In this document: piece by piece, positions 1-34,384 of the stretch
Numbering within the stretch: position 1 is the stretch's first letter
Layout of the letters: each line of letters begins with the position of its first letter
Virus record (IMG/VR): IMGVR_UViG_3300005512_000158
Coordinates: 1-34,384 of that record
Source of the DNA: a virus
Taxonomy: Duplodnaviria; Caudoviricetes
Length of the DNA stretch: 34,384 nt
Direction: 5' to 3' (one strand)
The notes under the pieces: generated by a model
What the model saw: only the letters and a program-made list of their open reading frames with translations
Databases searched by the model: none
Told to the model about the DNA's origin: nothing
Made by a program: the position numbers and the translations under genes

Positions 1-105
1 GGTCGTTTATTGACATTACAATAGTAAAAAAGCAACCCAGTCCACAAAACACTAAACGCTAAGCGCTTACAGCTGCAAAAACGAAACAAAAAACAGCGTT
101 TTCAT

Positions 106-144
106 TGTCCTTTTTTACGCATTGGCACGCCATTAAATTTGGGT
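106..144 (+). promoter_or_regulatory. Putative late promoter (TGTCCTTTT ... TAAATTTG)
   Basis: One of ~7 copies of a fixed-spacing motif upstream of structural operons; ATG at 145. Confidence 0.65.
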
Positions 145-411
145 ATGAAGTTGGTGGACTGCCTAGCAGAAGTTAATGCAACGCGCAATAAAGTGCCGCT
201 GCCTTTTAGTATGGATTTTTGGACCCTTAACCGTAAGCAAAAAACTGGTGGCGAACTTAAGCAGGTTAATAACTACATAGGTACTGGCAGCGCACACGAT
301 GCAATGCAAAACGGCACCATTACCATACGACCTGCAAAAGCAGGCGGCCACCCAATTACCGTACACATTAGAAATATAGTAAAGCTAAATGGCGAAAAAG
401 TTTACTGGTAA
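145..411 (+). CDS. Small hypothetical protein preceding the portal
   Basis: ORF 139..411; ATG at 145 follows the promoter motif; overlaps the portal start. Confidence 0.7.
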   Translation: MKLVDCLAEVNATRNKVPLPFSMDFWTLNRKQKTGGELKQVNNYIGTGSAHDAMQNGTITIRPAKAGGHPITVHIRNIVKLNGEKVYW

Positions 412-1744
412 AATTGAAGAATTAACCAACGGTATTTACCACGTTGATGTGTACGATGGCGCTGTGGTGGCTATTGAAAACACCATTAAGAAAAAAGGAA
501 CGCCAACGCAGGTGCTTTTTGATGGTAAAAAGCAGCACAACTTTGTGCCGTGGGGCACAGATAATAAGTTTCCAGAAACGGTAAAAGATGTGGTGCAAAA
601 AAACACCATACTTAGTGCCAGACTAGCGCAGCGCGTGGCACGCATATACAGTGGTGGTGTTATGTGGGGCACACTTTCTTACGATGATAACGGCAACGAA
701 AAATTCAAACCTGCTATGGCAGGAACCGAAGCCAACGAGATACGCCAATGGCTAAGAAACACAAATTTTCAGCATTGGTTTTACACGAGTATTGCCAACG
801 AAGTTTACCTTAAACAAAGCTGGACAGAATTAGTGCTTAATGAAAGCGGTACAGCTGTTGGTAAAATGGTGGCACATAAAGCGAAGTACTGCCGCCACGC
901 TTGGAAAAACCCACGAACTGGCCAAATTGAGCAAACATTTATTTATGGCGATTGGGCGAAAGACCCAAACGGCAAAGGCGCTGCCAGGCTTAATACAATA
1001 GATCCATTGTATGATGCTGTAGGCCAAATTAAAAACCAGCGCGCGCGTAATGTAGTGGTACCGGTAGCAATGCCAGATGTACTACAAGATTACTACGCAC
1101 TTGCACCGTGGGACAGCGCGCGACAAAGTAGCTGGCTTTCTGTAGCTGAACAAATACCAGAGTTTAAGGCGGCTATTATGAAAAACCAGATAGCACCAAA
1201 GTATCTTATAAAAGTAAGTTACGACTACTGGCGCACCAGGTACCCAAACTGGGAACAGCTAGAACAAGCTGAACGTAAAGCCAAGTACGATGCCTTTATT
1301 AAAGAAGTAAGCGAAACACTAAGCACCGCCAGCAACGCAGGCAAAAGCATTTTTAGTATTAACAAGTTTAACCCTGCCACTAACCAGCAGGTGGAAGGCA
1401 TAACCATAGAAGAAATTGGCAGCAAATTTAAAGATGGCCAATACATAGAGGACAGCAACGAAGCCAGCACGCACATACTTACTGCACTTGGCGAAGATCC
1501 AACACTTAGCGGCAATGGTCCTGGTAAAAATTATGGCGCAGGTAGTGGAAGCGATAAAAAGGTGGCGTGGGACATTGCCTATGCGCTAGAACGACCAGTG
1601 CAAGACATTCTGCTTGAACCTTTAAACATTGTAAGAGATTTTAACGGATGGAACCCAGACCTAGTTTTTAGGTGCCGCTATGGTATGCAGGCAAATTTAT
1701 ACAGTGGCACTGGCGTGCCTAAAACTTCAAACGCACCAGAGTAA
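389..1744 (+). CDS. Portal protein
   Basis: 451 aa; VPWGTDNKFP, YY..PW, GAGSGSDK motifs typical of Bacteroidota phage portals; follows terL on the circular map. Confidence 0.8.
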   Translation: MAKKFTGKIEELTNGIYHVDVYDGAVVAIENTIKKKGTPTQVLFDGKKQHNFVPWGTDNKFPETVKDVVQKNTILSARLAQRVARIYSGGVMWGTLSYDDNGNEKFKPAMAGTEANEIRQWLRNTNFQHWFYTSIANEVYLKQSWTELVLNESGTAVGKMVAHKAKYCRHAWKNPRTGQIEQTFIYGDWAKDPNGKGAARLNTIDPLYDAVGQIKNQRARNVVVPVAMPDVLQDYYALAPWDSARQSSWLSVAEQIPEFKAAIMKNQIAPKYLIKVSYDYWRTRYPNWEQLEQAERKAKYDAFIKEVSETLSTASNAGKSIFSINKFNPATNQQVEGITIEEIGSKFKDGQYIEDSNEASTHILTALGEDPTLSGNGPGKNYGAGSGSDKKVAWDIAYALERPVQDILLEPLNIVRDFNGWNPDLVFRCRYGMQANLYSGTGVPKTSNAPE

Positions 1745-2742
1745 TGGCAATACTGCAAGAAACAGACTTTAAAAATTCAGTACCAGTATTAAAAAGTTTA
1801 AGCTGGTCGTTACTTAATGCCAGCGTACAGCAGGCAGAACGCGATTACTTAAAGCCAATACTTGGCAGCACAGAGTATTCAAATTTGGTAACAGCTTCTG
1901 CCAGCTTACCACTTACTGGTTCCACGCTTGCGCTTTACGACCAGTTAAAAGAACCACTGGCGCAAATGGCTGCATACTTGGCGGTGCCAGATATTGATAT
2001 TAATTTAAGTACGCACGGTTTTACCGTACATAAAGACGAAAACAGCGCACCAGCTAGTCAAAAAAGAGTTGAACAGTTTAGGCTTAGCCAACTGCGTAAA
2101 GCAATGGCTGGTTTTGATGCTTTGCTAGAATGGCTGGAAACCAACGCAGCTACATACCCAGACTGGGCAGCAGGCGAAGGCTATACCGAACTTAAACAAG
2201 GTTTTGTTAATACCACTGCAAACTTTAACGAAGTGGTGGATATTAACAACAGCCGCCACTTGTTTATGCGCCTGCGACCTTATAGGCGTAAAGTTGAGCA
2301 GTACGAATTAAAAAGCTACTTAGGTACTGATTTGTACGATGAAATGCGCACGCAAATTACCACCAACGCTGTAAGTGCAGACAACCAAGAACTGATACCG
2401 TTTATTAAAGAAGCGGTGGCAAATCGTGCAATAGCTAAAGGTATTTTGGCGCTTAACCTGCAAATTGATGAGCGCGGCTATTTATCTGCTGGCATTCAAG
2501 AAAGCCACACAATGAAAATGCAGCAGCAGGCTAAAGATGAGCACATAAATACGTTGGTAAAACAGTACAATGCAGAAGCAGATGCATTTTTTGAAAAGCT
2601 GCGCAGCTACTTAAACCAAGAAGCCAGCGCCAGTAAGTATGCTGTTTACTTCAATTCTGATTTATACGTTGATCCAAACGGTGCCGACCCAAACGAGGAC
2701 CGGCACGAAAACCAAGGCAGCGACCCACTTTTTATTTTCTAA
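1744..2742 (+). CDS. Head-tail adaptor-like protein (DUF6712-like) with internal duplication
   Basis: 332 aa; two similar halves (AERDYLKPILGSTEYSNL / VEQYELKSYLGTDLYDEM); coupled to the portal by TAATG. Confidence 0.6.
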   Translation: MAILQETDFKNSVPVLKSLSWSLLNASVQQAERDYLKPILGSTEYSNLVTASASLPLTGSTLALYDQLKEPLAQMAAYLAVPDIDINLSTHGFTVHKDENSAPASQKRVEQFRLSQLRKAMAGFDALLEWLETNAATYPDWAAGEGYTELKQGFVNTTANFNEVVDINNSRHLFMRLRPYRRKVEQYELKSYLGTDLYDEMRTQITTNAVSADNQELIPFIKEAVANRAIAKGILALNLQIDERGYLSAGIQESHTMKMQQQAKDEHINTLVKQYNAEADAFFEKLRSYLNQEASASKYAVYFNSDLYVDPNGADPNEDRHENQGSDPLFIF

Positions 2743-2751
2743 AACACGTTA

Positions 2752-3213
2752 ATGGTAGATATGCAGAATACGCTAGAATTATTCGCGGCCATTGCCACAA
2801 AAAGCAAAATAGCAGCCTTGGCGTTCTTTAAATTTACAATAGCCACCGCTGTGGCTTACATAGCACCAGCACACGATCTTCTGGTGGGTATGGGCGTTAT
2901 CATATTCCTTGACCTAGCCACCGGCATTTACAAACAAATACGCGCCAATGGCATTAAATCCATTAACGCTTCTGGCTTTAAAAAAACTGCAGATAAAATA
3001 GTGCTTTACCCTTGCGGTATTATTGCTGCGTACTTTTTAGAAACACACTGGATGCCAGAATTGCCAGTAATGAGAATAAGCACCGTGTGGTTTGCTATTA
3101 CAGAGGTAAAAAGCATTTTTGAGAACGTAGGTAGCATACTCGGTGTTGATGCGTGGGGCGCTATTTGGCCGCGTATTAAGGATTACTTCGATAACATAGG
3201 CAAGACAAAATGA
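2752..3213 (+). CDS. Holin (phage holin 4-like)
   Basis: Several hydrophobic helices; DLATGI, SGFKKT..K and E.KSIFEN motifs; directly upstream of the endolysin. Confidence 0.8.
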   Translation: MVDMQNTLELFAAIATKSKIAALAFFKFTIATAVAYIAPAHDLLVGMGVIIFLDLATGIYKQIRANGIKSINASGFKKTADKIVLYPCGIIAAYFLETHWMPELPVMRISTVWFAITEVKSIFENVGSILGVDAWGAIWPRIKDYFDNIGKTK

Positions 3214-3821
3214 ACGCACTACAGCATTTACAACAAGAAGCTGGCGTGGCAGCAGATGGTGCTTTTGGTCCTTTAACACTTAAGGCGGCAGCTGCTTTAC
3301 TTGGTTTAAACAACCACAAAGCCGCCCACTTCTTTGCGCAGTGCGCACACGAAAGCGCTAATTTTTCGCGGTTTGAAGAAAACCTTAATTACAGCGCAGA
3401 TGGTTTACGTTCTGTTTTTCGGAAGTACTTTACACCAGAACAAGCTGCGCAATATGCACGCCAGCCAGAACGCATTGCCAACCGTGTTTATGCCAACCGT
3501 ATGGGTAATGGTCCAGAAATAAGTGGCGATGGCTGGAAGTTTAAAGGCCGTGGTGCACTACAGCTTACTGGGCGCAATAATTACCAGTTATTCAGTGCTT
3601 ATGTAAATGATGAAACCATACTGCAAAACCCTGCACCAGTAGCTACTGTTTATGCCTTTAAAAGTGCTATGTGGTTTTTCGACCAGAACCGCTTATGGAG
3701 TATTTGCGCGCAGGGCGTAAACGATGAAACCATAACTAAACTTACCAAGCGCATAAATGGCGGCACTAATGGCTTAGAACACCGCAAAGAACTTACCAAA
3801 AAGTATGCGCAATGGGTATAA
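3210..3821 (+). CDS. Endolysin, glycoside hydrolase family 19, with short N-terminal peptidoglycan-binding segment
   Basis: ADGAFGPLT; HFFAQCAHES; GRGALQLTGRNNY; INGGTNGL. Confidence 0.92.
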   Translation: MNALQHLQQEAGVAADGAFGPLTLKAAAALLGLNNHKAAHFFAQCAHESANFSRFEENLNYSADGLRSVFRKYFTPEQAAQYARQPERIANRVYANRMGNGPEISGDGWKFKGRGALQLTGRNNYQLFSAYVNDETILQNPAPVATVYAFKSAMWFFDQNRLWSICAQGVNDETITKLTKRINGGTNGLEHRKELTKKYAQWV

Positions 3822-3952
3822 CTAGAAACCAAAGAGAACTAAGATTTTATTTAAAGTTAAGAGATGAGGGAATTAGCCATAAAAAGGCTGTAAAAATGTT
3901 CCCGAAAGATTACCGAGAAAAAGCAAAAAGAATGAAAAAGTTTTACCGGTAA
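3812..3952 (+). CDS. Small basic protein, 46 aa (not in ORF track)
   Basis: Hand translation MGITRNQRELRFYLKLRDEGISHKKAVKMFPKDYREKAKRMKKFYR; start overlaps the endolysin 3' end and the ORF fills the gap. Confidence 0.45.
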   Translation: MGITRNQRELRFYLKLRDEGISHKKAVKMFPKDYREKAKRMKKFYR

Positions 3953-3973
3953 TGAAAAACAAAAACTGCCGCA

Positions 3974-4378
3974 TTGACTGTATTAAAAAGCTTTAAACCT
4001 TACGCCATTGGCGCTGTAGTTGGCGCAGTAGTTTGCTTCTGCATAATTATGGCTGTAAACCAAATGCTGCCAGATACCACTGTAAGTGTAGATAACACCT
4101 ACCTGCAGCAGCGCTTACAGTTAGAAGCTAAAGCCAAACGCCAAGCAGAAGAAAACAAGCAGCTAAGCGTAAAGGTGCAAGCGCTTACCGATACCATAGA
4201 ACTACTAAAAAAAGCACCAACCCAAATAAGCTACACCAATGCAGCAAACCGTATTAAAAATTGGCATTTGCCTAATGATAGTGCCACAGCTTTGCTTTTC
4301 GCAAGATTGGCAGCAGAAGATACCAATCGACTGCGATACGTGTACCGTAATTACACCGTACCAGGTAAAGCAGATTAA
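3974..4378 (+). CDS. Spanin-like inner-membrane protein
   Basis: N-terminal TM helix followed by coiled coil; in the lysis cassette; overlapped by the next gene. Confidence 0.55.
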   Translation: MTVLKSFKPYAIGAVVGAVVCFCIIMAVNQMLPDTTVSVDNTYLQQRLQLEAKAKRQAEENKQLSVKVQALTDTIELLKKAPTQISYTNAANRIKNWHLPNDSATALLFARLAAEDTNRLRYVYRNYTVPGKAD

Positions 4379-4673
4379 CCGTATTTACGATGATCGTACA
4401 GAGTGCTGGCAGCAGTATGTGGCTGCTGTTCAACTGCTAGACCGTATGCAGCAGCGGCACGATATGCAAATTAAATTACTAGCTACTGCCAAGGCAGAAT
4501 ACAAAACACTGCAGCAGGTGCAAGCGCTTACAGATGCTGAGTTTAAACGCTACCAAAAACAAACGCTTAAACTGCAGCGTGCACTTAAGCGTAATAAAAC
4601 ATTGGTGTGGGTGTTGGCAGGTTATGGCGCTGCTGCCACAGCCGTAGCTGCTGTTTTTATTGCTGCTAATTAG
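4239..4673 (+). CDS. Second spanin-like envelope protein
   Basis: Overlaps the previous gene in another frame; signal-like N-terminus, CxxC, coiled coil, C-terminal TM helix. Confidence 0.5.
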   Translation: MQQTVLKIGICLMIVPQLCFSQDWQQKIPIDCDTCTVITPYQVKQINRIYDDRTECWQQYVAAVQLLDRMQQRHDMQIKLLATAKAEYKTLQQVQALTDAEFKRYQKQTLKLQRALKRNKTLVWVLAGYGAAATAVAAVFIAAN

Positions 4674-4692
4674 TACAAAACAGCCGTTTATT

Positions 4693-4732
4693 TGTCCTTT
4701 TTTAGCAGCGTTTACGTGCCGAAATTGGCACT
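4693..4732 (+). promoter_or_regulatory. Putative late promoter (TGTCCTTTT ... GAAATTGG)
   Basis: Same motif and spacing; ATG at 4733. Confidence 0.65.
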
Positions 4733-5569
4733 ATGATGTACGCACAGCTGCAGTTTGGCGCTAATTTTTACAGCATTGATATACCTAATGGCTGGGACCA
4801 ATTAACACCAGAACAGTTTGAAGCCGTAAACTACATTAAGTGCACCAGCACAGATAAGCGGCTAATGGTATTCGAGGTGCTAATGGCTTTACTACCATTA
4901 ACGCGCGCACATCTTTCTGGCTTAGTGCTGCACCTGCTGCAAATTAAGCAATGGCGCGCAGCATTTAATATGGCGCTGCTTTACGTGTTTTTTGATAAGC
5001 GTAAACTGTGGCAGTTTTTTGCTACTGATGATGTAATTGATGCACTGCCAGCCATAGATTGGCTTTTTGATAATAAGCAGAATAAGTTTACCAGTGCCAT
5101 ACCTAAATTAAAGCACAAAGGCATTAATTACAATGGTCCACGCACGCTGCTTAGCGGTGTTACTTGGCAGCAGATGAAGCTGGCAGATACTATTATTCAG
5201 CGCTTTGTAGATACTAAAAACGAAGCTTTGCTTAATGATTTAGCAGCGGTGCTTTACGTGCAAGAAGGCTACCAGCTTAATGTTGAGGATGAAAGCGTGC
5301 CAGAGCGCATAAAGTTGTTTACTAACCTGCGCGCACCGCTTAAGTATGCTATTTACACCAATTACGTACTGCTGCGCGATGCATTTTACCAGCAGTTTGA
5401 GTTACCCACTGCAGAAATAGCACTGGAAGGCCGCCCAGATTGGGAAGCCGTAACACTTTCTGTGGCAGAAAATGGCAGCTTGGGACCGTACCAAGATGTG
5501 GAAAAAACGCCAGCACGCACGGTTCTTAAGTATTTCGAGAAAAAACACAAGGAAACCAAGAATAAATAA
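4733..5569 (+). CDS. Hypothetical tail-module protein (possible tail assembly chaperone)
   Basis: 278 aa, IPNGWDQLT motif; first gene of the tail operon; function from position only. Confidence 0.4.
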   Translation: MMYAQLQFGANFYSIDIPNGWDQLTPEQFEAVNYIKCTSTDKRLMVFEVLMALLPLTRAHLSGLVLHLLQIKQWRAAFNMALLYVFFDKRKLWQFFATDDVIDALPAIDWLFDNKQNKFTSAIPKLKHKGINYNGPRTLLSGVTWQQMKLADTIIQRFVDTKNEALLNDLAAVLYVQEGYQLNVEDESVPERIKLFTNLRAPLKYAIYTNYVLLRDAFYQQFELPTAEIALEGRPDWEAVTLSVAENGSLGPYQDVEKTPARTVLKYFEKKHKETKNK

Positions 5570-6057
5570 TGGCGCAGATTACCGATTTAGAAACATTTAG
5601 GGCTTTTTGGCGCGATGAAATTGTGGCGCGCACGCCATTGCTTAATGGTTTTACAGAACTGGCAAATAACGAAGCTTACGACACTATAAAAGGCGATGGC
5701 ATTACCAGCCCGTTTATGGTGCTACTGCAGCCAGAGTTTAGAACTATAGACAACCGTACAATTAACGTGCAGCGCAGTGTAGATTTTGGCTTTTTTATTC
5801 TGAAAGCTGCCGAGTTTAAAGGCGATAATGCAGAAATAAAAACCATACAAAACGACTGCTTTAGTATTTGTGAACAGATAATTGGCAGGCTGGACTACCT
5901 AAACGAAGAAAAAGAATTTTTCGGTAAGTACCACGCCACCAATACGCAATACGAAGAAGTGGGCGGCCTATTTGGTGGCAACCACTATGGCGTGCAGTGC
6001 TTTGGGCAGTTTATTACTTACGATAGCATTAGACATAATGCTGCAAACTGGATTTAA
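5569..6057 (+). CDS. Putative tail terminator/completion protein
   Basis: 162 aa acidic alpha/beta protein; size and position. Confidence 0.45.
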   Translation: MAQITDLETFRAFWRDEIVARTPLLNGFTELANNEAYDTIKGDGITSPFMVLLQPEFRTIDNRTINVQRSVDFGFFILKAAEFKGDNAEIKTIQNDCFSICEQIIGRLDYLNEEKEFFGKYHATNTQYEEVGGLFGGNHYGVQCFGQFITYDSIRHNAANWI

Positions 6058-6060
6058 AAA

Positions 6061-7662
6061 ATGAGTTTAACAGTAATTTCTGAACCTGGTGTAATTGCAT
6101 ACAGCAAAAACCCTATCGAATGGCACCTGCGCAGCGCAAATTATGTTACTACGCAGCCAGTAGCTGGTGTTTACGAAATGGTATTTACAACCAAGCTTAC
6201 CACCATTGGCAGTGCTTTAACACTTAGTTGGAATGGCAACAGTGTTACCTTTTTTGTGGATACCACCACTGATGCAAACGGTTATTTATTGCCAGATGAT
6301 ATACCCAGTACAACAGTAGGCCAATACTGCGAAGCGTTAGCAGATACGTGGTTTACTGCGCAGTACTTACTGCAAAAAGATTTTATTATTGAATACGTTG
6401 CCACAAACACTGTACGCTTTACTGCGCGCGAAGCTGGTACAGAATTGGCACTTACTTACACTACAGATATACCAAGTGGCGAAGCGGTATTTTCTACCGC
6501 TACCACACCGGTGGGCTTGGATGTATTAGATAATTACGCAGTAATTATGGATGTTGAGGTGGAAGAAACGTACGGCAGTGGCACCTTTACACGTATTGGC
6601 ACGCTACACGCCACACCAACTTTGTACGATGATGCAGGAACATTAAAGGGCGATGCTAAACTAGATGTGCAGGAATTAATAGATGGTTTTTTGCAAACTA
6701 GAGAAGATGCACCAAACCCTGCAAGCGCCACGGCATTTGCTGCAGATAATACCAATTTAATGTACCGCGTAGTTTATGCCGAACGCTACAGCATAAACAG
6801 TTCTTTTGTTACGGTTTACCGTACGCAAAGCGATAATAAGCGCGTACTAAAAGGTGGTTTAAATTACCAAGATGTGGCTAATGTTGGCGATTTAGATACC
6901 AACTATTTCAGTGCAGCACTTAAACCGTTTAATACATTCCAGCCATTTACTAAAGAAGTAACGGCAAACGAACTGCACTGGATATACTGGTGCACGCCAC
7001 ACCAACTTACTGGCATTGATCAATACCGTACATTCTTTACGGTTTATTACACAGATGGCACCACAGATACTTCTGCACCAGACCTTACCACGCAAGATAA
7101 GTACGAAACGTACGCTTATGCTGTAGGTTTTGAGCAGCGCAGTTTAGATACACTGCAGCCTGCCAAAATACCGTACAAATACACGCTGCAAATATCCATA
7201 CAAGGCACAGCCACTACAGATACGGTGGTGCAAACCTTTTGGCTGGTAGATGAAACCAGGCAGGATAAGCAGTTTTTATTTGAGAATGGCGTGCAGGGCT
7301 GGGACACACTGCGCTGCAATGGCGATGCTGTAAACAGTGCCGCGTTTAGCAAAAAAGAAGCGTTAAACGTGCTGCAAGATGGCTACAGCGCTACAGATAG
7401 AATTATTGAAGTAAAAAGCGAAGGCTTTACAGACACCACCAAAGTGTTTACTGGTTTTAAACCAAAAGCAGAAGCGGCACACTTGCGTGCTTTCCTTAAT
7501 TCTGAAAAGGTGTACGAAGTGGTAAACGGTGTACTGGTACCAGTAGTGGTAAACGCTTCTAAAAGCTTTGAATTAGAGCACGAAAAAACGGGCGACTATG
7601 GTTATGGCTTAGAGTTTACCTACCGCCACGCATTCTTAAACAAAGGCTACAGCAACGCATAA
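6061..7662 (+). CDS. Minor tail protein (distal tail-like)
   Basis: 533 aa, beta-rich; C-terminal FLFENGVQGWDTL..G motif seen in Bacteroidota phage tail proteins. Confidence 0.6.
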   Translation: MSLTVISEPGVIAYSKNPIEWHLRSANYVTTQPVAGVYEMVFTTKLTTIGSALTLSWNGNSVTFFVDTTTDANGYLLPDDIPSTTVGQYCEALADTWFTAQYLLQKDFIIEYVATNTVRFTAREAGTELALTYTTDIPSGEAVFSTATTPVGLDVLDNYAVIMDVEVEETYGSGTFTRIGTLHATPTLYDDAGTLKGDAKLDVQELIDGFLQTREDAPNPASATAFAADNTNLMYRVVYAERYSINSSFVTVYRTQSDNKRVLKGGLNYQDVANVGDLDTNYFSAALKPFNTFQPFTKEVTANELHWIYWCTPHQLTGIDQYRTFFTVYYTDGTTDTSAPDLTTQDKYETYAYAVGFEQRSLDTLQPAKIPYKYTLQISIQGTATTDTVVQTFWLVDETRQDKQFLFENGVQGWDTLRCNGDAVNSAAFSKKEALNVLQDGYSATDRIIEVKSEGFTDTTKVFTGFKPKAEAAHLRAFLNSEKVYEVVNGVLVPVVVNASKSFELEHEKTGDYGYGLEFTYRHAFLNKGYSNA

Positions 7663-7664
7663 AT

Positions 7665-10025
7665 ATGATTGGTTTTAAACTAAGTAATGGCGATGTAATT
7701 ACACTTGATGCAGCAGCAAAGGTGGAATTTGAACTGGTAAGCAGTTTGTTTTCTGATGATATACCAGCTGCGCACAGTACCAATATTGTGGTGCCAGATG
7801 TAAACGGCAATTTTAAGAAGCTTGGCTACGCTAACCGCTTCGATATTTTGCAGCGCACTATTAAGCACGATAATGTGCAGATGGTTATTGATGGCCGCCC
7901 AGAGTACAGCGGTAAGTTATTTGTAAGACGTAAAACCAAAAAAGGGCTTAACTGCTTTTTTATTCCTAATGGTTTTGCGGTGGATATCTTAGACCAAAAG
8001 CTTACAGATGTAAACTATGGCGCAGATGTAAACCTTGGCAGCAGCACCAGTGCCGTGGTTACTGCAGCCAGTGGTTATGTGGCGCAAAATTACCCAGACG
8101 TAAATTTTAATTTCCCTACTATGTACGCGCCAAAAGCGTACAGCATAGAAGATGCTGTGGCGTGGCGCAGTGTAGATAACACAGATTTCTTTGAGTTTGA
8201 TACAGCATACGCAGTAAACGATTATGTACAGTACTTAATTGATGGCGAACCAAACCTGCGCGGCATTTACCGCTGCATTACAGCCACCACTGCTGGCGAA
8301 GATCCACTGGGTACACCAGCCAAGTGGCAGCTAGAGAATGGAAACTGCCTTATAAATAACTGGGACCACAGCAGCAGTGCTTTTTACAGTAATGCCATTA
8401 CTGGGCTTGAAACATTTAACAAGCACGCACTAAGCCCACAGCTGTACACAAAGTTTATACTTAACAGAATTGGCGGCACGTATGGCCACCAAATTGCTGG
8501 CGAGTTTATGCAAGATGAAGCTACCGACCAGCTACTTACACACAATAATTTACTGCTAGACCGTGGCGAACGTAGTTACTACGTGCGTGCAGAACAAGAT
8601 GGTATTTACCACGCTGCGCTTAACCCAAACGGTACCGGTACCTGGCAGCAAATTACCGCAACAGCTAACGCTTTGGTGTTTAATGATGAAACTACCACAC
8701 CTAACGAGGATGCAGATAATAACCTTACGCAAGCTGGTGTGGCTAGCCGTTACACTATACAAAATGCAGGAAACCACACGTTTACCTTTTACGTGGTAAT
8801 AAGTGCAAATAATACAATAGGGTTTACACGTTTGCTGCTGCACTTGCCTTACAGTGGCAGCACGCCTAATGTGGCAGATCCTTACTCGCTAATACCTGCA
8901 GGTTTTACTGGTGTATTTGAATACAGCTACACGTACAATGCAACGGCTGCAGATGTTGGTAATTACGTGCAGTTTGAAATATCCAATTTATCTGGTGCAT
9001 ACCAATTACAAATGGATGCTGGCAGCTATGTGGTTATTAATAATAACGCTGTGGAAAATATGAACCGATACCAGGGCGTGGTGCAGCATAACCAACACGT
9101 GCCAGATGTAACGGTGGCAGATTACTTAATTGGCATTAAGCGCAGGTTTAATTTGAATGTGATTATTGATTTACGCGCTAAAACCATACTGCTAGACTAT
9201 GCTAAAAACGTGCTAGCTGCTGCGCCAAGCGATTACACCAACCAACTGCAAGCGGCCACCTACGATTTTAAAGAGCCGGAAGGCATTACCATTACCGAAA
9301 GCTTTAACAGTGGGCTGGATATTGAAGATGGCGAAGGCTTAACCATTGCACAAACGGTAAATAGTTTGGCAGATATAGATGTGCTATTTATGGCACCGCT
9401 AAATATTGGCGATGTGGTTTACTCGAAAGCAGAAAACAAAATTTACAAAGTAGCTGCTTTTAATAGCGTAGTAAAAACCGCCCAGAGTTTAGGCAACTAT
9501 TACCCAGAGTTTATAAATGGCGATGGTAAAAAAGCGCTGGAAATGATTGGCCAGCCTGCCAATATGGAAGCGGTTAAAACAGATGCAGACACCATTGTGG
9601 TGCCACGCTTCGATTTTGTATTTAGTTCTGCGCTGTTTGCAATGGGCAGGAATGAATGCCCACTGGTATTTTCATTCTGGCACGGCCTTAAAGATGGCCA
9701 AGAAGCTGCTGTGCAGTTTCCATTTGCTACACCACACGCATTTAACCCAAATGGCAGCGCAATAAGTGGCGCGGTAGATCTTCGGTTTTACGATGATAGT
9801 ACCAGCGTTTGGCAGCAGCAGCATAAAGAGTGGCAGCGCAAAGTTGATGGTGCGCTAGAAGTATTTGCACCTGCAAACCTTACGCTTACAGATGTTTTTA
9901 AGTGGGACTTTTCGCGGCCAATACACAAGCGCAACGAACTAATGGTGCGCAGTAAATTAATTTATGAAATTAACCAAGAAGGCGCTGTGCGCGCAGAAGT
10001 GCAGGCGCTTAAAATTATACCGTAA
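7665..10025 (+). CDS. Tail tip/hub protein with inserted carbohydrate-binding-like module
   Basis: 786 aa; hub-like N-terminus and VPDVTVADYL motif; YAVNDYV...YRCI...P....W resembles CBM5/12. Confidence 0.6.
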   Translation: MIGFKLSNGDVITLDAAAKVEFELVSSLFSDDIPAAHSTNIVVPDVNGNFKKLGYANRFDILQRTIKHDNVQMVIDGRPEYSGKLFVRRKTKKGLNCFFIPNGFAVDILDQKLTDVNYGADVNLGSSTSAVVTAASGYVAQNYPDVNFNFPTMYAPKAYSIEDAVAWRSVDNTDFFEFDTAYAVNDYVQYLIDGEPNLRGIYRCITATTAGEDPLGTPAKWQLENGNCLINNWDHSSSAFYSNAITGLETFNKHALSPQLYTKFILNRIGGTYGHQIAGEFMQDEATDQLLTHNNLLLDRGERSYYVRAEQDGIYHAALNPNGTGTWQQITATANALVFNDETTTPNEDADNNLTQAGVASRYTIQNAGNHTFTFYVVISANNTIGFTRLLLHLPYSGSTPNVADPYSLIPAGFTGVFEYSYTYNATAADVGNYVQFEISNLSGAYQLQMDAGSYVVINNNAVENMNRYQGVVQHNQHVPDVTVADYLIGIKRRFNLNVIIDLRAKTILLDYAKNVLAAAPSDYTNQLQAATYDFKEPEGITITESFNSGLDIEDGEGLTIAQTVNSLADIDVLFMAPLNIGDVVYSKAENKIYKVAAFNSVVKTAQSLGNYYPEFINGDGKKALEMIGQPANMEAVKTDADTIVVPRFDFVFSSALFAMGRNECPLVFSFWHGLKDGQEAAVQFPFATPHAFNPNGSAISGAVDLRFYDDSTSVWQQQHKEWQRKVDGALEVFAPANLTLTDVFKWDFSRPIHKRNELMVRSKLIYEINQEGAVRAEVQALKIIP

Positions 10026-10406
10026 GTGAGTAATTACGATGCTTTTATAACACAAGAACTGCAAGCCAGTATGCAGCGAATGGTGCGCAATATGATAAGC
10101 GCAGCCCAAAGTATGGGTATTGGTGTTACTGGCAGCTTAATAAGCAGTATAAAGCAGCGCGTGGCTGGCCACGTTGGTATGCTAATTTTTAACCAATCTG
10201 GCCGGTACCGAGATATGGGCGTTGGGCGTGGTGTGTCTTTGCAAGAAGTAAAAACCGTAGCGCGCGGTGGCAGAAAGGTGGGCAGGTTTTACAGTAAAAC
10301 TGCATACAAAGAAGTTAGCACACTGGTGTACAATATATCCAGCAAATACGTAGAAGAAACCGTGCAGCAAATGCAAAAAATGGATGGCTTAAAAATAGAA
10401 GTGTAA
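10026..10406 (+). CDS. Putative neck/tail-completion protein (HK97 gp10-like)
   Basis: TGSLISSI and YRDMGVG motifs; basic; directly before the tape measure. Confidence 0.5.
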   Translation: MSNYDAFITQELQASMQRMVRNMISAAQSMGIGVTGSLISSIKQRVAGHVGMLIFNQSGRYRDMGVGRGVSLQEVKTVARGGRKVGRFYSKTAYKEVSTLVYNISSKYVEETVQQMQKMDGLKIEV

Positions 10407-12977
10407 ATGGCAGTACAAAGCGAAGAAATACAGCTGCGCATAGTTGCTAGTGGCAACGCTGCAAAGCGCGAACTGGCAGAACTTGGCCAGCAAAAAGACG
10501 AACTAAAGCGCAAAATTGATGGCTTAAACAAGCGCAGCAAAGATTATGCTGCTACTAAGCGAAAGCTGCAAACGGAGTTAAAACAAACTAACGAGCGTAT
10601 GCGCAAACTGCGTGGTACCATTGATTTATCCAGTATGAGTATGCGCGATTTAAGGAACCGTGCAAACGACCTAAAGCGCGTAATGGATAATATGAACCCA
10701 GACAGCGCAGAATGGAAGCGGTTAAATACCGACCTTAAAAAGGTAAATGGGCGTATGCGCGAACTGCGCGGCAATACACAGCAGCTGCGTGGTGGGTTTG
10801 ATAACCTTAAAGGTATGCTTAGTAAAGGCTTAATGGTGGGCGTGGCTATACAAGGCGCGCGCGAATTATGGCAAATTGGTAAGCGTGCAATGCAAGCATT
10901 TACCCAGCAGGCGCAGGCGGTAGAAAAAGTAAACCAAGCCATAAAAAGTACTTCTGGCGCTGCTGGTTTAAGTTTAAGCCAACTGCGTAAAGAAGCCAGC
11001 GAACTGCAGAAAAAAACGCTTTTTGGTGATGAAGAAATTTTAAATAATGCCACTGCACAGCTGCTTACGTTTACCAATATTGCAAACGATAACTTTTTGC
11101 GCACGCAGCGCGTGGCGATGGATTTAAGCACCGTGCTAGATGGCGATTTGAAAAGCGCCAGCATTCAGCTTGGTAAAGCGCTTAACGATCCGGTGGCAAA
11201 CCTTAGTGCCTTAAGCCGTTCTGGTATTCAATTTAGCGCTGCGCAAAAAGAAGTAATTAAAGACCTAGCTAATAGCAACCGACTAGCAGAAGCACAAGGC
11301 GTTATTCTGGCAGAATTAGAGCGCCAATATGGTGGCCAAGCAGAAGCTGCTGCAAAAGTTGGCGGTGGCTGGCAACAGCTTGGCAATGTGCTTGGCGATA
11401 CGATGGAGGAATTAGGCGGCCTTATTGCCGCTGTGTTTAACACAGATGCTGCCACCACTTCTTTAATTGATGTGGTAAGCAATTTAAACGATGGCATTAA
11501 GGATTGGGCTAAAAATATGATTGAAGCGCGGCAATGGCTGCGCGAATGGTACACCGAAAGCGAAGCAGTGCGCACTGCTGTAAACTTATTTACTGGTGCA
11601 TTTAAAACCAATTTGGCTGTAATTATGCAGTTTTTAGATGTGGCTATTGTGCAGCCATTTAAGTTTATTCTGGCTGGCGTAAAGGCAGCACGCTTGGCGA
11701 TGGATGGCGAATTTAAAGCCGCTGGTAATGTAATGCTTGAACAGTTTAAAGCTTACCGCGATGATTGGGCAGCGTTTGGTACCGACATTAAAGAAATATG
11801 GCAGGGCGTTGGCGAAGAAATTAAAAACCCAGAACCGTGGGAACAGCTAGACCAAAACAGCGCCAAAGCGTTTAATAATATGAAGGTAAACGCAAGTGCT
11901 GCGCTAGCCACTGCAAAGGCAGATATTGAAACACTTAAAAACCTTATTGGTGGTGGCGATATGGAAGGCGGTACAGATGCCGAACGTGGTGCCGGCACTA
12001 CCGATGATAAAGATGAGTTTCAAAATAACTTACTTAATGATATAGATGAAAAAGCATACTTGGTAGAACAAATGGATGCGCTTAATAGGTCGGCTGAAGA
12101 TCTAGAAATTGAAGCCACACAAGCGTATTACCAAGAACTTAAAGACCTTACTAAAAAACACGGTGGCGATATGGCCGCCATAAAAGAAGCGGAAACAGCG
12201 CATTTAGCAGCCATTGCAGAACGCTACAGAAAAGGCGAAGAAAAAGCAGAATACATATCATTACAAAGTGGCTTAAGCAATTTATCTAGTGCACTGGGAC
12301 AAATAGAAGGTTTAATGGCAGAAAATGCCGAGAATATGAAAGGCTTTGCGCTTTTTAAATTGGCCATTGATACAGCCACCAGTATATCCAGTGCAATTAG
12401 CGGTGCAACTGCTGCAGCTTCTGCCACTGGTCCTGGCGCACCATTTGCATTAATGGGTTACATAGCAACTATGATTGGTTCAGTGGTAGGTGCATTTGCT
12501 AAAGCAAAAAGCATTATAAAAGGCGCGCCAGAGTTTGAAAGTGGTGGTGTGCTTAATGGTCCACGCCACAGCCAAGGTGGTATGGCTGTAGTTGATGCAA
12601 ACGGCAACAAGCAGGCAGAAGTAGAAGGTGGCGAAGCCATACTGCCCGTGGATACTACGCAAGCAAATATGCCGCTTATTAGCGCAATGCTTGCCAACCG
12701 TGGCAAAACCATAATGCCAACACCAAATGTGGCTATAGATACTGCAAGTTTAAACAGTAGCATTACCAGCGTGCCAAGCTTTGCTAATGGCGGCACTATG
12801 CCGCAACCTTCTTACAGTATCAACGCCACTGCAGATTTAGGCAGTAAGCTAGATATGCTGGCAGCAGCGGTGCTGGCAGATAAAGATAGACGCGCCATAG
12901 TTAGTTTGCAGCAGTTTAGCGATAAAGAAGAAGATCTGGCATATATCCGTGGTTTTTCAGATATACGCAGCACGTAG
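10407..12977 (+). CDS. Tape measure protein
   Basis: 856 aa Ala-rich helical/coiled coil; ASIQLGKALNDP...LSRSGI motif; C-terminal GG..NGPRHSQGG...EVEGGE. Confidence 0.9.
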   Translation: MAVQSEEIQLRIVASGNAAKRELAELGQQKDELKRKIDGLNKRSKDYAATKRKLQTELKQTNERMRKLRGTIDLSSMSMRDLRNRANDLKRVMDNMNPDSAEWKRLNTDLKKVNGRMRELRGNTQQLRGGFDNLKGMLSKGLMVGVAIQGARELWQIGKRAMQAFTQQAQAVEKVNQAIKSTSGAAGLSLSQLRKEASELQKKTLFGDEEILNNATAQLLTFTNIANDNFLRTQRVAMDLSTVLDGDLKSASIQLGKALNDPVANLSALSRSGIQFSAAQKEVIKDLANSNRLAEAQGVILAELERQYGGQAEAAAKVGGGWQQLGNVLGDTMEELGGLIAAVFNTDAATTSLIDVVSNLNDGIKDWAKNMIEARQWLREWYTESEAVRTAVNLFTGAFKTNLAVIMQFLDVAIVQPFKFILAGVKAARLAMDGEFKAAGNVMLEQFKAYRDDWAAFGTDIKEIWQGVGEEIKNPEPWEQLDQNSAKAFNNMKVNASAALATAKADIETLKNLIGGGDMEGGTDAERGAGTTDDKDEFQNNLLNDIDEKAYLVEQMDALNRSAEDLEIEATQAYYQELKDLTKKHGGDMAAIKEAETAHLAAIAERYRKGEEKAEYISLQSGLSNLSSALGQIEGLMAENAENMKGFALFKLAIDTATSISSAISGATAAASATGPGAPFALMGYIATMIGSVVGAFAKAKSIIKGAPEFESGGVLNGPRHSQGGMAVVDANGNKQAEVEGGEAILPVDTTQANMPLISAMLANRGKTIMPTPNVAIDTASLNSSITSVPSFANGGTMPQPSYSINATADLGSKLDMLAAAVLADKDRRAIVSLQQFSDKEEDLAYIRGFSDIRST

Positions 12978-13006
12978 TAAGTGTATAATAGTGGCAGGCT
13001 TTTTGC

Positions 13007-13014
13007 TATTTTTG
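13007..13014 (+). promoter_or_regulatory. Bacteroidota housekeeping -7 element TATTTTTG
   Basis: Exact TAnnTTTG match ending 5 nt before ATG 13020. Confidence 0.55.
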
Positions 13015-13019
13015 ACACT

Positions 13020-13397
13020 ATGAAAGGACTACTTACTACACTTTTGTGCTTATTTATGCTTAATTGCACCGCGCAATATGCACCAGACAACAGTTTTAAA
13101 ACAGACTTTAAGCGGCAAATGCTTAAACCAGTACCACACCAAAAGCCACAGCTTAGCTTTGAGCAGCGCGATGTAATACACACGCACGTGGCTGGTGGTG
13201 CTTTGGCTACCATTGGCATACCAGTAGTTACTGCAAGCATTCTGGGTATTAATTCAGATAACCAAAATATGGCGGTAACTGGTTTGGTATTTGGCGGCAG
13301 TGCTGTAGTTGGTTCCATTGTATTGCACGCACTTGGTATTAATAAACTGATACGGTATAAAAAAGCAGGAAAACTGCCAAATAAAAAGCTAGAATAA
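13020..13397 (+). CDS. Exported membrane protein, moron-like
   Basis: Signal peptide MKGLLTTLLCLFMLNCTA|Q and two C-terminal hydrophobic helices; own host-type promoter element. Confidence 0.65.
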   Translation: MKGLLTTLLCLFMLNCTAQYAPDNSFKTDFKRQMLKPVPHQKPQLSFEQRDVIHTHVAGGALATIGIPVVTASILGINSDNQNMAVTGLVFGGSAVVGSIVLHALGINKLIRYKKAGKLPNKKLE

Positions 13398-13470
13398 GCT
13401 GCAAATGCTTACTTTAGTGGTGTTCACAGTTTGCAGTGCGTAAAGCATTGCAGTTTTTTAATTACAGCAA

Positions 13471-13499
13471 AGCCCTGCCATTACGGTGGGGCTTTTTTT
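13471..13499 (+). terminator. Intrinsic terminator, family copy 1
   Basis: AGCCCTGCC-attac-GGTGGGGCT followed by a T run. Confidence 0.8.
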
Positions 13500-13672
13500 G
13501 TCCTTTATAGCGGTAGGGTTTGGTGGTAGTTTAGTGGTGTTGGTAAGCGTGGCCTTTAACGTATTACTAAGAAGCCAACAAGCACCGCACCTGCCGTGCT
13601 TTCGGGTTTAAGCACACACTTTATACAAGGCCGACTGCTGCCTGCATAGCTGCCCACTTCTGGTGGGCGCTG

Positions 13673-14839
13673 CTATTTGTAAAGGCTAATATTTGCAGCT
13701 TCGTCTTTAAGCCGTTCGCGGCTAATATGCACGTAAACCATAGTGGTTTTAATATCTGCGTGGCCAAGTATGCGCTGCAGCACTTCAACTTTACCACCTG
13801 CATTTAAAAAGCCAGTAGCATACGTGTGGCGCGCTGTGTGGAAGGTGAGCTGCTTCTTTATTCCTGCAGCTTTAGCCACCACCTTTAAACAGCGGTTTAT
13901 GTATTGATCTGTTTGAGTATCGAAAAAGTACTTACCACTTAGATGGTGCACCCACTGCTGCCAGTTTTCTGGTAGTGGTATCTGCACGCGCTTACTTTGT
14001 CCACTTGTTTTTTGCGGCACCAGCACCAGTACATTATCGTAAACATCATCTACACCGACATTATGAATATCCGAAATACGCAAACCACCACAGTGGCAGC
14101 TAAATAAGTACTTTTTTAATGCGTAATGTGTCCCTTTATCTAAGCGTTTGCTGCTTAGTAGCTGCACCAGCTTTGCCACTTCGGAGTTATTCAAGTATTC
14201 GCGGTGGCCATTAATGTGTTTTATCTTAAAATCTTGGTATGGGTTTGGCGCGCCATACTTCTTACACATTTGAAGCATTACACGCTTAGCCATACGGTGG
14301 TGCTTCATTCTGCTATTATTATTGTAACGCTGGCGCAGCATTGTATCGAAGCGCTTTACCAGTTCTGGTGTTACCTGCATAATTGTAAGCTGTGGCATAA
14401 ATTCCTGCAGCAGCTTCTGGTTTGTTCTGTATTGCTTTAAAGTGCTGGCAGCAAATATGCCGCTGTGCAGTTCTAAAAAATGGCCATAAAATTCCTGCAC
14501 ACTTACAGCATCATTACCAGAAGCGTAAATGGCTTTAAACGTTTGCACATCTAGTGGCTGCTGTTTTATCCGGTAATTAAAAAAGGTTTGCTGCACCTTA
14601 TTAATTATGCCGCCCAGTTCTAGGTTTGCATTATCTACAGCTTTGCGGCTAAGAGGTGCTTTTTTATTGTAAACCACCAGCTGTTTTTCTTGGTCCCAAT
14701 TTAACTGGTGCAGCATTTGCCCAGTACTTAGTACCACTTTTTTCTTGTTTATGTAGCACTTTAGGTGCAGTGGTTTTATATCGCTGGTTTTACAGCGATC
14801 TGTACGGAGTATGAAACGTGCAGTATAACGTGGTACCAT
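13673..14839 (-). CDS. int: Phage integrase, tyrosine recombinase of Bacteroidota type (arm-binding + SAM-like + catalytic domains)
   Basis: GLRISD, KT, FHTARHTYAT, LGHADIKTTMVY; beta-rich N-terminal arm domain; likely start MVPRY at 14839 because the ORF-track extension runs into att repeats. Confidence 0.93.
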   Translation of the reverse strand: MVPRYTARFILRTDRCKTSDIKPLHLKCYINKKKVVLSTGQMLHQLNWDQEKQLVVYNKKAPLSRKAVDNANLELGGIINKVQQTFFNYRIKQQPLDVQTFKAIYASGNDAVSVQEFYGHFLELHSGIFAASTLKQYRTNQKLLQEFMPQLTIMQVTPELVKRFDTMLRQRYNNNSRMKHHRMAKRVMLQMCKKYGAPNPYQDFKIKHINGHREYLNNSEVAKLVQLLSSKRLDKGTHYALKKYLFSCHCGGLRISDIHNVGVDDVYDNVLVLVPQKTSGQSKRVQIPLPENWQQWVHHLSGKYFFDTQTDQYINRCLKVVAKAAGIKKQLTFHTARHTYATGFLNAGGKVEVLQRILGHADIKTTMVYVHISRERLKDEAANISLYK

Positions 14840-14844
14840 ATTTT

Positions 14845-15010
14845 GCGGTGTGTGTCGTTTGTGTGTCGGTAAAAACCTAAAGCAGCACAGCACTTTTGTA
14901 CTTAAAAAAAGAAAAGCCGCTTACAAAGCGGCTTTTTTGTGGTACCAGCTGTACCACAAAAAGCGCTTAAACCGTACTTAAATGCAGCGGTGTGTGTCGT
15001 TTGTGTGTCG
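14845..15010. other. Putative attP: two identical 24-bp direct repeats flanking a 12-bp inverted-repeat core
   Basis: GCGGTGTGTGTCGTTTGTGTGTCG at 14845-14868 and 14987-15010; core TTTTTGTGGTAC-cagct-GTACCACAAAAA at 14934-14962. Confidence 0.75.
14912..14938. terminator. Bidirectional terminator-like hairpin within the att region
   Basis: AAAAGCCGCTT-aca-AAGCGGCTTTT with A/T tracts on both sides. Confidence 0.65.
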
Positions 15011-15400
15011 TTAAGTGGTGGTTTTTAGGTCAATGATAGTTTCCTGCAGTTCCATTACGCGCTGCTGTAAACTGATGGTTTGATTACGCCAGTAGTTTAT
15101 TTGCTTCTGGCATTCAATGGTTAATGTGCCACTTTCTTTAAGTTCCTGCGCGGCCTTTTCCATTACCTGGTTATTAAGGTCCAATTCATCAAATGCTTCT
15201 GCCACGGCTGGCACGCGCTTAGCCACTGCCATTATTTTTTCCACGCTAAGTTCTGGATCTTGAAACCAGTTGTACAAAGTCATACGGTTAATGTGGGTTT
15301 TTCCACGCCATTGTATTTGGCCAGCTAGCTGTGCAAAGTTTACCGCTTCTGCACGCAGTATGCGTTCTAGTTTATTGCCGCGATGTTTTCCTTTTTCCAT
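15011..15400 (-). CDS. Putative repressor (HTH plus C-terminal coiled coil)
   Basis: FAQLAGQI...INRMTLYNWF resembles an XRE-type HTH; co-oriented with int and divergent from the early operon; likely start MEKG at 15400. Confidence 0.65.
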   Translation of the reverse strand: MEKGKHRGNKLERILRAEAVNFAQLAGQIQWRGKTHINRMTLYNWFQDPELSVEKIMAVAKRVPAVAEAFDELDLNNQVMEKAAQELKESGTLTIECQKQINYWRNQTISLQQRVMELQETIIDLKTTT

Positions 15401-15533
15401 AGCTGTAAAATTAAAGTGCTTGATGCTCAACACTTTAGACGTTAAACTGCCGCTTTTTGACAGTTATCACTTGTTTTTAATCATCATTTGCTTAATCTTT
15501 GTTGCTCATTATTACAACCTTTTTACAACCGTA

Positions 15534-15818
15534 ATGCAACACAAGAAGCGTACCAAGCTTACCAAAAAGCAAATAAAGCAAAGGCGTAAATGGCTTACAG
15601 AAGCTGGTTACCACTACATAATTACGGCTGTAAAAAGCATTCACGGTGTGGCATTATCTAAGCGCACCGTGGATGCTTACCTGCGTAAAGAAAAAGTGCC
15701 GAAAACGGGTAAACCTAGAGTGGATAAATACGGCATTCTGCAGCTGTTTGTCTACTGCACCGAACTGGAAAAGCAAAAACGTGAACTAATACTTAACCAA
15801 AAAACCGCAAACAAATGA
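15534..15818 (+). CDS. First early gene, basic putative DNA-binding protein (Cro-like position)
   Basis: Likely start MQHKK at 15534; the longer ORF overlaps the repressor antisense; LSKRTVDAYL helix. Confidence 0.5.
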   Translation: MQHKKRTKLTKKQIKQRRKWLTEAGYHYIITAVKSIHGVALSKRTVDAYLRKEKVPKTGKPRVDKYGILQLFVYCTELEKQKRELILNQKTANK

Positions 15819-16306
15819 ACTGCAAACACCCACTACCAATGCGTGTAAATTTTCACGAAAACGGCTACAAGTGCACCAGCTGCAATACTGAAATTGAAAC
15901 AGTAAAGCCAAGTAATAACCCTAAAGTGGTTTACATAATTGGCCGCACTTCTGGTATGCCAAAGCTTAACCTGGGCACGTTTAATGCCGTGGAAGGTTTC
16001 CTGCATAAATATGGTTATGAAACCATAAAGCAGCACGATTTATTTTATGATGATGATCAACACCATTTAACGCAGCAAGAAGCTATGCAGCGCAGGTTTG
16101 ATGCATTAGATACCTGCGATATGGTGGTGCTTTTACCCGATTGGATAGAGTGCAGCTACGCACGTGCAGAACACAACTACGCACGCAGAATGGGTTTTGA
16201 TGTACGCAATTACACACAATTCTGCAGCAGCCACAAGCACTGCAAAAATAACCCACTGCAAAGCGCTGCAGACCTTAAGAAAATAACCGAAAAAAGCGCA
16301 GCCTAA
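15815..16306 (+). CDS. DUF4406 / nucleoside deoxyribosyltransferase-like protein with N-terminal Cys/His cluster
   Basis: VYIIG..SG.P..N...F; CDMVVLLPDW..S..AR.E...A. Confidence 0.8.
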   Translation: MNCKHPLPMRVNFHENGYKCTSCNTEIETVKPSNNPKVVYIIGRTSGMPKLNLGTFNAVEGFLHKYGYETIKQHDLFYDDDQHHLTQQEAMQRRFDALDTCDMVVLLPDWIECSYARAEHNYARRMGFDVRNYTQFCSSHKHCKNNPLQSAADLKKITEKSAA

Positions 16307-16389
16307 TGAAAGCCCTTATACAAATTGGCTGGCTGTATTTGCGCGCTTTTACGCTGGCATTATTAGAAACCTACATACTTAAAAAATGA
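16306..16389 (+). CDS. 27-aa hydrophobic peptide (not in ORF track)
   Basis: MKALIQIGWLYLRAFTLALLETYILKK; TAATG overlap upstream and ATGA overlap downstream. Confidence 0.5.
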   Translation: MKALIQIGWLYLRAFTLALLETYILKK

Positions 16390-16763
16390 GTTTAAGACAA
16401 CAAAAAAGAATACTGCAAAAAGTAGAAGCAGAACTGGGCGAAACCGTACGCAGCTTTTTACTAAGTGTGCCACAAGGCTGCAGCCCTGCAAAGGCAGAAG
16501 AAAAATACCAGCACTATAATGTGCAATGGCGCGACTACTGCCGCAAAATGAATAAGCGCCACAAGTGGCTTAAGGCAGATGCAGAAGCATTTACCGCTAG
16601 AGTAACACTACTAAACCGAACTGCTGAACGAAAGCTTAAACCACTGCAGTACTACGGCAAACGCTTAGCACTGCCATTGGCAGCTGCTGCCATTATTTGG
16701 CTGCTTACAGATGTGGTGCTGCCATACTTCAACATTACAAACTACCAACTATTTAATAACTAA
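16386..16763 (+). CDS. Hypothetical protein with C-terminal TM helix
   Basis: 125 aa; LALPLAAAAIIWLLTDVVL. Confidence 0.65.
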   Translation: MSLRQQKRILQKVEAELGETVRSFLLSVPQGCSPAKAEEKYQHYNVQWRDYCRKMNKRHKWLKADAEAFTARVTLLNRTAERKLKPLQYYGKRLALPLAAAAIIWLLTDVVLPYFNITNYQLFNN

Positions 16764-16775
16764 AAACTAAACGCT

Positions 16776-17264
16776 GTGAACTACGAAAGACACTACAACC
16801 AACTGCTGCAAGAAGTGGCAGGACCACTTAACCAACTGCAGCAGGCAGTGCTTAAACACGAAGTGGATAAATACCGCCATAAGATTGCCGAGAATTTGCG
16901 CACCGATGTGCAGGACTGGATAAACGCAGTATGTAAGCATTACCAACTAGAACCAGAAGCGCTAGCAATTAAAAGTAGAAAGCGCGAACTGGTAGTGCCG
17001 CGCCAAATAGTAATGTGGGGCTTACTTATGGGCGTGGTACCAAACAACTTAGGGCCAAGCGCAGTGGGCGTGCTTTTTAATAAAGACCACGCCACAGCTA
17101 TACACTGCAAAAAGGTAATAAACCAGCTGTGCGACTGCGACCCAATTGTGCGCGAAAACATTATGATGTTAGTATCTGTATTTGGATGGCAAACAAGCTG
17201 GGACCCAAGCACCAGAAAGTTTACAATGCACCACGATGCTTTTACACTTAAAACTGCTGCGTGA
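16776..17264 (+). CDS. DnaA C-terminal (domain IV)-like HTH protein
   Basis: KSRKRELVVPRQIVMW...VGVLFNKDHATAIH matches the DnaA domain IV signature; no AAA+ domain. Confidence 0.8.
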   Translation: MNYERHYNQLLQEVAGPLNQLQQAVLKHEVDKYRHKIAENLRTDVQDWINAVCKHYQLEPEALAIKSRKRELVVPRQIVMWGLLMGVVPNNLGPSAVGVLFNKDHATAIHCKKVINQLCDCDPIVRENIMMLVSVFGWQTSWDPSTRKFTMHHDAFTLKTAA

Positions 17265-17521
17265 TGAAAGCAAAAAACGCACCAAAGAAACTGCGCCAGT
17301 GCTCAAATTTTAGAGTAAGCAGAAGGCCGCAAAAATGGACAAAGCGAAAAAGCTGCATTATCTGGACCAGGCACCAAACCATTACAATGCCAATAGCTTA
17401 CATAAGTAAGCCAAAGCATATACCACAGCAGCTGTTTGATGAATTTATGGATAGCATACAGATACAGCTTACACTGTTTAAACACCAAGAAGCAGAACAG
17501 CTTGAAACACCACAAGATTAA
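17261..17521 (+). CDS. Hypothetical protein
   Basis: 86 aa, overlaps the upstream stop codon. Confidence 0.55.
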   Translation: MMKAKNAPKKLRQCSNFRVSRRPQKWTKRKSCIIWTRHQTITMPIAYISKPKHIPQQLFDEFMDSIQIQLTLFKHQEAEQLETPQD

Positions 17522-17562
17522 GCGTTTAATAATTACTCTGTGAACACTGAAAAAACACCGAA

Positions 17563-20500
17563 TTGATACACCGAACCACCATAGATGCCTGCTACGATGT
17601 AAAGCTTACTGCTGCCATTGAAAAACTGGGCACACCACTTAAAAAACAAGGCGCGCAGCACACTGGCCGCTGCCCTTTTCATAATGAGAAATCGCCAAGC
17701 TTTCACGTAAACGATGCCAAAGGCATTTACAAGTGCTTTGGCTGTGGCGAAGGCGGCAACAATGCTGTGCAGTTTTATATGAAACGCAAAGGCTTAAGCT
17801 ATCCGGAAGCGGTAGAAGCGGTGGCCAACGATTTTGGCATTGTAATAGAACGCACCGATAGCGAACAAGATAAAGAGTACATACAGCAGCAGGACCAAAT
17901 GCAAAAGCTGGCGGCCTTTAACGAAGCTGCGCTTAAAAAATGGCAGCAGTTTGATGTGCCAGAAGATGCTAAGCGCCACGCCAACTGGCAAGAATTTGAA
18001 CTGGTGTACGCACCCAAAGCCAACACCATTAAAGATGCCACTAAACCTGCGCAGCACGCCACGCTGCACAGCATTGGTTTGCTTAGCTATTCAGATGCTA
18101 ACGAGCAGCATTTTGATTTTTGGCGGCACCGTGTTTTATTTCCTATTAGAAACCTGCGCGGCCAGCTGGTGGCGTTTGGTGGGCGTGCCATAGATCCAAA
18201 CGAAAAAGCTAAGTACATAAACACCAAAAGCACTGCGCTTTTTGATAAGAGCAAAACACTTTACGGCCTGCATTCTGCCAAAGGCGAAATAAGAAAGCGT
18301 GGCTTTGCTTACATAGTAGAAGGCTATTACGATGTAATGGCAATGCACGCAGCAGGTTTAGCCAATGCCGTGGCACCGTGTGGTACTGCACTTACCGAAG
18401 GCCACCTGCAGCTGCTGCAGCGCTTTACAGATACCCTAGTGCTGGTTATGGATGGCGATAAAGCAGGCGTAAAAGCGGCAGATAAAGCAGCACGCTTGGC
18501 AATAAGCAATGGCTTTAATGTGCAAGTGTGTGTGCTGCCAGATGGGCTGGACCCAGACGACCTGGTGCAAACAACCGTAAAAGATGATATACAAGATGCC
18601 GTAACGGATATACTAGAAGCAAACACCACAGATGGCATACTGTGGCTATCTGGCACCATTTACAATGCTAAAGACAACCCAGCCGAACGCAGCAACCAAC
18701 TAAAGCAAATTGCTGCACTGGTGGTGGCGGTAGATGATCCATTTACGCAGCAGGCTTACATTGCCGATATTAAAAAAGCACTTAAGCTTACTGGCAATGC
18801 GTTTGAACGCTTGGTGAAAGATATGAGCCGTACGCAGCTGCGCGAAGATCCAAACAATACCAACGAGTTTGAGCAGGCAGATGGCAAAAACTACACACTG
18901 CCAAAAGGCATAAATGTGCAGTGGTCGGTAGTGCGTAAGCAGGTAACAGATTACGGCTTTTTTATCCATAAGCAGCGCATTTATATGAGCCGCAAAGGTG
19001 GCGAAGATGATAACGGCACGGTGCGCTACTTCTTTAAAGATGTTTCAAATTTTAGCATTCGCATTATTCAGCACATGCAGGATGAAAAAAAGCCAATGCG
19101 CTTGGTGGAAATACATAATGTGCACGGCAGAAAAATAACCTTCGACACTAGCACCGATGATTTTGTAAGTGAAGCATCATTTAAAAAGATGATTGAAGGC
19201 AAAGGCAACTTTAGCTGGATGGGTAAAGGCACCGACTTTGAACGCCTAATGCTTAAGCTTAAGGAAGATATGGGCGATGGCCGTATGGTGCACATACTTG
19301 GCTGGCAGCCAGAGGGGTTTTGGTGTTTTAATAATATGGTGGTAAAGCAGGATGGCACCACCGTGCAGCCAGACCAGTACGGCCAGTTTCAAGTAGATGA
19401 AACCAGTTATTACATACCAAGTGGTAACGAACTTTACGCCACCAATGAGTTTAAGTTTGGCCCACAAAAGCTGGTAAAATACCAAGAACCGCAAAAGCCA
19501 TTAAAAGAGTATTATAAAATGATGGTGGGCGTGCATCGCGAATATGCTTACACCGCCATACTGTTTGGTATTGCCACCGTGTTTTCAGATATTATTTATG
19601 GCCAGCTGCAAAGTTTTCCGCTGCTGTTTTTATATGGTCCTGCAGGTACGGGTAAGGATCAACTGATACACGCCACGCAGTCTTTGTTTGGGCACCCACA
19701 GCCAGCACTAGAACTTACTGGCGCTGCCAACACAGCTAAAGGAACTATGCGCGACTTGGCGCAGTTTAGAAACCTGCCTGCGCATTGGTCGGAGTTTAGA
19801 AACGGCAAAGGGCTGGAAGATATGCTTAAAGGTATCTGGGACCGTAAAGGCTACAAGCGCGGTACTATTGACCACGCATTTGCAAACGAAGTGCTGCCAG
19901 TGCTTAGCACACTTATTTACACGGGTAATGATTACCCTACAAACGATGCGCTTATAGATAGAATGGTGGCGCTAGAATTAACAGTTAGCCAGTTTGATGC
20001 AGAAGCAGATAAACGTTACAACCAACTTAAAGAAACCATACTGCAAGGCGTAAGCGGTTACCTTAAACAGCTGCTGCCACTGCGCGCGGTATTTGAGCGT
20101 GATTTCTGGAAACAGCACAAAACAGCCACCAAGGCTTTAAAGAAAAAACTGGCGGCACTAGATGTAAGTAGCAGAATGGTGCAGAATGCAGCCACGCTGG
20201 TAGCCACGTTTGATTTAGTAGAAGCAGCGCTGCCATTGCCATTTACCAAAGATGAATACCTGCAGCACCTTTTTAATGCTTACGAAAAGCAAATAACCAA
20301 ACGAAGCACCGGCAGTGCTACAATGCGCTTCTGGGAATGTGTACTGGCTGCCATTAGAGATAAGAACAATCCACTGCGCCCAAATTTCGATTTTAGGCTA
20401 GATGGCGATAGCTTAACCATACAATGGAGTGCCGTTTACCAAGCTTACCAGGTAAGGTGCTGGCAGCTATTTCACGAACGTGCAGAAAGCCGCGCGGTGC

Positions 20501-20769
20501 TAGATGATGATTTGAAAAAAAGCAGCGCATTTAAAGAAGCAAAAGGCAGTGTGCGCTTTAGCGATAAAAAAACCAGCGGCTGGGTATTTAGCACCAGCGC
20601 CATTGGCGGCACGTTTACAGAAGATTTAATGGCAGCCATAAACGTTTACGAGTTAAACCAAGGGCGCGGTGGCGCAGATAAGAGTTACGAAGATTTAAAA
20701 GCAGAAGCTAAAACCAATGGCGAACCTGCCACGGCTAAAGATGGTGTGGATGATGGTCTACCTTTTTAA
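17563..20769 (+). CDS. DnaG-type primase fused to a C-terminal P-loop helicase-like domain
   Basis: CHC2 zinc finger CPFH...CFGC; FGGR, KYIN; Toprim VEGYYD and DGDKAG; Walker A GPAGTGKD. Confidence 0.92.
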   Translation: MIHRTTIDACYDVKLTAAIEKLGTPLKKQGAQHTGRCPFHNEKSPSFHVNDAKGIYKCFGCGEGGNNAVQFYMKRKGLSYPEAVEAVANDFGIVIERTDSEQDKEYIQQQDQMQKLAAFNEAALKKWQQFDVPEDAKRHANWQEFELVYAPKANTIKDATKPAQHATLHSIGLLSYSDANEQHFDFWRHRVLFPIRNLRGQLVAFGGRAIDPNEKAKYINTKSTALFDKSKTLYGLHSAKGEIRKRGFAYIVEGYYDVMAMHAAGLANAVAPCGTALTEGHLQLLQRFTDTLVLVMDGDKAGVKAADKAARLAISNGFNVQVCVLPDGLDPDDLVQTTVKDDIQDAVTDILEANTTDGILWLSGTIYNAKDNPAERSNQLKQIAALVVAVDDPFTQQAYIADIKKALKLTGNAFERLVKDMSRTQLREDPNNTNEFEQADGKNYTLPKGINVQWSVVRKQVTDYGFFIHKQRIYMSRKGGEDDNGTVRYFFKDVSNFSIRIIQHMQDEKKPMRLVEIHNVHGRKITFDTSTDDFVSEASFKKMIEGKGNFSWMGKGTDFERLMLKLKEDMGDGRMVHILGWQPEGFWCFNNMVVKQDGTTVQPDQYGQFQVDETSYYIPSGNELYATNEFKFGPQKLVKYQEPQKPLKEYYKMMVGVHREYAYTAILFGIATVFSDIIYGQLQSFPLLFLYGPAGTGKDQLIHATQSLFGHPQPALELTGAANTAKGTMRDLAQFRNLPAHWSEFRNGKGLEDMLKGIWDRKGYKRGTIDHAFANEVLPVLSTLIYTGNDYPTNDALIDRMVALELTVSQFDAEADKRYNQLKETILQGVSGYLKQLLPLRAVFERDFWKQHKTATKALKKKLAALDVSSRMVQNAATLVATFDLVEAALPLPFTKDEYLQHLFNAYEKQITKRSTGSATMRFWECVLAAIRDKNNPLRPNFDFRLDGDSLTIQWSAVYQAYQVRCWQLFHERAESRAVLDDDLKKSSAFKEAKGSVRFSDKKTSGWVFSTSAIGGTFTEDLMAAINVYELNQGRGGADKSYEDLKAEAKTNGEPATAKDGVDDGLPF

Positions 20770-20810
20770 GTAATTATATTATGAGTAAGCAGGTTATTAC
20801 ATTTAAAAAC

Positions 20811-20843
20811 CACCACTGTAAGTAATTGAAAAACAAACAGTAA
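20811..20843 (+). repeat. 33-bp perfect direct repeat, copy 1
   Basis: CACCACTGTAAGTAATTGAAAAACAAACAGTAA, identical to 23608-23640. Confidence 0.95.
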
Positions 20844-20847
20844 ACTG

Positions 20848-21645
20848 ATGAACACCAACAAGTACATAAACGATTTTAAGGTGCACTTAGAGTGCGCAAA
20901 CTACAGCAGCAGAACAGTAAGCACATACTGTTCTTTACTTAAGCGGTTTTTAAATACCGGATGGCAGGCAGATACGCCAAAGCAGATAAACACCAACCAG
21001 CTTAAGCTGTACATAGCAAGGCAGAACTGCACCAGCACTATGCGCCAGGTACACGGAATGCTTAACCACTTTTACCAGTGTTTAGGGCAGCCGCGTAAAA
21101 TGAAGTACATACCGTATCCAAAAAAAGAAAATAGGCTGCCAACCGTGCTGCCTAAAGAAGTGATAAACCAGAAAATAAAACAGATCACTAACGTAAAGCA
21201 CCAGTGCATTTGTATGCTGCTTTACGGCTGTGGGCTGCGCGTATCTGAAATTACCAACTTAAAGCTGGCAGATATTGACAGCAAAAGGATGGCGCTAAAA
21301 GTGGTATGCAGTAAAGGCAAAAAAGACCGACTGCTGCCGCTGCCTGCACACCTGCTGTTTAAGCTTAGGCAATACTATAGAATTTACAAACCCAGCACTT
21401 ACTTGTTTGAAGGGCAGAACCAACGCAAGTACACCACCGTAAGTGTGCAGCGCATTACTAAAAAGCACTTACAGTGCAACCCACATACCTTAAGGCATTC
21501 TTACGCCACGCATAGCCACGAAAGCGGTACACCACTAGCTGTTCTGCAGCAGCTTCTTGGCCATAGCAATATTAAAACCACTATGGTTTACCTGCATATT
21601 AGTAATGCACAAATGCTTAACGCTGTAAGCCCGTTGGCGGCTTAA
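20848..21645 (+). CDS. Second tyrosine recombinase, IntI/XerD-related (SAM_4-like N-terminus, no arm domain)
   Basis: NYSSRTVSTY; LLYGCGLRVSE; KGKKDR; HTLRHSYATH; LLGHSNIKTTMVY; all catalytic residues R-K-H-R-H-Y present. Confidence 0.92.
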   Translation: MNTNKYINDFKVHLECANYSSRTVSTYCSLLKRFLNTGWQADTPKQINTNQLKLYIARQNCTSTMRQVHGMLNHFYQCLGQPRKMKYIPYPKKENRLPTVLPKEVINQKIKQITNVKHQCICMLLYGCGLRVSEITNLKLADIDSKRMALKVVCSKGKKDRLLPLPAHLLFKLRQYYRIYKPSTYLFEGQNQRKYTTVSVQRITKKHLQCNPHTLRHSYATHSHESGTPLAVLQQLLGHSNIKTTMVYLHISNAQMLNAVSPLAA

Positions 21646-21671
21646 ATTATCCAGAGTACATACAAACCTGC

Positions 21672-21699
21672 AGCCCTGCCTTAAAGGTGGGGCTTTTTT
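21672..21699 (+). terminator. Intrinsic terminator, family copy 2
   Basis: AGCCCTGCC-ttaaa-GGTGGGGCT followed by a T run. Confidence 0.8.
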
Positions 21700-21831
21700 G
21701 TACCACCTATTTACCCAACTGCTGGTGGTTTAATAAATCGGAAAATTAAATTTCGTAATTAGTGTTTAAACACTGAACTACGAAAAAGGCGCTTTTTGCC
21801 GATTCAATTTCTGAAACGTGTTTTTAGGTAC

Positions 21832-22053
21832 AGACAACTTCGGACAAATAATAAACACTTAAAAATCAATTAATTACATCTAAAAACTGTCCGAAATACC
21901 GCCCGATGTTGTCCGATGTTGTCCGAAGGTAAAAAAAACCACTTCGGACAACTTCGGACATAAAAACGTGGTTTGTCCGATGTGCTTAACTATTTAAGCA
22001 TTTGATTATTAATACGTTACTGATTTTGTCCGATGTGTCCGATGTGTCCGATG
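21832..22053. repeat. Iteron cluster (TGTCCGA/TCGGACA x10), putative replication origin
   Basis: TCGGACA at 21840, 21944, 21954; TGTCCGA at 21888, 21910, 21920, 21974, 22027, 22036, 22045; AT-rich spacers; non-coding. Confidence 0.75.
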
Positions 22054-22140
22054 CCTTTTTAAGCATCTGCCGCTTAGTTATGTAAAATTGTGTATATTGG
22101 TTGTGCTGAATTTTTACAAAAACTTAAAAAACTAGACACT

Positions 22141-22413
22141 ATGAACATCAAAGCAGAATTAATACTTAGACCCTGCACACCAGAAGATCTGGTGCACTGG
22201 TACGAAGGCGAACGCACCACGCTTAGCCGCCAACGGTTTTACGTGCGCACTAATAATAAGCTAGAGTGCTACACCATTAGCCACTTTAGTGATAAACGCA
22301 CCGTGCTGCAGTTTATGAATGAAAACCGCCTATTTATACCAGCCACAGAAGATTTAGCCGGTACACACACTGGCACCGTACTGCAAGATATAGCAGAATA
22401 TGCAGCAGCTTAA
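22141..22413 (+). CDS. Hypothetical protein whose stop codon lies in the first AAC junction
   Basis: ORF 22090..22413; ATG at 22141 follows an A-rich leader. Confidence 0.65.
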   Translation: MNIKAELILRPCTPEDLVHWYEGERTTLSRQRFYVRTNNKLECYTISHFSDKRTVLQFMNENRLFIPATEDLAGTHTGTVLQDIAEYAAA

Positions 22414-22463
22414 CGGTTAGTGTAAACGCCTGTACTTGTATGGCGTTTTACACATTGTTGTGC
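22408..22463 (+). other. attC-like site 1 (56 bp)
   Basis: GCTTAAC ... GTGTAAACGCC / GGCGTTTTACAC stem with a 1-nt bulge ... GTTGTGC. Confidence 0.65.
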
Positions 22464-23172
22464 ATAGTAGGCGGATTTAAAACAGAAAACTAAATGAAAG
22501 TACTAAACTTATACAGCGGAATAGGGGGCAACCGAAAAGAGTGGAATGGCCCAAATTTAGATATTACGGCCATTGAATACGATGAACGTATAGCAGCTAT
22601 TTATAAAGACTTATATCCTAAGGATAATGTAATAGTTGGTGATGCTCACGAGTATTTGCTTAATCATTATGAAGAATACGACTTTATCTGGGCTTCACCG
22701 CCTTGCCCCACACATTCGGTTACAAATCACTTTCTAAATGCACAAGGCGTAAAACGATACCCTGATATGGGATTGTATCAAGAAATAATCCTGCTGCAAA
22801 CATTCTTTAAAGGAAAGTATGTAGTTGAAAATGTAAAGCCATACTATGAGCCACTAATTAAACCACAAGAAAGCGGTAGGCATTATTTCTGGGCAAATTT
22901 TAAGATACCTAAATTAAAAGTGGAAAGTAGTATTGGAAGAATGGGGCCTGTAAAAAGTAAAGGGGGGGCAAGGACTGAAGGGGATAATCACCATAAATTG
23001 GGTTTTGATTTAAGCAAATACGATTATCCAAATAAAAAGAAGCTGCTAAATAACTGTGTTGCTCCCGAAATTGGAAAGGCAATATTTGAAGCTGCACTTG
23101 GAATATATCAGGCAAACAACATTAAGCAAGTAGGTTTATTTGATGCACTCAGTTAAGCCTATTATGCACAAC
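22457..23172 (+). mobile_element. IR-bounded cassette carrying the methyltransferase
   Basis: GTTGTGCATAGTAGGC (22457-22472) and GCCTATTATGCACAAC (23157-23172) are 15/16 complementary. Confidence 0.7.
22494..23156 (+). CDS. DNA cytosine-5 methyltransferase (compact)
   Basis: Motif I NLYSGIGG, motif IV WASPPC, motif VI VVENV, motif X-like NCVAP. Confidence 0.88.
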   Translation: MKVLNLYSGIGGNRKEWNGPNLDITAIEYDERIAAIYKDLYPKDNVIVGDAHEYLLNHYEEYDFIWASPPCPTHSVTNHFLNAQGVKRYPDMGLYQEIILLQTFFKGKYVVENVKPYYEPLIKPQESGRHYFWANFKIPKLKVESSIGRMGPVKSKGGARTEGDNHHKLGFDLSKYDYPNKKKLLNNCVAPEIGKAIFEAALGIYQANNIKQVGLFDALS

Positions 23173-23475
23173 GGCCACAGCTATGGGTAGCGCGTACCAC
23201 AACAACGAAACGAGATACTAACCTTAAAATTTAGAGTGCGATGGAAAGCAAATTTGATGTAGTTGCAGCATGGTGTAGATGCAATAAGATTGTTCTGGCA
23301 ATGACAACCGATGAATACCAAAGGAGTGGGAAGCCAGAGATTGATGCCTTTTTTGATATGGGGTACAAAATTGGAAGAACAACTAAAGCGGTTGCTCGAA
23401 ACTTGTTCGGGTGCGAGTGCGCAAGTCAAAACGCTTCCACGAGTGATGAAGCGTTACCTATGGCTGATGTTGTAG
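23166..23475 (+). other. attC-like site 2 expanded to 310 bp, with coding sequence in its loop
   Basis: GCACAAC-GG ... CAGCTATGGGTAGCGC (23178-23193) / GCGTTACCTATGGCTG (23451-23466) ... GTTGTAG. Confidence 0.6.
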
Positions 23476-23582
23476 GGCAAAGCGAACTGTTAGTTTGCGA
23501 ACATCTTGAAAGCGATTTGGTTGAGATAAGGAAAGGCGTTAAATTGTGTAAATGTTCGGTATGGATAGAAGAAGCAAACTAA
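23241..23582 (+). CDS. Hypothetical protein spanning two IR-bounded modules
   Basis: 113 aa; crosses the 23469 junction as ALPMADVVGQSELL; C-terminal C.H...CKC mini-domain. Confidence 0.65.
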   Translation: MESKFDVVAAWCRCNKIVLAMTTDEYQRSGKPEIDAFFDMGYKIGRTTKAVARNLFGCECASQNASTSDEALPMADVVGQSELLVCEHLESDLVEIRKGVKLCKCSVWIEEAN

Positions 23583-23593
23583 TTGCGTACAAC
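23469..23593 (+). mobile_element. Small IR-bounded cassette encoding the C-terminus of ORF 23241
   Basis: GTTGTAGGGCAA[agcgaactg]TTAGTTTGC pairs with GCAAACTAATTGCGTACAAC (23574-23593). Confidence 0.6.
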
Positions 23594-23607
23594 GGTAGGA
23601 TAAAAAA

Positions 23608-23678
23608 CACCACTGTAAGTAATTGAAAAACAAACAGTAAGAACACCCAAACCAACAAGTATTTAAAGTGCTTTAAGG
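23608..23678 (+). repeat. 33-bp direct repeat, copy 2, plus degenerate remnant of the recombinase 5' end
   Basis: 23608-23640 identical to 20811-20843; then ACCAACAAGTAtttaaagtgcTTTAAGG versus ACCAACAAGTAcataaacgatTTTAAGG in the recombinase gene. Confidence 0.88.
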
Positions 23679-23704
23679 ACCAGCATATTTAGCTGGTCCT
23701 TTTT
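23675..23704 (+). terminator. Intrinsic terminator closing the cassette array; overlaps a GTCCTTTT promoter motif
   Basis: AAGGACCAGC-atattta-GCTGGTCCTT followed by Ts. Confidence 0.75.
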
Positions 23705-23751
23705 ACATTCTGCTTACAGCCATACTTTGGTACAAACCAAGGTAAAAACCA

Positions 23752-25077
23752 ATGGCAGCAGGCAAGGAACCAGCACACAACTACACCGACCTATTTAACC
23801 AGCACCCACGTTTACCAGAGCACAGAACCTTAACTGCTTACTTTCGGTATTTACACAGTATTTATCCAGATACGCTTAGCAACACATTTAAAAAGTGGTG
23901 GTACAAAACCAATGGCGGTGCACCAGTAGCAGATACTAATACTGCAGCGCCCACCAAGGCAGATAAGCAGGTGTGGGACGAAAGCACCAACACTGCTGTG
24001 TGGCAATACGATGGCACAGCGGCCATACACACTTTACAAGATGCACTGGCATATAGTAAGGTGGATTTAGATACCTGGGAAGTAGAGCGCCACGTATTTA
24101 ATAGCTGGGAAGTAACTATGAAAGACCCAGCAGGCTTACCACTTAGGCGCGTAAACGTGCAGGTAAAAGTTTGGTTTAAAAAGCGCGTGGATGCTGGTGT
24201 AGATTGGCAGCAGGTGTTTGATAAATTACGTGCAGAACTCAAACCAAGCAAACCAAAACCAGTACCAGGTAATGGCATTGGTGTAGTAGGTACGGCAGAT
24301 TTTCATTTTGGTGCCTATGTAGATGATCTGCTGCGCAGCGATAAATTTAATATTGAAGTACTGGTGCGTTACTTAGAACAAGCAGCCGACATTATAAACG
24401 CACAGCAATACAAAGAGGTGCACCTTTGCCTGCTTGGCGATTTTATCGAAAGCTTTACCGGACTAAACCACCGCAACAGCTGGAAAGGACTTGGTAAAGG
24501 AATGTATGGTGTAAACAGCGTTGTGCTATGTTTCGAGATATTGCTAGAAAGCTTTGTGCAGCGCATTAATAATGTAGCAGCCATTTACATTGTAAGCGGC
24601 AACCACGATAGAGTTACCAGCGAAAAAGAAAACGATGCTAAAGGCGAAGTGGCAGAACTTCTGGCATACCTATTTAAAAAGCAGCTGCCAACTATTGATG
24701 TGCAATACCACCCAATGGTGCTAAGCGTTACTATTGATAATATACAGTATGTATTAACCCACGGCCATTTACCATTTGCGCAAAAAGAACTAAGTAAAGT
24801 ACTGTTTGACTATGGTAAACAAGGTATTTATAATGTACTGGTGCAAGGCCACAAGCATACCAGGCACGTAAAGAAAACAGTAAAGCGTAAGCAGTACGAG
24901 TGGAACACCACCAGCGTGGTGCAGTTAGATGAAGCAGATTACCGTGCCATTATTCTACCGCCATTGTTTACTGGCAATTTTTACAGCGAAGCGTTAGGCT
25001 TTAGCAGCAGCGCAGGGTTTAGCATTATGCAAAATAATGGGCGCGGCAAACTCAATTACTTTGATTATTGCTTATAG
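23752..25077 (+). CDS. Calcineurin-like metallophosphoesterase with N-terminal extension
   Basis: ADFHFG, LLGD, GNHD, THGH and GHKH motifs. Confidence 0.88.
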   Translation: MAAGKEPAHNYTDLFNQHPRLPEHRTLTAYFRYLHSIYPDTLSNTFKKWWYKTNGGAPVADTNTAAPTKADKQVWDESTNTAVWQYDGTAAIHTLQDALAYSKVDLDTWEVERHVFNSWEVTMKDPAGLPLRRVNVQVKVWFKKRVDAGVDWQQVFDKLRAELKPSKPKPVPGNGIGVVGTADFHFGAYVDDLLRSDKFNIEVLVRYLEQAADIINAQQYKEVHLCLLGDFIESFTGLNHRNSWKGLGKGMYGVNSVVLCFEILLESFVQRINNVAAIYIVSGNHDRVTSEKENDAKGEVAELLAYLFKKQLPTIDVQYHPMVLSVTIDNIQYVLTHGHLPFAQKELSKVLFDYGKQGIYNVLVQGHKHTRHVKKTVKRKQYEWNTTSVVQLDEADYRAIILPPLFTGNFYSEALGFSSSAGFSIMQNNGRGKLNYFDYCL

Positions 25078-25281
25078 CTGCTGCAGTATTTGAAGCAGCT
25101 GTTTAAGCGCTTGGTGCTTTTCCAGATCCTTTTCGTTTAGCAGTAGCATTTGCGCGCTGTGTTCTTTGTAAAATGCCGCCAATTCTGTGGCTGGGAATAA
25201 CAGCAGAAGGCTGTTTAATTGTTCTGCAGCTGTAGTGGTTTTGGTTTCTTGTTTTGGGGTTTTTTTAGGTGTGTATTTCAT
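25072..25281 (-). CDS. Small hypothetical protein on the minus strand
   Basis: 69 aa; fills an otherwise empty gap; converges on the phosphoesterase. Confidence 0.45.
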   Translation of the reverse strand: MKYTPKKTPKQETKTTTAAEQLNSLLLLFPATELAAFYKEHSAQMLLLNEKDLEKHQALKQLLQILQQL

Positions 25282-25443
25282 TGGTAGCTCCTTTTATTAA
25301 TTATGCAAATGCAACGTTTAAGGCCGTAATATATTTACGTTTTTAGAAAAAAATAACAACCACTACCAAAAAAAGCGCCAACTGTTTATTAATGCTTAAA
25401 ACTTGTACCTATTTATTAAGCAGCTGCTGCTTATGTTTACAAT

Positions 25444-25899
25444 ATGGCACTGCAGATAAGCATAAACTTACCGTGCAAACCTTATGTGGCGCACTACCTG
25501 CGCAACAAGTTTGGCAGCCCTTTGCAAATAAGTAGAAGCGCTGCAGAAGGCAAAATGCTTTTTAATTTGCTAGAACGAGCGCGGCACGATACTGACCTTA
25601 AAACAGCACGCTACACCGAAATAGTAGAAGTACTACTGGCAGAAGGTATTTACCTGCGCCACGGCTGGGAATTAACACCCACAGCCATTACCGAGTTTAA
25701 CAACTGGCTGGAAGAAATACTTAAAGAGCGTTTTGTGGTGCACGTAGATGCCTGCACCAGTTATGGTATTAAAAAAGCGGTAGCCATACGCGATTGGCAA
25801 GATAATTACAACTTTCCAGAAGATGTTTGGAAGTTTGAAACACTTAAAAAATACCACGATAGGCGCGAAAAAGCACGCCAATGCTTAAAAGTGGCTTAA
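25444..25899 (+). CDS. Putative transcriptional regulator (late activator candidate)
   Basis: N-terminal beta-alpha ISINLPCKPYVAHYL (RHH-like) and basic C-terminal helices FETLKKYHDRR; precedes the head genes. Confidence 0.45.
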   Translation: MALQISINLPCKPYVAHYLRNKFGSPLQISRSAAEGKMLFNLLERARHDTDLKTARYTEIVEVLLAEGIYLRHGWELTPTAITEFNNWLEEILKERFVVHVDACTSYGIKKAVAIRDWQDNYNFPEDVWKFETLKKYHDRREKARQCLKVA

Positions 25900-25950
25900 A
25901 AGTTATGCGTAAAGTGTCCTTAATAATAAGCAGCATTTGATTAAAAGTAT

Positions 25951-27531
25951 ATGAGTACCTTAATAAACAACTTTGAAGGCTTAAGCAATGCACCCAATGC
26001 AGGCGGTGCACCGTGGTTTCAAGTGGTGCTGCCTGCAGATATTGATACCATACCAGACCGTGTGCTGGACCAAATAAGCACTGCTATTACTTTACAAAGT
26101 GGCAGTAATGCTTACAATATAAAGCCCACCGTGGGCAGCATTGGCTGGACTGAAAGCGCACGCCAAATTAATGGCCGCCCAGAGTACACCAGTGTGTTTA
26201 GCTTCGTTATTCCTAAAGATAGGCCAGATGTGTTAAACTACGCACAGCACCTTAATAACCGTGGTGTGGTAGCTATTGTACGAGATGCCAACGGCCAAAA
26301 CCGTTTAATGGGCACCAAAGATGAACCGGCAACATTTAGAATGGCTAGCCGTACATTGGGCAGCGCTGGTGGTGGTAGAAATGAGCACCGATACGAAATA
26401 GCGCTTACCAGTGCCAAACCAGTACCATTTTATGAGGTTACAACACACTTACCTGCACCTGCAAACACGTGCCCACCGCACCCCAGCTTAACAGTAGCTG
26501 TGGATGATGCCACACCAAACTTTGGCGATACTATTACAGTAACAGCCACCGCAAACAACATTACTGCTACCAATTACGATTTTTACCTGCCGCAAAATGG
26601 TGGTAATTTTAAGCGCATTAGCCAAGCCAGTAATGCATACAGCTGGGCTGTAGATTTTGTTGGTAATGGCACCATTTACGTGGGCTGCGATAATGGCACA
26701 GATACTGGCTACACCATAAGTGGTGTGGCAGTTACCAGCACTGGCTATTTATTGGATGCACTAGAGTGCCCACCAGATACAACTACCGGCTTAATGATAT
26801 TAAGCACCAGTTTTGCCACCACGCCTATAATTAACGTAAGGCGCAGCAGCGGCAGCCCTAGTGCTGCTGATTTTAAATACGATAGTATTATTGATGGCAC
26901 ACTGGCTGCGTGGGTAGGTGCAGGAAACGATGGTTTTATAACTACATACTATGATCAAACTGGTAAAGGCCGCCACCGTTTCCAAACAAATGCAAGCTAT
27001 CAACTTAAAATCGTAGATGCTGGCACCTTGGTAACCGATAGCAACGGCAACCCTTCTGCCAAAGTGGTAAGCCCAGGTAATGGTATGGAAGTGTACGGCT
27101 TTGGCACCAGTACAAGCGGCACTGTTTATTTAGTTTGCAAACCCACTGGTGGTAATAACGCAGGTAGGTATGGTTATTTATTTAGCCGAAATGCCAGCCC
27201 AGCCGTTGGTCGTTTTGACGATACGGGCGCGGATACAAATAGCACAGCCACTGGCGCTGGTAGCCCTACCCACAAAGTAAATGGCGCACTTATAGCCAAC
27301 GAGCAGCGCGGCACGCTTGGCATTGCCATTGTAAATAACGAGTGCATTATAACTATTGATGGCATAGATTGGACTGGCAATTTAGCTACGTGGGCAAGCA
27401 CTAAGAACGAAACCTTAGAGTTTTGCGACCCAGATACATTAGATATGGCATTTATTGGCTTTAATGCTAATGGTACAGATGAGCAGGCCACCATTGAAAG
27501 CTATTTAAACCACTTTTATGGATACTACTAA
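25951..27531 (+). CDS. Tail-tube paralog fused to Ig-like and lectin-like domains (putative adhesin/RBP)
   Basis: First ~160 aa align by eye with 30520..31053; TITVTAT...YSW Ig/PKD-like segment; INVRRSS...DGFITTYYDQTGKGRH motif. Confidence 0.65.
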   Translation: MSTLINNFEGLSNAPNAGGAPWFQVVLPADIDTIPDRVLDQISTAITLQSGSNAYNIKPTVGSIGWTESARQINGRPEYTSVFSFVIPKDRPDVLNYAQHLNNRGVVAIVRDANGQNRLMGTKDEPATFRMASRTLGSAGGGRNEHRYEIALTSAKPVPFYEVTTHLPAPANTCPPHPSLTVAVDDATPNFGDTITVTATANNITATNYDFYLPQNGGNFKRISQASNAYSWAVDFVGNGTIYVGCDNGTDTGYTISGVAVTSTGYLLDALECPPDTTTGLMILSTSFATTPIINVRRSSGSPSAADFKYDSIIDGTLAAWVGAGNDGFITTYYDQTGKGRHRFQTNASYQLKIVDAGTLVTDSNGNPSAKVVSPGNGMEVYGFGTSTSGTVYLVCKPTGGNNAGRYGYLFSRNASPAVGRFDDTGADTNSTATGAGSPTHKVNGALIANEQRGTLGIAIVNNECIITIDGIDWTGNLATWASTKNETLEFCDPDTLDMAFIGFNANGTDEQATIESYLNHFYGYY

Positions 27532-27676
27532 AAAGCTATACTTTAAAACCGAAGCAGACCGCGATGCGTACAATGCTGCAGAAGCACAGTACCGTGGTAT
27601 GGATATGCTTACCACGATTTTCTGGTACCCTATTGGCGAAGATGCAGAAGGCTTTTATGTGGTAATTACCGATTAG
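27518..27676 (+). CDS. 52-aa protein (not in ORF track), possible adhesin partner
   Basis: MDTTKKLYFKTEADRDAYNAAEAQYRGMDMLTTIFWYPIGEDAEGFYVVITD; overlaps the upstream gene end and stops just before the next promoter. Confidence 0.6.
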   Translation: MDTTKKLYFKTEADRDAYNAAEAQYRGMDMLTTIFWYPIGEDAEGFYVVITD

Positions 27677-27680
27677 TTAC

Positions 27681-27721
27681 TGTCCTTTTTTACGTGCCGC
27701 TGCCACTGCACTTTTACATTG
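27681..27721 (+). promoter_or_regulatory. Putative late promoter of the head operon (TGTCCTTTT ... CACTTTTA)
   Basis: Same motif and spacing; ATG at 27722. Confidence 0.65.
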
Positions 27722-28594
27722 ATGAAAAGAATTACGCAGGCATTAGCACGTAATAAATGGGCAATTGAGTTAAACGCAGGTTTAGCGCTTTACCCACGCG
27801 CCCACCAACTACTTACTGGCCAGCGTGCTACTTTCTTTGATACCGACACCAACGAACCAGAACCAGTTGCGCATATATATGGTGCAGCAGGTTTGCAACC
27901 ATTTACACCAGGTACAACTACCAGCGCCAACGATATTGGTGTGCTTACTATTAGTGGTGCACTTGTAAAAGATAGCGACCACGAATGTGGTGTGGTAGGC
28001 ACAATGGAAATGGCCGAAATGGTAGAAGCAATGGCAGCAGCTGGTGTATCTGCCATAGTTATTAATATTGATAGCCCAGGCGGCCAAGTAGATGGCACAG
28101 CCACTTTAGCAGATGCTATACACGCTGCAGAAGTACCCACCGTGGCAGTAGTAAACGATGGTATGGCGTGCAGTGCCGGCTATTGGATAGCTAGCGCAGC
28201 AGATACTATTTACTGCACACACCCTACCAGCGAAGTGGGAAGCATTGGCGTTTACGCTACACTGGCCGACTTTAGTAAGTATTATGAAGATATGGGCGTG
28301 CGCGTAGAAGATGTGTACGCAGACCAAAGCACCGAAAAAAACAACGGGTACCGCGATTGGCTAGCAGGCAACGCAGACACGTTTAAGCAGCGCTTAAACA
28401 GCACTGCAGATGCGTTTATTGATACCGTAAAAGCTAACCGTGCAGGTAAGCTTAATGTAGCTGCAGCAGATCCATTTAAAGGCGCTGTATATAATGCAAC
28501 CGATGCGCTAGCCATTGGGCTTATTGATGGCATTAAGCCATACAAGGCTGTGCTGGCAGATTTAACTACCGAGAAACTCACATTTAAGTTATAA
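27719..28594 (+). CDS. Prohead protease, S49 (SppA-like) family
   Basis: IDSPGG, MACSAGYWIAS, VGSIGV, GLIDGI. Confidence 0.92.
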   Translation: MMKRITQALARNKWAIELNAGLALYPRAHQLLTGQRATFFDTDTNEPEPVAHIYGAAGLQPFTPGTTTSANDIGVLTISGALVKDSDHECGVVGTMEMAEMVEAMAAAGVSAIVINIDSPGGQVDGTATLADAIHAAEVPTVAVVNDGMACSAGYWIASAADTIYCTHPTSEVGSIGVYATLADFSKYYEDMGVRVEDVYADQSTEKNNGYRDWLAGNADTFKQRLNSTADAFIDTVKANRAGKLNVAAADPFKGAVYNATDALAIGLIDGIKPYKAVLADLTTEKLTFKL

Positions 28595-29049
28595 TGAAAG
28601 ACAGAATAAACGCATTTTGGAATAAGCACTTTGGTGCTGAATTATTCCCAGCAGATGGCACAGATGTAGCCATTGAAGAAAGCCACGTGCAAGGTTTAGA
28701 AGAAATTAGCAACAAGTTGGAAGCTTTAGAAGCTGAAAACCTGCAGCTTAAAGAAGAAAACCAAGAACACGCTATGGTTATTGATGAACTAACCACCGCC
28801 AACGATAACGGGCGCGCATTTGCAGCTGTAATTACTGCAGCATTGGAAGCCAATAACGTGGAAGTGCCAGAAGGCGCAAGTGCTGCAGATGTAGCAGCCG
28901 AAAAAATTACAGCGTGGGGCAAAACAGTGCCAGCAGCTACTGCACCAGTAGCTACTACTGCCGATGATTTAGGCGATGGCACAGCACCAAGCTACCTTAC
29001 AGAGTTTGACAAGCGCGTGCTTGAAAGAAATAACCGAAACAAGAAATAA
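28594..29049 (+). CDS. Scaffolding-like protein
   Basis: Acidic coiled coil with basic C-terminus, between protease and capsid. Confidence 0.6.
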   Translation: MKDRINAFWNKHFGAELFPADGTDVAIEESHVQGLEEISNKLEALEAENLQLKEENQEHAMVIDELTTANDNGRAFAAVITAALEANNVEVPEGASAADVAAEKITAWGKTVPAATAPVATTADDLGDGTAPSYLTEFDKRVLERNNRNKK

Positions 29050-29067
29050 AACCCAAAAAAACACAAA

Positions 29068-30156
29068 ATGAAAAAGTTTTTAAGTTCAATTGTGGCGGTG
29101 CTGTTTTTAGCAGCCACTGCCTTTTCTGCAGGAATTGCACCTGCAGTATCAATACCAGCAGTATTGCTGGCTGCCAGCCTTGGCAATGTAGTTACTGGCG
29201 TGCACACCGCTGCAGCTATTGATTACACAGATTTAGCCAGTGCACTTGGCGCATACTACCGTCAAAATGATGATGGCGTAATGAGCCAGCTAATGCTTGG
29301 AATGGATATTGAGGATAGAATATCTGTACTAGATGGCGTTAAGGATGAGCAGCCGTTAATACATTCAGTTACTGGCGATTTAGTTAAGCCTGGTGGCGAT
29401 CCAACAAGCTTTAGTGCAACTGCAAACGCTTTTGATTTACAGCCTAGAGTACTTAAAGTTAGACCTTGGAAAATTGACCTTACTTTTTACCCACAACTTA
29501 TGGAACGCCAATGGTTAGGCTACCTTAAAAGCAATGGCAGCGACCCAACGGAAATGCCTTTTGCGGAATTTTTCTTTAACGAGATTACGAAGAAAGCAAA
29601 CGAGAACATTAGACTATCTGCATTGTTTGGCGGATCTTACAACGGTGCTGGTACTGCACCAGCTGATATTTTTGATGGTTTCCTTGAAATTATCGCAGAT
29701 GAAATTACAGCAACCAACATTACACCAGTAGCTACCGGTGCTGTATCTAGCGGTACAGTAATTGGCGATATTGAAGATACCTACGACAATTTACACGAAG
29801 CTGCAAAAGGTGTTCCTGGTATTATCTTGGTAAGCCCTACATTATTTGATTGGTATGTAAGAGCGTACAGAAGCACGCACGGTGCTAATGGCGATTACAC
29901 CGGAATGGCACAAGGTAAAGTTCCATTGGATGGATCTATGTATATGATTACGCGCGAACCAGGATTGGCAAGCAGCCAGCGAATTATTGCTACAACTGTA
30001 GAAAACTTGGTTTACGGTGTAGATACTGCAGGCGAAGAAAACACGGTGCGCGTAGAGCAAAACAGACGTGCCATTGATGTAATGGTAGATGCTAAAGGTG
30101 GTGTGCAGTTTAGAGATATAAGCACCAGAGCATTATCTGTAAACGATCAAGCGTAA
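29068..30156 (+). CDS. Major capsid protein with hydrophobic N-terminal leader
   Basis: 362 aa; position after protease/scaffold; DIFDGFLEII and ENLVYGVD motifs consistent with an HK97-fold MCP. Confidence 0.8.
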   Translation: MKKFLSSIVAVLFLAATAFSAGIAPAVSIPAVLLAASLGNVVTGVHTAAAIDYTDLASALGAYYRQNDDGVMSQLMLGMDIEDRISVLDGVKDEQPLIHSVTGDLVKPGGDPTSFSATANAFDLQPRVLKVRPWKIDLTFYPQLMERQWLGYLKSNGSDPTEMPFAEFFFNEITKKANENIRLSALFGGSYNGAGTAPADIFDGFLEIIADEITATNITPVATGAVSSGTVIGDIEDTYDNLHEAAKGVPGIILVSPTLFDWYVRAYRSTHGANGDYTGMAQGKVPLDGSMYMITREPGLASSQRIIATTVENLVYGVDTAGEENTVRVEQNRRAIDVMVDAKGGVQFRDISTRALSVNDQA

Positions 30157-30175
30157 AAAACTTAAGAAACTACAC

Positions 30176-30499
30176 TTGATGGCGAAGAAAAGAACCACAA
30201 AAGCTAAGCAACCGGTGCAATTAACTGCACCGGCTGTGGATGCTGAAAAGGCCGAAATGGCAGAAATAATTGCAGAACAGAGTGCCGAACTGGAAAAGCT
30301 AAGCGCAGAAAAAGTGCACAAGGTTACAGTTATCACTATCAACAAGAAAAAATACAAGGTGCTGGCCGCTTCTTGTATTATTAAAGTTGATGGCATACCG
30401 CAAAAGGTAGAAGTGGCGCAACTGGGCAAAGCCGCCAACAAGGCTGCAGCTGCTGCTTTGCTATCTAAAGAAGGCCAGCAAATACTTAAGGAAGTTTAA
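30176..30499 (+). CDS. Hypothetical head-associated protein
   Basis: 107 aa directly after the MCP. Confidence 0.6.
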   Translation: MMAKKRTTKAKQPVQLTAPAVDAEKAEMAEIIAEQSAELEKLSAEKVHKVTVITINKKKYKVLAASCIIKVDGIPQKVEVAQLGKAANKAAAAALLSKEGQQILKEV

Positions 30500-30519
30500 A
30501 CGCATAATACCAAGAAGAT

Positions 30520-31053
30520 ATGGCATACGATTTTGTAAACATAAGCGGTCCATTAAACCGCGATAATGCAGCAGGGCTAGCTGCAGAAGTGCTTTACGCA
30601 CCAATTAGCCACTTTACCAGCATTGAGGTGCCAGGCGCTTACAGTTCTGCTGGCGATGAAGTTAAAATTACCACAGATCATACTTTTGATGTGGGTAAAG
30701 GTTTTGTAAAACTGAAATTTGTTGTGGATAGCCACGCGCTTACTGCTGCACTACCAGAGCAACGAGATGCAAGCGGCTACAGCGCTACTTTAGAAGGCGA
30801 TGTGGTGGCAGAAACAGAAGAAGAAATTGCAGAAGTACTGCGCAACCTTCTTACTGATGATGTGCTAGTGTTGGTTAAAACTGCACAAGGCAAATATTTG
30901 CAATTGGGCACCGAAGATTTCCCAGCGGCAATACGCCAAACAGAGGACACAACCGGAAGCAGCGCAGAAGGCCAAAACAAGCAACGTGTTAAGATTATGG
31001 CAAACCAGCCTAAAAAGTTGTTTTATAGCGGTGCTGTAACTCTTAAACCGTAA
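30520..31053 (+). CDS. Major tail (tube) protein, putative
   Basis: 177 aa acidic beta-rich; FDVGKGFVK, LG....PA and C-terminal FYSGAV motifs of Bacteroidota siphophage tube proteins. Confidence 0.65.
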   Translation: MAYDFVNISGPLNRDNAAGLAAEVLYAPISHFTSIEVPGAYSSAGDEVKITTDHTFDVGKGFVKLKFVVDSHALTAALPEQRDASGYSATLEGDVVAETEEEIAEVLRNLLTDDVLVLVKTAQGKYLQLGTEDFPAAIRQTEDTTGSSAEGQNKQRVKIMANQPKKLFYSGAVTLKP

Positions 31054-31056
31054 GCA

Positions 31057-31269
31057 ATGGCTGCCGATAATACGCCAAAACTGCCAGAAGATGTTGCCAC
31101 AGATTTTAAATACTGTGGCAACGGTGCAACCAACTATGTGGTGCCAGGTATTGGTACTGTAAACGTAGAAACCATTAAACCAGCTGTGGCTGCAGAATTG
31201 GTAAAGCGCGGTGCCCACTTCTTAAAGAAAAAGCGTAAAGCCAAGGCTAAAACTACCGACCAAAAATAA
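31057..31269 (+). CDS. Small hypothetical protein
   Basis: 70 aa, basic C-terminus; last gene before the terminator. Confidence 0.6.
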   Translation: MAADNTPKLPEDVATDFKYCGNGATNYVVPGIGTVNVETIKPAVAAELVKRGAHFLKKKRKAKAKTTDQK

Positions 31270-31321
31270 GGTGTAGTTCCCTTTTCCCCTGCTTCTGGCA
31301 TTGACTTGACCGGAAGCCAAA

Positions 31322-31348
31322 AGCCCTGCCATTATGGTGGGGCTTTTT
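31322..31348 (+). terminator. Intrinsic terminator, family copy 3
   Basis: AGCCCTGCC-attat-GGTGGGGCT followed by a T run. Confidence 0.8.
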
Positions 31349-31351
31349 ATT

Positions 31352-31391
31352 TGTCCTTTTACTTAGCAGTTAAGCACATCATCTTTACACT
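31352..31391 (+). promoter_or_regulatory. Putative late promoter of the packaging operon (TGTCCTTTT ... CATCTTTA)
   Basis: Same motif and spacing; ATG at 31392. Confidence 0.65.
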
Positions 31392-32084
31392 ATGGCCATA
31401 AAAGCAGTAAACAACTGGCTTAATGGCGCAAAGGACTACACAGAAGGCGTGCAGCTGTACAAGCAATATGGCAGCAGTAATGTACTAGCCAACCTTTTTG
31501 CCAATAGCCAAAATTCTTACACCGAAAAAAAGCTGCTGCAGGAATTGCAGAAGCTGAACGAGCGCACCGCGCCAATTACGGTGCCGGTGGCATTGGTACA
31601 ACCTAAGAAGCGCAAAAAAGATGTAATGCGCTTAAGCAGCTTTAAGCCACACCAAAAGCACACATTTACACCGGTAGATTTAACCAACGCGCCAAAGCCG
31701 CTGCAGAACCTAGACCAACGCAGGCGGCAGTTATTCCAGCAGGCTGCAGAAATTAAGGCAGCGCTAGATGCTGGCGAGTTTACCACACCCACCGAACGGT
31801 ATGAAGCTGTGCGCTTAATAGATGAAAACTTTTACGGCCACCGTGGTATCCAGCAAATATGGCAGCGCATAGATTTCTGGCACAAGCACGGCAGGTTTGT
31901 GCCTTTTCAAGCCACTAAACCTACCAAGCCAATAGAAAAAGAAGTGCTGCACAAGCGACTAACTACTGTGCGCACCTACATAAGCAAATACAAGAACAAT
32001 AAGCAGCGGCAGGATTTGCACAACAAGTATCTGCAAGAAGCTTTAGACATAGAACAGAAACTGCTAGACAATGGCAAAGCGTAA
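31392..32084 (+). CDS. Hypothetical basic protein upstream of the terminase genes
   Basis: 230 aa; WL...KDY.EGV.LY N-terminus. Confidence 0.65.
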   Translation: MAIKAVNNWLNGAKDYTEGVQLYKQYGSSNVLANLFANSQNSYTEKKLLQELQKLNERTAPITVPVALVQPKKRKKDVMRLSSFKPHQKHTFTPVDLTNAPKPLQNLDQRRRQLFQQAAEIKAALDAGEFTTPTERYEAVRLIDENFYGHRGIQQIWQRIDFWHKHGRFVPFQATKPTKPIEKEVLHKRLTTVRTYISKYKNNKQRQDLHNKYLQEALDIEQKLLDNGKA

Positions 32085-32733
32085 TAATACATTGGAATTA
32101 ATACCAGACAACCGTACAGAACTGCAAAAGCTGCAGGAATACCTGCAAAAAGGTGGCGATGTAAAAGGCTTAAAGCCAGAGTGGCGGCAAATGTGGGACC
32201 GTGTACTGCTAGTTGATGGCATTATAAGGCAATACCCTAGCAGTAAAGACCAGCTGCGCGTAATGCGTGAGCACCCAGAACTGCAAACGCTTAGCCGTAC
32301 GCAGCTGTGGCGGTATCGTAATGCCACGCAGGAACTGATAGGCTTAACCGAAAGCAGCAAAAAGAAATACCAGCGATTAATTGCAGATGAACTGGTGCAG
32401 AAGGGTATTAATATGGCCGAAGCTTTCGACAAAGCAGGCGAAAGTGCAGCAGCTGGCCGTTTATGGGCAGAAATGATTAAGACTTACATTAAGCTGCACG
32501 CATTAGATGTGCACGATGATGATAGTACAGAGAAGCACGAACCAAATGCAAACCTGCTGGTGGTAGTTGGCAACGGTGGGCAGCCGCAAACTATTGACTT
32601 AAACAACCCTGCTGCTATTAATGAAGATATGCGCGCAATGGTGGTAAATGCAATTTTTAACGACCAAACGCCAAGCACCCCAGATTTTATACAAGATGCC
32701 ACTTTCGAGGAATTACCAGATAAAGAACCTTAA
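32071..32733 (+). CDS. terS: Terminase small subunit, putative
   Basis: Helical protein with HTH-like LSRTQLWRY; overlaps the terL start; call mainly positional. Confidence 0.55.
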   Translation: MAKRNNTLELIPDNRTELQKLQEYLQKGGDVKGLKPEWRQMWDRVLLVDGIIRQYPSSKDQLRVMREHPELQTLSRTQLWRYRNATQELIGLTESSKKKYQRLIADELVQKGINMAEAFDKAGESAAAGRLWAEMIKTYIKLHALDVHDDDSTEKHEPNANLLVVVGNGGQPQTIDLNNPAAINEDMRAMVVNAIFNDQTPSTPDFIQDATFEELPDKEP

Positions 32734-34342
32734 CTTAAACAAGCCACAGTGGCGCAGCTACCTTACACCAGCTAAAACCACTGTAAATGTTTGGTCGCGT
32801 GGCACCGGTAAAACCTACCAGCAGGCAGCTAAAATGCGCGTGCTGGCTTATGCTTTGCCGCGTGGTGTGGTGTCAATAGTTGGCAGAACATTAGACCAAA
32901 TGCTTACTAATACTTTACCTGGTGCCATTGGTGCTTTAGAAGATTGGGGCTACACAGAATGGAACGGCACGCACGGCCACTTTGTAATTGGTAAGAAACC
33001 GCCAGACCATTGGCCACGACCATACGCCAAGCGTATTAAGTACGATAAGTGTATTACGTGGTACACTGGCACCACATTTGTTTTAATATCGCAAGAACGC
33101 CAAGGCAGTGGTCGTGGTTATTCGTTTGATGCTGTGCAAGCAGATGAATCGCTTACACTTAAAGAAGATCATCTTAAACAAGAAGTGCTGGCCGCTAACC
33201 GTGGTAATAACCATAAATTCAAGGATAACGTCTACCACCATAGTATCGAGTACTGGACCAGTAAGCCATACGTGGGTATGGGTAAATGGATAGATAAACT
33301 GGGCGCTTACTACTTAGAGCAGTACGATACAGATGTGCTTGGCGCAAACAACCGCGCTGCAGAAGTAATGCTGCAGTTTATTGATAGCCAAAGCCAGAAG
33401 GAACGTGTAGAACTTTGGCAGCTAATAGCCGAACACTTAAAAGCAAACCCTTACAAACCCAGCCGAGATGGCGTTTATTATAATGAAGCTGTAGTATTTG
33501 ACAATATTAAAAACCTTGGATGGCAGTACATTAAGACACTGCGCCAGAGTATGCCAGATTATATGTTTAAGGTAGAAGTGTTAAACATTGGTATTAATGC
33601 ACCAAGTGAACGCTTTTACATTCTGCACGAAGATTTGCGATATGATCCACCAAGCTACTACGAAACCAACGGCATACACTTAGCACATACTGCTACCATT
33701 ACACCGTACCAGTTAGACACCGACCTGGTGCGTAATGAACCACTAGATATTGCTTGCGATGCAAACGCCAGCATTAACACCTTAGTGGTAGGCCAGCAAG
33801 TGCAGGATGAATACAGAATACTTAACGGTATTTACGTTAAGAAAGCGCTAACCATAGACAATGCGCAGCGATTCTGCGACTACTACCAGCAGCACCAAAA
33901 TAAGCACGTGCGCTTCTATTACGACCATACATTTATCTACGTAGATGCTGGAAGGCCAGAAAGCTTTAAAGATCAATACGTAAAGGTTTTACGCCAAAAC
34001 GGCTGGACAGTAGAAGAACACTACATTGGCCAAGCTGCTAGCCACCACAGTAGGTACGAAACCATTAACCAGATACTTACACACCAAGCCAACACCTTAC
34101 CGGTACGCTTTAACCGCCAGCGCAGTAAGGATGTTTGGACAGCATTAGAATGCACTGGCATACGCCACAGCAATGGGCAGTTTAAGAAAGACAAAAGAGC
34201 AGAAGCAGATGCCAGCGCAGCCCAGGAGCACACCACACACTACACTGATGCGTTCGATACGCTACTGGTGGGCAGGCTAGTGCATACCAGGACACATACA
34301 CAAGATCCAGAAGCGTTTAACGGTTTAACCGTTGGCAGCTGA
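32648..34342 (+). CDS. terL: Terminase large subunit (true start possibly 32696)
   Basis: Walker A SRGTGKT, GRG..D, Walker B VQADES, nuclease DIACD and HYTDAFD. Confidence 0.88.
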   Translation: MQFLTTKRQAPQILYKMPLSRNYQIKNLNLNKPQWRSYLTPAKTTVNVWSRGTGKTYQQAAKMRVLAYALPRGVVSIVGRTLDQMLTNTLPGAIGALEDWGYTEWNGTHGHFVIGKKPPDHWPRPYAKRIKYDKCITWYTGTTFVLISQERQGSGRGYSFDAVQADESLTLKEDHLKQEVLAANRGNNHKFKDNVYHHSIEYWTSKPYVGMGKWIDKLGAYYLEQYDTDVLGANNRAAEVMLQFIDSQSQKERVELWQLIAEHLKANPYKPSRDGVYYNEAVVFDNIKNLGWQYIKTLRQSMPDYMFKVEVLNIGINAPSERFYILHEDLRYDPPSYYETNGIHLAHTATITPYQLDTDLVRNEPLDIACDANASINTLVVGQQVQDEYRILNGIYVKKALTIDNAQRFCDYYQQHQNKHVRFYYDHTFIYVDAGRPESFKDQYVKVLRQNGWTVEEHYIGQAASHHSRYETINQILTHQANTLPVRFNRQRSKDVWTALECTGIRHSNGQFKKDKRAEADASAAQEHTTHYTDAFDTLLVGRLVHTRTHTQDPEAFNGLTVGS

Positions 34343-34384
34343 TATATCACTTACAAGCCACGTACAATTGCACCCACAGTATAG

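Follow-up and report, generated by a model that had tools for sequence, protein, structure and literature searches.

The locus lies in a phage genome record of which we analysed a stretch of 34,384 nt, hereafter called the window; all features are on its plus strand, except for the likely replication origin, which is given without strand. A DnaG-like primase with a long C-terminal part (17563-20769, Pfam/PHROG), which in tblastn is 31.5% identical to Flavobacterium phage laban6-1 and has relatives in Duneviridae phages, precedes a short, full-length tyrosine recombinase of 265 aa (20848-21645). The recombinase gene is followed by a terminator-like hairpin (21672-21701), assigned by consensus match only, and by a region that likely functions as a replication origin (21821-22046): all 10 TGTCCGA copies of the window, in both orientations, fall within it, and so do two IHF-like motifs (21864-21876 and 21995-22007), the sole sequences in the window that match the IHF consensus perfectly. 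Similar origin-like regions are found in Leef_1, Ingeline_1, laban6-1 and 6H. Next comes a 107-aa ORF (22090-22413) that matches no family in the ESM Atlas or in Pfam/PHROG profile searches and whose stop codon overlaps the first AAC of the array described below. It is probably a resident gene; we rejected it as a cassette, the hairpin scan showing no site upstream of it.

Beyond this ORF, the region 22408-23595 holds an integron-like array of two gene cassettes joined by DNA hairpin sites, in a phage of Bacteroidota-type hosts. The original prediction had described this region as four independent inverted-repeat modules. Its junction coordinates hold, with AACGG beginning at 22412, 23170 and 23591 and TGTTGT at 22456 and 23468, but the modules are best read as two units, each consisting of a hairpin site followed by its own cargo. 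Cassette 1 (22414-23171, bounded by the putative AA|C crossovers) comprises the short-type site B1 (22412-22459), 48 nt from AAC to GTT, and a methyltransferase cargo; cassette 2 (23172-23592) comprises the long-type site B2 (23170-23471), 302 nt, whose loop holds a gene start, and a short cargo. As had been proposed, the AAC junctions lie at or just after stop codons, which end at 22413 (overlapping AAC), 23156 and 23582, and the ends of each cargo are complementary, with 15 of 16 nt paired in cassette 1, and in cassette 2 with 6 nt paired and, beyond these, one mismatch and one bulge.

The cargo of cassette 1 (36.9% GC, compared with 44.8% for B2) encodes a C5-cytosine DNA methyltransferase-like protein of 220 aa (22494-23156; PF00145, E=4.7e-8) that possesses the motifs YSGIGG, SPPC and ENV and has 67 viral relatives. 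As judged from its protein family, it likely guards the phage against host restriction. Cassette 2 contains a 113-aa ORF (23241-23582) whose frame continues across the GTT core and which matches no known family in Pfam/PHROG profile searches; a single-protein scan with this ORF returned no relative of the whole cassette. The cargo-start motif of cassette 2 is also present in L244, which belongs to another phage, and in L005. Gene starts inside a hairpin loop, as in B2, also occur in Leef_1 gp37 and Ingeline_1 gp26.

A covariance model built from 19 sites, all from other phages, matches the first hairpin (22405-22466) with E=0.003, its only match below E=5 in the 34 kb. With a 5'-arm weight matrix trained on 140 sites of relatives, positions 23170 and 23591 rank first and second when both strands of the window are scanned; 22412 falls outside the top 12 scores, and 23469 ranks 11 for the 3' arm. 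A crude hairpin scanner, which is no proof alone, detected 2 sites in the window and 0-2 in each of ten shuffles. B1 in its array form is predicted to fold alike on both strands (-9.0 vs -9.3), the arms of B2 differ between strands (-18.1 vs -12.2), and the hairpin energy predicted for cassette 1 drops from -11.5 to -23.5 kcal/mol once the cassette is closed. At the level of the family, the coding strand is the better-folding one in 127/135 sites, and the spacer is asymmetric, mostly 5 vs 2 nt (134/167).

The recombinase has all the catalytic residues (R131, K156, H213, R216, H239 and Y248) and lacks the insertion specific to IntI. Indeed, its alignment to 2A3V splits in two, with about 50 residues missing before the HxLRH motif, a further alignment takes 319 columns for 265 residues, and its TIGR02249 score is 154.8 for a cut-off of 265. 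In sequence and in fold it comes closest to archaeal XerA, with a score for the XerA family NF040815 (181.8) below the cut-off of 220; invertase models score 32-35 bits, against 221. In a quick tree it groups with recombinases of phages bearing upstream arrays (SH-aLRT 91), and the closest recombinases, known here as protein sequences, are 66-74% identical. Together with the sites and cassettes described above, this bears out the proposed integron-like system of cassettes and a tyrosine recombinase that is not IntI.

The array ends at a docking (attI-like) candidate (23591-23644) that begins with the last AAC, 51 nt ahead of where the recombinase start aligns, and contains an IHF-like motif with one mismatch to the presumed consensus (23616-23628). 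We also found a 78-nt direct repeat with an exact core of 33 nt that was absent from the original prediction. Its left copy (20804-20881, core 20811-20843) spans the leader of the intact recombinase gene together with the first codons of that gene; its right copy (23601-23678) carries the identical leader core (23608-23640) followed by a decayed recombinase 5' end that has no start codon and is identical to the intact copy at 24/34 nt. A second terminator-like hairpin, again a consensus match only, closes the unit (23675-23705). The intact recombinase and the decayed copy share the identical 33-nt leader and belong to the same lineage. An assembly artefact is an unlikely source of the repeat, its flanks being different and identity decaying past the core. 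No YAAC core stands in front of the left copy. The intact recombinase is located 2.8 kb upstream of the docking candidate, across the likely replication origin and behind the 33-nt repeat; the first hairpin site is 0.8 kb from it, with the terminator, the origin-like region and the resident ORF in between. Thus, the array downstream of a co-oriented recombinase, which had been taken for the layout of the system, is a local rearrangement with the likely docking site at the far array end: the platform is split in this phage, and this is not a new layout. The split likely arose by duplication within this phage's lineage; among 230 loci tested, we found no duplicated recombinase leader of this kind and two other duplications. 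Because there is no AAC core beside the intact gene, unlike in most relatives, its link to the array is putative. One other locus (L062) has the same phosphoesterase behind the recombinase on a different backbone and is uninformative on the history of the split.

Among relatives, the sites accompany the recombinase family, as had been anticipated. Across 82 phage loci, we counted 170 sites upstream of the recombinase and on its strand in 308 kb vs 3 downstream in 446 kb; the same scan of shuffled upstream DNA gave 3. The ends of a site's own cargo pair 4 of 4 in 69/131 neighbouring site pairs vs 6/131 across one site, and in 45/73 relatives the AAC that ends the array lies 51-52 nt before the recombinase start. 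Arrays with no detected recombinase were found in P12002L (whole genome), at five Duneviridae loci and in L244 (a record that is 63% complete). The platform is also carried by the cultured phages Freya, Leef_1 and Ingeline_1, whose hosts are non-pathogenic. Related recombinases were detected in 105/401 and 72/151 sampled genomes of two Bacteroidota orders; the chromosomal relatives retrieved have the same hairpin family and the recombinase and array layout of rAID-1. Their enzymes mostly measure 345-405 aa, a docking-like motif follows the stop, and relative to the recombinase gene the sites lie, and fold, on the other strand. We looked for close relatives of this phage one protein at a time: the primase, the 107-aa ORF and the 113-aa ORF each yielded no locus, and the recombinase yielded a single truncated locus in which no array was visible downstream of the gene. 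A degenerate motif search for the recombinase clade gave one match, and among the matches listed in metagenome and genome scans (3/64 parts) there were distant relatives.

Cargo varies among these phages with breakpoints at AAC cores, in line with the original prediction. Cassette 1 recurs in L244 with 696/716 nt identical; the neighbours differ and similarity stops at the AAC cores, the flanks being identical at 10/60 and 19/60 nt. B1 and its counterpart in L244 share an arm identity of 0.65-0.70, far below that of the cargo, a divergence for which simple co-transfer does not account. Among nine pairs sharing the downstream cargo, four keep both arms at an identity of at least 0.9, a fifth differs by a 1-nt indel, and the remaining 4/9 keep a site of like length; none of the three pairs sharing the upstream cargo keeps the site. 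As the site follows the downstream cargo in these few pairs, four independent modules are rejected, and the unit is a site with the cargo to its right. Freya_6 and Freya_10 differ with breaks at AAC inside the record, and Freya_1, 100% identical to Freya_10 over 43,978 nt, is without a 4.9-kb array with AAC at both ends; the junctions of Freya_1 and Freya_8 coincide with the origin of the record and might be ends of the assembly. Among the array-bearing phages with no detected recombinase, some breakpoints fall away from AAC. We rejected an inversion system (shufflon or DNA invertase), since cassettes found in more than one phage have the same orientation and different neighbours.

Altogether, this array probably belongs to a widespread integron-like system of Bacteroidota phages, in which the short tyrosine recombinase likely cuts out and inserts cassettes at AA|C, acting on folded single-stranded hairpins. 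The docking site, beside which new cassettes would enter, would be the AAC found some 51-52 nt ahead of the recombinase start, and it would be the coding strand that undergoes folding and recombination. After excision, a cassette would close into a circle in which the joined ends extend the hairpin. The geometry matches an integron viewed on its opposite strand, the genes being reversed. In the present phage, the intact recombinase would act on the array from 2.8 kb upstream.

It is nevertheless conceivable, if unlikely, that the array is an orphan, its own recombinase having decayed and the intact copy no longer serving it; exchange would then depend on an enzyme of the host or of a co-infecting phage, or on homologous recombination through the conserved hairpins. 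The docking site indeed carries the decayed recombinase start, the intact copy has no AAC core, B1 is partly replaced relative to L244, and both phage arrays without a detected recombinase and related recombinases in the sampled Bacteroidota genomes exist. However, the upstream gene is full length, with its catalytic residues complete, is of the lineage of the decayed copy and shares the 33-nt leader with the docking site, and homologous recombination would hardly yield breakpoints at a 3-nt core.

Recombination by the short enzyme on folded strands also has to be weighed against two readings in which no folded DNA strand recombines. The match to archaeal XerA and the absence of the IntI insertion are what would be seen if double-stranded sites were used, as by Xer at dif, the hairpins reflecting palindromic binding sites; we hold this to be very improbable, as arm spacing ranges from about 45 to more than 400 nt, pairing is kept while the stem sequence varies (a partly circular observation, the sites having been chosen for pairing), and stem mismatches on the coding strand favour G-T over C-A 10 to 1 (154 vs 15 positions). 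That the coding strand folds better, as an RNA structure would, that a start codon is hidden in the loop of long sites, and that an origin-like region follows the recombinase here, in Leef_1 and in Ingeline_1 would also be consistent with RNA signals for processing or translation control around small genes, next to an unrelated resolvase. Since the sites of chromosomal arrays fold on the strand that does not carry the recombinase gene, since cassettes are gained and lost with ends at AAC and since the sites keep to a single flank of the recombinase, we give hardly any credence to this explanation.

To our knowledge, integrons are the sole well-studied recombination system using folded single strands. 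We lean towards the broader view that Bacteroidota phages own a second, IntI-independent system of folded single-strand cassette recombination, whose pool would be common with rAID-like host arrays of mirror orientation. If this is true, an enzyme without the IntI insertion doing the same job would represent a second solution, and would in large part account for the small-gene mosaicism of Bacteroidota phages and for how anti-restriction methyltransferases travel. Far more speculatively, and with low confidence, the platform itself might be mobile: the 2,797 bp bounded by the 33-nt repeats could loop out as a circle bearing recombinase, origin and array. Such a circle would bring back the usual succession of array, docking site and recombinase and, with the phage primase copying it, could move arrays between phages much as a small satellite would.

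With integrons (IntI, attI and attC; VchIntIA, PDB 2A3V), the system shares a tyrosine recombinase, AAC/GTT cores, variable arrays, complementary cassette ends and, at the family level, hairpin sites with one better-folding strand. The docking site at the recombinase 5' end is likewise found in phage relatives; here it stands at the decayed copy and is absent at the intact one. In contrast to integrons, the phage enzyme has 265 aa rather than 320 and no IntI insertion, each cassette gene points at the docking site and is preceded by its hairpin, the loops may hold gene starts, the spacer is mostly 5 vs 2 nt, and the system is phage-owned. XerA, the best sequence and fold match, acts on dif and has no cassette array, and the phage enzyme scores below the family cut-off. 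The available text of PMC8138268 holds the IntI insertion to be essential for folded single-strand recombination.

The original prediction had recognised no named system with this layout. This stands for the phage layout with its own recombinase, of which we found no description in the literature searched (most subscription papers and preprint supplements being outside its reach), but not for its parts, one site of this family having been published as an attC in a phage CALIN (PMC9892861) and rAID-1 as a chromosomal XerD-like recombinase with integron-like arrays (10.1101/471110), as far as the accessible parts of both sources go. In the former, the cluster of Polaribacter phage P12002L is presented as an integrase-less CALIN of ordinary attC sites, and the portion available names no cognate enzyme (Qi et al. 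2023, PMC9892861). Our site model matches six places in P12002L (best E=4e-10); the best match is the published attC1, which aligns with B1, the cargo there also includes a methyltransferase, and the predicted bottom strand is the coding strand. According to the same text, attC1 is the sole site of six not recombined by IntI1, a published negative that would be reinterpreted if the phage system has its own enzyme. P12002L has no such recombinase in its whole genome, unlike the window, which has no IntI and, in regard to the CALIN definition, a related recombinase 0.8 kb from the first site.

The accessible account of rAID-1 of Bacteroidales (bioRxiv 10.1101/471110) describes a XerD-family recombinase and an array of small low-GC genes with integron-like intergenic repeats, defined by a recombinase more than 44% identical to BF9343_RS08045 with at least 2 co-directional genes of at most 41% GC directly behind it. 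A search for a rAID-1-type enzyme in one genus, which may not be Bacteroides, found nothing at E<=1e-28. As described there, rAID-1 has the recombinase first and interbacterial immunity genes directly behind, whereas the phage form mirrors this order, its cargo being a methyltransferase and an ORF without a known family. Set beside the phage system by this description, rAID-1 is likely its chromosomal cousin.

The modules, inverted repeats and AAC/GTT junctions of the original prediction are all present in the window. They form two cassettes: cassette 1 (22414-23171) joins hairpin site B1 (22412-22459) to a methyltransferase cargo, and cassette 2 (23172-23592) joins site B2 (23170-23471) to a short cargo. 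A covariance model trained on 19 short sites, all from other phages, matches 22405-22466 (E=0.003) and nothing else in the window at E<5. A 5′-arm weight matrix made from 140 sites of relatives ranks 23170 first and 23591 second in the window and puts 22412 below the top 12; the 3′ arms of the window score poorly. A hairpin scanner returned exactly B1 and B2, against 0-2 per shuffle in ten shuffles, which alone is unconvincing.

A search profile built from an alignment of 17 recombinases gave the best 80 of at least 547 viral loci (33 of 64 collection parts) which, with phages Leef_1 and Ingeline_1, make 82 loci. On the recombinase strand, 170 sites lie upstream of the gene (308 kb) versus 3 downstream (446 kb); the other strand holds 4 upstream and 2 downstream, and shuffled upstream DNA 3. 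Among the 41 loci with 3 kb on each side, at least three sites occur upstream in 21 and downstream in none. The arrays stop at a YAAC before the recombinase, 51-52 nt before its start in 45 of 73 relatives; a YAAC 30-66 nt before the start is found in 71/73, a loose count with no shuffle comparison. Pairs of loci such as L017/L019 and L037/L038 have the leader, the DNA just before the recombinase start, in common and differ to the left of its AAC.

Of 131 adjacent site pairs, 69 have a cargo start that pairs with the cargo's own end at all four core-adjacent positions, versus 6/131 across one site. When we compared 226 sites from 106 loci, nine pairs shared the downstream but not the upstream cargo: four keep both arms of the site, one differs by a 1-nt indel, and the other four, including B1 and its counterpart in the phage locus L244, have a site of similar length that is more changed. 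Where only the upstream cargo is shared, the site is kept in 0/3 pairs. Thus, in these few pairs, the site follows the downstream cargo, which places the crossover at the AAC and defines the cassette as a site together with its right-hand cargo. When G-T and C-A receive equal scores, stem mismatches on the coding strand comprise 154 G-T versus 15 C-A positions, and among 135 short sites this strand is the better-folding one in 127. Pairing is preserved despite changes on both sides in 12/13 inner-stem pairs, from sites that had been selected for pairing. Recombination probably proceeds through a folded single strand.

The cargo was predicted to vary among phages in content and order with breakpoints at AAC/GTT, and cassette 1 does recur among different neighbours with similarity ending at the AAC cores. 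Window positions 22412-23174 are 95.7% identical to L244 across 763 nt (696/716 nt in the GTT-to-AAC part), while only 10/60 nt are identical before the first AAC and 19/60 after the last AACGG. The methyltransferase gene has 67 relatives among viral contigs and probably serves an anti-restriction role. A GTT or AAC boundary adjoins the gene in nine more homologues (L245, L247-L254, L257 less L246; alignments read by eye); most homologues below ~60% identity have no such boundary beside it. For cassette 2, the search of viral contigs returned no whole-cassette relative; its cargo-start motif recurs in L244 and in locus L005. One array unit of L244 (~1494-2070) seems, by eye, to carry a reverse-strand gene, as expected for a cassette of chromosomal-array origin.

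The enzyme acting on the cassettes is probably the short tyrosine recombinase of the window (20848-21645, + strand, 265 aa). It has SAM_4 and catalytic domains in profile searches and all six catalytic residues; the IntI insertion is absent in profile, sequence and fold comparisons. A quick tree with 81 proteins places its clade together with the phage enzymes that have upstream arrays (support 91).

The array had been described as lying behind the recombinase. This order is real, but the array keeps the usual polarity and it is the recombinase gene that is displaced. Indeed, the last AAC (23593), within the likely attI-like docking site (23591-23644), sits 51 nt before the start-codon-equivalent position in the right copy (23601-23678) of a 78-nt repeat. 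In this copy the start codon is gone, 24 of the 34 following nt and the residues TNKY...FK are retained, and the sequence leads into a terminator-like hairpin (consensus match). The left copy (20804-20881) heads the intact recombinase gene and is without a YAAC core. An array ending 51 nt before a decayed recombinase start, with no YAAC at the intact copy, argues that the gene moved. The simplest history is a duplication within this lineage, followed by opposite losses in the two copies; alternatively, a circle may have inserted at the 33-nt core of the repeat. A 14-codon frame behind the primase (20781-20825) enters the left copy and may be what remains of a gene truncated on arrival of the recombinase.

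Between the repeat copies lie all ten TGTCCGA copies of the window and its only two perfect IHF-like motifs. Leef_1 and Ingeline_1 have a similar region behind the recombinase, and laban6-1 and 6H have one behind the primase; that of the window (21821-22046) is a putative replication origin. A perfect IHF-like motif occurs in 20 of 73 relatives' leaders, versus 1.0 in shuffles. A homologue of Leef_1 gp39 lies at 25444-25899 (23% identity, pairwise E=9e-11); gp39 comes next after the origin-like region in Leef_1, and in the window the array and a phosphoesterase intervene.

The window is an entire 34,384-nt virus record encoding terminase, protease, tape measure, lysis genes and a long primase (Pfam/PHROG profile searches), together with an arm-binding integrase (13673-14893, profile searches). 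The best cultured relatives of the primase are those of Duneviridae phages of Flavobacterium and Cellulophaga, which points to a probable Bacteroidota host. An exact 24-nt direct repeat has one copy (14845-14868) inside the frame of the lysogeny integrase, in its 5′ end, and the other (14987-15010) 140 nt upstream; these are possible arm or operator sites.

Cultured phages also carry such arrays. Four of the ten records of Polaribacter phage Freya were compared (Freya_10, _1, _8 and _6; L384-L387): these isolates are otherwise identical, and the array before the integrase varies in content, the differences ending at AAC. Freya_1 matches Freya_10 at 100% identity over 43,978 nt and misses a 4.9-kb array with AAC at both ends, while Freya_8 misses a 902-nt stretch bounded by two AAC cores; each of these two junctions coincides with the origin of its record and could be an assembly end. 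Freya_6 has two internal breakpoints; both are at AAC, and one of them falls at the docking site. The size range of 44.0-48.9 kb appears to reflect cassette gain and loss, and these isolates are a ready experimental system, with a recombinase only 28% identical to that of the window. The F. psychrophilum phages 6H, 1H, 23T and FPSV-D35 (L313-L316), whose backbones are 99% identical, have arrays 1-5 kb behind the primase, in which cassettes have been gained, relocated or duplicated at TAAC. Of the blocks that these phages share, several terminate at TAAC and others do not. No short recombinase was found in their fetched loci.

Related enzymes occur in 105/401 and 72/151 sampled genomes of two Bacteroidota orders. 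Those inspected are mostly 345-405 aa long; in many, the stop is followed by an ATATA...GTT motif, which reverses the AAC-TAYTATAT of the phages. Among 16 longer host regions, at least three opposite-strand sites follow the gene in four, one region is arranged as in the phages, and each of the others has at most one site, gene direction being judged by eye with no gene calling. From this mirrored motif and the opposite-strand sites, phage and host appear to share a site family in mirror orientation. Similar AAC...GTT hairpins in L172 (a Pacearchaeota MAG; 1972, 5224) and locus L091 (5187, 6051) precede a recombinase of 268-269 aa in an archaeal contig and are on the same strand as the gene, as in phages. 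One sampled genome (G551:C1, ~1.87-1.98 Mb) gave thirteen matches, twelve of them 300-aa frames and ten within ~120 kb, perhaps a recombinase moving with its own element.

The literature searched, mostly without subscription papers, yielded no description of the phage platform. In the available portions, PMC8776804 labels the Leef, Ingeline and Freya gene only 'integrase', and PMC8618304 and 10.1101/2024.07.02.601686 hold nothing further on this layout. The accessible part of the rAID-1 report (10.1101/471110) describes a XerD-like recombinase of chromosomes, behind which lie arrays whose repeats resemble those of integrons. A CALIN with methyltransferases is reported in P12002L (Qi et al. 2023, PMC9892861, as far as available), and its attC1 was the one site of six not recombined by IntI1. 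Our covariance model has its best P12002L match (E=4e-10) at this attC1, which can be aligned with B1. Beyond the anatomy, the mobility with breakpoints at AAC and the family context of the array, which we establish here, the window contributes a cassette found nearly unchanged in a second phage, a platform that is split and a link to a published site unused by IntI1. The system behaves as an integron would, yet falls outside that class, because its enzyme lacks the defining IntI insertion and its genes are reversed relative to those of integrons.

Follow-up and report, generated by a model that had tools for sequence, protein, structure and literature searches.

Can a phage gene be assembled from two modules that are exchanged separately, and still stay in frame across the joint between them? 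This question is raised by a 113-codon open reading frame (ORF) in the 34,384-nt stretch of DNA analysed here (the window), which is the entire contig of a tailed phage. The earlier note on this DNA had read the ORF as crossing a recombination junction that is kept open in frame so that N-terminal and C-terminal modules can be swapped, i.e., domain shuffling rather than only whole-gene capture. Following the ORF through its module structure, its protein relatives and the arrays of other phages, we interpret the gene as probably two separately exchanged modules joined in frame at a GTT and likely translated, within an integron-like array.

A tailed phage with a four-module array

Besides a terminase, head protease, tape measure, GH19 endolysin, holin and primase, the window encodes an arm-type integrase (13673-14893), and the phage is probably temperate. 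Among cultured phages, the closest relatives of its 265-aa tyrosine recombinase come from Polaribacter phage Leef_1 and Cellulophaga phage Ingeline (~35% identity), and these relatives, together with the distribution of the junction motif, make a Bacteroidota host likely. The phage-like junction pattern occurred in 21 of the 56 loci from the genome_contigs set (13 named Bacteroidota or Balneolota, 8 with other MAG labels), and GC-rich chance matches in that set lacked it. The features on which the following analysis draws are, all on the + strand:

20848..21645, tyrosine recombinase of 265 aa (SAM_4 and Phage_integrase), without an arm-binding domain
22408..22463, hairpin module 1, short and non-coding (core 22415-22456)
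22457..23172, body module 1, 716 bp with complementary ends, C5-type DNA methyltransferase
23166..23475, hairpin module 2, type B, attC-like, 310 bp with two core heptamers
23170..23172, AAC joint of body 1 and hairpin 2, main cassette exchange point with a putative crossover
23241..23582, fusion ORF of 113 aa, ATG to TAA, front codons 1-76 in the hairpin module and back codons 77-113 in the body
23241..23426, residues 1-62, C-x-C ... G-C-x-C domain (from protein relatives and predicted fold)
23469..23471, GTT joint read as Val77, the front/back re-pairing site among relatives
23469..23593, body module 2, type A, 125 bp with complementary ends, a 9-nt bulge and a second inner stem
23591..23644, terminal AAC without closing arm, docking-like (attI-like) half site with spacing as in relatives
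23601..23678, 5' copy of the recombinase gene, ATG lost, 81% identical to 20804-20881

The array thus runs from hairpin 1 through body 1, hairpin 2 and body 2 to the terminal AAC that lacks a closing arm. A parser for alternating hairpin and body modules recovered this four-module chain, found 568 bodies and 563 hairpins in 150 loci, and returned no chain of score 14 or more from 180 kb of shuffled loci, so that the array stands well beyond chance.

Several other elements of the window were noted along the way. All 10 copies of TGTCCGA or its complement lie within 21840-22051, just past the recombinase terminator, as an origin-like or packaging-like cluster, and Leef_1 and Ingeline_1 have other short repeats at the same position. 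The longest inverted repeat (13722-13783 / 21541-21602, 62 nt, 82%) corresponds to catalytic C-terminal coding sequence common to two oppositely oriented tyrosine recombinase genes. Directly 3' of the array lies a gene for a 441-aa metallophosphoesterase or exonuclease-like protein (23752-25077). A sigma-70 promoter scan of the window stayed at shuffle level (9 vs 7.3), a Bacteroidota promoter consensus gave no match there, and neither did Rfam covariance models at E up to 1; across 20 array loci, one match reached the Rfam gathering thresholds (DUF805b RNA motif, L026 4655-4690).

Anatomy of the fusion gene

Examining the module boundaries, we confirmed the coordinates of an ORF (23241-23582) that starts in the loop of the 310-bp hairpin module, crosses the junction and ends in the 125-bp module. 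Hairpin module 2 is bounded by GCACAAC (from 23166) and GTTGTAG (to 23475), its arms lie at 23173-23193 and 23451-23468, and its loop holds an A-rich start region plus codons 1-70, with the ORF beginning 68 nt into the hairpin. The pairing energy of the arms is -18.1 kcal/mol for the coding strand and -12.2 kcal/mol for the other strand, against a mean of -8.1 and a best of -14.9 kcal/mol in 500 shuffles of the right arm. Since the whole 333-nt region folds no better than its shuffles (z -0.44), hairpin 2 is best described as a long-range stem with a large loop, having an asymmetric unpaired stretch after the core and no clear single bulged base in the stem.

Read across the joint, residues 71-84 are ALPMADVVGQSELL, in which the right arm is read as ALPMAD, and the coding part of body 2 follows as VVGQSELLVCEH..CKC..AN. 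The C-x-H..C-x-C motif lies in the A module, as had been proposed, and the stop (TAA, 23580-23582) falls inside the closing inverted repeat. The earlier note had also claimed that this module has no in-frame start of its own, which holds for ATG and GTG; two TTG codons (L93 and L102) are present, both too late to yield the C-x-H..C-x-C motif. A caveat is the in-frame ATG of M74, within the hairpin arm 9 nt 5' of the GTT; this position is Ile in four protein relatives (P0002-P0005, see below), so that an ATG at codon 74 is not conserved. The identical 113-aa protein is present in two other assemblies (L126 and L127).

In body 1 the methyltransferase gene (22494-23156) has its own ATG, and contigs of run X4 match this body up to 23172 or 23174 and then diverge. 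The AAC of hairpin 1 overlaps the stop of an ORF at 22090-22413, and an exact copy of 22411-22461 from this hairpin occurs in a 77-nt contig of run X3. For hairpin 2, contigs of runs X4 and X6 carry the same left part and right arm around a different loop (in run X4, 178 other letters after the first bases of the ORF), which indicates that loop cargo is also variable within one hairpin shell.

Front and back halves have different partners among relatives

Searching 1.84 billion representative proteins, we obtained 21 matches, self included, and found the opposite of full-length homologues with constant partners, with none of the 20 non-self relatives being full length. P0002, P0003 and P0005 resemble the front half as far as residue 79-86, and P0004, found by word-indexed search, does so as far as the junction. 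All four have the front up to L-[PH]-[IM]-A-D-V in common, followed in each by a different, unrelated tail, with at most two residues shared with the window protein past the joint. Conversely, P0020 has the same tail (C-x-H..C-K-C..I-E-A-N) behind an unrelated front. Domain shuffling, as proposed from the sequence, is thus supported by a front that occurs with four other backs and a homologue of the back that occurs with an unrelated front.

The front is itself a unit: residues 6-62 form a separate domain with invariant C12, C14, C58 and C60, which stands alone in proteins of 62-86 aa (P0007, P0009, P0012, P0015, P0016, P0018, P0019 and P0022) and, to judge by the protein sequences alone, follows a leader and a Val joint in P0008, P0010, P0013 and P0014. 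In the AlphaFold model, residues 1-62 are confident (pLDDT over 90 for 11-60) and comprise three strands with two main helices, and confidence is poor for linker and tail; the predicted model so far leaves a joint function of the two halves unsupported. The front domain also matched weakly, in 5-6 stretches each, two very long proteins, P0006 (3588 aa) and P0011 (2126 aa).

Family and fold searches gave no assignment for the 113-aa protein: it had no match in Pfam, PHROG or NCBIfam, a best feature score of 0.75 in the ESM Atlas with no structure match above its bar, no Foldseek match in the pdb and viral sets at E up to 0.001, and a best Z of 3.1 in VIA-align. Such absent matches are no proof of a new fold. 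Searches for DNA context were nearly empty too, with the front half found in no viral contig, the whole protein found in metagenome contigs only as two copies of the window's phage, one weak 20-residue match for P0014, none for P0020, and only the protein itself in a word-indexed search with residues 74-113. The junctions of P0002-P0005, P0008, P0010, P0013, P0014 and P0020 are consequently read from protein sequence alone.

A class of fusion genes in one fixed frame

With 19 nt from the beginning of body 2 as query motif, we collected 124 viral loci with 113 distinct junctions, the window's included, and left out 5 that had under 300 nt upstream. Nearly all of the remainder (105/108) had an ATG-initiated ORF in which GTT is read as Val and is flanked on either side by 25 aa or more, and none of the 108 had such an ORF in the other two frames. 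At junctions found independently of the motif, the result depended on hairpin length: the GTT frame was open at 27 of the 34 hairpins that measured at least 150 bp (other frames 0 and 2), at 90 of 228 hairpins of 100-149 bp (other frames 11 and 47), and at 4 of 175 hairpins under 100 bp. A set of 148 fusion ORFs had a median front of 46 aa and a median back of 35 aa, with a four-ligand Cys/His pattern in 71 backs and in no front. Read-through genes of this kind also occur in the cultured phages Leef_1, Ingeline_1, hemulen6-1 and P12002L.

Start codons in the loops were preceded by an enrichment of A at -3 and at -11 to -13, which we take to be the Bacteroidota start pattern. In the body class, the inner stem past the 9-nt bulge covaries, with 8.4 of 9 positions matching a body's own end and 5.7 matching another's (49 bodies), and the tails often end in AN or SL because of this covariation. 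The frame may be kept open for the purpose of shuffling; it would also be fixed if hairpins simply supplied a start codon. A second fusion route, by read-through at AAC, was considered and rejected: it was seen at 43 of 467 junctions, and the 14 examples inspected resembled shadow frames, which stay open because TAAC closes another frame.

Whole units are exchanged at AAC

Comparing similar modules across loci, we found that linkage between neighbours has a direction. Among 166 pairs of similar hairpins, the downstream body alone was shared in 14, the upstream body alone in none, and neither in 150; among 15 pairs of similar bodies, the upstream hairpin alone was shared in 6 and the downstream hairpin alone in none. 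No case of a conserved body-plus-downstream-hairpin unit was found among these similar-module pairs. Stem scores were better on the coding strand in 482 of the 563 hairpins and on the other strand in 20, and one hairpin of the 563 was inverted.

Cultured phages gave the same direction. Across 16 arrays of cultured Flavobacterium phages, gains and losses were usually of hairpin-plus-body units joined at the upstream AAC (sniff9-1 vs sniff9-2; hemulen6-1 vs stinky9-1), with 50 distinct body-to-hairpin adjacencies for 31 bodies and 39 hairpin-to-body adjacencies for 36 hairpins. Ten bodies had more than one downstream hairpin and five had more than one upstream hairpin; body A29 in these counts is a parser merge. 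The classical polarity, in which a body travels with its downstream hairpin, is ruled out by pair linkage and by these indels. As read from these sequences, the commonest exchange point appears to be AAC, moving a hairpin with its body, and re-pairing at GTT appears less frequent. The claim of the earlier note that more than whole-gene capture takes place is accordingly supported with a qualification: half-swapping at GTT very likely occurs as an additional route, and genes mostly move whole, via AAC.

These cultured arrays have further features of their own. Those of Lillamyvirus, Muminvirus and Hattifnattvirus (L131, L348-L362) hold 8-14 cassettes with many DNA methyltransferases and differ by whole cassettes, and no recombinase is annotated within these array stretches. 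In hemulen6-1 gp014 and mumin6-1 gp013 (L131 1889-2781 and L357), a 99%-identical methyltransferase body follows different hairpin-encoded 23-aa leaders, and the bodies upstream of the two methyltransferase bodies are identical. In Polaribacter phage Freya_10 (L130 1-4962), the terminal AAC precedes the recombinase gene, and Freya isolates vary in genome length (44.0-48.9 kb) with the position of the related recombinase varying with length.

Probable re-pairing of halves at GTT

Evaluating halves separately in 169 fusion ORFs, we found 14 pairs sharing the front only, 15 sharing the back only and 2 sharing both, one of the latter being a duplicate within a contig; such pairs are not independent events. 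The set comprised the 148 fusion ORFs and 21 from genomes, the latter being the new ORFs among 57 genome_contigs matches with GC no higher than 0.45 and halves of phage-like length, so that half-length statistics on them are circular. The two assemblies with copies of the window protein were left out, and six loci (L309, L316, L327, L332, L336 and L337) that by eye were chance motif matches outside arrays were removed; these six had accounted for 7 of the 9 both-shared pairs in the initial count. Differences at the three codon positions were 38/37/113 among 14 pairs of back halves and 47/24/125 among 17 pairs of front halves, with pairs picked on DNA identity alone, and this third-position bias in both halves is an indirect sign that translation may continue across the joint. 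Taken together, re-pairing of halves at the Val joint very likely occurs in nature.

An artefact would give the same picture if mixed pairings were chimeras that metagenome assembly had created at the repeated junction sequence. Most pairs do come from metagenomic contigs, P0002-P0004 lie on 1-2 short contigs each, and in the runs examined the repeated junction motif is collapsed. However, the cultured phages Leef_1, Ingeline_1, hemulen6-1 and P12002L carry the same arrays with read-through genes, re-pairing is present among cultured phages, and many swapped halves are diverged alleles (60-95% identical) rather than copies, which leaves this explanation extremely improbable.

We also considered how precisely halves switch at the joint, a question on which it turns whether a recombinase acting at AAC alone would suffice, with chimeras arising by homologous or microhomology recombination (by phage recombinases) in the conserved ~30-40 nt of arm and body start round GTT. 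Where near-identical hairpins precede unrelated bodies (55 pairs), the identical run counted from the G of GTT has a median of 5 nt, against 4 at random, and a quarter of the pairs share 10 nt or more past GTT, against 1.4% at random. Pointing towards homologous exchange, 10 of the 14 front-only pairs belong to a single body class in which the first ~20 nt are conserved, most back-only pairs likewise lie inside one body class with a conserved start, and the hemulen and mumin leader hairpins before one methyltransferase body are homologous, with differences reaching ~40 nt into the body; units expected from GTT-to-GTT excision are also missing from the data, and inversions essentially so. Set against this are swaps with only 3-6 nt in common past the joint (L098/L063; L311 vs L319 and L334), including the 9 of 10 coding pairs with near-identical hairpins in which identity extends 4-5 nt from the G of GTT, and back-only pairs with as few as 3-4 of the last 15 nt before GTT in common. 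The window protein and P0002-P0005, with their nearly complete lack of shared residues past the joint, also count against it. Cultured phages provide one GTT-precise re-pairing, in which hairpin B6 occurs with A7 or A16 and B14 occurs with A16, the arms of B6 and B14 being unrelated. It was the only clean GTT switch among the five cultured-phage bodies with two different upstream hairpins; two of the others have closely similar hairpins and two differ into the first 40-60 nt of the body, and these four fit homologous recombination or simple drift. Weighing both sides, we regard an AAC-only recombinase as unlikely.

A different explanation accepts the joints and denies them a purpose: hairpins would be reusable start-and-leader elements added at cassette birth, the fixed frame would only keep cargo translated, and two-part proteins would be an unselected by-product. 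In Vibrio arrays, near-identical attC repeats flank unrelated genes. In line with such a role, the great majority of similar-hairpin pairs in our comparison have unrelated neighbours on both sides, many of the hairpins in these pairs being non-coding, identical leaders of 15-25 aa stand before many unrelated cargoes, and the back half of the window protein is unstructured in the model. Opposed to it, mature bodies change their hairpin too, as in the 15 pairs with a common back and unrelated fronts; fronts of ~45 aa are under codon-position constraint; and the window's front is, by prediction, a whole folded domain and no mere leader. We consider this explanation unlikely, and continue with the reading in which halves are exchanged at GTT as separate modules.

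A candidate recombinase and a proposed mechanism

The 265-aa tyrosine recombinase is the candidate cassette recombinase. Its catalytic motifs are present (GLRVSE, KGKKDR, HTLRHS, LLGHS and TMVYL). The IntI insertion is absent, with the window enzyme and 12 array-associated relatives lacking ~31 and ~11 residues of IntI1, residues 224-262 of IntI4 staying unaligned with the window recombinase, and a TIGR02249 score of 154.8 that lies below the cut-off of 265. Recombinase matches fell within the flanks examined in 20 of 347 sequences, and in 10 of the 16 distinct other contigs with such a match the start of the recombinase gene follows the final AAC of the array at a distance of 40-54 nt. In the window the intact gene has a displaced position, on the upstream side of the array, and at the docking-like site there is the ATG-less copy of the gene's 5' end, followed by a terminator-like stem (23675-23701). 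The order of array and recombinase in the window is permuted relative to Leef_1 and Ingeline_1.

We propose that the hairpin would give the start codon and front half, and the body the back half. The coding strand would fold into an attC-like hairpin, and the short IntI-like recombinase would cut it at AAC. In integrons, the bottom strand is cut within AAC; the geometry here would be that of the integron bottom strand with the genes turned round, and owing to this reversed geometry genes would usually move whole. A rarer exchange would take place at GTT, at the second hairpin foot, with the same enzyme likely acting on the other strand, and because long hairpins nearly always start a gene in the GTT frame, such exchange would give a protein chimera that stays in frame, in this case a small Cys4 domain joined to a tail resembling a zinc ribbon.

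Further points stand against a site-specific GTT route. Simple GTT-to-GTT excision would create body-plus-downstream-hairpin units, of which none was seen, so that AAC exchange must be assumed to break such units soon; and mixed-strand recombination predicts inverted hairpins, which are essentially absent. With these points included, the full mechanism, in which the resident recombinase does most of the re-pairing, seems reasonably probable to us. A more ambitious version holds as a tentative possibility: a dedicated protein-building machine of Bacteroidota phages whose non-IntI recombinase cuts both hairpin feet, moving whole genes at one and re-pairing halves at the other, with a selected combinatorial repertoire of small proteins drawn from a shared pool of standardised fronts (~45 aa) and backs (~35 aa, often zinc-ribbon-like) in a universal frame.

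Implications

These sequences suggest that new small proteins likely arise in these phages through recombination of gene halves. In integrons it is whole genes that are understood to move, and recombination sites engineered into coding sequence serve module shuffling (PMC7439510); a natural in-gene shuffling version appears widespread. If true, many tiny orphan genes of Bacteroidota phages would have a source in new combinations of a limited set of halves, and the question of gene birth becomes testable in cultured phage-host pairs (Leef_1, Ingeline_1, P12002L and the Lillamyvirus/Muminvirus phages). Even lacking the IntI insertion, the short recombinase may act on folded hairpins, and a natural frame-preserving site is potentially useful for domain shuffling.

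Comparison with integrons and engineered sites

Like integrons, the phage arrays consist of small accessory genes between imperfect hairpins whose core is AAC/GTT and of which one strand folds better (here the coding strand), they have a putative docking-like half site by the 5' end of an arm-less tyrosine recombinase, and whole units are gained and lost at one position. Unlike integrons, their recombinase lacks the IntI insertion and scores below the TIGR02249 cut-off, their genes are reversed relative to the hairpin, which travels with the downstream body, their loops reach 300 nt and hold start codons with coding sequence, and both hairpin feet are exchange points.

Polaribacter phage P12002L has been reported to carry a CALIN (Qi et al. 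2023, PMC9892861), in which we recognise arrays of the window's class, with read-through genes and methyltransferase cargo in common. Its attC1 is a 41-nt hairpin of the window's class and its attC2 is the array's terminal half site. In the same study, IntI1 recombination of attC1, the one hairpin of the class with a published test, was not confirmed, which counts against the proposed mechanism, and the bottom strand of attC2 recombined. Since the tested sites (L420 2680-2760; NC_028924 30012-30052) are a short hairpin and a half site, divergent directions result. On the primer table, the delivered bottom strand of attC2 appears to be the coding strand, which weakly supports the AAC polarity. 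The study treats these as ordinary attC clusters with divergent sites, and the terms "in-frame" and "start codon" are absent from its main text. Leef and Ingeline are described by Bartlau et al. (PMC8776804) without the word integron in the accessible portion, and a literature search that reached a minority of subscription journals returned no paper that presents these arrays as devices for in-frame fusion.

The nearest natural precedent, from Hocquet et al. 2012 (PMC3375312), is gcuF1-blaOXA-28 of a class 1 integron, an in-frame fusion across a cassette boundary that is changed by the integrase. That fusion is a single case built from two complete cassettes, whereas the phage class has start-less backs, a fixed frame and well over a hundred genes. 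Synthetic attC sites in protein linkers, proposed for module shuffling (Nivina et al. 2020, PMC7439510), likewise combine hairpin recombination site and translated linker in one element; they are engineered, IntI1-dependent and translated over the whole site, whereas the phage arrays are natural and, with the gene starting in the loop, only the 3' arm and core would be translated. The array of the window thus works like an integron and falls outside that class on integrase insertion and gene polarity, and what appears to distinguish it, as read from its sequences, is a natural, frame-preserving re-pairing of gene halves.
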